Below are positions 1 through 64,000 of a stretch of 64,000 nt of DNA, one piece after another. Source of the DNA: Epiperipatus broadwayi (taxonomy: Eukaryota > Animalia > Onychophora); NCBI GenBank assembly GCA_028023455.1, contig JAQFVV010000007.1, positions 15,748,001 to 15,812,000 of the forward strand, written 5' to 3'. The translations under genes were made by a program, and so were the position numbers. Under the pieces are notes generated by a model. That model worked only from the letters and a program-made list of their open reading frames with translations, was not told the DNA's origin and ran no database searches. How positions within the stretch are numbered: the first letter of the stretch is position 1; every line of letters begins with the position of its first letter.

Positions 1-388
1 AATAAGCTATAATATATTTTAATAACAAAATTAAACAGTACTTACATATTAGACCGGCAGTAATAAAAATCACTGGCACAAAGAAACATGTATATAAAGA
101 TTGAATTAAAACGCATTTACAATTTTCAAAAAAGCAAATGAATTAATTTTGTCAATGATTATTAGATAATATTCAGATGAGGAGATGAGAAGTATGTTAT
201 TAGTTAAAAAACGTTGGTTTTGATGCTAATTTTATGATCAAATAATAGTGGTGTTCCATTTAGAGTTGTCAAAAGAGAGTAGCCATTCATAACAGAATAT
301 GGTTTGAGGTAAAAAAAAGTTTCATTACAGTGATGCTAACAAACACTATTTTGTAAATGGACAGAATTGCATGATTAAATCCATGTAT

Positions 389-391
<3 letters not shown>

Positions 392-480
<89 letters not shown>
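392..480. repeat. (TA)n microsatellite
   Basis: Long TA run read directly; it explains the poly-IY ORF at 375-593. Confidence 0.97.
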
Positions 481-2436
481 GGTTTGGTTAAAAAATATAA
501 ATACATGTTTGTTTCATTTCCACTAAATAAAGTTATATATTTTTCAAAATAAAAAATCTTTATAAGTTTATATGGTGGCAGATAATTTATCACAAAAAGT
601 GTAAACGCATGTTTATATCATTTCAAGTAAATCAAGTTATAGTTTGTCATTTTTCAAATAAATGTTTTCTGGACTAATATGAATATGAAATCTTATCACC
701 GGACTAATACTTAAGTATCTCAAAATAAAAGTAGAAGAAACTTTGTAATATAAGCATAGTGATGTATCTTTTTGATATTCCAAATAATGGTTACATTTGC
801 AAAAATAATCAATATTTATAACTTACATTAATGTGAAAAAAATAATGAAAAAAAAGAGAGTAGCAAAGTCACAATGGTTTTTGAATGAGATCAAACTTCA
901 GAGAGCAGCAGAAATATCCATTCATGCATGAATCAATGTCCTTTTTTTAATTTTCCTTAATTTGTTTAGAAAGAATGTTTTACTGTTCTGAAATGTGGAG
1001 TTAAAAATCAGGTGGTATCTTATGGTATAAAGTGTAAGAAGAATGATAATAGTTATGTTGGAAAAAAAAGTCTTTATTTATGCTATTAAAAAGTCTATTG
1101 AAAGTTTATATATGTGAGAGGATAATATCATTGATAAAAAAAGTGTTATATTTTGAGAGAGGCATTGCAATATGAAATATTTTGTGGTCTTTTCATCTCA
1201 TTTGCCATAAGGTGCACAATAGATCTATATTAGTAAAGTGCATTTTATAAGAAGAAAAAACATATTGGTAGGAAGGCTTTTGACATTTTTTATAATGCAT
1301 TAATTAGATGTTGAATAATAAAAGATTTGGATGTTATCTAATGTGTTATTTTTTCCTTTCTATTTTATGTTTTTCAATCCCTAATCTTGTTAAAGAAGAT
1401 ATTGTGAGAGGGAGTTGTGTGCTTACCAATGAAGTTAATTAATGCTTTGACAAAATTATTGTTTGTGAATGATGGAATGCTGTAGAATCAACAGGTATAT
1501 TCTTACTTATTTTGGGGATTTTGTTAATGAATCTAGTTATATTGCTAATGGTTGTCCAAAAATAAAAGGTGGATATGGTAGCTAACAAAAGCCCAAGAAT
1601 TTTGCATATCTTTGCTTTTTTCTGATTCTGATTGCCAGTGATTTTAGTGCATTAATTTTTTATTAAAATTATGTTTAAGTAATTGCAGTATTTACATTAA
1701 ATGGATGTCAAGAGGTATTGCATTCGCTTTCCTGATCTATGGTTTTGAATTCAGTTTTGAGCCTTGAGATATTTTTTTAAATCACAAATAATCCTTAAGG
1801 TTTATTCCATACCCCCATGTAGCCAAACCTAGCTGATCAAGCTTCCCATTCAATAGTGGTAGGTAAAAGGGTATCCAGTTGAATAATAACTACAAAATAA
1901 AGACACCATATTAATTTATTTAGAACTTAAACAGATGAATGATAAGTACTTTCTGCAAAAATAAAAATAATTTTGTTACAGCCTTTTCTGATGAGTGGAG
2001 TACCATACATCTAAAAAGACAACTCACCATTTATCTTTAGAATATTTATTTTAATTTGGCATAAATTTCTGCCATTATATTGTGCACTGTTGTATTATAT
2101 TTTATGTTGTTTATTAAGTTCTGTGGCACAGAGCAGATTGAGTTACTGGGCAATAGAGTATTGTCTGAACAATAATACTTATTATAATTAATTGCCATTG
2201 GATACTATCATGTTATTGTAATTTGTTTCATATTTGCGTTGAGCTATTGCTTAAACTTTCACAATTGATGTACATTATTAGAAGACATAAATCAAACAGT
2301 AATACAAACAGCATATAAATTATGTATTTGCCTGATTCCTATTCCAACACAAATTATGAGAAAATTGTAATCCTATAATTACTTGGTATTTTCCTGAAGG
2401 TTTGTGATGATGGTATTTTAATTGTTTTCATATTTT

Positions 2437-2612
2437 GGACTATTTCCATCATCTAAAGAAAAATTTAACTTTTTAAAAATCTTCCAATGACATTCAACTG
2501 TTAGTAATAGCATACAGGTTAGTATATGTACAACATCTTGAGAGATTACTTTCCTCTCATCTTCAAGTGCTGCTGGCCTTACCAGTGGCAATACTAGCAT
2601 TGGAATCGAATT
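2437..2612 (-). mobile_element. Family D SINE-like element (tRNA-like head plus hammerhead), 5'-truncated copy
   Basis: Reverse complement of the adjacent 2625-2895 copy, from the B-box (ttcgattcc) to the gatgatggaaatagt end. HHR-like segment on the minus strand at 2526-2570: TTGAAGA tgagag-gaaagtaat-ctctca AGAT GTT GTA. Confidence 0.75.
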
Positions 2613-2624
2613 TTAAGATAAATG

Positions 2625-2895
2625 CTCTAAGGATGCCTCATTTGGTTAGAGTGTTACCTTAAAATTCAATATTCAAGGATCTATATCCAGGTTCGATTCC
2701 CATGCTGGTACTACCAATGATCAGACTAGCAACACCTGAAGAAAAGAGAATGATACCTCTTCGAACTTTGTGTATATATACTAACCTGTGGGCTATTAGT
2801 AACAGTTTAATGCAATTGGAAGATTTAAATAAAGTTAAATTTTTCTAAAGACATTCAATAATTAATATTAGATGATGGAAATAGTTCAATATATA
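2625..2895 (+). mobile_element. Family D SINE-like element (tRNA-like head plus hammerhead)
   Basis: A-box-like tcatttggttagagtg (~2638-2653), B-box ggttcgattccc (2690-2701), then acac CTGAAGA a-aagag-aatgatac-ctctt-c GAAC ttt gtgt (2732-2773). Homologous to 47755-48055, 48452-48750 and 56865-57090. Confidence 0.8.
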
Positions 2896-2989
2896 AATAC
2901 AACCGTATGGTTATTTGTTTGTACATTCCAATTGGTAGATTCAGTGCAATAATTCTATTCAGATGAACAAAGTAAGACTTTTTTTATTA

Positions 2990-3057
2990 TTTTGCCAGAA
3001 ATTAAATCAGGAACCTTTAGCTGTTTACCTCTCTACTTTTCAACCACTACGCTTGAA
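2990..3057 (-). mobile_element. Degenerate tRNA-like/SINE fragment
   Basis: Minus strand reads agcgtagtggttgaaaag...aaaggttcctgattt, resembling A- and B-box remnants; no cloverleaf established. Confidence 0.3.
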
Positions 3058-4661
3058 AAAATGAATTATTACTTTTAAGGTTTGCTCCGATTATATTGAC
3101 AATATCAGGACAGGATTTATATATATAGAGTACACTAGCAAACAAAAGATACGTTCATAAAATTAACTTTTGGACATTTTTTTTTATAAATTGCTTTTAA
3201 ATGTGTATGTTTAGGTGTGTATGGGTATTTACTTTGTAAAAAAAAAAAAATAGTTTGCCACGACTTACCATAATCTGTTATTAATTATGAACATTTGATG
3301 AATTGCTTTACTTGTTTAAAAAAAAAAAAAAAACGTATATCTATCAACATGAAAAGAAAAATGATTATTAATAACCTGTCTGAAGGTCTTTCATTCTTTG
3401 TTTATTATTAACTTCATTTCTGCTACCCCCCCTCCTGTTTTCTATTTTTTCTTCAATATTTTTTTTTAAAAAAAATAAAAAACATTTTTAACATGTAAAA
3501 TTATATATATGTTTCGCCAGGTACTTTTTTTATAATTATTGGGTGACAATCTTAATTATCTCTGTGAAATTATCAAGAGAACAATTAAGATGGTGATAAT
3601 TGTTGTTCTTAATTGTAATAAAAAAAATTTCACATCATCTGCTGAATGTTGGTTTTGTTAATAATAATCTTAATGTTAATTATAACTATTGTCATCGATA
3701 ATTATTTTTATTACATGTGTTGTATAGTTAAAAATATACACACACCTATATAATATTATTTCTATAAAGAGTTTATATCATGGGTGAGCAAATTTTTTTG
3801 ACCTGAGCTGTGTGGATGTCGGTTTGCAAATTGAATAACAGAAATGGGTACATGAGACAATAAATTTTTACAGTTATTGTAATTGAAATATCCTTATTAA
3901 AATTAAAAAATATAGTATTATTATATATTAACCACACAAAACAACTTCTGTAAAGCATAATGGAAAATAAAATCTTAAATTTATGTGCTACATACTTTTC
4001 TGAAGGGTAAACATTAAATATTAAGGCACACCCTCTTATAGTTTCAGAGTAACTTTCTCATGTGATAGATACCATACTTTTAACATCTTCAGTCAGAACT
4101 TGCAAGCTATTATAAAAATTGAGGGGGGGGGGTTGACCATTCATATTTATATATGTATGCAGAAGTTTCAAAATTGAAATTCTCTGTACTTTGCATAATT
4201 TACATTTCACTAGGTTAAATAATATATATATATTTTTCATTGTACTTTATTAAGTGGGCAATGGTAATTGTGGTCTTTGGAACAATTTCATATGACCCTT
4301 ATTAATAATGTTAACCACAACAATTTAAATTTGGTTGCCATGTTTTTATGTATATTGCTAAAAACAAGTACAGTAACCATAGCTGATATATATATATATG
4401 GATAAATGAATTCAACCAATAGAATTTAAGAATGAAAAGAAAATAAAAAGAAAAAATAATGATTTTAAATCTCACCACATACATTCTTATGATTTGAGAA
4501 AGGAGGAACTTTGACGAAAGTACTTGTTATTGTACTGAAACATGACCCAGAAATAATATTATGAATATATATATACACACACATACAGATGTATATTTTT
4601 ATTAGTAATTTTTTTTACTCATTAACTATCAATTTTGAACATTTCATTTTATTTTAATAAA

Positions 4662-6415
4662 TTGGTAATAGTATGAATACTGAAACCCATCACTTGATGG
4701 CATTGTTTTTCACAAAACACCCTTCAACATACCATTTTAGCGGCCTTAACTTATGGCTGACATTACAGTAGGTGTTTGTTTGAGCCATGACAGGCTACCT
4801 GAGGGCAATGTATTCTACGATTACGTAATGAAATACTATGCTCATTGCATTGCAACAGTACTCATCAAGTGAGGGCTCTTGAACTCTCGCTATGGTCTAA
4901 TTTGACGGTGGCCATATTTGAAAGAGACAAAACTCTGCAAAAATTCATTGTCAGAAATTTTTTAGAAAGCGTAGTGGAATTAGTATTTCATATTAAGAAT
5001 TGTCATGTCATCACACATGCTTCCTTATGCTTTCGAACTGCACACAACTTGAAAAGGTTCTTCTTTTCAGCAGAGTTGTTTCTGATTTCATGCACAAATT
5101 CCTGTTTATGCATGAATCCATGCAAGAACTGATTTGAAAGCTCCAAAATCTCATTACTTACAGCTTTGAGTCTTCCCTGTATTTTATTTGTGTGTTGCTT
5201 TTGGGTTTTTTTTTATACCCCCGAAAATGGTGTTTTTTTTTCACTTGTTTTGGTTCACAACTTGTCCAAAGTTTCATTTATTTTTTGATTCAATAAATTA
5301 TTTTATGGGAAACTGTTGTTGTTCAAATGATTAGAAAGTAGGTAGGTAATATTTGATATGTTTCATTAACAGTTAATTAAAGTAGGTAATATTTTAATAT
5401 ACTAAAAAAAAAAAAACAGAAGTGTTTAAAAGTTTATTCAAAAGGCCCCACCCCAAAGAAAATATATATAAAATAATAATAAAGAACTGTGCGGTAATAT
5501 AATAAAATGTTCAAAAAGAAAATCCAAAATGAAGTCGATAATTAAAAATCAAAACAAACCTTCCCTGCCACCCCATCTCCCCCAGCTTAAAAAAAAAAGT
5601 GTTCTCTAAAAACGAACTGTTTATGTCTTTTTTAAAATTAAAGGCCAAAAAAATTAAGGAAGAACTTTTCACTATCATATAATATAGCTTTCTGTAGCAT
5701 AAGGAATTGGAAAAAAAATTAGAAAAGCCTCGTAATAAATTAACAAAAAAAAAAATGATAATTCAAAATCAAAACAACACTGCTCCCCTCTACCCTCTAA
5801 AAAACCAAGTATTGGTTTATTCAAAATTACCGAATTGTTGAAGTCTTTCAGCAAATCAAAAACATCAACCAAAAAAAAAAAGAAGATATGTTCAAACAAA
5901 CAACCAACTGCCCTCCACCATCTAAAAACAACAAAATGTTTGTTACCATATTTTTGTGTAAACAAACCGATAATTTAAAAGCAAACCAACACCCCCAACA
6001 TCATCTAAAAACAAAGTGTTTGTTTCTTAAAAAAAAAAAAACGGATGTAAAAAAAAAAAAATTGGTTTACTGTAAGTAATATTATGTAAAGAAACTGACT
6101 GACAATTTAAAAACATACCAACACCTCTAAACTATCTAAAAACAAAGTATTTGTTTATTAAAAAATGGAAAGAAAAAAAACCCGAGTGGAATAAAAAAAA
6201 ACTTTGGTAGTTTACCGTAATATTAAGTAAACAAAACAGACGGGCCGATGATGAAAAAAAATTAAAAACCGGTTGAAAAACAAGAAAAACAAAAAAATCC
6301 TTTTACCGTAATATTATGTAAACAAATAGACAACCCGTGAATTAATATATTGATGTGCATTGGTCAAAAAAGAGCACCATCAAACAGTAGGGTTCAGTAT
6401 TCATACTATTACCAA
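4662..6415. mobile_element. Inverted-repeat-bounded non-autonomous DNA transposon-like element with internal degenerate tandem repeats
   Basis: ttggtaatagtatgaatactgaaaccc (4662-4688) is the reverse complement of 6390-6415 apart from a 1-nt indel, with weaker similarity ~35 nt further inward. Internal ~130-150 bp degenerate repeats (tctaaaaacaa..., aatattatgtaaacaaa) at ~5880-6340. Superfamily not assignable. Confidence 0.5.
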
Positions 6416-7299
6416 AAAATTTAATGAATCTGAATCATGTTGATGCCAAACTTTAAATACCTGTTTGGAAAAATATAGATGTCACTAATGACATTTTGTA
6501 CAAATATCACTTTGATCTGTGGGCCCCAAATTGCAATTAGGATAACAGAGAGCATGTTTTTCACAAAGTTGAGTAATTGAACAATTCATAAGTAGATTTG
6601 TGTTTAATCATTGCATTAAATTTTAGAAGACTAAATTATAATTCTTTATAAATTATAAAAATAAGAAGAATATAATATAAGAAAATGGATTTTTCATTGA
6701 TAAATAATGAGCAAAATATTTTACAACATAAGTTAAGGATTTAGTGATAAGTCTTATTTGTCAAAAAATAAATCCTCATTTAGAAGAATATAACATAAAA
6801 AGTTATTCTGATACAAATCATTCAAATTAAGACACTAAATTATGGGTAAACTACTAAAAATCCATGAATTATACAAAAAAATGTTATTAGTAGAACAATG
6901 GTCACTTTGATCAAATGCACATATACACTTATATGCATATACTTATAAAAATGGCATGATAAAAATGTATATAATTTAGCCCATTTCTTTCACAAGCTAA
7001 TATAAAATGCAATACAAATGATAAGACTTTTTTTAATAATTAAAAGTAGTTTTGCATCAAAATAACATTTTAATATAATATAAAAATATAATATTTTGAA
7101 CCAATCATACATCAGCCCATCTATACATTTATTTTAATAATCCTGAATTATAATATATATATAAACATTTATATATAAATATAAAATTTTAAAAATTGTA
7201 GCAACCCCCAAAATTAAACTATAAAAAATTATCTGTCAGATAGTATAGCATATGTAAGCATAATGCATACAGCCTTTTGCCTATATTTTTGCAAAGATG

Positions 7300-8120
7300 T
7301 TTAATTCTAAAATTGACTTCTGAGGAAATGCTTCAGAAAAATAAACTATTTAAGAACAATCACAAATGAGATTGCAGGTGTTAGTGAGAATTTGAACAGT
7401 TAATTAACATTTGATACATAGCAGAAATTAGTATGATATTCCATTGTATTTGATGAAAGTTAAGATAGGACAAAGGTAATTCAGCTACTTTTTTTTATAA
7501 AGATGATCCAAGGAAATTTTAAAATTATTGAAGACATTTTGGCAATAGAATTTATGAAGTCACAAATAATTGGAATTGATATTTTGCAAAAAGGAAAAAC
7601 ATGTTTGGAAAAAAACCTATATTTCCACTTGATAAATTTATAAGTGTGATAAGTGATGGAGTTTATTATAAGAAATACAAAAATTGAATTGTAAATGAAT
7701 TTCAATATTATATTTATGAACAATTTAACACATTTTACTATACATTTATTGGATAGTTCATCAGCAAGTATTATGTAAAAAACTGTTTTATTCACAATAG
7801 TCAAATCAAAAGAGTATTACTGTTGAAAATTTGTTACATTTCTTGAAGAATTGGAATATAAAAAAAATAAATCATTATTTTTTATAAAAAAATAAAGCAT
7901 TATGATGATTTTTCTGATTTAACTGATCCTGAATCGAGATGTGATTTAGTCTTCTTATTTGACAGGAACTTGAAAGTTTTAAGTTTGAAGTTAAAATTAT
8001 TTATTGAATAAATAATTAAAGGTTAGTTAAATTATTTTTTAACATTCAAGTCATTGGAAAGCATACTAAAAACTAAATCTGATAAATCTAGAAAAGTCAT
8101 GGCTCTACAACGAGTTTAAT
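7300..8120 (+). pseudogene. hAT transposase relic (GTF2IRD2/SPIN-like)
   Basis: Broken frames give SIVFDES*DRTKVIQLLFFIK (from 7440), KFISVISDG and IVHQQVLCK, matching the hAT DDE-domain motifs SxxxDESTD, SxxTDG and HCxxHQxxLC. Confidence 0.7.
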
Positions 8121-8469
8121 TATATAAACTCCACTTCTGCATTAAGAATGAATATTATAAAATCAATCTCTTTTAACACAATGACTAAACAATATATATA
8201 TATATGATTTTTTTAGTCAAGTCATTAGTCATTTCTTAACAAATAATATGTTTATATATAAATAATTTTTATGAATCATTCATTAGACTTAGAGATTATC
8301 CACTTAATGAATAATTTAAACCTTGGCTTAAAATCTCAATGTAAGCTGACACTCCCAAAATAGGCTATGAATATGGAGACTTAAATTCTCTGGAAGTGCT
8401 CAGCCATGTAATTCTTTTTTAATAATAGTAAGCTTCACTTTTTGCATAAAGTGCAATTTAAAACTTAAT

Positions 8470-9125
8470 GAATAACTGTGGTTTGTGTCAAAGTTGTGAG
8501 GGCAGCAAGATTGACACATTAATTAAACTGTAGTAATTGGCTATCTATATTTATTGAACAATGATAAAGATATGTGATAGAGTATGATGTGAGCCAGCTG
8601 ATGAGTGCTGATTCAGTGCAAAATATGCATTTTGGGAATCACACCTTTTTCACATGTCTGGCTATATGCTTATGATTACATCACTCTACAAGGTGTTAAA
8701 AATGGATAAAAACTAGTCCATATCTTGTGTGAGAATAGAATAATAAAAATTACACTACAGCAATATTACTCATTAAATGGATAATCTCTAGTCTAATAAA
8801 TGACTAATAAAAATTATTAACATACTTCCTTTAAGTGGTTTGTTGTCAAAGTTGTGAGGGCAGCATATTTGAGACTTATAAATTAAATTGTAGTCCTTTG
8901 CTATTTATACATACCGAATAATGATAAAGATATGTGTAAGAGATTGTGATCTGAGTGCTGGTTTAGCACAAAGTGAATTTTTGGGATCATACACATTTTT
9001 CATGTCTTTGGTCATATGTTTATATTTACACTCATCCACAAGGTGTTAAAAGTGGTTAGAAACCAGTCCCTATTTTGTATGAGAATGATGTAGTGAAAAT
9101 TACACTACAGAAATATTATTCAATA
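8470..9125 (+). mobile_element. Family B tandem repeat (~353-bp unit, ~1.9 copies) with a decayed hammerhead in each unit
   Basis: ttgtcaaagttgtgagggcagca recurs at ~8485 and ~8845; HHR cores at 8598 and 8951. An inverted fragment of the unit lies at ~8270-8320. Reverse complement of 27690-28490. Confidence 0.85.
8594..8636 (+). ncRNA. Type I minimal hammerhead motif, family B, decayed at G12
   Basis: ccag CTGATGA gtgctg-att-cagtgc AAAA t-atgc-a TT^ ttgg. Stems I, II and III all pair; GAAA reads AAAA. Confidence 0.6.
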
Positions 9126-9814
9126 TGTATACACAGTTTTGTCCTTTCCCACAAAAGTTTTCTTATCCCCATTATAAAGAAGGCTTCAGTGCTCTATATA
9201 ATATGTTATAATAATGCTTTATGAAATATATTACAATTAATCATAGAAAGTTTGTTATTTTTTAATTTTAATTGCTTTAAAATGAAAGCAATGTTAAAAC
9301 TGCCAATGCATATAATTATTTTGTAATTCTTCCATCATAAAAAATTTAGAATTAGCAAACAAAAAATTACATATAAAGATGAAGTGGGGATGATGATAGT
9401 TTACTCTGTTACCCAAGAGTAGATAATGGAGTATTAAGCTAACAACACAGGCATGCAAGTACCTGTTATCTTTAGCTTATCTGAAAAGTGGTGATTGCTT
9501 GTGAAAAGCATATATAGTGCAAGAGATACTGCAAGAGACAGTGATCTGAGTCTCTGCACTGATGGTTAGTTGCAATATGATCAAATGGAGATGAGGGGTG
9601 CAGTAATATATACAAACAAAAAACCATAACATAATTTTTATTCATGCTTATTATTTATTTTTTACCAAATATTTTTAATTTTTCCTTTTTTTTTTTTTTT
9701 TGAGTTTAAACGATAATTTATATAATCAGTTACTAAGGAGGTCATTTGTAGTTTAAGCACCAAGTATTAGGTAGAATTTTATAAAACAAGATTTTTTTTT
9801 CTTTTTTCAAATGA

Positions 9815-9885
9815 AAATCTCACCAAGGAGTTTGAACTCTTGAGGTCACTGCTCCTACGACTGAGCTAGACCACTCGGGATATTA
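9815..9885 (-). mobile_element. tRNA-derived SINE-like fragment
   Basis: Minus strand cccgagtggtctagctc (A-box-like) ... gagttcaaactccttggtgag (B-box-like). Confidence 0.4.
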
Positions 9886-11287
9886 TGAATTATGATTTAA
9901 ATATTTATTTATGTTTTCTCTTAGTTATTTCATAATATTTTTTTTGTGTTTATGTATATATAATTATATGGTGATTTTTTCTAATATTAATAGCAGTATT
10001 TTTTTTAAAATATTAATGTGATTTTGCAGATAGTTGCTCAGGAGAATATGTGATATTTGAAAACATTTATTGTCAGATGGAGTATAAGATCTCCATTTAA
10101 TTACTAAATTGAGATTTTTAAAATTTTAACTATATGTGACTCAGCTGAGAAATGATTGTATAACTTTTAGCTTTAAATCCACTTTACCACAAAATTAAAC
10201 AAAACACAGCTTATTTTTTTTTATATAAATTTTGAAGAATGCCATTACTCTTTATTGTACCCTCTGTGTAAAGCACTTTGATGTTTTTAATATGCTTTTA
10301 TTACAAGATGCTACAATATGTAAATCATGTTCAGAGAAGAGCAAGTAATGATAAACTTTCATCAGTGATAATTATGGGGTATCACTTGGCCATAATATTT
10401 TATTGGTCAATATCTGAATCTGTACTAGACCATAGAACTTCATAGCGATCATTTGTATTTTACAACCTGATATTTATAAATGTATCTAACTAGAAAATTT
10501 GTTTGATGTGGATGAGTGAAATTGACTATGCACCAGATATAAGCACAGCTTCATTTTACACACTTTACTATTCAGTTCACATGAGAGACTTCATTTCTAC
10601 TCATCTTAGAACTTGTGGAGTGGACAGCTAAAGTTATGCATATGTAATATTATTAAATACGTTTTCCTACATTCTATATGAATTTCAGTTGAATACTGGA
10701 AAAGTAATTCTACTATTTCAGTCCTTAAGATCACCAAATGCAAAATTATCATTTACATTTGCACCCAAGATGTAAATAAATATGTAATCTAGTAAGTACT
10801 TTGGACAGCACTGAAATCAATTATATATTAAATAATAATACAGCCTCTTTTTATATTGTTAGAATCATATTCACACAGAGAATTCTTTTTTACTAATTTT
10901 ACAACTATCACTCTCTAACATTATATATGCAATTTCTGGTTTTGACAACTGCAATAAAGTGCTGCCAAATCTTTTTCACTGCCTCTGTTTTTGCTAAACC
11001 ACTAAGAAAATGGAAACTGACCATGATTCTGAGCCATGTAAAGAAGAGCTTGTGTTATATGTGGGTAAGCATTAAATTTTACTTATATCATAAATACTTG
11101 CTTAATTAGTTATTTTTTAAATATCCAAGGCTGCAAGTGTAAATGATCATTTTGCACTTCTTTGGCAGTCCAGCAAGAATAAAAGTGACTTAGTAATATT
11201 CATTTCAGTTATCAGAAGCTGAAATTATCATATGACCACCATTCTTTATGCTTATACAATCTGTTTACACAGAGGCAAAATTTCATA

Positions 11288-11490
11288 CAGTAGCGCCACT
11301 CAATGCAAGCCAGAGTAATCAATGGATGCAGAAAAGGCTTCTCACTGATGAAATCCACAAGCTAGAAACTAGTCTGCAGATATTGGATGAGTAAGCACTA
11401 GATAGAAATTTTATACACAAACCTCCCTGTATCCATTGATTACTCTGATTTGCATGGAATTGCACTACTATATGGAGAGTGTAGCCTTTG
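11288..11490 (+). mobile_element. Family A hammerhead element with an inverted 5' arm
   Basis: HHR tctca CTGATGA aatc-cacaa-gcta GAAAC ta GTC^ tgcaga (11340-11380). Arm 11288-11331 is the reverse complement of 11427-11470. Homologous to 42607-42760 and to the 35 kb copies. Confidence 0.75.
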
Positions 11491-11734
11491 TGTAAATAGA
11501 AATTATAATATAACCAATATTGGGAAATGCTGTTCTTAATAATATTTTATATTTATAGATCTATTCCAACTTATGGTGAGATTATATTTAATCTGCCTGT
11601 TCATAATTTTATTTTATGCTTTTGCATTAAAAGAAAAATAGACAACAATAATAAAGAAATGAGTACATATTTATAAGGTATATTATTTATAGACAAAGCA
11701 GTTTTGTTTACAGTATAAACATATGTTAGACATA

Positions 11735-12042
11735 TTATCATCATCAACCATTATCAGTCCACTGTGGGATGAAAATCTCTCCAAGTTCAATTCATCTTTT
11801 CCGATCTTTAGCTTCTCTTCTCCACATCACCCCTGCACACTTTTTTTATTTCATCCATTCATCTCACACATGGTCTCTTTCTGGGTCTTTCACAATCTCT
11901 TGGAATTCAGTTTAAGATTTCAATTGTCCATCTATTATCATCTCTTCTAGCAATATGTCCATCCCAGCTACAGTCTTTTAATTTTTTCAATGAGGTCAGT
12001 AACACCTGTTTGTTCTCTTACCCATATATTGCATTTTTGATT
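11735..12042 (-). mobile_element. 5'-truncated RTE LINE copy (3' end)
   Basis: Reverse complement of the last ~330 nt of the 29717-33018 element, including its stop region and short gat tail. Confidence 0.92.
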
Positions 12043-12439
12043 TCTAATACTGTACCTATATACCTGCTATGGATGTAATTATTTTTGTGGGTATATTGTA
12101 TTGCATGTAGTGTGTTTTGAGTTTGTTGGTTAATCTGCAAATAATGATAAATATATGTTTTTTTTATTGAACTTTAATGTAGGTTACTATAAAGTAGATT
12201 ATTAAATATTAGATGTTTAATATTCAGTTATATATCCAAGATATATACTGATCAGTTATGTTACAACAGCACAATCAGTCCATTATATTTTTTAGTTTGT
12301 TTGGTGATTTCTGTGAGATCTCCATTTTAACATCAAAGGGATTATGTCAGATGACATAAGGTTTTCTTTGAGGTTTTATTACTTCATCCTTCATTTCAAC
12401 TCTACCACATCATAACTATCTCCTAGCACAGAATATCCT

Positions 12440-12630
12440 CATTATAAATGCATTCATAAACAATCTTCATTCATTAGGTGAACTAGAGTGCTTAAATACC
12501 TGAATTTTCAAGCTCATATTGTCAGCCTAAAATTTTTCCATTTCACTATTCTCATGCAAGATAGGGACTAGTTTCTATCAACTTTTTTAACAACTTGTGA
12601 AAGGATTTGTAAATATACTTAAATATCTAT
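12440..12630 (-). mobile_element. Family B fragment
   Basis: tttcactattctcatgcaagatagggactagtttcta matches ~27758-27800. Confidence 0.6.
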
Positions 12631-15061
12631 GTGCATGTATTCCTAAACACACGAATGTTTAATAAACTCAATTGATATATATATATATATTGCTTCATTT
12701 TTTTTTAAAGATCACCCTTCATTGTTTAAAAAAAAATTAAAACATAAAAGTATAATTGGGATTTAAAATTTGAATTAAAATATAGGGGCAGATATTTTCA
12801 TCATAAATGAAACTATAATTTAAAAATAAACCCAAACATGTTCAAAATATAAATAAGTAAAATCATATATATTTCAAAAAATTGTTTATTAATATTTCTG
12901 AAAATTTGTTACTAGTATATGGATACACACACACACAACTTCGTCCACGAGTCCTTACTTAATAAAGTATTTTTCAAAGATTCGCCATGAATATGTATTC
13001 ATATACACAAACACACACTATCTGTAGTATGATAAAATTTTATTATTCCTCACTATGAAATTTAAAATCATAAAGTGCTCTTTTTAATGTTAATAATATT
13101 TAATTTGTTTATAGCTGTATAAAGTTACTGTTATTTAAAACAATTTAATGTAGCTGGAATATTGTGTTTTGCCTTTAGGAGTTGCTTTTAATTGGCTTTA
13201 TAATTAATGATTTAATTTAATCATTTTTTCTATTTGCCCATTGGAATTAATTTCAAGCTATTTAGTTTATTAAGTTTTTTTTTAAAAATAAAATAAAAAT
13301 AATAGCATTATTGTACTATTTGCAATTCAGAAGAAATGAATTTGAATTTCATCAAAATTTACCATAAAAATCTTCATAAAATTTTAGTTTTGTCATTTCT
13401 AATTTATTACAAAATTGATAGTTACTAACATCAATACTTGTATACTAAAAATAAACAAGGTTTTAGACATAATCAAGATTTGTTAAAAACATGACAGCGT
13501 CACCGAAAATGATGGTTGCAGCATATTATATTTTTAAATTTGTGTTCTTAGTTTATTAATATTAATCTAACCAGCTTAGATCAGTTTGGGATATTCACCG
13601 TCCAGCTGAGAATAGTTAAATATCCATTTTCTTAGCAATCCATATTGTTTATATATAGTCTAAAGGAATTTCAAATTTTACCTATCCAATACATTAAGCC
13701 CAATTTATAAGCCATGATAACTAGAAGTGCTATAATAGCCTTATTTTTTTAAGATAGAAATTGTCCGTTATTGATCCAAATGCTTAATATTTATATTCTG
13801 TTTATATACCACCAATGATAATTAAGTGTTTTTCCTTGATTGTATTGTAATATCATTTTATATGGTTACTCAACTTGCTTTTGGGCTGATAAGATAATGC
13901 GTGCGCGCGCGCACACACACACACATTATTACAATTTGACTTATGAAGGTCAAGTCATTTATATTTATATTTTTGACATAATTCACTTCAGATAAGTCCA
14001 TTAAAGATTGTTACTAGTCATTTCTTATGCTGCAGATTATTATCTCATTCTCAGCCACTTATCAACTTGAAAATTTCAATCGGAAATTAATATCTGCTTG
14101 TTATTAAACATAACTATACAGTATGTATAGAGTCGATTATAAATACATTCACATTTAACTAACAACGTGCTACATCTTATTTTAAATTCCAAAGAACTGA
14201 ACTTCATCTAAATGTTGAAAATGCTCTTCACAGTATGAATAAATTGGCAGCATTTAAAAAATATATCAAAACTCGTGAATATTTTTTAAAATCACCAACC
14301 TTACAGCTTTGCATTTTATTATTGCATATGTTTTACAGACATTTTTGATTTTCTATATTGATGATAGAGGCATAAAAGTAATCGCTAGCTGGTGTCTCCT
14401 TCATTTATTCTAACAATGAAGAACGCTATAGTCAAGATATTTATTGCTAAGCAACAGTGGCCAAAAGTTGCAATGAAAAGCTGGAAGATTTTTAAGAAAC
14501 GATAACATAGTTTTATAAACAAAATATCAGAATTGTTCAACTTATGATGTTTCTACAGTCCTCTATGGATATAAAGATTGGACTTTGATAAAAAATAAAA
14601 GAAGAATTGATTTTTGAACTGTCTTGCAGGCAAAGACTGAGAATTCCATGATAGTAAAAATTACCCAAGTGAATTTTCAACAGATTAGATCTGAAATCTC
14701 AAGCACAGCAGTTTAAGGGCTAATAATTTGAGTGTATCACTGGTCTCATTCATTAGAACAATGTATAATATTTGGGAAAATTGTTGGTGAAAAAGCAACA
14801 ATGAGGTGAATGGACTCCCATCAAGTAAAAAAATAGCAAACAATATATTGCAGGAGTTTATAAGAAGGTTAAGGACTGAGAACTACAATCTTTGGATTTT
14901 GAGCTCCAGAGACTGCATTTAACTATCCAAGATCTCATCACAACAACAAATGTGCATTTGGGCAGACTGAAAAATCAATCAGATAATGGTTCATTGTAAA
15001 AAAAAAAAAAAGAAATTGTTTATATGATTGTTATAAATTCAGACTGTTAATCTAGTGGCAT

Positions 15062-15062
<1 letters not shown>

Positions 15063-15146
<84 letters not shown>

Positions 15147-15185
15147 CAACAACAACAACAGCAGCAGCAACAGCAGCAACAACAA
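15063..15185. repeat. (TAA)n(CAA/CAG)n compound microsatellite
   Basis: Read directly; it explains the poly-L ORF at 15039-15251. Confidence 0.97.
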
Positions 15186-16087
15186 TATATTTATTTGTTC
15201 ATTAATCAAATCAAACAATACATATATATAAAGAGAAGTCCCTCCAAACAAGAAAAACTTGTGCTAGGAGTAATTTTTAAGTTATTAATTACAAACTAAA
15301 AATACATTATTATACATTATTATACTTACAGATATAAAATAAACAAATTAAAAATATAAGAATAAATACATCCAAAGAAAAGAAATATATGTACCCATTA
15401 AATAAAGAACATATACATATTAATTGATCAATATACTATGGATAAGACTAACTGAAATTTCAAACATTTTTTAAACATATAAAAAAGATAAATGATCAAT
15501 ATCTACTGAGCAGTCAGTAATAAAAGAATTAAAGAGCATGAGTCCATTGTAACTAAATTACCTCCGACTACCTACTAAAGAAAAATCTGGAACTGCCAGT
15601 TGAAATTTGTTAGCCAATCGGATACCTATAACTGTCACTTGATGACATAATGAAAAACGATGATGATATATATAAATAAAAATTCTAAACTTATATAGTT
15701 TGGAAACAGAAAACCCAAGAATTGATGTATATATCACCCACAGAAGTCAATCTAGGCCTACCAAAAATAATACGCATTCTATAATTTTGCAAAGTACATA
15801 ATTGAGATAGTGAATAATCAATAGAGCCAACCCAAGTAGAAATATTATAACATAATATACTCTGATAACAAGCAAAATATATAGTCAACAAGATAACTTT
15901 AGGCATGAATTTCATCAGATAAAAAATTAAATTAATTTTCTGTAACCGAGAACATTAGTAGATGATGTATTTTGACCAAGGTAACCTTGAATCAATAAAG
16001 ATGCTTAAATAAGAATAATTATCAACAAAACTAATATTACAACATGTACAAATATTATTTGAAAGAGCAGTATGTTTACCACAAATC

Positions 16088-16089
<2 letters not shown>
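15186..16089 (-). mobile_element. LINE 3' fragment (L2/CR1-group C-terminus)
   Basis: Minus strand NICTCCNISFVDNYSYLSIFIDSRLPWSKYIIY*CSRLQKINLIFYLMKFMPKVILLTIYFACYQSILCYNISTW...LQNYRMRIIFG matches the post-RT motifs YLGxxIDxxLxW and IYxAxxxSxxxY..W. AT-rich 3' UTR with aataaa. Confidence 0.75.

Positions 16090-16178
<89 letters not shown>
16090..16178. repeat. (TAA)n(CAA)n compound microsatellite
   Basis: Read directly; it explains the poly-L ORF at 16005-16289. Confidence 0.97.
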
Positions 16179-16199
16179 CCTCAATATATTAATTCTTTC

Positions 16200-16520
16200 T
16201 ATAGAAATATATAATTCTAAAGCACTCATTGACTTAGACAAGTTCAGATGAAAAGATATAAATAATAAACATAAACTAATTAATTGCACTGATCCAGCTT
16301 TTGGCTAAATGTTGCCAGAATCATAGTACTGAATAAAGTTATGCAATACGGGTAAGTTTATAACAGTTCTATAAGCTTACCTGGACTGCATAACTTTAGT
16401 CAGCAATTTGAAACTGGCAGTGTTTTTTCTAAAATCTGGCTCAGTACAATTAATTAGTTTATGTTTATTATTAATATCTTTTCATCTGAAGTCAACAAGG
16501 GTTTTAGAATTAAATTATTG
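16200..16520. repeat. Degenerate palindrome centred near 16360
   Basis: aaagttatgca (~16336) pairs with tgcataacttt (~16387). cagtacaattaattagtttt...atatcttttcatctgaa at 16442-16490 is the reverse complement of ~16245-16292. Confidence 0.7.
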
Positions 16521-19500
16521 TCATCATCATCCTCTTCATTATTTCTGACTAGTAATTGGTTCACTAAAAATGTCCAAATAATTGAATGGTGAGTTGTTTG
16601 AGAAGTCCCATGATAAACAAGCAGCAGAAGATACAGTTTGCTGTAGATTCAGATTTTAGATCTTAAAATAATTATTTTATTGAACTACACAGGGTTACAA
16701 TAATTATATATTTTGTTGCTCAGCACATCATATAATGATTTAGGATCTGAGTTGCAGGTGGAACATGACAGTTTTATTAACTGTCAGTTCACTACTAAGA
16801 ATTTATTATCACTTGAATATGCCATTTCCCATTCAAGGCACTCTTACATATAGATATGCTATTTATATCAAAAGTCAATAGCTAAAACAGTCAATAAAAT
16901 AAGCAAATTACATTAATTCAGAATTCTATTTATTGGCTTGCATATCTACTGTTCAGGGGCAACTGCAGGAAATTTTCCAGAAGGGCAGGATAATGCTTGA
17001 AGTCATAATTATTTCAATAAATTTTTAATTATTTTTTTTTTAAATTTTCACACATGGATTATAGAATACAGTATTGCAGCAATACAAAGTTACATAAATT
17101 TACAATATAAAGGAAACAAAAATTAATAACTAGATAAATAGATAGATAAGCAGATGGATAGATAATTTCAATAATTATATATTGTAACTCGATCTCTACA
17201 TATAAATTTTTTTACTCAATCCTGGGCAATGGAGACAAGTGATCCCACTCCCCTACCAGCTGCATTTGGGTTATTATTTCTTGAGTAATGATTGAACGCA
17301 GAGCATTATATGGCATCACAATGAATTGAGAGCTAAAATTAATTTTTTAAGTTTATTAGTCTTTTATTTTTGCTTTTTAAGTTTGATACTATAATGTTTT
17401 GGTATTATTAATAATTTTAAGAAACATTTCTGAATAAACTAAAGTTATTTTAGGAATTAGTTCTATTAAGTTAGTGCATAACTGTAATAATACATTATAA
17501 TAATGGCAGATTAGACACCAGACTCTAACATGAAGTAATTTTTTTTTCATGAATCTTAATAACAATGAATTGATATATTATTACTGTTATAAATTATTCA
17601 GATATTCTTTAATAATGCAATTATATTTTATTATTTATTTTAATAATATGATTAAACATTTCTAAATAAAAGTAAAAATAATTAAATTAAATAGAAATAA
17701 AGAACAAAATAATATTGTAGTAAAGTAATTTAAAAAATAATAATTAAAAAAGGCATTTTATTCATAAGTATCAGATGTAGATGCTACTAATTATTATGAA
17801 AATATTACCTATAAAGAATATTATACATATCTTTATAATAATTGGCCAGAAATACTGAATTTTTCCAAAAAGAATAGCACTCTAAACTGAAAAGGGTGTT
17901 CAGCATAATTCTTTGATTTTAGAAGTTCTTTCTAAAATTTCCAAGTGTGTATCTGATTCAAAACTAGTACAGCTTTGGTGATTGTTATTAAGCAAGCAGT
18001 CATTACTGTGAGATGGTATTATATGTATAATTAGGAACATGAGTGAGTTCTTGGACATATATTTTGCCCTCCATAAAAATATAAAATTGTAAGAAATGAA
18101 AAACATTAGATATGTTTCAAACATATGAATATAGACATCTGAAAATGAGCAGATGACCTTCAAGATAAATTTCAGACTCAACAAGTCATTCTTCTATTGG
18201 CTCAAGGCACAATCTCTTAGATGTCATATTATTTGGTAAGATGGTGAAAAATCATTACAATTTAATGAATCATAACTTTTATATCTCTTTAAGAAATTAG
18301 ATTTTTTTTTTGATTTATCACAGAATTTATTATCAAGAGTTTTTCTGAGTCATCAAACCTATTTTCTAGCAGTAAACAATAACAAGAACCTACATCATAA
18401 CATCCAAAGCGTAAAAAATGTGTTGACAAGGCAACCTTTATAGATAAAAGACATTCCTTTTACATACTGATATTGCTATGACAACAGATAGATATTTTAT
18501 TGGTTTACTAAGCTTCAATTGTTACGCTGTGAATATCGTTGGAAACCAGTCATCTATTGCCAATTTATGGCTTATTATAATTTGTAATATTGTATAAATA
18601 TATTATATATATTTTATTTATGATATATTTGTATAATAATAAGTAATCTTTGCTTAAAATTATCGCAATGCCTATATATTCTTTTTAAAATATATATAAA
18701 TAAAATGAAAAAAAGCAATTTTGTTTGCATTATAGTTTGTTTGCTTTAAAATGGTTAATATTTTACTTTCCTTTAACAATTCACTTTCACCATCTCATTA
18801 ACAGGATAAGACCAGCTTTCTTATTGTAAAATATAGTGTAGGTATAACTTTTTAATCAAGGCATACTTCCTTTTCTTGTTAGTGCAACAATAAAGCAAAG
18901 TTCTAGTTCCTAAATTGAGAACGGATTTCTTAAATAAGGCCGCATATCTGAAAAAATTGAAACATTTATTTTATTATTAAAGTTGATAAACAAATCAAAT
19001 CTGAATTGAAAGTCTGTGTAAATAAATGAGTCTTTGTAATCTTAAAATGTTCCAACGCAGAAACATATACATAATAACTGCATATTTGGCAGAGGTAATA
19101 GATCAGGATGGTGAAAGTGGTAGTGGAGCTGTATATTCATAGTAATTTTTTATGTAATATATATAAATTTAAAAACAAAGAAAAATTAATGTCAAAATAG
19201 AAATCCTTATTATCAAAATAAAATTTTAAAGTTTTGATCTGATTCAGCATTTGTATGTACTGTATATTGAGTTCTATATTCAGTGATTTTAGATTGCCAT
19301 TGCTTGCTATCTTTTTATCATAATTTATTTTAACATCTAATAGCAATTAATAAGTACTTATAGCAGCACACAATGCAAACCGGAAAAAATATTTTTCACA
19401 GTAATTATATCTATATTAAGATACCCCCTCCGCCCCTGTAAACCATTTTCAGTAAAAAATAACATTATAAATTTGAAAATTTGGACACATTTCCTTTTTT

Positions 19501-19621
19501 TTTTTTGAATAGTGTGTGTTTGTGACTATTTATTTATAATATGGCTAATTATTCAGGAGATCAAGTTATGTAACATTTAAGCACTAAAGTTTTTAGCCAA
19601 GAACAACCTTTTCATTAAATC

Positions 19622-20250
19622 AATCATCATCAACCATTATCAATCCACTGCAGTATGAAGATCTCTCCAAGTTCAATCGATCTTTTCTGATATTTAGCTT
19701 CTCTTCTCCATATTACCCCTGCACACTTTCTAATTTCACCCATCAATCTCACATGTGGTCTCTTTCTGGGTCTTTTACAATCTCTTGAGTTTAAGATTTC
19801 AGTTGTCCATCTATTATCATCTCTTCTAGCAATATGTCCAGTCCAATTCCACTTACAGTCTTAATTTTTTCAATGAGGTCAGTAACACCTGTTTGTTCTC
19901 TTAACCATATATTGCTTTTTCAATCTTTTCTTGTTACTCCTAATATGCATCTCCATACTTCTTTGAGTGATCTGAAGTCTCTGTATTGCTCTTGTATTAA
20001 GTGTCCAAGTCTCAGATCCATAAATAAGAACTGGTAAAACACATTTATTAAAAACCTTCCTTTTCAAACACATAGACATATTTCCTTTTAATATCAAGTT
20101 ATTTCCCCTTTTCAAACACATAGACATATTTCATTTTAATATCAAGTTATTTCTACCAAAAGCACTCCAACCAAGTTTAATTCTATGATTAATTTTATCC
20201 ATTATGTTTCCTTCTGTATAAATAATCTGACCAAGGTATTTGTAGCTTTT
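19622..20250 (-). mobile_element. 5'-truncated RTE LINE copy with an internal ~50-bp duplication
   Basis: Reverse complement of the RTE 3' end; ORF 19879-20127 matches [20 protein letters not shown]. ttttcaaacacatagacatattt...atcaagttattt occurs twice (~20060 and ~20110). Confidence 0.92.
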
Positions 20251-20289
20251 AAATCAATCATACAGAATTTTGTATTCCACCCTTATCTC

Positions 20290-20560
20290 TTATTTTTTCT
20301 CATCTTTTTCTTAGTACTAGGTATTTCAAAGAATCTTCACCAGCACAATTTTTCTCCATTTCCTCATGTCTTTTACATTTATTCCCCATTTTTTACTTCC
20401 TTTAAATACACCTTGATGTTGTCTCTTCATTAATTTCTTAACTTTTCTTTTAACAGAAGATCTCTTTTGTGATCAGTGTATTTTTCAGGCTCTTCATTAG
20501 CTTTCATTTTTTGTCACACCTAAGCCATCTTATTCTTTTGAACTTACCAATATTTTCAGT
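20290..20560 (-). mobile_element. Possible degenerate 3' end of a second RTE-like LINE
   Basis: Broken frames give RIRWL... and ...KKWGINVKDMRKWRKIV, resembling RTE-type C-termini. Confidence 0.3.
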
Positions 20561-21419
20561 TAGAAAAGCTTTGTTAAGTTATATATATCTTTCAAATCCT
20601 CATTTTTAATTAATTATGATTTGACAAGTAGACTTTCTAGTTAACGTTTGAATCTAAATCCAATATCTTTTTATGCCACTATTATATAAATGTTTTAAAG
20701 CATTAAAATCTCTGTTTATATATAGTATTTAAAACCATATTTAATTGTTTGTTTGAAAGATTGAGCAAATTATTTTTTTTTTTATTAATTTATTTACCTT
20801 GGCTGATTTAAACAAAAAAATATTTATATTTTTCAGTTCATTTATAATTACATGTCATTCTCTTCATTGTTTGCATTTATGATCTACTTAGAATATGAAG
20901 TGGATACATTTTCTGCCTATTTGTAGTCATGTAATTAAACAATGGATTGTTATCTAGCAGTTTTGACAATTTATTAGATACTGTAGTTCATTCAAATTAT
21001 TATATGTATATATTTAATTAATTTGTTAATACACCTGAAGTTTTTACTGAAAAAAGGTCATTATTTATAAGTACATTTAAATGATTCTTTGCAAATATGG
21101 CATGTGAATTATTATAGTAACATTTTCAGGTTTGATTGCTCCTTAAAAAGATTTAAGTATTTGGGGAATATGTAAATAATGATATTTCTGATCTATAATA
21201 TGCTTATGGACACACAGTGCCCAGTTTTTATATTTACGACTATTATTTCTGCAACATGCTACTTATATTAGAAAATAATAGCTTTGAAATGGAACTTAAA
21301 CTACATAAATATTTTGTCTGCTTGTTGAAGTGAGCACTGGATTTTGTTTTGGTAATTATTAACATTTTCAGGTGCATATGGTCTTTTACAGTTATTAAGG
21401 TTTCTGCACCCAAACAAGC

Positions 21420-22625
21420 ATTTCAGACAATGCAAGTACAATATTTTATTATTCTAAACTTCAAAAATCACAATATATACATATATCAATAAAAATAATA
21501 ACTATACATTCTTTCAATCTGAAATACTTTTGGTTAATTCCTTAACCATTTTCAACTGCTGTTAAATTAGAAAACAAAACAAAAACAAACATCATCAACT
21601 CAAATCTCATGAATCACAAATTTTTTAACAATCTTCAGAGCTGCAACACCACAATATATATACAATAAAAATAATAACTATAATGGTAATTAGCTATTAT
21701 ATACAGTCTTTCAATCTGAAGTACTTTTGATTAATTCCTTAACCCTTCTCAACTGCTATTAAATTCAAAAAACATAACGGAAGCAAATGTCATCACCTCA
21801 AATCCCACAATCCTGAATTTTAACATTAGCAACTTGTCTATTAATTATATTTATTTTATTTCTATTTGTTAAAATTGCCTTCTTAATTTTTCTTTTACTA
21901 TTATTTCTCTCTTCATGAAAAATCTTAACACTTTCAAGATCAAACTTAAATTTATATTTACATGTCCTTTCATGATCCAAGAAAATTGAAACAATAAATT
22001 ATTATTTTTACTTTTCGCATACTTGTATAACAATTCATGCTCGTTTAATCTTTTCTCAATACTGTATCTCGATTCACCTATATATCATATATATCCACAA
22101 AAGATTTGATACACAACATTACTTTTTTGCTTGACAGGTATGACATTTTTAGAATTATTCACTAACTTATTAACATTATTTGTAGCACAAAATGAAATAT
22201 TAAACACATCCTTATAAATATCCTTAAGTTAAAAAAATTCACTCGCATTTGAAATATATGGTGAATCAAGGTGCAATATTGAGAAAAGATTAAATGAGCA
22301 TGAATTGTTATACAAGCATGTGAAAAATAATAATGATTTAATGAGCATTCAGTTTTATGGGATCATGAAAGGACATGTAAATATAAATTTAAGTTTGATT
22401 TTGAAAGTGTTAAGATTTTTTATGAAGAGAGAGAAACCATAATAAAAGAAAAATCAAGGAGGCAATTTTAATAAATAGAAATAAAATGAATATAATTAAT
22501 AGACAAGCTGCTAATGTTAAAATTCAGGATTCATGGGATTTGAATTGATGACATTTGCTTCAGTTATGTTTTTGAATTTAATCTCAGTTGAGGAGGGTTA
22601 AGGAATTAAACAAAAGTACTTCATA
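21420..22625. mobile_element. Penelope-like element relic with tandem and head-to-head inverted 3' (pLTR-like) segments
   Basis: Minus copy ~21600-22245 with a partial tandem duplicate at ~21420-21600. Plus-strand inverted copy ~22250-22625 begins within the GIY-YIG coding region. Confidence 0.85.
21800..22245 (-). pseudogene. PLE GIY-YIG endonuclease domain (ORF C-terminus), disrupted
   Basis: Translation ISFCATNNVNKLVNNSKNVIPVKQKSNVVYQIFCGYI*YIGESRYSIEKRLNEHE matches the Penelope signature VVY.I.C...YIG.T.R...R..EH. Confidence 0.88.
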
Positions 22626-22626
22626 A

Positions 22627-24490
<1,864 letters not shown>

Positions 24491-27400
24491 TTTATTTACC
24501 ATGATCAAAAATGGATGAGGATGATGGTTTGCACTGACTAGACTCATGGAGGAACAAGAAATCTTAAATATTGTTTAGACAATTGAGATATAAAAACACT
24601 AAGACAAATGTTAAACAAATTAAGTTTAAACAAATTTTAAATTTTAATTGAGAAAAATATAAATTATAAAGTAAAAGTTTATAATACAACAAATAGGGTT
24701 ATATCAGGCATGTGCCAGAAAGAATAAAATTTAACACTCTGGCAGACAGACTAATCTTCTAATAGTGAATTAGAAAAGGAGGGAACACATTTCTTTCAGC
24801 TGACAACTCACCTGCAACACTGGTTTCCTTATTCAAAGATATGAAAACAATACAATCTTGAAATAAATCGATGAAACAGTGCTGGCGAGCATTTCTTGGC
24901 CCAGAAAAATGCATCGGGACCAAGAACATTATATTGTCAGTAAAACAGCCCATGATGTATCATGTTTAAGATATATGCAGGTGATTTACCCCAAGGACAA
25001 AAAAAAATAAAAATAAATGAATAAATATGTCTGAGTATAAATTATAAAATGGGAGGAAATTTATGTCTCCAATTCAATGAAATAATAAAATTAGAAAATA
25101 CCCCAACGTAAATAATTTCAAATTAGTAAAATATTAGATCTATGATATAAGGAAAACAGACATTTAAAACTGGTGAATCCCCAACCAAATAATTGGCCAA
25201 AACTAAGCTGAGACTAATAATTAAGAGGTCTCAATAGGAGACAAGTAAATAATCAGAAAACCAGTTATGTCTGCCCAAGCATTTCAAGAAAGTGAAATAA
25301 TTATAATTACAAATAAATTTACAAACCAAGTTCTGAGTACATGCTCTGATAAAATTTAAAGCCACACATGAAAGATAAAATAAATCTAACAAACAAAATA
25401 TAAATGTTAACCTAGATTCTTATAAGTTAGTTTATCAGAGAGTGTATATGAGTAGAAAATATAAGACATTAAATACTTTAGCAGAAAGAATCTGTCTTTC
25501 ACCTATAATTTACAAGGGAATTAATATTATCTTCCTGTTGGTGGTTTATAAAATTACAAAGAACAACAATTACAGTTTCCTATTTCAGAGACATAAACAC
25601 AAATACAGTCTTGTTATCTAGAAGAGAAGAAACAAAATTTCCAAATACGGAAAACCAGAACAATAAACATGATAAACCACCAGCCAAAAGATTTTGCGGT
25701 TTGCAAAAGAGCAAACACAGTATTTTAAATCAATTATTGGGCAATAAAATAAATATAGGTGAGCAAATTAAAATTACACAAGACTGCTAAATCATTTAGA
25801 AAAAGATGGGCATATAAATAGAGATATATTAAGCATATAAAAATATAAACTCACTAGATACTCTCCAATAAATAAAATTGAAAGCAAACTTGGAATCTTA
25901 AAACTAAGATTCTAAGATACATTATTAATGCAATGAAAAGCAAATACAGTGAATAAATAGGAAGTTAAATAATTATTAAGACTACAGATTTATTTTAGAT
26001 TGAGCATAGATTTAAATAAAAGAATCTACCCTGGAAGGAATAAAAGAAAATATTTACCTTACGGTAAAGCAAAGTTTGCATAGTTTCAAGGAGTGCACTT
26101 TTTTATTTAAGTTCATATTTCAGGTGTTCCATCCTTTTACAGCGGCAAGGGTAGAGGCATTGGGGATTCAGTTTATCTTAGACTTTCATAGCAGGACTGA
26201 AGAACAGCTGCCAGATGTGGGTCATCTTGGTTTAAGTTAGCAATGCATATTGTTGGTTATAAAATGTACAGTAGCATATTTTCACATCTTGTGAAGAAAC
26301 CCAAATCTTTTAATGACCGCAAATTTTTAAAAGATATCAACATAATCAAAGTGTGAAAAATGAATACTGAATCTCACTTTGAAGCAGCATGTTAGTCAAG
26401 AATAATTTAAAACTATTGTCCCAAAATTGCAGGGTTATTTATACCCATGCTACTGCAAAAACTTTTCTTGTTTTTGAATTCTATGCCTTAGAGCAGAGCA
26501 AATCTCAATCTCCTGCTCAACTAATTAGGAATTCTAATCAGGGATTATTTTAAACAAAAACAACAGCACAAAATTAAATCTCTGCTTTTAGAATGAACTT
26601 GGAAATGATTAAAATAAAACAGACAGGAATGTAATTAACAAGTTTGCTTTAAAAACAAGTGGTGAAAGAAATCTATTTTAAAATCAATTCTATAAAAAAT
26701 ATTAAAATGATCTTTTTTAAAGAATAGCTTTATATCTTTAAATTTAATAAAACCAAAAGTTAGTTCTACTTTTGGAAACGACCTTTGAAATATAATTAAT
26801 ATATATATATATATATAATTAATTTTCATTATATTTATTATTTTTATTGTTATTACGATAGTTTTTAGTTCACAGACATTTTATTTGCATTATATATAGA
26901 AGTACACTATTCTCAATAAATAATGATTTCTGGCCATTGTTCATAATATGTTCTTTGTTCTTTTATTTGTAACATATACAGTTATTATCTCTTCAGTTAA
27001 TGGATCCTGAAATATTAAAGTTTACAAGTTTTGAATACTGATATTCCAGCTATTTAGAAACCATAAATTTGATACCTTTCAAGTGGAAACTAAATCAAAC
27101 AATGCTTTCCTTAAAAAAAAAAAATATTTTGAAAATAAACATTCAGATCTAATTTTTTAGTGTATTTATTTAAAGAAACTTTTTATGATTAATTCTTTCA
27201 AAATTAAAATAGGAAATAAAAGATTTAAAAGCACTTTCATATTTACAAATCTTGGATATTTGCTATTTTAACATAATGAATATTAAAATAATTATTAATT
27301 AAAATTAAAAAAATACTTATATATTTTTTGTTAAATTAGAAAAAGAAAAAAAAAAGAGTAAAATATACCTGATAGAAAAAAGTTTCATTAAAAAAAATTG

Positions 27401-27689
27401 AAGTCATGCATGAAGATTTTTCTTTTTTTGATTTCATCTTTTGATAAAAAATGTAGTTAAATTTAAGTTTGTAAAATGAGAATGTTAATACTAGCAGTAC
27501 AGAAATTTTAGTAGAAAATTATTTTAAATGATTTCTTATCCATGGTTTATTTGTAGTGAAGATTAAACTCACTCATGTTTTGTCATTTACTCTTGCAAGC
27601 TTATGAAACTTCTATCATGTCTTGGTCAGATATTCCCTACTTTCTCCTTAGGATTATGTCTTTAAATAAAAAACTACCTTGTTAGGAAT

Positions 27690-28490
27690 AATTTTTATTA
27701 ATCATTAATTAGACTGGAGGTTATCCACTTAATGAATAATATTTCAGTAGAATAATTTTCACTACAGTACTCTCATGCAAGGTAGGGGACTAGTTTCTGT
27801 TTACTTTTATCACCTTGTGGAAGGATTCGTGTATGATCCCCAAGATGAACATTTTTTACTGAACCAGTACTCATCAGTTTGCCAAGATCACTACCTCTTA
27901 CACAAATTTTTGTCATTGTTTGGTATATATATATATAGCAAATTACCACAGTTTTATTGATGTGTTAAACTTACTGCCCTCACAACTTTGACACAAATCA
28001 TTTGATGGAAGTATATTAATATTTTTTATTATTCATTCATTAGACTAGAGATTGTCCACTTAATGAATAATATTTTGATAGTGTAATTTTCACTATACCA
28101 CTCTCACACAAGGTAGGGGACTAGTTTAACACCTTGTGGATGGGGTGTAATCATAAAAATATGACCAAAGATGTGAAAAAGATATATGATCCCAAAATAA
28201 ACATTTTGAACTGAGCCAGTACTCATGAGTTGGTCTTTATGACAATCTCCTGCACAAATCTTTGTCATTGTTCAGTGTGTATATATAGTCAATTACTACA
28301 GTTTCATTGATAAGTATCAAACTTAATGCCCTTGCAACTTTGACACAAATCATTTCATGGAAGTATATTAATAATTTTTAATAGTCACTTATTAGACTAG
28401 AGATTATCCATTTAATGAATAATATTTCTGAGATGTAATTTTACACCATTCTCAAACAAATAACGAAAATTACCTTACAGAAATATTATT
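27690..28490 (-). mobile_element. Family B tandem array (~352-bp unit, ~2.3 copies) with a decayed hammerhead in each full unit
   Basis: attagactagagattatccacttaatgaataat-like motif at ~27707, ~28040 and ~28393. HHR cores at 27871-27877 (CTGATGA) and 28223-28229 (CTCATGA), 352 nt apart. Confidence 0.85.
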
Positions 28491-29716
28491 CATTATTACT
28501 TTGCTATGTTTTCCCATATCTGACTTCAATGGACCCACAGATGTAATGCTGTTAAAGACAGGATAGAATGTCAAATTCCAGAGGGGATAAATATTGCTGG
28601 ATTAAAGGTCAATCAGACTAGTGGGGCAAATGTCATGTGACCTACCTGAGTAACAACATTGATTATTATTTGTACTACTACTTTGTTAATATGACAGATA
28701 TTCTCTTTTTTTTTGTCTACTATTTTTCATTTCCCATATGTATATATACCTGTGAAAGCAGAGCTTATAATATAATAAAACCGAGATATGAAAAGTTTAA
28801 TATATATAAATTTTTTAAAAATTTAAAAGTATCTTTAATCAAAAATGAAAAGTAATTTAAATAGTGAAAACAATATCATTAAAAAAAAACAATAGATATA
28901 AATGGATTTAAAAAAAAAAAAAAAGATGAAAAGAAAAGATGAAATCGGAGAGTAGTTAAAAACTCCATAGCCGGCATTATTTCAACTTAAAAGGAAAAGG
29001 GAGGTAAAAAATCATTTTTGCAAATTTGTCAGTTTTTTATAGCTATAAATTAAAAATGCATGAGGTATTTCTCTGAATTGGGAACTTTAAATCTCTCTTT
29101 TCTGTTTGTTTCTCAAGCGTATAATTTTTTTCTTAAGTCATCAAAAATACGAGGCAGACCAATAGAAAACTATTATTAAACTACATTGACTTTATTGTAT
29201 GCTATGAGTCACATGTTCCTGAAGGTCAGACCAGCCTATGGAGTCTGCAGGCATTTGATATGAATACACACACACACGCAGGGAGCTACGAGTTCTGTCA
29301 GAAAAATGATCAATTGTTTCTTGACAGATGTTTTGACATTAGGAAAAAATATAATGTGGCAAGTTAATGAGCTTATTCAGATCTGCATATATACGTGCGT
29401 GTGTGTGTAGATGAGATAGATAAAGCTTTACATACACGGATGCTTATAAATGGCAATTGGCACTAATGTTTTTGAAAATAATAAATGGTTAGAACTAAGG
29501 TTTCTGTAGGATATATATTTTATAAAGGAAGTCATTGGCTAGCATTCAAAAAAAGAAAATGATATGGATAATTTTCAAAACGATTAGAAGTGAGATATAA
29601 ACTGTAGTCCAAAAATTTTGATACATGTCGAATTGCCAAATTTCCCAAATAGGAATAGATAATCAAAGACAACCTAAGCTGATAATAAAATATTTAAATA
29701 TGTGTATAAAATGATC

Positions 29717-29879
29717 GGCTGCAGAAAGGAGTTTGCTATTAACTGAAAGGAGACCCTTTGATTCCTCTTGGAGGCCTTAAAGGAACCGAGCAGGGCAAAT
29801 TCCTAATGTCCACTCCATACGTTCTTGTCGTTGCAGCTGTTATTACTATATGTTTATTCATATAGTATACGAACATGGA
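29717..29879 (+). ncRNA. HDV-like (delta-like) self-cleaving ribozyme at the RTE 5' end
   Basis: P1 GGCUGCA 29717-23 / UGCAGCU 29832-38 (G1.U wobble); P2 UCCAU 29814-18 / AUGGA 29875-79; P3 ACG/CGU around L3 UUCUUGU; GU linker; P4 UACUAUAUG/CAUAUAGUA; J4/2 CGAAC with the catalytic-C equivalent at 29870. An extra J1/2 stem pairs 29727-36 with 29795-804. Confidence 0.85.
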
Positions 29880-30008
29880 TGGGCTGCTCACCAACATGCA
29901 TTAGCCAGCGTGGTGAGTTTATTGGCTTTTTACCTCTGAGTTTAAGATCAAGAAACACCATGGTCTTTCTTCTCAGTGCCTGATAAGGCAGAATGAATGT
30001 TTGTGTAA

Positions 30009-31271
30009 ATGATAAAGATTTTTCCCAATTATACAATTATGACAGACAAAAATAAAACATGGCCCTTAATCCCAGGAGGCTGTAAAGTCACCAACCAAGG
30101 CAGCGGTTGGTGGCCGAAGGCGGAGGGTGCTAAGAATACCCTGGAGGCGGACCCAGGCTGCCATTTGATGACGACTTTTTATTTAGGTACTTACAACTGC
30201 AGATCACTTTCAAGTGAAGGAAGATTGCAAGAATTAGAAGAAGAACTCTCTTATATTAAATGGGATATTATTGGACTTTGTGAAGTTAGAAGAAAAGGTG
30301 AAGAGACAATTGATTTAAAAAGTGGACATATGCTCTACTATAAAGGCACAAATATTGGAAATACAAGTGGAGTAGGATTCATTATAAATAAAAAGTGGAA
30401 GAACAATATTGTGGAGATTGATGGTGTATCAGACAGAGTGGCAAGATTAGTTATACAACTTAATAGCAGATATCAAATGCAGATAATTCAGGTTTATGCC
30501 CCAACAAGTTCTCACAGTGATGAAGTAGTAGAAGATTTTTATATGGATGTACAAAAGGCTTTTGATCAGAGTAAACAACATTTTAAAATTGTTATGGGAG
30601 ATTTTAATGCTAGAATTGGTAAACAAATGAAAGATGAAAGTGTTGTAGGTAATTTTGGTTATGGTAATAGAAATGAGAGAGGACATAGACTTGTGGAGTT
30701 TGCAGAGAAGGAAAAACTTTATATTATGAATTCTTTTTTTGAGAAAAATGTTAGAAGGAAATGGACATGGAAGCATCCAAATGAAGGTACAGCAGAATTG
30801 GATTATATTTTGACTAACAGGAAATACATATTTCAAGATTGTAATGTTCTTAATAAATTTAACACAGGAAGTGATCATCGATTAGTAAGGGGTAAGATAC
30901 ATGTTAATGTAAAACTAGAGAGACAAAAATTATTAAGAAAAACTATATTTACAGTTGATATTCCTAATCTTCAGAAACATTCTAATGAATTTAAATTAGA
31001 ACTTACAAATCGGTTTCAAGTATTAGTAGATTTTGAACATGATTCAGATTTGAATGAAATTAATATGAAAATAACTGATACACTTTTAAAAACTGCAACA
31101 AAGATAGCTGGTAGAAAAAAGCAGCAATTGACTAATAAAATTTCTACTGAGACTAGAGAACTTATGAAGAAAAGAAGGAATATGAAGATATGCAAGAATG
31201 ATGCATTAAAAAGAATTGAATATCTCGAATTTTGTAAAATGGTGTGGAAAAGAGTTGAAAATGATATATAA
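30009..31271 (+). CDS. RTE ORF N-terminal part: apurinic-like endonuclease
   Basis: Motifs [37 protein letters not shown] and SDHRLV. Ends at a stop created by a 2-bp insertion near 31267. Confidence 0.93.
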
Positions 31272-31417
31272 GAAAGTATAACTGTGAACTAGCAAGAAAA
31301 GCTGTAGAAGAAAATAAAAGTCTTAAGAATGTAAAACAACATTTTGGTATTGGTAGGAAATTTATATCTGCAATAAGGAAAAAAGATGGAATTATTACTA
31401 AAAAGAGGGATGACATT

Positions 31418-32998
31418 ATGAAATTGGTAGAAGATTTTTATCAAGAATTATATAGTAATAAAGAACAAGTACCTCCTATATCTATTACATCTTCCGAATT
31501 GCCCAGAATTTTAAATGAAGAAGTGAGAAATGCAATTAAATGTATGAAGAAAGGAAAGGCTCCAGGTAATGATGGAATTATAATTGATATATTAAAAGAA
31601 GCAGGTGAAGAAACAGAAAAAATATTAGCAAAGTTATATACCAAATGTCTAAATGATAAAGATGTACCGGATGATTGGAAGAATGCAGTAATAATATTAA
31701 TATTTAAAAAAGGTGATAAAGAAGATATTAGAAATTACAGACCTATCAGCCTTTTATCAGTTTTATATAAAATTTTTACCAAGATAATTACAACTCGTCT
31801 ACAGAGAACCTTGGATTTTCACCAACCAAGAGAACAAGCTGGATTTAAAAGTGGTTTTAGTACAGTAGATCATATTCAAGTATTGAGAGAAGTTATAGAA
31901 AGGACAAATGAATATGAGTTGTCATTATGTTTTGGATTTGTAGATTATGAAAAGGCATTTGATTCTATAAACATTTCTTCAGTGATTAAAGCATTGGATC
32001 ATCAAGGTATAGATCCAGGATATTGTCATATTTTAAAGAATATTTATAAAAATGCAACAGCAACAATTAGATTACATAATGATACTGGAAAAATCAACAT
32101 TGAGAAAGGTGTAAGACAAGATGACTCCATATCTCCAAAACTCTTTACAGCAGTGCTACAAGAAGTATTTTGTGGATTAAAATGGGAAACTAAAGGAGTG
32201 AAAGTAAATGGAGATTATTTAAGTCATTTAGATTTCGCAGATGATGTAGTTGTTTTTGCAAATAATGCTTCCGAGCTGCAGGAAATGTTGCAGAAGTTGT
32301 CAGGTGAAAGTGGGAAAGTGGGACTAAAGATAAATGTTAAAAAGACTAAAGTAATGTTTAATCGATTTGCTCAAAATATGAAAATAAAGATTGATTATGA
32401 TGAATTGGAAGAAGTTAAGAGTTACAAATACCTTGGTCAGATTATTAATGCAGATGGAAACATAATGGAGGAAATTAATCATAGAATTAAACTTGGTTGG
32501 AGTGCTTTTGGTAGAAATAACTTGATATTAAAAGGAAATATGCCTATGTGTTTGAAAAGAAAGGTTTTTAATAAATGTGTTTTACCAGTTCTTACTTATG
32601 GATCTGAGACTTGGACACTTAATAGAAGATCAATACAGAGACTTCAGACCACTCAAAGAAGTATGGAGAGATGTATGTTGGGAGTAACAAGAAGAGACCG
32701 AAAACGCAATGTATGGGTAAGAGAACAAACAGGTGTTACTGACCTCATTGAAAAAATTAAAAGATTGAAGTGGAGTTGGGCTGGACATATTGCTAGAAGA
32801 GATGATAATAGATGGACAATTGAAATTTTAAACTGGATTCCAAGAGATTGTAAAAGACCCAGAAGGAGACCACATGTAAGATGGATGGATGAAATAAGAA
32901 AATGTGTAGGGGTGATGTGGAGAAGAGAAGCTAAAGATCGGAGAAGATGGATTAAACTTGGAGAGACCTTCATCCTGCAGTGGATTGATAATGGTTGA
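31418..32998 (+). CDS. RTE ORF C-terminal part: reverse transcriptase
   Basis: Motifs [30 protein letters not shown](D)[26 protein letters not shown] and WSWAGHIAR. The frame is open upstream to DIRKYN, so it was originally one ORF with 30009-31271. Confidence 0.95.
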
Positions 32999-33239
32999 TA
33001 ATGATGATGATGATGATGATAAAATGATCGGTATAGTGACAGACTGAAGTTTTAGATCCTTGGACTATTGGCTCAACTGTCACTTCTGGTGCTTGAACTA
33101 AGTATGGATCCCCAAGCAATGCACCATTGGATTGTTATGTAGATATATCTAGATTTATATTTTTTTAATTTCTCACCATTTATAAAAAGTATATGCAAAA
33201 TGTTAGTTTAGTAATTTATATTTAAAGCATTCAGTATTT

Positions 33240-33352
33240 TTTTCTTTCATATATCATAGCATCGGCCGGGAGGCGAACCCGCAACAACTGTCTCAACCAA
33301 CTGCTTTGCTTGCAAGGCGGCTGCGCTGACCTCTCGGCTAACAACGCTTGAC
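33240..33352 (-). mobile_element. tRNA(Ala-like)-derived SINE, family E, with a 16-bp TSD
   Basis: TSD aaagcattcagtattt at 33224-33239 and 33353-33368. Minus strand shows tagccgagaggtcagcgc (A box), ccttgcaag (TGC anticodon loop), gggttcgcctcccggcc (B-box-like) and an A-rich tail. Confidence 0.85.
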
Positions 33353-35039
33353 AAAGCATTCAGTATTTGATGATAAAATAGGTGCTAACTACTAATAAAC
33401 TTTATTAAGGAAATCAAAAAGAAGGACGAATCAATAGCGCCAATGGAAATATTTAAGGCCACATGGGAATTATTTGACTTATCAGACGCCATTTCGATTG
33501 GCTGAAGATATACATATAAGAACTAAAAAGAATGTATGTATATACTTCAACAAAAATCAATAAGTTAAAAACTAACTGTGATAAAACACAGATACTGAAG
33601 CTTTAAACATAAAATTAAAAATATAAAGCCGAGCGCATTCGGGGGACTTAAGCCTCCATAATCATAGCTCAATACAAAATAAATACAAAATATAAACACT
33701 TATTCAGATCTTATTTTTGTAAACATTTATAACCACTGAGTAAAATGTAAAACCTTAGAATAATAAAAGTAATCTTTTAATTAAAAAAAAAAATACTGCA
33801 TTTACAATGAGTTATATTTTGGGACACCTTTGAATACATCATATATTAGTATAATAACTCCTGTTTTGTTGATAAGTTTTGATTACAATACATACTTAAT
33901 AATAAAATTGCTATTTTTCTCTATCACATTTGGTTTCTTAATGATTCATAATATTGTATATCTTCAATTTTTCTGAAAACTATTACGATTCAAATTGTAT
34001 TAGCTTCTTTACTTTCAGATTAAATATTTATTGTACTCATCCCCTTTCTACCATGTTTTTTTTTTTTTAATCTAGTAAGAAAAAATTTAGCACGTAATGA
34101 TGTAAAGTTTTTTTTCTTTACCAAAAGCAAAATATACCTTTCCATCAATTTTTTAATACCTCTGCAGTTACTTAATGACTTAAAAATCCTTAATTATTAA
34201 TGACCGACCATATTGTTGCCATAAGCATTACTTAGAAATTAATGAAAATTGACTATTGATTCCTTTTGTCTCAAGTAGAAAACAAAAGCAAATCATAAAC
34301 AACGCTGCTATGAGTTTTTGGTGAGTGTTAAATTGAATCACTTAAACAAAAATAGTCTGCGTATCTAGCTAGAATTAACTGCACGCACACATACAATATA
34401 TATAAAATAGGCGAATAAAAGTAACCGGAAATTGTGTGTAAAAAACGCTTATCATAAACCTTTCTCCAATTATCACTAGAAAATAATTTTATGTACTTAA
34501 GCCAAAGATATTCCAGGGCTGATCAGTTCTGACGAGTGCAGTTTGAATAGTAGTTTCACATTACCATTCAGCATTATAAGCCTACTTCAACATTGTGGTC
34601 TCATTAATCTGAATATTTTAATGTATATCTGCATCTATATATTGTATGTTTTCCACAGATTTTCAACACTGATTAGATTATAATGCAAGTACGGTGATGG
34701 GTGATGTGTGCTATCGGTTAATCATCACTGATTATTATTTCCACTTGCTTGCTATCTTCATGAGTCAATTGTTTAACTATAGAACTGTATTTATAATTTT
34801 ATTGAGCACTTACATGATGTTTTACTTGAAATGCTTTAATTTTATAGATAACTTGACTTTATGAATCAATATATAGAAAGATGTCAAAGTTCAATTTAAT
34901 ATTAATTTTGCACTATGTTCAATGACATATATTTGCAGCACTAGAACTAGAATTATATGAAGCCATTTTGTTATGGTATCCAATAACTTTTGACTTGCAG
35001 TATATAAGCAAAAGATAAAACAAAATATAATCTATCACA

Positions 35040-35330
35040 TGACTAGTTTACATATTGCTGTTTTAATAGCTTACTTTTTCATCTTTTATATGCCACTGTT
35101 TGTTTGCTTTAGAAAGGAGTGATAGTTGCCAGATGAGAGTGCTTAATAAATTTCTAGCCTGTGCTCTCCTATCCAAAATCTCCAGACTATTTTCAAACTT
35201 ATGACTTTCATCAGTGTGGAGCTTTGGATCTTGGAACAGTGCAACTGGACATTTAGGATCTAGCACATCTTTCCCTCCAGCCCCCATCATCTATCTTTTA
35301 TGTTATACTATCAAGCTATCACCATCCCAA
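35040..35330 (-). mobile_element. Family A hammerhead element, left member of an inverted pair
   Basis: Minus strand ctccaca CTGATGA aagt-cataa-gttt GAAAA ta GTC^ tggag (35179-35222). Reverse-complement similarity to 35430-35690. Confidence 0.75.
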
Positions 35331-35429
35331 ACTAAACAATGAATGGCATCAACATAAGCAAAAGCTGAATTGGATTTTGTTCTAAGCATGTTGGCTTAGA
35401 TTGAAAATATTTATATATTTTTCAGTTGG

Positions 35430-35690
35430 TACTGATAGCTTGATAGTATAACATAAAGGTAAATGATGGTACTTGGAGAGAGGAAAGTTGCATTAGTTCT
35501 TAAACATCTAGTCACACTGTTCTAAAATTTAAGGCTCCTTATTGATGAAAGTCACAAGCTTGAAACTAATCTGGGAATTTTGGACAGGAAAAGACAGGAT
35601 AAGGATTTATTAAACACTGTCATCTGGCAACTTATCATTGTGGTTTCTAAAGCTTATTATAAGCGGCACAAAAACGTGAAAAAATATGGT
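35430..35690 (+). mobile_element. Family A hammerhead element, right member of an inverted pair
   Basis: TTGATGA aagt-cacaa-gctt GAAAC ta ATC tggg (35542-35575). The flanks match the minus-strand copy. Confidence 0.75.
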
Positions 35691-35729
35691 TTTAAAAAAA
35701 TGATAAAACAATTTTTAGTAGTCCTTTAT

Positions 35730-36640
35730 ATGAAAAAATCTCCATTGATTAGTGAAGAAAGTTCCATCAATGGTTTTACTCCAGTTTTACTTGTCAATTA
35801 AAAAATATCTAGATACCCATTTACTAACCAATAATTGGATATTTATTCAGATTAGCTATGAATCCAATATTGCTTGAAAATTCTCAGTTATCTAAAAGAA
35901 TTTTCAAATTCCACTTGGATTGAAATTCCACATTGTGGTCATAGCAGACAGATGCTCTAGCCACTTAACATCAGAGCTTTCATTATAACTTTTTTAATAT
36001 TTATTGCAATTCTGCTAATGTAGAAAGCATTGTGACTGATTATTAAACTAGAAATCCTTACTTAGATTTTTGTGCTTTAAAATATTTTTGTTTCTTCTAT
36101 TCTTAGAGTTTTGAAGTTCTATTTTCATAATTTTTTTTCGAGTGTTCTCTTATTTCATTCTTTTTTTTGCAATATCTTGGCCATACTTGTTGATTTACCA
36201 ACATTTTTATGCAGGAAAAATTAATCTAAGGATTAAAAGTCATCATTGAACAATTTTTGCAATTAATTAAAGAAAAGAAATATCAAATTCAATTACTTAG
36301 CAAGAGCTTTAGGCGTACAAGTCATTTTCTGATTTCTTGAATCTTCAACCAGAAGAGCTCATATATGTGTTATTAAATCGCAAGTAAAAAAACTTCTTCC
36401 TTTTGTTTGTTTATTTTAAAATGTAAAAGTATATAACATAAAAAAAATTATTCACTCAATTTTCAGAGGACTTTTTCAAAAACTTAAAAAGTTGATCAAT
36501 TGCTATACATTGTTATGAGATATTGTAAGCAATAGTGGTTTAGCTCTATTGACTTGCTAATTTCATTCTCTTCTGAAATAAAACCTAACAAATATATGTT
36601 GTAGAATTGTCAGGTAAAGAATTTCTTAATAGGTTATATA
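35730..36640 (-). pseudogene. Possible hAT transposase relic
   Basis: Minus-strand YNESSDVKWLEHLSAM resembles the hAT xTRWxS motif; otherwise heavily decayed. Confidence 0.3.
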
Positions 36641-37979
36641 AAAGCATTTTAAATCATAACTGTACTTTATAGATACTGTGTACTTATATATAATTTGCTT
36701 TTTATTTTATTGAAAACTTTCAGCATAATTAAATTGAACTAACATTGCAAAATTTAATTTTCCCTATATAGGGCCTTAGTTTGAATACTATTTCTGTCAA
36801 AATAAAACTTTTTTAACAAAATTAATTTTAAATATAATGAAAGAAACAAAAAAATTGTACAAGTTGTACATTTATTTAAGATGATTACAAAAAAGAAAAA
36901 CAAAGCTTATAATTTATGTTAATTAGAATGATATAACACTTCCCTGCCCCCCTTCACCTAACAAAAACAAGTTTAAATCTTATCTCAAAACATCAAATAA
37001 TACAAATATATTTTGTATTTATTACATAAAATTATATTTCTAATTATCAAAAACAATTACATTACCATTACAATTATTTTCACTTAACAATACATTTTGT
37101 GCAGTTTGAGTTCTGCAATTTAATTTCTGGGAAATAAAGAATTTTTTGCTGATAGCTTCTACTATTATCCTATAATAAAAAGGAAATTAAAATATATAAT
37201 CTTTACCAATCCCTTGTAACTATTTACTATAAAATTGCATTGCAACTATTATTATTCAGACATTTGAATGTCATAAGTCACATTGTGACTAATGAATTTA
37301 ATCAACAATGCCAATTCAAGGTAATCCAGGATTTGCGGAGAAAAGTGAACAAATATAGTGATCATTGTGTAAGAATGTTTAATTAGTGAAACTTTAATAT
37401 AGGTATTGGTTGATCATCATTCAAGAGGCATTACTTTAAAAAAATATTTCTTATTTATATTTTCATAATTTATAGTTTCATTTTTTCTAACACACATCAA
37501 AATTTATAACAGAAAGCACTTAAATAACAGACAAAGGGGGGGGATTAAAAATTCAATATATATTATTTATAAATAAGTTTGATGGGTCATCATTAGTGAT
37601 TCATGCACAGTTATTCCATTGCGGGATTCATACAACTAAAATTTTCTGGATTAGCTCAATCTGAAAACAATTGGGCAAACTGAATTTTATCACTTTGATG
37701 TGTAGCTTATGGTAGTGGATTTTGAACATCATATCATTTTTTGAAAAATGGATTATGCAATTCTATATGTAATATTTTGTTACATTTTCTCCATCTCTTA
37801 AATCCCTGTTCACATACCCAAATAATTTCTATTGCACATAAATAACTATTAATTTGAAACACCTCTTTCCAGAGTATTTTTAGATTTGTAAATTTTTTTG
37901 AATTTTCAACAATAACCTCCCCCCCCCAATCCAAACATTGTAAAATATAACTCCACTGAAAGTCTAATAAAGGAAGGCA

Positions 37980-38260
37980 GTCTGAGTTTCTCTGCTGGTG
38001 GATATTTGTGATACAGTTGAGTTGATGAGAAATAAGTTGATCTGAGGTTCCATGTTGATGGATGGTTGATACAGTGGAGTTCGTGCGATTATAAGAGGAT
38101 CATCTGAGGTGTTTGTGGATAGTTGTGATATGGTGGAATTGATGAACTATAAGAGAGATAGTCTGGGGTCATGTGTTGTAGGAGGATTGTGATAGGATTG
38201 AGTTGATGATGTATAAGAGAGTGATCTGAGTTTCTGCACAGGGAAGTGGTTGTGAGAAGG
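37980..38260. repeat. Degenerate ~60-bp G/T-rich minisatellite (~4.5 units)
   Basis: Units begin tctgag/tctggg and contain tgata...gagttgatga...tataagag. A related segment occurs at ~9540-9575. Confidence 0.7.
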
Positions 38261-41200
38261 TAAAATTGAAATGGTGGATGAATGCATTGATAAAACTAAA
38301 ACCATGAAAAGTAATTTTACTATCTATTGTCTATTGTAATATATTTGAAGTAAATCAGTTTTCACATGTGCTGTTTTAATATAAATTAACACTTACTCAA
38401 GCCTTGAATAATGCATGGTAAGTAAAGGTTGGCTTATATATAGATAATTTTGAAGGACAAATGAATTTTCATGTTCTTTAAAATCTTTGCTTACGGTTGA
38501 GTGTGTGTCAATTTATATTAAAACAGTGCATATGTGAAGATTGATTTACTTCTAAATATATTACAATAAAATATTTATCAATATATACTTTAAATGATCA
38601 AATTTCAAAGTTAAAATTTGTCCAAAATGTTACCTTCTATATATAAAATTAAAAACAATCAATTTAAAACAAAATTGAAATAGATAACTCACTATAAATA
38701 AATAAAAAAATTAATATATCAATCTGGTTTTCATTCCTTAATGGAATCTTTTCAATATGTTTCTTTATAGCAACTCCTCCACAATGGACAATTAGGGGTG
38801 GGTGGGTGGTATTGTTAGATTATTGGAAACTTTAGAGTTATAAATTATTATTATTATTTAGATTATTGATAAATATATATATTATGGGGGGGGGGGGAGG
38901 CTTGTAATAATTTTAATCATTTTTATGTACTGTAATGGTAAGAAAAGTAGAGCTGCTCTAACCTCACCTAGAGATATACGTAAGGGGATTCAAATCTCAT
39001 CTATTCCTCCAGATTACTACCAAGTAACTTACTCTCCAAACCTTACTAGAATTAATTCTTTAATGTATGCCCGATGGTCAGGGAGAGATGAGATCCAAAA
39101 GGGGAATTTTAACAGATGACAACCAGGTTTATATATATATATATATAATAAGACTATATCATAATAATAAATGAAAGTTTGTTGTTTACATTAACAAAGT
39201 AAATTAAAGAGTAAAAAAAAGTGTTACAACTTATTTCTCTTGCAACAACATACTTATATATATATATATTTACAGAGAGATATATATATATAAGATCCAA
39301 TAATTCTTGTGAATAATAAATCAATAATAATGAAATGATAATAGACCTAGACAACAATCTGGTTACTTTCATTTTAAGGCAAGAGATATAGTGATGCTAT
39401 AACTATAGGGTATAATTACAAGGTAGAGTTAATTGGTTAAACCAGTTAAATACCAATTAGGTCAAGTTCGAAGGTAGCCTATTTTAATTCTTGAAACTTA
39501 ACTATAGGAACCCCCAATGGATAATTTCAGATTTACAAGATAACATTTCAATTATATTTAGAATAGATTTTAATTTAAATGAAACAAAAATAAACATCCT
39601 GGTCCTTGGTTATCGAATATGTGAGTTTAGAGAGTGTGTCTTGAGACACGATGGCTTCATAAGAGGCTAACTTGATGCTGGATATTACTCTGTCTCTAAA
39701 CTATGGTTAGGGAAAAAGGAGGGTGAACCAAATTCAAGAATGAAGTTTAATTGCTTGTGTCCAATTATATATTTGAAGATTGCGGGATCCAATCTATCAA
39801 CTAATTGCAATCCTGTGGTGGTACGTTAGCTCATGAAAATATGATGAAGGGAGCAATGAGTATATGCTGAAACACACAAGGATCACCAAATAACACAATA
39901 TGACAAAACGTGGTCAAATGACCTTAAATTTACAACCTTATTTGTTAACATATATAAAATTATATGACTTCGAAATATTATGAGCCAGAGAAGATCCGCT
40001 ATAAAATAATTATTTAATTTCCTTTTTAGAGATTATTAATTTATATGAAGGGTGGATATATTAATCATTAATTATGATTTTACTAGTTTTTCCATAGAAT
40101 TAATAAATATTTCAGACTTTAGTTTATATACATTTGTACTGTGCACTCTTTTACATCTTAAATAATAATGAACGTCTAATTTAACTTACGTTCTACAGAA
40201 ACATACATATATAATAGTAACATGCATTTTTTATAATTAAGAAAAATGTTTATTAAAACAATAATTGATCAAAAGTATTTAAACTACATAATAAAAAAAA
40301 GAAAACAGTGAAAATCTTTCAAGAATTAATACTCCACAAACAAAATGAATTTAAAATTCTATTCTGTATGAATCTGCTATGGCGTACATGCACAAATGAC
40401 AAATATTGACAGAGATGGTGTATGCTCTAAAAACTTTTATCACATCACTTGTTATACAAGAAGTTCCCTAATTGTCAAAACTTGTTGTATGAATGCTGTG
40501 ATATAGGATGAGCTTCTCCAACTCTTGAACTGTATTAGAGTAAAACAGTATTGTAGGAATATTATGTTACGGGGGGGGGGGTCCGTAAATCTCAAACCAT
40601 GTTGTAGGAATGCTGTGTTATATGAGAGTTGCCTGTATATATAATTACTTTTGCAAATGTGTATATATTTGTAATAAAGACCACTTGTTTTCAAAATCTA
40701 TTATAGAAAACGGTTATTTATTATTTCTTTATTATTGAAATACATTTTTATAAGTATTTATATAAATCAAAACTTTTGAATCATATGTACATACAATACA
40801 ATTTTATATAAAAATATGATATAAGAGAAAAACATTTGAATTCTAATATTTTCTTATAAGATAGATATTGTGTGTCTTTTAAAATCTACAATAGAAAACG
40901 TACGTTTTTTTTCTCAATTACAATATAGGTAGCTTTTTTTAATTGAATTTTTAATTAAAAAAAAATAAGAAACTCAGTTGTCCTAATGAATAAAAAAATG
41001 CCAATAAAAATTGGATAACTAAGTTTGCACATTTGCTTTTCCGTGTTAAACGGAAAGCCAAAGAGGGTTGAGGGGAATATTGAATATCTCAATTAAAACT
41101 GCCACCTATATCAAATTTTACAAATTAATATTTGAAATAAAAAACCCACAAGTTTATAAGCTGAATAATTTTTAATGCACACATCAAAATGTAAGAATCC

Positions 41201-42559
41201 ACTGCGAACAAAATGAGCTAGGCCGCCCAATGATACAGTAAAAACTCTGAATAGGTAGTTATATAACTTTGAAAAATGTGATAAGAATAAATCTATATGG
41301 CTAATATTTACAAAATATGCACACAATCATATATATTGTCCCTTCATTAGATGGGCCTTTGTAAGGGGTTTTTCATAACAGTCATCAATTTGTAACCAGT
41401 ATTCAACTATAACAATCTTTAAAAAATATGATTTTTTTTGTAACTTTTTTGCATATCAATTCTTTCCCATCAGTCCACTAATAGAAATTTGAATTAATAA
41501 TTCACATATTTCAGTATTAAAACCATTCTTCAATATTGTAAATCAGTACATTGTACATAAGTTCACAAATAAAAAACATTCTAAAAAATCATATTTAAAC
41601 TTTCCAAATGTAGAAAATTCATAATAATAAAGTGAAATATGTAATGAGAAGAATGTTGGGGGGGGGGGGCAATTACCGGGATACTGACAAAAGAAAAACA
41701 TGAATTAATGAACTTTTTGAATTTCATTTCTTAAACTTGAACAAATTCTTATTTAGTCATTAAAAGCTATGAAATTCTGTTCTAAAATTTAAAATTGTAT
41801 TTATATGCATTAAAATATTAAAGTTATTTACTACAGTGTTCGATACTGTGCAACAATAGTAATTTTATTTTTATCTTTACTTCCAAATTTCAGAATTTAT
41901 ATTTTTTAAAATAAATATATTTTAAAAAAGTCCAAACATTGAAATATATATATTTAAATAATTACTTTTCAAATATTTTGTAAAAATGATAATAAATATT
42001 TAAATAAACAAAGAACATTCTAATCTAATATTGCAGGCTTTTGCCAACTCATTTTAGTTTTCTTCTATGGATAATTGTTATCTTCAGATTTTTTAAAATG
42101 AATAAATCAATATTTACTTAGTATCAGTTGTTACCACCACATTAATGCAAAAACCAGCAAAATGATACTAAAGGTGACCACAAGATGAGTGAGTTAAAGC
42201 TGAAATATAAGAGCAGCACCACAGTACATCATAATATCACACATCTGAGAATCAGTTCATTAAAATTTATTATTTTTTAAAATGCCAGTTGTTTTGTAGT
42301 ACTCATCAGAAGATATTATGGCAAAAATATAGTATAAAATTTATTTGTTATATGCAATAAATACATTTTGGTTATACAGTTAGAATATCATTACTGGGCT
42401 TATCCCATTTACATCCAGCACTGTTGACAGTCTATACTTTAATTTAAGATACATATCAAGGTAATCATGACTTTTATCGTAAACTGCAAAAAATAAAAAA
42501 TACAAGTTTTAGTCAGTACAAAAATGATCAAAAATACTTTGGTCATTATAATAACAAAG

Positions 42560-42760
42560 TTGCATTAGATTTTAAGGTCTAGATGCAGTGATCTTAGATC
42601 CAAGACTCATCACTGATGAAAGCCACAAACTAGAAACTAGTCTATGGATATTGGATGGCTAGGCATTACATAGGGATTTTATACACTAATCATCTTGCAT
42701 CCATTGATTACCAAGGTTTGCACTAGATGGCACTATTATATGGAGAGTTGGCTACTGTTT
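42560..42760 (+). mobile_element. Family A hammerhead element
   Basis: catca CTGATGA aagc-cacaa-acta GAAAC ta GTC^ tatgg (42608-42647). About 110 nt downstream aligns with 11375-11490. Confidence 0.75.
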
Positions 42761-43230
42761 TATCAAAGTATATTTAATAATAGATTTTAAATTATGTATA
42801 TTAGCTAAAATATAACAATTCAATCACTTTTTGCTTAAAAATTTTGTAAATGTCAAGTCCACTTAAGTAAAAATAGTGTCATCATAAAATTACAAATTAT
42901 TTTTGTTAAAATAAAAAGAGAAAAAAAAATTATCTTAATCAACTTTAAATGAATAAAAAATGCTAAACAAGTATATTGAAAATGACATTTACTTGCTTAA
43001 TTTTTAGTCAGTATTTTTTATTTATTTCTGACACCCAAGATAATGATGGCTTTTTTTGCAGATATAAAAAAGTGTTGATAAAAATGCAACAATATATTTA
43101 GCACATAAATTAAAAACAAAAATTCTAAATGGGTGTGTATATTACCTCAAAAACAATTTTTATTGAGAAATAATACATAATTCTGAATTAAAGCAATATC
43201 AGCAAAATAATAATAATCATCAACTTGTAC

Positions 43231-43570
43231 ATACATAAACCTACAATCATAGATTGTCCATATAACCATAGCAACCCATGCCATTTAAAACCCTTGTAAC
43301 TAATCTACAGCATGAAATTTTTTTTGTAATCCCTTGTAAATCAATAAATCAACTTTTACATATGTAAACCTACATCTGTGGATTGCCCATGTAACCACAG
43401 CAATCCAATCCAAGCCATGTAAAACCCTTTTAACTAATCCACAGTATGCAAAAATTCCTGCACTCCTGTGTGAGCCAATAAATCAATTTTTCTATATGTA
43501 AACCTACAACTACAGATTACCCATATAAACACAACAATCTAAGCTATGTAAAACTCTAGTAACTCTCTAA
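43231..43570. repeat. Degenerate ~133-bp tandem repeat (~2.6 units)
   Basis: taaacctaca...gatt..ccat.taac.a.agcaa recurs at ~43236, ~43365 and ~43500. Confidence 0.8.
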
Positions 43571-44066
43571 GACAAATAAAGTTTATCTTTGAAACAACAA
43601 CATCATCATCATAATAATAATATAAAAAATAGAGAATGTAAACGATATAAAATTATGAAAAAAACAATGTACTTGATGCAAAACCTTTTTAATGCACTAA
43701 AGTTCCTTTTTGAAACATCATAATGATGATGATGATGATAATAATAATAATAATAATACTAGTAGTAGTAGTAGTAGTTGTAATAGCAGCAACAGCAGAA
43801 GTTTGCTTTTTTAAAAGTAAAATAATTAACTATTCATTATATTTTTGGATCTAATATTTTATTTAATGATGATTCCATTTACATAAAATAAATAACATCT
43901 GAAACTACTGATTAAAAAAAAGTAATATGGCTGTAATATTTTCAAAGTTTTATTGGTTGAATAATTACAAAAATAATAATCATTGATAACTGACTACAAA
44001 CTATACTAATATGCATATATATATATTTAGTTTAATAACGCTCAAGGCTAAATGGGTTTACAAGTA

Positions 44067-44192
44067 ATCATTAAAAACCAGTCAACACTTAGACAATCCC
44101 AATATCAATAACAATCAATAATTTCAAACAGTTGTCTGTTAAATGTTATTAATATTGGGATTGTCTAAAAGTGTTTATTAGTTTTTAATGAT
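44067..44192. repeat. Inverted repeat/hairpin
   Basis: atcattaaaaacc...cacttagacaatcccaatat.aataaca versus tgttattaatattgggattgtctaaaagtg...tttttaatgat. Confidence 0.8.
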
Positions 44193-46613
44193 ATATATAT
44201 AATATAATTTAGATTGTACTATTGCATTTTTTAAGCATGTTAATGAACCATAATTCAGGAAATATCAATCTCATTTTATATAGAATTCAAAAGGTATCAT
44301 AAATGAAAAAGTTGTCATTAAAAAAAAAATTATAGCACCAGAAATATATTCATTACACATTATATTTACATACAGGTTAATTTTTTATTTTACTAATTAA
44401 ATGTTTATTAATAAGTTTTATTACCTTTTTTTTTCAGTTTTAACTATTATTTTTTTAAACGGACAGGGTAACAAAGTAATTTTTTTGCTTTAGGAAATTA
44501 TTATAATTCATTATCTCTTGTATGAGATTTTGTGGAACCAATCGAACTTGCTGTCTGGGGTAAACCTGTATATATATTTCAGTATTCTTCTATCTTCTAT
44601 TCAACCACACATTCTTAGACCATATGAATAAATCCATCTGAAAAAGGTAAATGATTTTCAAGATGTATTTCATGTAAACCAGTACTCTTTAATCAGCCCA
44701 GGTCTTTGTTTTTATCTGTCTTATCATCATGTTTCAGTATTGACAATATCAAATAACTAGTTTGATTTATTTCAGACTTCATGTACTCATATTTATGATG
44801 ATGTCATTTTTATAAATATATTTATTGCTCATCATTTATTAAGCATGAAATCCATTTGGAGATTTCTTTTAGATGCCTTTATTCATATATTTCAAGAATG
44901 TGTATCAGAATATAAGACTTATTTATAACTAAACAATATTACACATGAAGGAAAAAAAAAACAGAATACAGTTAATTTATTAATATAATGCATTTATATT
45001 TAACAAAAAAGAATGACCAGATAAATTTTTAATTAAGTTTAAAGTTCATATCTATGCTAGAAATAGTATGATAATTGTTAGCTTACTATTTTAAATAATT
45101 AATAATAAGCATTAATGTAATTATCTAATATGCTAGTACAAGAAGGTTGATAGATAATTATTTAGCAAGCTCTTAATGACAGTTATTGACTTGGGGTGGG
45201 GGGGGATCCAATTATTACTTGAGCAGAAAGTGATTAATGGTACAAATAATCAAAGTGTGGCTTTTTTAAATTTACAAATGAAAATAAAGAAAGATAATGT
45301 GTTGTGTAATCAAAGTTAAATAAAAATTAAATATATGTACTTTTTCACAAATGACTCTACAATTGACAGATAGCTAAATAATTTAGAAATTACATTAAAC
45401 AAACAAACAAGAAGAACAAAAATATGAATTTACTTATACAAATTAATTTAAAAATAAAAATAAAAACAAACATTAGCCATTAACAACAAGAAGAAAAATA
45501 TGCATTTAGTTATACAGTCAGAAAAACATAAAAGAAATTATACAAAATAATTAATGTATATAATAAAAGATCATAGTGTAATGTTCAAATTCTATTTTGT
45601 AATCATTTAGGTCATGCATCCACAATATTTTTTTTTTACATACTTATACAGGTGACAAGTATTGAAAATTGATACATGGAGATATTTTTATGAAATTACT
45701 ATGAGTGAAAAAATTAAATCCAAGAAAACTATTAATTTCTTTCCAAACCAAAATAAAGTCAAAATAATTTTTTGGTTGTGTTTTAATCAAAACAATATTA
45801 TATTGGAAAGGTCATATTTAAAGTAACAAATGGTTTTTTTTGTCTATAAAGGAACCTAAAGAAAAATAATGAGAGTTAGTTGAGTCTTTTTGCAAGCAAA
45901 TGAAATAAAATAATCATTTTGTATGTGTTTCAAAATAATACTATAAGCAGTTTTAAAAAACTTTACATAATTATACAAACTAACCAAAATCTATTTTGAC
46001 CTGAAAATGGTATTAAATCTATAAAATAAAGTGCTACTTCTCAACTTAAAGGATTTCTGTACAATTCATTTCATTTTTTTAAAATGCTTTTATTGAAGTT
46101 TTAGAAAATCAGTTGTGTTTGTTTGTTAATTTTTCATCTTTTTCAAGCTAGAATGAAATTTTAAAATCAAGGTTTCTTATATATAAATTCAATAGAATTG
46201 TTTGAAATCTGGTATATAACTTATTAATACAAGCTTAATCCATATAAGATATTCATCTTTTCAGTAGATCATCTAGTTTGTTAGATATAGAGGGTGGGAA
46301 AATATTAAAAGTAATCAATAATTTTATATATCTCAGTTATAAATTTTTACAATTTCCATTTGTTTTAAATTATATTTGTGAGAGAATGTTAAGATTTTTT
46401 CTTTCAATTTAATATTTTTTTAACATTTTGAAATTGATATTTAACAGACTTAAGTTTAATATAACTTGTTGAAATTTTGTACATCTTTTTAAAATGCCTA
46501 TGAAAGTAATAAGGAACATATTTTTTTAAAAAATAAAAAATTTCCAATCAAATTTTAAATGTTCAACACCTTTCACTCAAAAGAATATTTCATATTTTTA
46601 GTCACTTATATAG

Positions 46614-46644
<31 letters not shown>

Positions 46645-46877
46645 ATGTCCACATACTAAATATGATATATACATAAGGGGTATATATTTTAACCTATAGC
46701 AGGACTATCTAATGATATGTATATCAACTATAAATGTCCAGTCAATTAAAGTATGATAGTTTTGCATTTTCATTTACTGTGCCAATATTAAAAACTTAAA
46801 AACAATAGATAATTATATATATATATTATTAAATGCTTTTATTGACTGTGTACTTTTTTAAAAAGTTAAAAAAAATG

Positions 46878-47065
46878 TTTCTTCAACCATAATTGGGGTT
46901 TTTAGATTTAACTTGAAATAAAAGCATGGTGGATCCAGAAATTAATTAAGTCAATCCTTATTTTTATAACAAAGGATTGACTTAATTAATTTCTGGACCC
47001 CTTATGCTTTTATTTCAAGTTAAATCTAAACTCCCCAATTGTAGTTGAAGAAACAATTTTTTTCT
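46878..47065. repeat. Near-perfect palindrome (MITE-like foldback), ~85-bp arms
   Basis: tagatttaacttgaaataaaagcat...tccagaaattaattaagtcaatcctt mirrored by aaggattgacttaattaatttctgga...atgcttttatttcaagttaaatcta, with a short loop. Confidence 0.9.
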
Positions 47066-47754
47066 TAGTACATAATAGCAATAGAAAAATTTAATATATA
47101 TATATTATTATTTGCCTAATTACTTTGTACAACTAAATTTGTACTTTTTTTGTTTTGGGGTTTTTTTTTTTTTTTGTAACCGTTATTTTTTAGATGATGA
47201 TGATGATGATGATAATAATAATAATTATTATTATTATTTGTACAAGTAAATTTGTATTTTTGTTTTTCCTCATTTATTTAATTAAATATCTAAATTTTTT
47301 AGACATCTGTCAATCATAGTATCATTTGTGAAAAAAGTATACATATTTTATTTTTATTTAATTTCGTTTATATACCATTTAATCCTTTTTTGTTTTTCAT
47401 TTGTAAACAAACAAAACAAAAATCATATTCCAAAACATTTACATCATTTATTACTTGGTATTTTTAGTAGTGGTCAGATAATGCCTTACCAGTTTTTGAC
47501 ATTTGTAGATCAAATTGCTGTAATATACATATATGACTAACAAACACATTACAGAATAGAAAAGACTAATAATTTAGATCTTCCACAAGACAATAATACA
47601 TTTCATGCATTAATTGGATTGCCATTAAAAAGTGTCAAATATAAATTGTTTTTCACAGGATATATATATGATGTTAACTGATTGCTACCATGTCATATCT
47701 TTCTGTAGGATACAGACACATTTTGGTTACACTTAATTTCATTGGATAAAAAAA

Positions 47755-48055
47755 TTTCACTATAGTGTAATATGTTGAACTATTTCCATCATCTAGCATT
47801 AAATGTTGAATGTGTAAAAAATTTTAAACTTTATTCAAACTTTTCAAATACAACCAATTGTGTTAGTAATAACACAGATAGATAACCCAGTTTAATAGAT
47901 TACACAACATTTCAAGTGATATTATTCTCCACTCTTCTTCAGGTATCGCTGGCCTGACCAGTGACAATATTAGCATAAGAGTCAAACTTACACCTTTAAA
48001 ATCTTGAATATTGAATTTTAAGGTAAGGATCTAACCAATTGAGCTATTCTGTCCA
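47755..48055 (-). mobile_element. Family D SINE-like element (tRNA-like head plus hammerhead)
   Basis: Minus strand tagctcaattggttaga (A box, 48030-48046), then atac CTGAAGA ag-agtgg-agaataata-tcact-t GAAA TG TT^ gtgt (47901-47946). Confidence 0.82.
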
Positions 48056-48451
48056 AGGCAAGTCAGGAGAAATTTTATATGACTTATCTATGAGGGTTAA
48101 TTCAAATCCTCCTGATTGATACCTCCAAAAAATTTTTAAAAATATTTTTCCTAAGTGAATGATTAATTAAAGGCTTCCAGACATTGTGTATTGCTACACT
48201 GGGTTGACATGTAGGATTATTTTCCACCATTACATGAGTAGCTTCTTTGAATTTTTTTCTTTGCATCTTTTTATCCCTATTCAAAGAAGAAAATTCAAAA
48301 CTGCTGCTCATATGACAATCACAAGTAATTCTATAAGTCAACCCATTGCTTTTAGAATTAAGTATTTAAAAAAAAAAATCAAGAAATCAAGAGGCTATGG
48401 ATTAACCTTCATAGATAAGTATATGAAATTTTTACTTACTGTTGCCATTGA

Positions 48452-48750
48452 CTGAATAGCTAAGTTGATTAGATCCTTGTCTTAAAATTCAATATTCAAG
48501 AATCTAAAGGTGTAAGTTGAATTCCTATGCTAATGTTGTCACCGGTTTAGGTCAGCAACATTTGAAGAAGTGCAGAGAATAATAACTGTCAAAATGTTGT
48601 GTGTAATCTACTAACCTATATATTGTCTATTTGTGTGTTATTACTAACAGTTGTTTGTATTCAAAAAGTTTAAATAAAGTTTAATATTTTTTTTAGACAC
48701 TCACCACTTAATGGTGTATGATGGAAATAGTATAACATCACATCTAATAT
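48452..48750 (+). mobile_element. Family D SINE-like element, right member of a head-to-head pair
   Basis: gaatagctaagttgattaga...; TTGAAGA agt-gcag-agaataataa-ctgt-c AAAA TG TT gtgt (48562-48602). Reverse complement of 47755-48055. Confidence 0.82.
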
Positions 48751-48855
48751 ACTATTATCAGTAACTTTCAGGCAAATATTCATTGTGGTGAGTTGAAAAG
48801 CTAAATTCATCACATCGCAAATTAAAATGCTCATGTGTTAATATATGTATATTCA

Positions 48856-49089
48856 AAATAAACAAGTTTAATAAAATATATACTAGAGTGAATAAACCCA
48901 ATTTTGTACAGATGTGCCCAGCTACAATATGACAAATAAACAAGTTTAATAAAATATATACTAGAGTGAATAAACCCAATTTTGTACAGATGTGCCCAGC
49001 TACAATATGACAAATAAACAAGTTTAATAAAATATATACTAGAGTGAATAAACCCAATTTTGTACAGATGTGCCCAGCTACAATATGAC
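48856..49089. repeat. Three perfect tandem copies of a 78-bp unit
   Basis: Units start at 48856, 48934 and 49012 and are identical; this explains the repetitive ORFs 48758-49102 and 48831-49091. Confidence 0.97.
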
Positions 49090-50559
49090 ATCCAAGTTGC
49101 ATATGTTTTATTAATTTTTTGAGAAAATGTCAGGTTGAAACTGGAGTACTTTGATCATGTGATAACACTTATCATTAGCGTTATTAGACATTGACACAAT
49201 TTATTTTAGCATATCAAAGTTAAAATATAATCTTCAAACTCCATTACCGACTAATATTTTAACTGAAAGAATAAAAAAGCAATATTTATTTGTAATTTGC
49301 ATAATTAAGGACTCATTAATATGCAGCATTAAATATTGAAATGGAATGATAAGTTATGTTTACTTCTGCTTGCTAACTGCAAACTGTCCTACAATGATCG
49401 AGATATCTTGTGTGGCCGCTATATCTCTATTGCCTAGTTACCTCATCCTGTCTTCACACATTTATCTATTAGTAATATTTAGTGCTTGTTTTAAAAAACT
49501 TTCGATGTTATAAATTTGATATTCATGTTTAACAAAAAGGATAAATCACTGCATGATATCCTATGCAGTTACTATTAAAGATTAAATTGATGATGAATAA
49601 TTCTAAATAAAATGGGATTTTTTTTTTTAAAAAAAAATCTCTTTGCTGGTAGCGATAAGCGGGAGCCACGATTGTTCTAATAAACAGCTTTTTCCACCCA
49701 AGCAGAAGTCAGGGATAATTATGCCTTCCCACAAAAAAAAAAAAAAAAATCTAAACTAAAATTACAGCAGGCTACTCTGTAATTTAAAAGTTCTTCCACT
49801 AATTTTAGATTATTATGTAGCTATTTACAGTAAATATGAATTGATAAAAAAAAAAGTAATAATACAAAAGAACTAATATTGAAGATTTATTACTCCAAAA
49901 TCAAAATTGTAGGGCGGATAAATTCATTCCTAATTCCAGGTTTTAATTTGCTGCTGAATGCAATGACAAAATCTTCTCAAATTATGTCTGGTAAAAAAAA
50001 AAATAAGAGAGGAATATTTGTAACATAATTACCAATTTTTATTATTAAAAAACAACTCTACCCAATTACTATAATCATTTTTGAGATTTTAATAATTTTG
50101 ACTTATAATTTATTGGTCATTAATCTGATATAATCAGTGAAATAAATCTCTCTTCTCTTTCATCAGCGTGTCCGATATATATATATATTACATCTATATT
50201 AAAATATGTAATTATTTTTATATAATCATCATCATCAGAAAAGAGCAGCCACTCGCGAATGATTATGGTCATTCCAATGTAAAGATAAAAAGACAAAACA
50301 AAAACAATACTCTTAAGATTGAGTTTTGCAATGCCCGTGCTGACTAATCTGTTAATCACAAATACATCGATATATAAAACGCATCGGTCTTTTATTTTGT
50401 TTATTTGATATTATTGCATTATTGATTTCTAACTTCTGCTGAAAATTTTTCTAAATTATTTTAACACCATGTCTAATTATAGCCCTTCAATATATTCCTT
50501 TCTCAGCCATATTTTCCACATGAAATCAGATTAGCTTCTTTAGAATGTCTTTGATATAA

Positions 50560-51830
50560 TAATAATAATAATAATTAATTAATTAATTCTTATTTATTAC
50601 GTGCATTTTAACACTTTCGCTTTAACAGAAATACACAAGTAAAAATATTCATAGATTATTAATAATTACAAAATAAAAATACAATAAACAAAACATTATT
50701 CAATATATTAACATTTTAACAAAAATATACAATAAAGAAAATTACAAATCATAATCAAAATATGAATATATATAAATATATGTTATCTACATATATATAA
50801 ACACATGTTATCTGCAGTAAATTCAATTTCTTTTTAACATTATTTATAAAGCAATCACAAAAAATATCAATGTTATTGAATTTTTGATTATATAACTTTT
50901 GCAATCTGTTAATGAACGATTTGTCATTAAACAATTTTTACTTACACTTCCCTTAACCAATGAGAAGGCACTTATAATTCAATTTTAGATATACAATCAT
51001 TAACATCAATTTTTCCATCAATTAACTTTTTTAAAACAGCATACCTTTATTTAGTCTTCTTTCAGTTAGTATTGTTTTAAGATTTAAATTTTCTCCCTTT
51101 ATTAGCTTAATAAATCTTTTCTATACATTTGAAATTTTAGACTCTATATAAACCAAATCCGAATTTCATATAGGAGATCCATACTCCAATAAAGGTACAA
51201 GAGAACAGAATAACATGTACTTTATATAAGGAGATAAGTCTCTGCCAAATCTCAAAATACATCCCATCCGTCTATATGCTTTACTTATAATATATTTTAT
51301 ATGTTCATTAAAAGTAAAATGATTACAAAATATAATTTCTAGCTCAGAAACAACTTCTTTGAATACATCTTCCTCAATCTTATAATGATAAACAGATCTA
51401 TCTGTTTTATTGGTGTAAGAGACAATACATGTTTTACTTATATTTATTTTTATATTATTAAATTTACATCATTTTTTGAAATAAACAATATTTTTTTGAA
51501 GATCAATATAATCATCATATGTACTAATCCATTTAAATAACTTACAATCATCTGCATATATAAGTATCATATTTTTTTTAATGTTTTGATCAAAATCAGA
51601 CATGAAAACATTAAAAAGTAAAAGTGCTAATATTCCACCCTGAGGAACCCCAATCTTATTTTTGAATAGTTTAGAGTTAATTTTATCTATACAAATGTAA
51701 AAGCATCTATTTTTCAAATAATTAATAAACCATGCAATCAAATGGGAACTAATTCCCATTAATTTAAGTTTATATATTAGGTTAGTATGTGCCACATATA
51801 TGGGGAGAATATTGGATGTGCATGTATTTA
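50560..51830 (-). mobile_element. 5'-truncated CR1/Jockey-group LINE RT fragment
   Basis: WFINYLKNR, GVPQGGILALLLF (51638-52), YADDCKLF (51547-58) and downstream LEYGSPI. Short (AAT)/(AATT) tandem tail at ~50560-50590. Confidence 0.9.
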
Positions 51831-54800
51831 CATTTCCAGTTATAATGAAAGTGCAAAAAAAAAGAATGTTTTGATCAATTAAATTATTTGATGAAGAATT
51901 GGCCAAGAGTAAAAATATACTTGAACTAATGTTACTATATATATATATAGTTCTTGAACATGTAAATCCATAGTTAGTAAAAAATGTATGACATATACAA
52001 AATTTATAGAAACTATAAAAAAACACCCCAAACATATCATAGTAAAATTTGGAAAAAAAAATTCATTAAGGGCAAACTAGCTTTACTTCTTTATCATCCT
52101 AACCAAAGTTGAATAGTAATTTGACATAATAATAGTTTTTAAAAAAAAAAAAAAATCATGCATTCATTAGCAGCAGAATAAAACTTTATTAATTATAAAA
52201 TTATTATTTACAGATATCTGTTATTTTAAAACTATATTAGAATATGATTTAATATAACAAGCCTGTGCAAATGTGATTGATCATTATAATATAAAAATAA
52301 TTAAAAGGTTTACTGTTCAAGAGATTATGTAACACTTGAGCACCAAAAACATTAGGCCGAGTTGCATTTCACAAACTCTTGGGTTTACCATTCAATCACA
52401 ATGCTAAATCTTCGTGTGGTGTCATATTTTAATACATCACATGAATAAAGGTGTAATTTTTTTATGCTCAAATCTAGTTATTCAAAAGTCATGAAATGGA
52501 TCACTTATGTTAGTAGGGATGGGATCCATCTGTAGAGATATATAACTTTCGGGCTACATTATTTTTTAAAATTTAGACAATGTTGATGTGTCTAATTTAT
52601 TGGAATATATTTAAGTTGGAATATGGCAAATCTCAAGTTAAACAATGATTATCTAAATCATCTCAGATTTGCTAATTAAATTTAATCATTTTGAAGGTGG
52701 AGTTGAAAATAAATATTTGGTAAAAGTAAAACGCTGTTTCACACATGTGTATTACTGGAAGACATTATAATGAATGAAGCAAAAATTACAGAGATGGAAA
52801 AATTAAAATGTCCTATATCTCTTTTGCTAATCTTAGATATAGAAAATAAAGTCTTATGTTTGGGGAAGAAAGGTTTTCATCAGAGTGATTTTTTTATTTT
52901 GTCCTATGGTTGAGAAATATCGATTTTTAAAAAAAATGAAATTAAAAATTAGAAATTTCACAAAGAGGTATGAAACAATTTATGTTTGAATTAATCAGAA
53001 ATGATCAGAAAGGAATGAATTTGGGTTCAGACTGTATTGCTAATATAATACCAAATATTAAAAAAATAATATAAACACAGACTGGATCTGTAAGAAGTTG
53101 AGATGACAGTTGATGGGTTATAAGAAGGAAGTTTTTAGCTTTTTTTATAGAAAAGGAAGGTTTTTATGGAGATGTCTTTACCCTGCAGTGAACTGCTTTC
53201 AGCTGAAACTGATGATGGTTACTTATTCCAAAGATTGATTCGTTCAGGATATACATACATTGGTGATAGTGCTAACTTTTCTTTTTGTAGACAAAGTTTA
53301 TGATACCATCTATCATTATACTGTTTTTTCTATGTGTATTTTAACCGGAGTTAGCAACACTCTTTTAATTGGAAATTCATCCGCTAGAAGCTCTGGTAGT
53401 ACTCTTGCAATATTCCGATGTACTGTATTTAAGAATACCGCGTTGCCGATATATATTTGCTTTGAAAGATAAAGTACAAAAATAAAAACATACAAATCTT
53501 TTATATATTTCTGTTTTTAATTTAAATCTGTATATATATTTTAAAAAAGAGTACTTTAAATTATAATTAAAAGAAAAAAAATATTGAGATTTATTAGCAA
53601 AAAAAATATAAATAATACATATTAAATAAAAAATTAAGATGGTTTTTAAAATTCTATTTCAATCTTACATTTTCTAAAGATTTAAATAAAGTCATTTAAA
53701 TATATTATTATATAGTATTGTTGTTGTTATTTATAGCAAATGAGTTGTTTTAGATATGTTTTTTGGGCGCTAAAAAAATTCTTTTTTTCAGCAATTAACA
53801 AATTTTTAATTAAAAAAATCATGCTTAAAATACCGAAAAACTTTTATTCCTCCTCAGATTCTTGAAACATAAAGGCAAATGACCCCACCCCCTCGTCCCA
53901 AAAGATATATTTCATGCTGTACCAAAACACTTCAGCTAGCCAGGTCACAATCATTTAAACGTGTCGTCATTTGGTCAATATTTGTTAATATAATATTGTT
54001 ACAATATGATCTATAAATATCAAATTTTGGGAGCTCACATCTTTGACAACAACCACATCTGATAAATACGTTAACGATCACGACTAATTATTTATTAGAC
54101 TGAAGATTATCATATTATTCCTAGCCAACATAAAACTTTAAAGACGATCATTAATTCCACTTTATCCAGTGAAAAAATATTTGTTTATGAATAAACTACT
54201 ATTAACATGTTCTTGTAATATTAATATAAAAAAGCTTTCAGTCTGTATCTATGTTTGTGTTAAGCCTTTTGAAGAAATTGCTGATAATAAAGCATAGACA
54301 CAACACCATAATATATATATATACCTCACAACTGAAGGTGATACAATTATTATTTTTTGGCTTATAGTCAGGGCACAGACATTGTATTCTTTAGCTAATA
54401 ATGACTCTACCCCCTTTTATCAGTCAAAACAGGATAGTTAGTGGTAGTATCTTGATAGAAATATTTTAAGATTGCTCATAATCTGACAAAATATTAAGAT
54501 TCTTCTGAGATTGGACTTTAGATCATGAATGTAGAAGGTTAGGTGTATTGACAATCAAATTATGAGGTCACCATGCATTTTCTGACTCAAAGGCAATGAA
54601 TAAGTAAAAGTGTTCCCAATCTGTCTCACAGAACAGTAAAGATGACATTATTTATAGATTCATTTTTATAGTTTCTCTCTCTCTTTTTTTTTTAAGCTAT
54701 GAATAGCTGGATGCCCATTAGTTGACTACATAAAGAAATACTTAGGCTTTCTTGAAAACCTTCAACTGCTTGAGAAAATGTACTTGATTTATGAGGATTC

Positions 54801-55814
54801 AAACTTAAATTATAAAGCATTGTAAATAATTACTAACTACTATAAGATGCACCTTAAAAGCAGTTGATTATTAAAACAATCACATTAGATATGCATAATA
54901 TATTTCTTCACTCTTGAGCTAACTCTGCAAACAAGGGACAAGTCATTGATCTCTAAGTAATAAGATAAACTTTTATGGCTGTCTCTGGCAACTTAAATGT
55001 CTTTTATCAGAAAACCTTGTTATAAAAATGGCTACTTAAGCCAGAGACTATTTTTTACGCTGTCATCTGGTGTCTATTTATTTTTTAATATTCAAAAAAT
55101 GATTTTAGAATGAATATTGAAATCACTATTTAAACTGCATTAAATCCTGCTATAAAAAATGGCTATTTAAATAGGAAACTAGTCATAGAATCTTGTCGCC
55201 CCCCCCCCCAAGTTTATTAGACTTTGAATTTACATGTTTACATACAGTGATAAACTAAATTTATCTATGATATACAATGATATACTTATGATTTTATTAA
55301 GTACACTATGTTATAACCAAATGGTGAATAATAATAGTCATTTTCATCAGTCACCCCAATCCATTCAATGATTGACTCTTGACCATCGACCCATGTCACA
55401 ATACCCTTAAGAACCCAAGAAGGGACTTATTTCTTGTTCAGACCTGGATTCCAATGACCAAAATTCCCAAAGACTTACAAGTCTTGGTTTGTGTGGCATT
55501 TAGAGCCTATTAACACATTTAATGCTCATTTTTTTCATCATGACTAAGTTACCTACTGTAAAGTTTAATTATGTAATAGATGCTTTATGATAGTGTTTAA
55601 TTAATTTCTATATGTGCTAAAACAGCAATACATAGGCTTGGGGAGTCTTGGGAGTCATAAAATACATTCTTAATACTCAATTAGTTTAAATGTGGTATGG
55701 AAGTCACTATTGTCTAATTTAAAAATAATGTAATCTTAAGTTTTTAGGCTGATTACATATTGTTTAAAAATTTTTTAATATTTTTTTTTCCATTCTTTAA
55801 CCAAAATAGAACAA

Positions 55815-55912
55815 GTTGGTGGTCGAGAGGTCAGCACAGCAGCCTTGCAAGCAGTTGTCCCGGTTTAGCGGGTTCGCTTCCTGGCCAATGCTATGACACA
55901 TGAAAAAAAAAA
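55815..55912 (+). mobile_element. tRNA(Ala-like)-derived SINE, family E, with poly(A) and a 12-bp TSD
   Basis: TSD aaaatagaacaa at 55803-55814 and 55913-55924; homologous to 33240-33352. Confidence 0.85.
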
Positions 55913-56864
55913 AAAATAGAACAAATGGGTTTTACTAATTACTTTTAAAATGCTTGAAATGAAAAACATTGAATAAAGGTATTATTAACATTATTTTAAT
56001 CTATTATTTTCAAATAACTTAACCATATTTCAAACATAAATTTTTCTACCCCCAACTATAATTACATATCGTGGAAAGTCCTATATTTGAAATAACGTTT
56101 TAAAAAATAAAACAGTGAAATTTAATCTGATTGTGTAAAAGTTTTAATTAAAGAAATATGTATCTCAATGATGTAAGAGGCTTTATTGAATGTAAATGTT
56201 AAAATGAACTAATAATAACAAAAATAGCTACTTACAAATAAGTATTTTCCACCCCCACCCCCCAATTCTAAACATGAGTTTTGCGATGACTACACACCCA
56301 CGTAGAGAACATACTTGTCCATTTTTCTTTTACTCGATATTTTAAACAGTAAATTATTTTAAGTAGTGATAAGGAATCACATGTCACGTGCAAATATTTA
56401 TTTTAGTATCCAATTATGTAGCTTCTAGAGCCGATCTAAAACATAAGCACTAGAATAAGTTATTAAGAAATAACGTTTTTCAGAGGTTTTTTAAACCTAG
56501 CATTATTCGATTGAGTTTGTATGTAGAGTACTAGAAATATATAGATACCATAGAAGAATCACCATTAATTTATAGGTTTTTAAAATTATTAGTCTAAATT
56601 TGCAGTTGTAATTTTCTATGAGATTATCTTCCCAAAAGCAAGTAGAGGTAAAGAGATTATTGATATACCCAATTACTGTCATAGGTTGATTATTCTATTT
56701 TATCATCATCATATTTAGAGTTACATTTGTATTGGCTTACTTTTACACATTGTACCATAAAATTTTACTATTTTTTTTACGATATTATCTGCCAAAAGAG
56801 GAAATGGAATAGAAAAAATGAAATCTTATTGCTGCAGTACACATATATGTAATTATATGTTAGA

Positions 56865-57090
56865 CTATTTCCATTATCTAAAATTAATTGTTAAATATCT
56901 TCAGACATATTCAAACTAATTTAAATCTGAAATATATTTAGCTATTAGTAGTAACATACAGAATAGTATCTAACATCTTTCTAGCAGTATTACTCTCAAC
57001 TCTTTTTCAAATGTTGATAGTCTGATCAGTGACAATACTAGCATGAGAGTCGAACCTATGACCTTTTAGATTTGTGAATAATGAATTTAA
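56865..57090 (-). mobile_element. Family D SINE-like element, degenerate
   Basis: B-box ggttcgactctc on the minus strand (~57046-57058), family D body and end motif; the hammerhead is decayed. Confidence 0.7.
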
Positions 57091-58819
57091 GGGCTATCAA
57101 AAATATGCATAGTAAAATGAATAAAATTTTAATATTAAATTGAAAAAAAAAAAATCATTTAAATCAAAAAATCATTTCATTTTAAAATATATTTTAAAAT
57201 ACTTGTGCATAAAATTGCTATATACTATAACTTAAATATTTTACTTTGTAATATTTAAGTTGAAGAAAAATATAAATGAGAAACAAAACTATCATTTCTT
57301 TACTTCAGTGTGTGAAATCAAAGTAAAGTTTATAGCTATTGGAATTTTGTAATTGGAATTTGTATTTTAAAATGCTATTGGTCAACTCGAATTAACTGTA
57401 AACAGCATGTTATTTTTTGGAATTGTTTGGTTTGTAAAAAGAAAAAGAAACTAAATATTATAGCTAATATGTTTTCTACAAATAATAGATTCATAATTTT
57501 ATTAATGATGATGATAACTTCTGTTATTTTTCTTAAAATTTTGAAGTATATTAATGAATTTAGGAAATAAACATAGTATTAGAATCTTTATACGAATTTT
57601 TTGATATTTTCCAATTGTTATTTAATTTCTTTTTACTTTTATTTATGTTAAAAGCTTCTTTGACGAGAAATAGATTGAATAAAACCTATTCAGCAAATGA
57701 TCCCAGGATCCACTTGTTGTGTAAAAATTATTAATAATAAACTATTCAAATTCATTGCACCTATATCAATATTTCCAATAAGTTCAACAACCATAGTTTA
57801 CTATTTTTAGCAAGATTTACAAAATATATATATATATATTGTAACAATACTAACCAATAAGGGAGTAAAAGCTTACTGTCATTGAACATTTGTTTCTAAT
57901 ACTGGAACATAAGTATTGATAATGTGAGTTTGGATGAATTGGGCACACAATACCACAATTATTTCATTACTGATTAATTTTTTGAAATTTTATGAACAGA
58001 AGATATCCTCAATGTTAAACCAGACAACGAATCCAATAGAGATTATTCTCCTTTCATTCTATTTGTGTTTTATAGACACTTGTAAACCATGTACCTATTC
58101 ATTTGAAACCCCCCCCCCCATGAATTTTGCTAAATGCAGCTACATCAATTTTAAACCTTGTTAGTTACTCAGTGCTATAAGTACTGTTTTATATTCAGGT
58201 CTTGAAGAGTCTCCACTGAGCAAATTTTTTACACATTAATGTGAGCCATTTATTAAGTAGATTTTGCAAAGCTGATGATTTTTACAATACCATTTCTAGG
58301 TCTCATATTTGTGAAGGACAGGGAATACTTAAATAGGATTTTATACATGTAGAATTATTTGCTGTATAGAAGTTGTAGTGTTTTGAAAAATGGCAGACAT
58401 TTTTGTGCACTCCAGAAAGAACTAGAATTTATTCGAGTTGTTGTCTTTAGATCGCATGCTGATAATAGGAATTAATTAATGTAATGGCGGACGATAATTC
58501 CAAGAGATATTTGCTGTTTGCAAATATTTCTATATATAAGACGTTACCTTATTGGACAATGATTAATTGTTGCAGTTGTCACTAAGCGATAAGAAGACTG
58601 GGTAACATCTATACAGGGCAGTAATTAGAGGACAACTCCAGTAGAGAGCAGTCACACAGTTTGAGTCAAGCAGTATTAGAGTAGACGTCGGTTTAACACC
58701 AGTGGAGATATCTCGTGTCAGTGCTGGTGGTTAATGACCAGCGCCCAGTGGAAATGTAGTCCACGGGTGTAGCTGAAAGAGCCCACAGAGATGGGGAGAC
58801 CGCAGTGGAGATATTGAGA

Positions 58820-59220
58820 AGCATTCGTTGCAGAGTAGAAGCATTAGATGCAGAGCAGAGCATTAGTTGCAGAGTAGAAGCATTCGTTGCAGAGCAGAGC
58901 ATTAGTTGCAGAGTAGGAGCATTCGTTGCAGAGCAGAGCATTAGTTGCAGGAATAGAGCATTCATTGGAGAGTTTCGTTGCAGACCAATTCATTGGAGAG
59001 CTTCGTTGCAGACCAATTCGTTGGAGAGTTTCGTTGCAGACCAATTCATAGGAGAGCATTCGTTGCAGACCAATTCAGCAGAGAGATTGCAGACCAATTC
59101 GTTGGAGAGCATTCATTGCAGACCAATTCATTGGAGAGCATTCATTGCAGACCAATTCGTTGACAAGCATTCATTGGAGAGCATTCGTTGCAGACCGATT
59201 CATTGGAGAGCACTCATTGG
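58820..59220. repeat. GC-richer minisatellite with a unit transition
   Basis: ~18-20 bp gcatt(c/a)gttgcagag units change near 58960 to ~26-28 bp cattggagag...gttgcagaccaatt units. This explains the overlapping ORFs at 58693-59272. Confidence 0.9.
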
Positions 59221-60204
59221 AAAAGAACAGCATGGGAATTGTATAACATTATTTGCTGACCGCACAGTATGACTTGCAGTTATAACATTGGCACAGTCGT
59301 AAGTGCAGATATAACAGAAGTTCTGTTCCAAATCAAGTTTTTAGTAGCAGTATTGATCATGATGCCTCATGAAATTATTACAAAGACTGTGGTTTTATTA
59401 AAACCTGTGCCTAATCACCGAAATATTATCAACAAAAACTTTGCATATTTCACATCATCATACATAATTGCACCCAAAACAAAAAAATAAAATATTGAAA
59501 ATTAGAATTGCATGATATAATGGAAATATGGTGGAAGATGCACACAATCATATTTCTACAGTTTGTGACAATCAAATAATTTATTGTGATTTAAGGTCTT
59601 TGAGCTCCTGATTTTTGCTACTCTATCACTATGCCAAAACATGCATGTTTTTAAAAGGTTCAGGCAGCAGACATAACAGAACTAGGCTGCGAATTATAAA
59701 TTGTCATTATTCTAAACCACACAAGACATAATGATAATCAAATAGTTTATAGTTTGGAAATTCATAAGAAGTGTGGATAACAGAAATGTAAGAGCTGGGC
59801 TGTGATTTGTATTAATTTAAATATTATATATTCATAAACACAATTATACACACATTTGATGATTTGCAACATTAGTGCATTTACATGTTTTTATATACAT
59901 ATGTATGCTTGAAATAATTTTAGATATTACACAAAATGTTGCTTTATTCACACCTTCCATGTAAACTTTCATAATCCTGCAAACAGCAATGTTTAATATG
60001 TTCAGTAAGAGATTGGTTGTTTTTGCATTAAACTTTACTATGTAAAAGATTGTAATAATTTTTTATAGAGGACATTAATAAAAATTAAACATCAATAATA
60101 TATATATATTAATTAGCCTAAAATGATATAAGTGGAAAATAATTATGAATTTTAATCAACTTATTCATTCATTATATTGAATGTTTACTATAATAAACAG
60201 ATGG

Positions 60205-60560
60205 ATTTTAACTTATGATTTTCAATCTACATTCATCCTTCATTCCATATCAAACTACTCATACACATGATCACATACATGAGAAAAAGATAAATGATTT
60301 CTAATATACATATTTTGTGCAGAATCAGCAATCATCAGTTGGATTAGATCATAATCTCCCTCACGTATATACAATCAGTGCTCAGCTTACATTAAGGTAG
60401 CAATTGCTTAAACTTAGGCTTCAAGCTTCTCACCCTTCCAACAATTCAATCATCCATTTAATTTAAAAACCAACAATGGAATGCTTAATGTCCTTGATGG
60501 ATTTGATATTGTAGTCATATCCATGTAGACATTAAATCAGTCTAACACCTTATATTATAG
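60205..60560 (-). mobile_element. Family C hammerhead element, left member of an inverted pair
   Basis: Minus strand ccaa CTGATGA ttgctgattctgcac AAAA t-atgt-a TA^ ttag (60301-60342). Homologous to 62870-63170. Confidence 0.78.
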
Positions 60561-60589
60561 AACATTACATTGTTGTCAATGAAATGGTT

Positions 60590-60835
60590 GGTTGAATTGT
60601 TGGAAGGGTGAGAAGATATTCATTAAAGTTTAAGGAATTGCTATCTTAATATAAGCTGATCAGTGATTGTATATGTGTATGGTAGATTATGATCTAGCCC
60701 AATTGATGAATGCTGGTTCTGCATGGAATAGATATATTGGTAACGTATATATTTTTCACATGTATGTGGTCATGTGTATCAGTTGTTTTGAACTGAAGTG
60801 GAGGATGAATACAGACAGAAAATCCCAAGTTCAAA
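60590..60835 (+). mobile_element. Family C hammerhead element, right member of an inverted pair
   Basis: ccaa TTGATGA atgctggttctgcat GGAA t-agat-a TA^ ttgg (60699-60740). Reverse complement of ~60205-60455. Confidence 0.78.
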
Positions 60836-62869
60836 TCTCTCTTATTTAATTATCCATTTTAGTTCTGAAGAAGGCTACTAGTTGGTTGAAACTTCAAAAA
60901 ACAAAACTTAAGAGAAAAGTGACAAATTAGTATATTTATGTTGTCATTTGACTAAACTGTATTATGTGTGTGCATAATAATATGCTGCTTGGTAAGGCAA
61001 TATGATGATCATTTCACCACCAAATTAGTAGAAGGACAAAAAAGGAAAGTTAATATTTTGATCATTGATAGCATTTGTTTCAATAAATTATTTAACAAGC
61101 CAACCCCTTGGATGCTTTTTTCCCTTTTTTCTCTCACTAAACAGGAAGGAATTGATTGGCTCCTTTACATGTTTGTATCAATATAGGGATTCAATGTTAT
61201 ACCACTTTCTTATCAATTAGTGCTCCAGTCATTTGCTTTCCTGTCTATGTGTTGGTTTTTAATTCCGAATATATGGATCCAATAGAGTTTTAGGCAAGCC
61301 TTTCATAGTAGCAGCATTAAACCATTCCATATAGATAATTTGTATTTGATACTACTATTATTAATAATAATTAAATATTTTTATTACCTAGAGTTCATTA
61401 ATACAATCATCAGATATGACAGAGCTCAACTGCTACCCATGGGCATTGAGATCTAGTCTTATTCTACCATTGCACCAAATCACACTGAACATATTTGACA
61501 TCTATTTTCATTAAATATATATAGTTAACCATAAAGTGGAATTTTTGATAGAATTATAATTAGCATCGGGTACTACATAGTCTAAATCCTGCTTATGATT
61601 GTGGTAGTAAGAACAAATATATGTATATGATATATTCCATAGTTTTAAAAACACTGGCGATATTTTAAAGAAAATCGGAATACGGAAATGGTGGATAAAT
61701 ATAGGTATTTTCCAGAAATCAAAATACTGTATTATCATCAGTTTGTAGTTATATAAGATTGTGACATTATCAAGGATTGCCTTAAGCATTGAAATTGACA
61801 GGTATGCTTCTGTGAGCAAATGTAAATTAGTGGACATATGATCAATGTTTTCCTTTTATTCAAGCATTCGATATAGCCGTTCTTTATAGAACCGGAAACA
61901 AACGTGTATTTCCGGGCTTAAAATAAGCCTTCAGCTTTCTTTTTATTTAAAAAAATTCAATATGAAAAAAAGGAAAAAATTATGTAGCAACATCTTTTAT
62001 TTTTTTAATCTGAGTGAAAACATTGTATTGTGCATTGGTTTTATTTTTAAGTCTTTGGACAATAATGAAAACTTCCAACTTGAGTTTACGTTTCGTTTGC
62101 CTTTGTTTAACTCATTTCTGAAGCCTCCACATTAGATATTTTTTAATTAAATCAAAAAATTATTTTAAAAGATTTGTTTAGCCGCTCTTTTTTTTTTTCC
62201 GAAGGAAAATCATCAGTTAGTTTGTCTTAGAAAGGAAGTGAACCAATTTGCATTCGAATGGAGGGTTCTTTTGTTTGCTTGAAATGATTGAACTAATTAA
62301 CAGAAATGTTTTTGAAACATTTAAAAATATTGTTTAAACTTTACTTTCATAAGTAAAAAAAAATAAAATATTACAAATGTGTACTGTGTGTAAAATGTTT
62401 GCCCTCCAGCAGAAATCAGCCATGAATATTGCACAAATTAATTTTAACAGCAGTATCACGAAACTCATAAACACGTTTAAGAATATCGTAATGTAATGTT
62501 CGATTTCATTCTTAATCACTCATTTGATTAATTACCGTTAATAAAATAAAGACTTACAATTAAAGGAAAATCAATACTAATTGTAAAAAATAACAACTGA
62601 GATACAAATTGTTTTATTATATTAAGATTACATTGTGTAGCAGATTATGAATCATAAATTCTCTTACATATCTTAATATAAATACTACAGATTTAAGGTT
62701 TTAGAACAACAAGATAATTAATTTAAAATATTGGATACGTGAAGAGCTTTGGGGCATAGTAGTTAGTACGTCGACCTACCCGCCATATCCCATTATCTGA
62801 GTTTCAAATCAGGTTGAATTGTTTTTGTTTTAAAACAGTGTTAGACTATTTTTCTATATATATTTACTT

Positions 62870-63170
62870 ACATCTAAACGATATACATGAGCCACATACA
62901 TGTGAAAAAAATAAATGATCTCCAATATACATATTTTATGCTGAACTAGCACTCATCAGTTGGTCCCGATAATTATCCCACACACATATTTATAATCAGT
63001 GCTCGGTTTATATTAAGATAGCAATTCTACACATTTTAATGGACATGCCTCAATCCTCTCCACTCTGAAAATCTGATGGAAGAATGGTCAAAGCTCTTAA
63101 TGATGCCAAAATTATAGTCGTACCCGTGTTGACCTTAAGTCAATCTGACCTCTCTTATGTAGGATCTTAA
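62870..63170 (-). mobile_element. Family C hammerhead element
   Basis: Minus strand ccaa CTGATGA gtgct-agttc-agcat AAAA t-atgt-a TA^ ttgg (62922-62963). Aligns with ~60255-60560. Confidence 0.8.
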
Positions 63171-63436
63171 TAAGTCCATTTAAATACACAAAAGAGTGAT
63201 GGGCAGAATACAGCTGAATATGTAATTTGGAATACAAATATAATGTATATCTTTATACCCTACATGCAATTAAAGAAGATTTGAACCCAGATTTTTAAGC
63301 TCCCTATAGTATCCATTCAATTCAAGGGTAATGCATATCTTTACCCTAGATGCAATTTTGATTATGTTCATTAAATAAATAAATAATTGAATGGCTTTAT
63401 TGTTCAAGGTTCATAAGAAGTTTGAGCATCAGAAAT

Positions 63437-63500
63437 TCCGTGACTGGAATTGATCCAAGGTTCAAGAGTCTGACCTCTACCACTATACTGAGTTACAAAG
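63437..63500 (-). mobile_element. Degenerate tRNA-like/SINE fragment
   Basis: Minus strand actcagtatagtggtagaggtcagactcttgaaccttggatcaattccagtcacgg has A- and B-box-like spacing. Confidence 0.35.
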
Positions 63501-64000
63501 GGCAAAAATAATTAAATGACATTATTGCTTGTGTGGAAGAACTTTCCACTTGTTATTCTATTCTGCATTAATTTTTATTTATTTAAATAAATTATATATA
63601 CAACAAACCATATACAAAGAAATAAAATACGTTTGTTTGTTATTTTTTAATTTATATAACTAAAATACCATATACACCTTACATAAACACTTTTCAATGC
63701 GATTTAATATAATTTATTTCTTCTCGCTTACAGTTTCAACTGTCCAGCAGTCATCATAAGAGCTACAATATTCAATATAATCACACTTAATATTAATCTA
63801 TGCACACATACTTATAAACAATATAAACATAAACAATATCTATGTTATGAACTTTAAAATAGTATAACTTTTCAATGATCCCATAATGATATATCTTTAT
63901 TCATTTTTAAATAATTATTGTGCTTAGTCCGGATTATATATAAACACAAACACTTGTAAATATGTTTTATAATATATATTTATTAGTGAAATATAAATAC

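Follow-up and report, generated by a model that had tools for sequence, protein, structure and literature searches.

The 64-kb window (the whole stretch of DNA analysed, 64,000 nucleotides) is animal-like and AT-rich, with 23–36% G+C, and holds five arms of a dispersed repeat that we call family D: two head-to-head pairs (elements A and B) and one solo copy (C; Table 1). The region at 2437-2895, which an earlier reading of the sequence had described as a single tRNA-headed SINE-like element with a minimal hammerhead, falls within element A (2375-2903), an old double insertion of two family D copies standing head to head. The four related motifs listed in that original prediction exist and are the arms of the two inverted pairs, while a fifth copy on the minus strand at 56849-57096 had been overlooked. 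An RTE retrotransposon with endonuclease and RT domains also lies in the window, at 30009-32998.

Table 1. Family D features in the 64-kb window, in order of element.
Feature	Position	Strand	Details and basis
One-sided tail of about 45 nt, element A, on the inverted truncated arm only	2375-2421	-	Aligns in sense with the extension of the element B right arm (...TTAAAATAYCATYATCA..AACYTTCAGGMAAATA); absent from the A right arm and the B left arm
Inverted 5′-truncated family D copy, ending at D-loop-like TAGAGC, with an internal deletion of about 30 nt in the tRNA-like part	2422-2630	-	Inverted repeats; self-BLAST, 72% over 393 nt; alignment
Broken motif, inverted copy of element A	2528-2569	-	cac UUGAAGA U GAGAG...CUCUC AAGA UGUU GUA; C3>U, GAAA>AAGA
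Full-length family D copy, starting at about tRNA position 1 (AAGGATGCCTCATTTGGTTAGAG)	2628-2903	+	Alignment; the loose-end consensus GCAGGATGGCTCAGTTGGTTAGAGCATTAC of other genomic copies fits its start
tRNA-like module	2634-2700	+	D-arm/A box 2634-2651, anticodon-loop-like CTTAAAA, GGAT/ATCC hairpin, B box GGTTCGATTCC 2690-2700
Broken motif, full-length copy of element A	2733-2772	+	cac CUGAAGA A AAGAG...CUCUU C GAA C UUU GUG; 5′ core intact; 3′ core with an extra C and A15.1>C
T5 run, sense strand, about 45 nt before the common 3′ end	2840-2844	+	T5-T8 in four of five copies and in the read consensus (loose end at 47813)
Best-conserved family block TTAGATGATGGAAATAGT	2868-2885	+	Also at 2439-2456 (-), 47779-47793 (-), 48717-48731 (+) and 56864-56878 (-)
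Element B, long-form head-to-head pair	47768-48783	.	Self-BLAST, 70.5% over 1024 nt; repeat depth boundaries at 47755 and about 48780
Element B left arm	47768-48255	-	Minus sense
Complete-core motif, element B left arm	47902-47946	-	Sole complete core; descriptor match
Element B right arm	48256-48783	+	Plus sense; one-sided tail at 48738-48783
Broken motif, element B right arm	48557-48603	+	UUGAAGA ... AAAA UGUU GUG; sequence
Copy C, solo, 5′-truncated	56849-57096	-	B box GGTTCGACTCT at 57056-57046; motif UUGAAAA (U3 plus A8) at 57010-57004

Element A (2375-2903) consists of a full-length plus-strand copy and an inverted 5′-truncated copy joined head to head, and is palindromic over nearly its whole length. 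Within it, 2422-2456 is an inverted repeat of 2868-2902, 2452-2532 of 2771-2851 and 2554-2626 of 2676-2748, and self-BLAST aligns 393 nt with the opposite strand at 72% identity; element B (47768-48783) aligns with itself over 1024 nt at 70.5%. The sense strands are directed outward in both elements, and the outer ends of the two are identical (ACTATTTCCATCATC / GATGATGGAAATAGT). All five arms in the window align over about 260 nt in sense orientation and agree with their majority consensus at 79–87% of positions, the two arms of element A each being 14–19% diverged from this local consensus. The insertion is old and dead, and the hammerhead cores of both of its copies are broken.

Near-complete palindromes with identical outer ends could also belong to a DNA transposon of the fold-back or MITE-like kind, whose long terminal inverted repeats would harbour the tRNA- and hammerhead-like pieces by chance or hitch-hiking. 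Rfam likewise sees elements A and B solely as long hairpins, matching only miRNA-precursor models that reflect the palindromes. We nevertheless regard a fold-back transposon as very improbable, given the detail of the arms. Copy C is a single arm standing alone, and its 3′ end is that of the other arms. At the junction of element A, where the two copies overlap by 2–3 nt, the plus copy is full length and the inverted copy ends at the D-loop-like TAGAGC, so that the arms are unequal, and the inner junctions of A and B differ from each other. An extension of ~45 nt past the common end is present on the A left arm and the B right arm and absent from their partner arms, and the depth boundaries of the repeat in B (47755 and about 48780) agree with this one-sidedness. 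Repeat depth also declines stepwise toward the 5′ side. Moreover, by self-BLAST, arms within one element (70–72%) are no more alike than arms of different elements (67–71%).

The family D unit is non-coding and about 280 nt long, with a minority long form that reaches ~190 nt further at the 5′ end. It begins with a tRNA-like part (TAGCTCAATTGGTTAGA ... GGTTCGATTCC), followed by about 35 nt holding a small CUGG/CCAG hairpin and then by the hammerhead-like motif, which runs yTGAAGA, an AG-rich strand, an AAUAAUA-like loop, a CT-rich strand and rAAA-TGTT-GTG. The remainder is a ~175-nt body, in which two ACTAAC boxes occur along with AATAAA and a T run, after which the unit closes with the block TTAGATGATGGAAATAGT. 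This block has five matches against 0.26 expected, and its agreement among copies is 0.97, compared with 0.81 overall.

The abundance of the family was gauged by comparing one DNA run and three small RNA-labelled runs with 47500-49000 (1,501 letters) at a likeness of at least 80%. The DNA run contributed 31,372 matching contigs, in which word depth is 0.4–1.8 million over element B and 30–150 over its flanks; word depth is no copy number, but this difference points to roughly 10^4 copies. Element B shows a drop in depth at the 5′ end of the tRNA-like part, from 618,000 to 36,000 at 48060/48061 (about 17-fold) and, in the other arm, from 193,000 to 39,000, so most family D copies seem to start there. 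Element B itself belongs to the longer, minority form and extends about 190 nt further upstream. In other genomic copies the arms are joined from 48026 or 48037 to 48480-48482, and unequal head-to-head junctions within the tRNA-like part thus recur beyond the window. Further copies were also sought elsewhere: a 17-mer scan of viral contigs returned 39 matches, which are GC-rich and unrelated, and a flank-anchored pattern found one match in metagenome contigs, with 63.5% GC and likewise unrelated.

Internal A and B boxes at tRNA-like spacing characterize the head of the unit. The B box, GGTTCGATTCC(C), is present at 2690-2701 as had been predicted; it is perfect (11/11) in the plus copy of element A, far above shuffle expectation. 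A D-arm/A-box-like 18-mer recurs with one to three mismatches at 2634-2651, 48046-48029 and 48457-48474, against a shuffle mean of 0.11 matches, and the D stem is perfect in the read consensus sequences GGCTCAGTTGGTTAGAGC and GCAGGATGGCTCAGTTGGTTAGAGCATTAC. Judged from sequence, a tRNA origin of the head is therefore supported by its A and B boxes. No recognisable cloverleaf was returned by ARAGORN at default settings, and the Rfam tRNA model gave no match, even at E≤10 in sub-searches of 0.5–1 kb. Forced ARAGORN calls (-ps80/-ps70) yielded a 97-nt 'tRNA-Lys' and a 'tRNA-Ile' on the consensus, neither of which is credible. The anticodon-loop-like CTTAAAA, the wide spacing between the A and B boxes and the GGAT/ATCC hairpin suggest that the source was probably a tRNA with a long variable arm, such as tRNA-Leu(UAA).

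Beyond the head, CTGAAGA lies at 2736-2742, 35 nt past the B box, and is followed by aagag/ctctt and CGAAC, just as originally described; the related motifs were likewise recovered at 2569-2528 (-), 47946-47902 (-) and 48557-48603 (+). The consensus drawn from them fared less well. Neither GAAA-CG-UU nor a stem III reduced to the palindrome AACGUU occurs in any of the five copies, whose 3′ cores read CGAAC-TTTGTG, AAGA-TGTTGTA, AAAA-TGTTGTG, GAAA-TGTTGTG and GAAAGATGTTAG; the actual form is GAAA-UG-UU^GUG. CUGANGA and GAAA are found together in only one of the five, at 47946-47902 (-), outside 2437-2895. In that motif, helix I is formed by AUAC/GUGU, CUGAAGA (47942-47936) is followed by an unpaired A (47935) and helix II consists of GAGUGG/UCACUU; GAAA (47913-47910), UG, U16.1 (47907) and U17 (47906) complete the core, placing the predicted cut at 47906/47905.

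This motif and one other place in the window match a minimal-hammerhead descriptor (a full core in which A9 may be followed by one extra base, an anchored helix II with a minimum of 4 bp, UH no more than 6 nt from GAAA, and 3 bp or more in helix I), compared with an average of 0.03 matches in 200 dinucleotide shuffles of the window. Across the bin 47908-47958, where depth is 1.07 million, the family majority differs from element B, among the best 40 of 314 variant places, only at 47945 and 47947, two changes that convert GCGAUAC to GCAACAC immediately before the core, and a loose-end consensus from other genomic copies reads GAAATGTTGTGCATATACTAACC. From these best 40 of 314 places and the loose-end consensus we infer that the family majority keeps an intact core. 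In the window itself, 47 of the 55 core positions are retained over the five copies; this value of 85% equals the neutral average and is the same as in the rest of the element, as expected for dead copies.

Stem II had been said to differ between copies and still to pair. When each copy's own strands were compared with swapped ones, however, 35 of 120 permutations paired as well, which is no significant covariation signal. AG-rich and CT-rich strands pair promiscuously; five copies also give this comparison little power. The minimum free energy (MFE) structure of the isolated 55-nt domain consists of helices I plus II, yet it is no more stable than those of shuffles (z = +0.33), and the MFE structure of the 295-nt unit has no hammerhead. 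The Rfam models Hammerhead_1, _3, _II, HH9 and HH10 had no match at the gathering score or at E≤10, either in the whole window or in sub-searches of 0.5–1 kb; Rfam hammerhead models demand helix III, which minimal motifs of Penelope-like elements (PLEs) do not have. Two other hammerhead readings were set aside. A second motif, at 56904 (-) in the copy C tail, exists only through one A>G substitution, the family reading CUAAAGA there, without G5, and a type III topology, cut upstream of CUGAAGA and with helix I closed by CUGG/CCAG, leaves helix III unpaired when examined by eye. Other PLE-type hammerhead remnants (CTGATGA...GAAAC-TA-GTC) are found in the window at 11345, 42613 and 35214.

In the minimal hammerheads of PLEs, stem II has an unpaired base at its 5′ end, helix II is long, helix I has 4–5 bp and helix III is missing (PMC4209133). 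The motif in the B left arm fits this type, with its extra A, a helix II of 6 bp (two of them G.U), a helix I of 4 bp and GAAA-UG-UU, and the unpaired first base of stem II is also seen in both copies of element A. Two further marks of the PLE type, a G10.1-C11.1 pair and a palindromic 15.2/16.2, are not found in these copies: helix II is closed by G.U (B left arm) or A-U, and 15.2/16.2 form a U/G wobble.

A second resemblance concerns the insertions themselves. PLEs leave an inverted 5′-truncated copy beside the 5′ end and a tail of 30–40 bp at one end (PMC8557442), a footprint attributed to cleavage and extension of both DNA strands, with reverse transcription begun internally at two sites (PMC11167929); the tail is described in both papers. 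Elements A and B each show an inverted 5′-truncated copy and a one-sided tail, and the footprint is thus present in two of the three insertions of the window. At A, B and C, the best candidates for target-site duplications agree at 9–10 of 13 positions, which equals random segment pairs of the window. The candidate of element B (TTCACTATAGTG / TTCATTGTGGTG), located at both ends, differs only by transitions and is not significant. Self-similarity and block searches of the 64-kb window found no autonomous PLE with the same 3′ block.

We also considered whether family D is an ordinary tRNA-SINE moved by a LINE, in which a hammerhead-like string arose by chance and the inverted pairs are secondary rearrangements. 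The tRNA-like boxes are real, a potential partner of the RTE type is present in the window, and the motif is thermodynamically weak and has no covariation support. This explanation is nonetheless quite unlikely in our judgement. Family D has no poly(A) or simple-repeat tail, its 3′ block is unlike the RTE region, and the true poly(A) tRNA-SINE of the window (55812-55915, 33340-33240) is quite different, with clean duplications. The chance expectation of a full minimal-hammerhead match in one strand of a ~300-nt consensus is about 1e-4 (scaled from shuffles), which makes a hitch-hiking accident unlikely, and rearrangement would have to account for a recurring footprint of inverted pair plus tail.

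We propose instead, with a probability of roughly 70%, that family D is a very abundant non-autonomous retroelement that combines a tRNA head with a PLE-type minimal hammerhead motif and is mobilised by PLEs. The unit RNA would start with a tRNA-derived module bearing A and B boxes and, after a ~35-nt spacer, would contain a putative minimal hammerhead of type I, made up of CUGAAGA, one unpaired base, a 6-bp helix II, GAAA, UG, UU^G and a helix I of 3–4 bp; the ~175-nt body and the strongly conserved 3′ block TTAGATGATGGAAATAGT would lie downstream. We infer that the mobilising partner is a PLE, whose reverse transcriptase/endonuclease would insert family D. By extending both cut DNA strands and starting reverse transcription inside the RNA, this enzyme would generate head-to-head pairs of a copy and an inverted 5′-truncated copy, with a ~45-nt tail on one side only. 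The hammerhead most likely descended from the pseudo-LTR module of PLEs and, by analogy with their ribozymes, would be weak and dimer-only if active at all.

The original prediction had gone further, with Pol III transcription from the tRNA boxes and a hammerhead whose cleavage would part the tRNA head from the body. In favour of this scheme are the tRNA-like spacing of the A and B boxes and the apparent start of most copies at the tRNA 5′ end (the depth step and the plus copy of element A). Relative to DNA, head-plus-hammerhead bins are 2.5 times richer than tail bins in one RNA-labelled library (X5) and 12 times richer in another (X7), which comes from another species, and a third (X6) is flat. 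All three libraries cover element B and not its flanks, but the same is expected from trace DNA of a 10^4-copy repeat; the libraries do not show transcription, and the excess over the head is a weak hint of it at most. The body is also not free of runs of four or more T before the 3′ end: about 45 nt ahead of the conserved 3′ block, the read consensus and four of the five copies have T5-T8, a run that would stop Pol III and argues against a simple Pol III transcript. In addition, the tRNA part of the long form is preceded by about 190 nt.

The evidence on cleavage bears on the same scheme. Published minimal hammerheads of PLEs cleave poorly and as dimers only (PMC4209133), and cleavage was dispensable for insertion of PAc in vitro (PMC11167929). 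Genomic copies of family D span the predicted cut at 47906/47905, so the RNA template of new copies was uncut, and the proposed separation of head from body by cleavage is therefore not in the propagation route; an uncut template agrees with the in vitro finding that PLE insertion does not need cleavage (PMC11167929). We hold the complete scheme of transcription and cleavage, as originally envisaged, to be doubtful.

Comparison with known systems places the PLE-mobilised retroelement that we favour among several established types. Like PLE minimal type I hammerheads (Cervera & de la Pena 2014, PMC4209133; Lunse et al. 2017), family D lacks helix III, combines a short helix I with a long helix II that has an unpaired base at its 5′ end and, in one copy of the window and apparently in the family majority, has the CUGANGA/GAAA core; it occurs as massive heterogeneous dispersed copies in an animal genome and has a carrier that inserts with a PLE footprint. 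Its motif, however, lies ~35 nt past a tRNA-like module in a ~280-nt non-coding unit rather than in the pseudo-LTR of a coding PLE, its 15.2/16.2 positions are U/G and not a Watson-Crick palindrome, and helix II is not closed by G-C. The schistosome repeats Sm-alpha and Sj-alpha (Ferbeyre et al. 1998; Laha et al. 2000) resemble it in being tRNA-derived, SINE-like units of ~300 nt with an internal hammerhead and >10^4 copies. In them a canonical type I hammerhead is joined to a tRNA-derived SINE, and the Rfam hammerhead sequence found thousands of these motifs (PMC2770079); the precedent that the original prediction drew from Sm-alpha is sound (PMC2770079). Family D, by contrast, matches neither the hammerhead nor the tRNA models of Rfam, has a motif of the minimal PLE type and copies that stand head to head, and seemingly took its head from a different tRNA.

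Classical tRNA-derived SINEs (SINE2, moved by LINEs) share with family D the A and B boxes, the predominance of starts at the tRNA 5′ end, 5′ truncations and a very high copy number. They differ in that family D has no poly(A) or LINE-derived tail and does have an internal T5-T8 run, inverted partners, a one-sided tail and an internal ribozyme motif. Animal non-LTR retrozymes are a further point of reference and, to our knowledge, their link to PLEs has been made only recently. Like family D, these are short non-coding hammerhead repeats, regarded as non-autonomous PLE partners (Cervera & de la Pena 2020, PMC7229834; Li et al. 2026, preprint 10.64898/2026.07.22.740005), the preprint proposing that they are non-autonomous PLE derivatives. 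Retrozymes are, however, defined by head-to-tail tandem units that yield circular RNAs, and no such tandem family D units occur in the 64-kb window, where all copies but the solo one stand in inverted pairs. The words tRNA and tRNA-like occur in neither retrozyme paper (PMC7229834; preprint 10.64898/2026.07.22.740005).

The union of a tRNA SINE with a hammerhead (Sm-alpha), the minimal hammerheads of PLEs and the PLE footprint are each already known. What is new is their combination, a tRNA head with a PLE-type hammerhead and a PLE footprint, which is an uncommon variant of known elements. Tentatively, a broader idea may be entertained, although we would not expect it to hold in full: family D may represent a distinct class of PLE-dependent SINEs in which a Pol III tRNA head is fused to a hammerhead-plus-3′ module of PLEs, and such SINEs may explain what carries the thousands of 'dispersed minimal hammerheads' reported from animal genomes. 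Selection would then act on the ribozyme, with U3 plus A8 of copy C as a core covariation, and a stable tRNA-like 5′ fragment would be set free by cleavage, which would fit the 2.5–12-fold excess of the head in RNA-labelled libraries. A core covariation to which U3 plus A8 would correspond is known from the PLEs of Cercyon.

The copies in element A are dead relics and add nothing functional by themselves. If the reading of family D as a PLE-mobilised retroelement is true, PLEs would have genuine SINE partners, as LINEs have, and the family would offer a natural system in which to ask whether the hammerhead is a ribozyme or a handle recognised by the PLE enzyme.

The head-to-head junctions of family D (the tRNA-headed, ~280-nt unit with a Penelope-type minimal hammerhead motif) and the 5' ends of its truncated copies (2630 and 57096) cluster in one portion of the tRNA module, from the D-loop to the anticodon-like part. 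Among other genomic copies, represented by public DNA contigs of at least 80% likeness placed on 47500-49000, joints connect 48026/48037 to 48480-48482. This clustering could reflect a stop of reverse transcription caused by structure or base modification or, alternatively, a template switch at the self-complementary CCTTAAAATTC...GAATTTTAAGG stretch.

The centre of element B, a head-to-head pair of family D, reaches ~190 nt upstream from the tRNA-like part of either arm and contains an A11 run. It is a genomic repeat in its own right (depth 6,000-130,000 versus ~35 for single copy) and adjoins the tRNA-like part in other contigs as well; it may belong to another repeat or make up the 5' portion of a long form.

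In copy C, a solo copy of family D, the core reads UUGAAAA, combining C3>U with G8>A, and U3 is present in three of the five family D copies. In Cercyon hammerheads of Penelope-like elements (PLEs), pairing of U3 with A8 is known as a functional covariation of the core (PMC4209133); in copy C, the two may be independent GC>AT changes in a single dead copy. A minimal-hammerhead descriptor matches the copy C tail (CTGAAGA...GAAA-TAGTC-TA^), where the family consensus is CTAAAGA...GGAAATAGT, and this match may be due to chance or be what is left of an older, second hammerhead-like module within the 3' block. Another hammerhead family is represented by three decayed copies carrying CTGATGA-aagccacaagctt-GAAAC-TA-GTC, with a palindromic helix III (ACUAGU) as is typical for Penelope-type motifs; none of the three was scored by Rfam.

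Features in and around the family D copies, with other repeats of the window
Feature	Position	Strand
Classical SINE, ~90 nt	55812-55915	+
Classical SINE, ~90 nt	33340-33240	-
Decayed hammerhead, other family	11345-11378	+
Decayed hammerhead, other family	42613-42646	+
Decayed hammerhead, other family	35214-35181	-
Copy C hammerhead core	57010-57004	-
Copy C tail match	56904-56868	-
Element B centre	48061-48446	
A11 run	48368-48378	

A useful contrast to family D is provided by a different, classical SINE, which is tRNA-like (GGTTCGCTTCC / GGTTCGCCTCC B box), ends in a poly(A) tail and has clean duplications of its target site (AATAGAACAA; ATACTGAATGCTTT); its appearance suggests a young, LINE-mobilised element. 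For family D, loose ends at 47768/47770 show that other genomic copies extend beyond the shared 3' end with either of two sequences, …AACATAT-AATTACAATTAAAATATCATTATT… or …AACA-TCACATCTAATATATCATTATT…, which recalls the two adjacent reverse-transcription start sites reported in vitro for a PLE.
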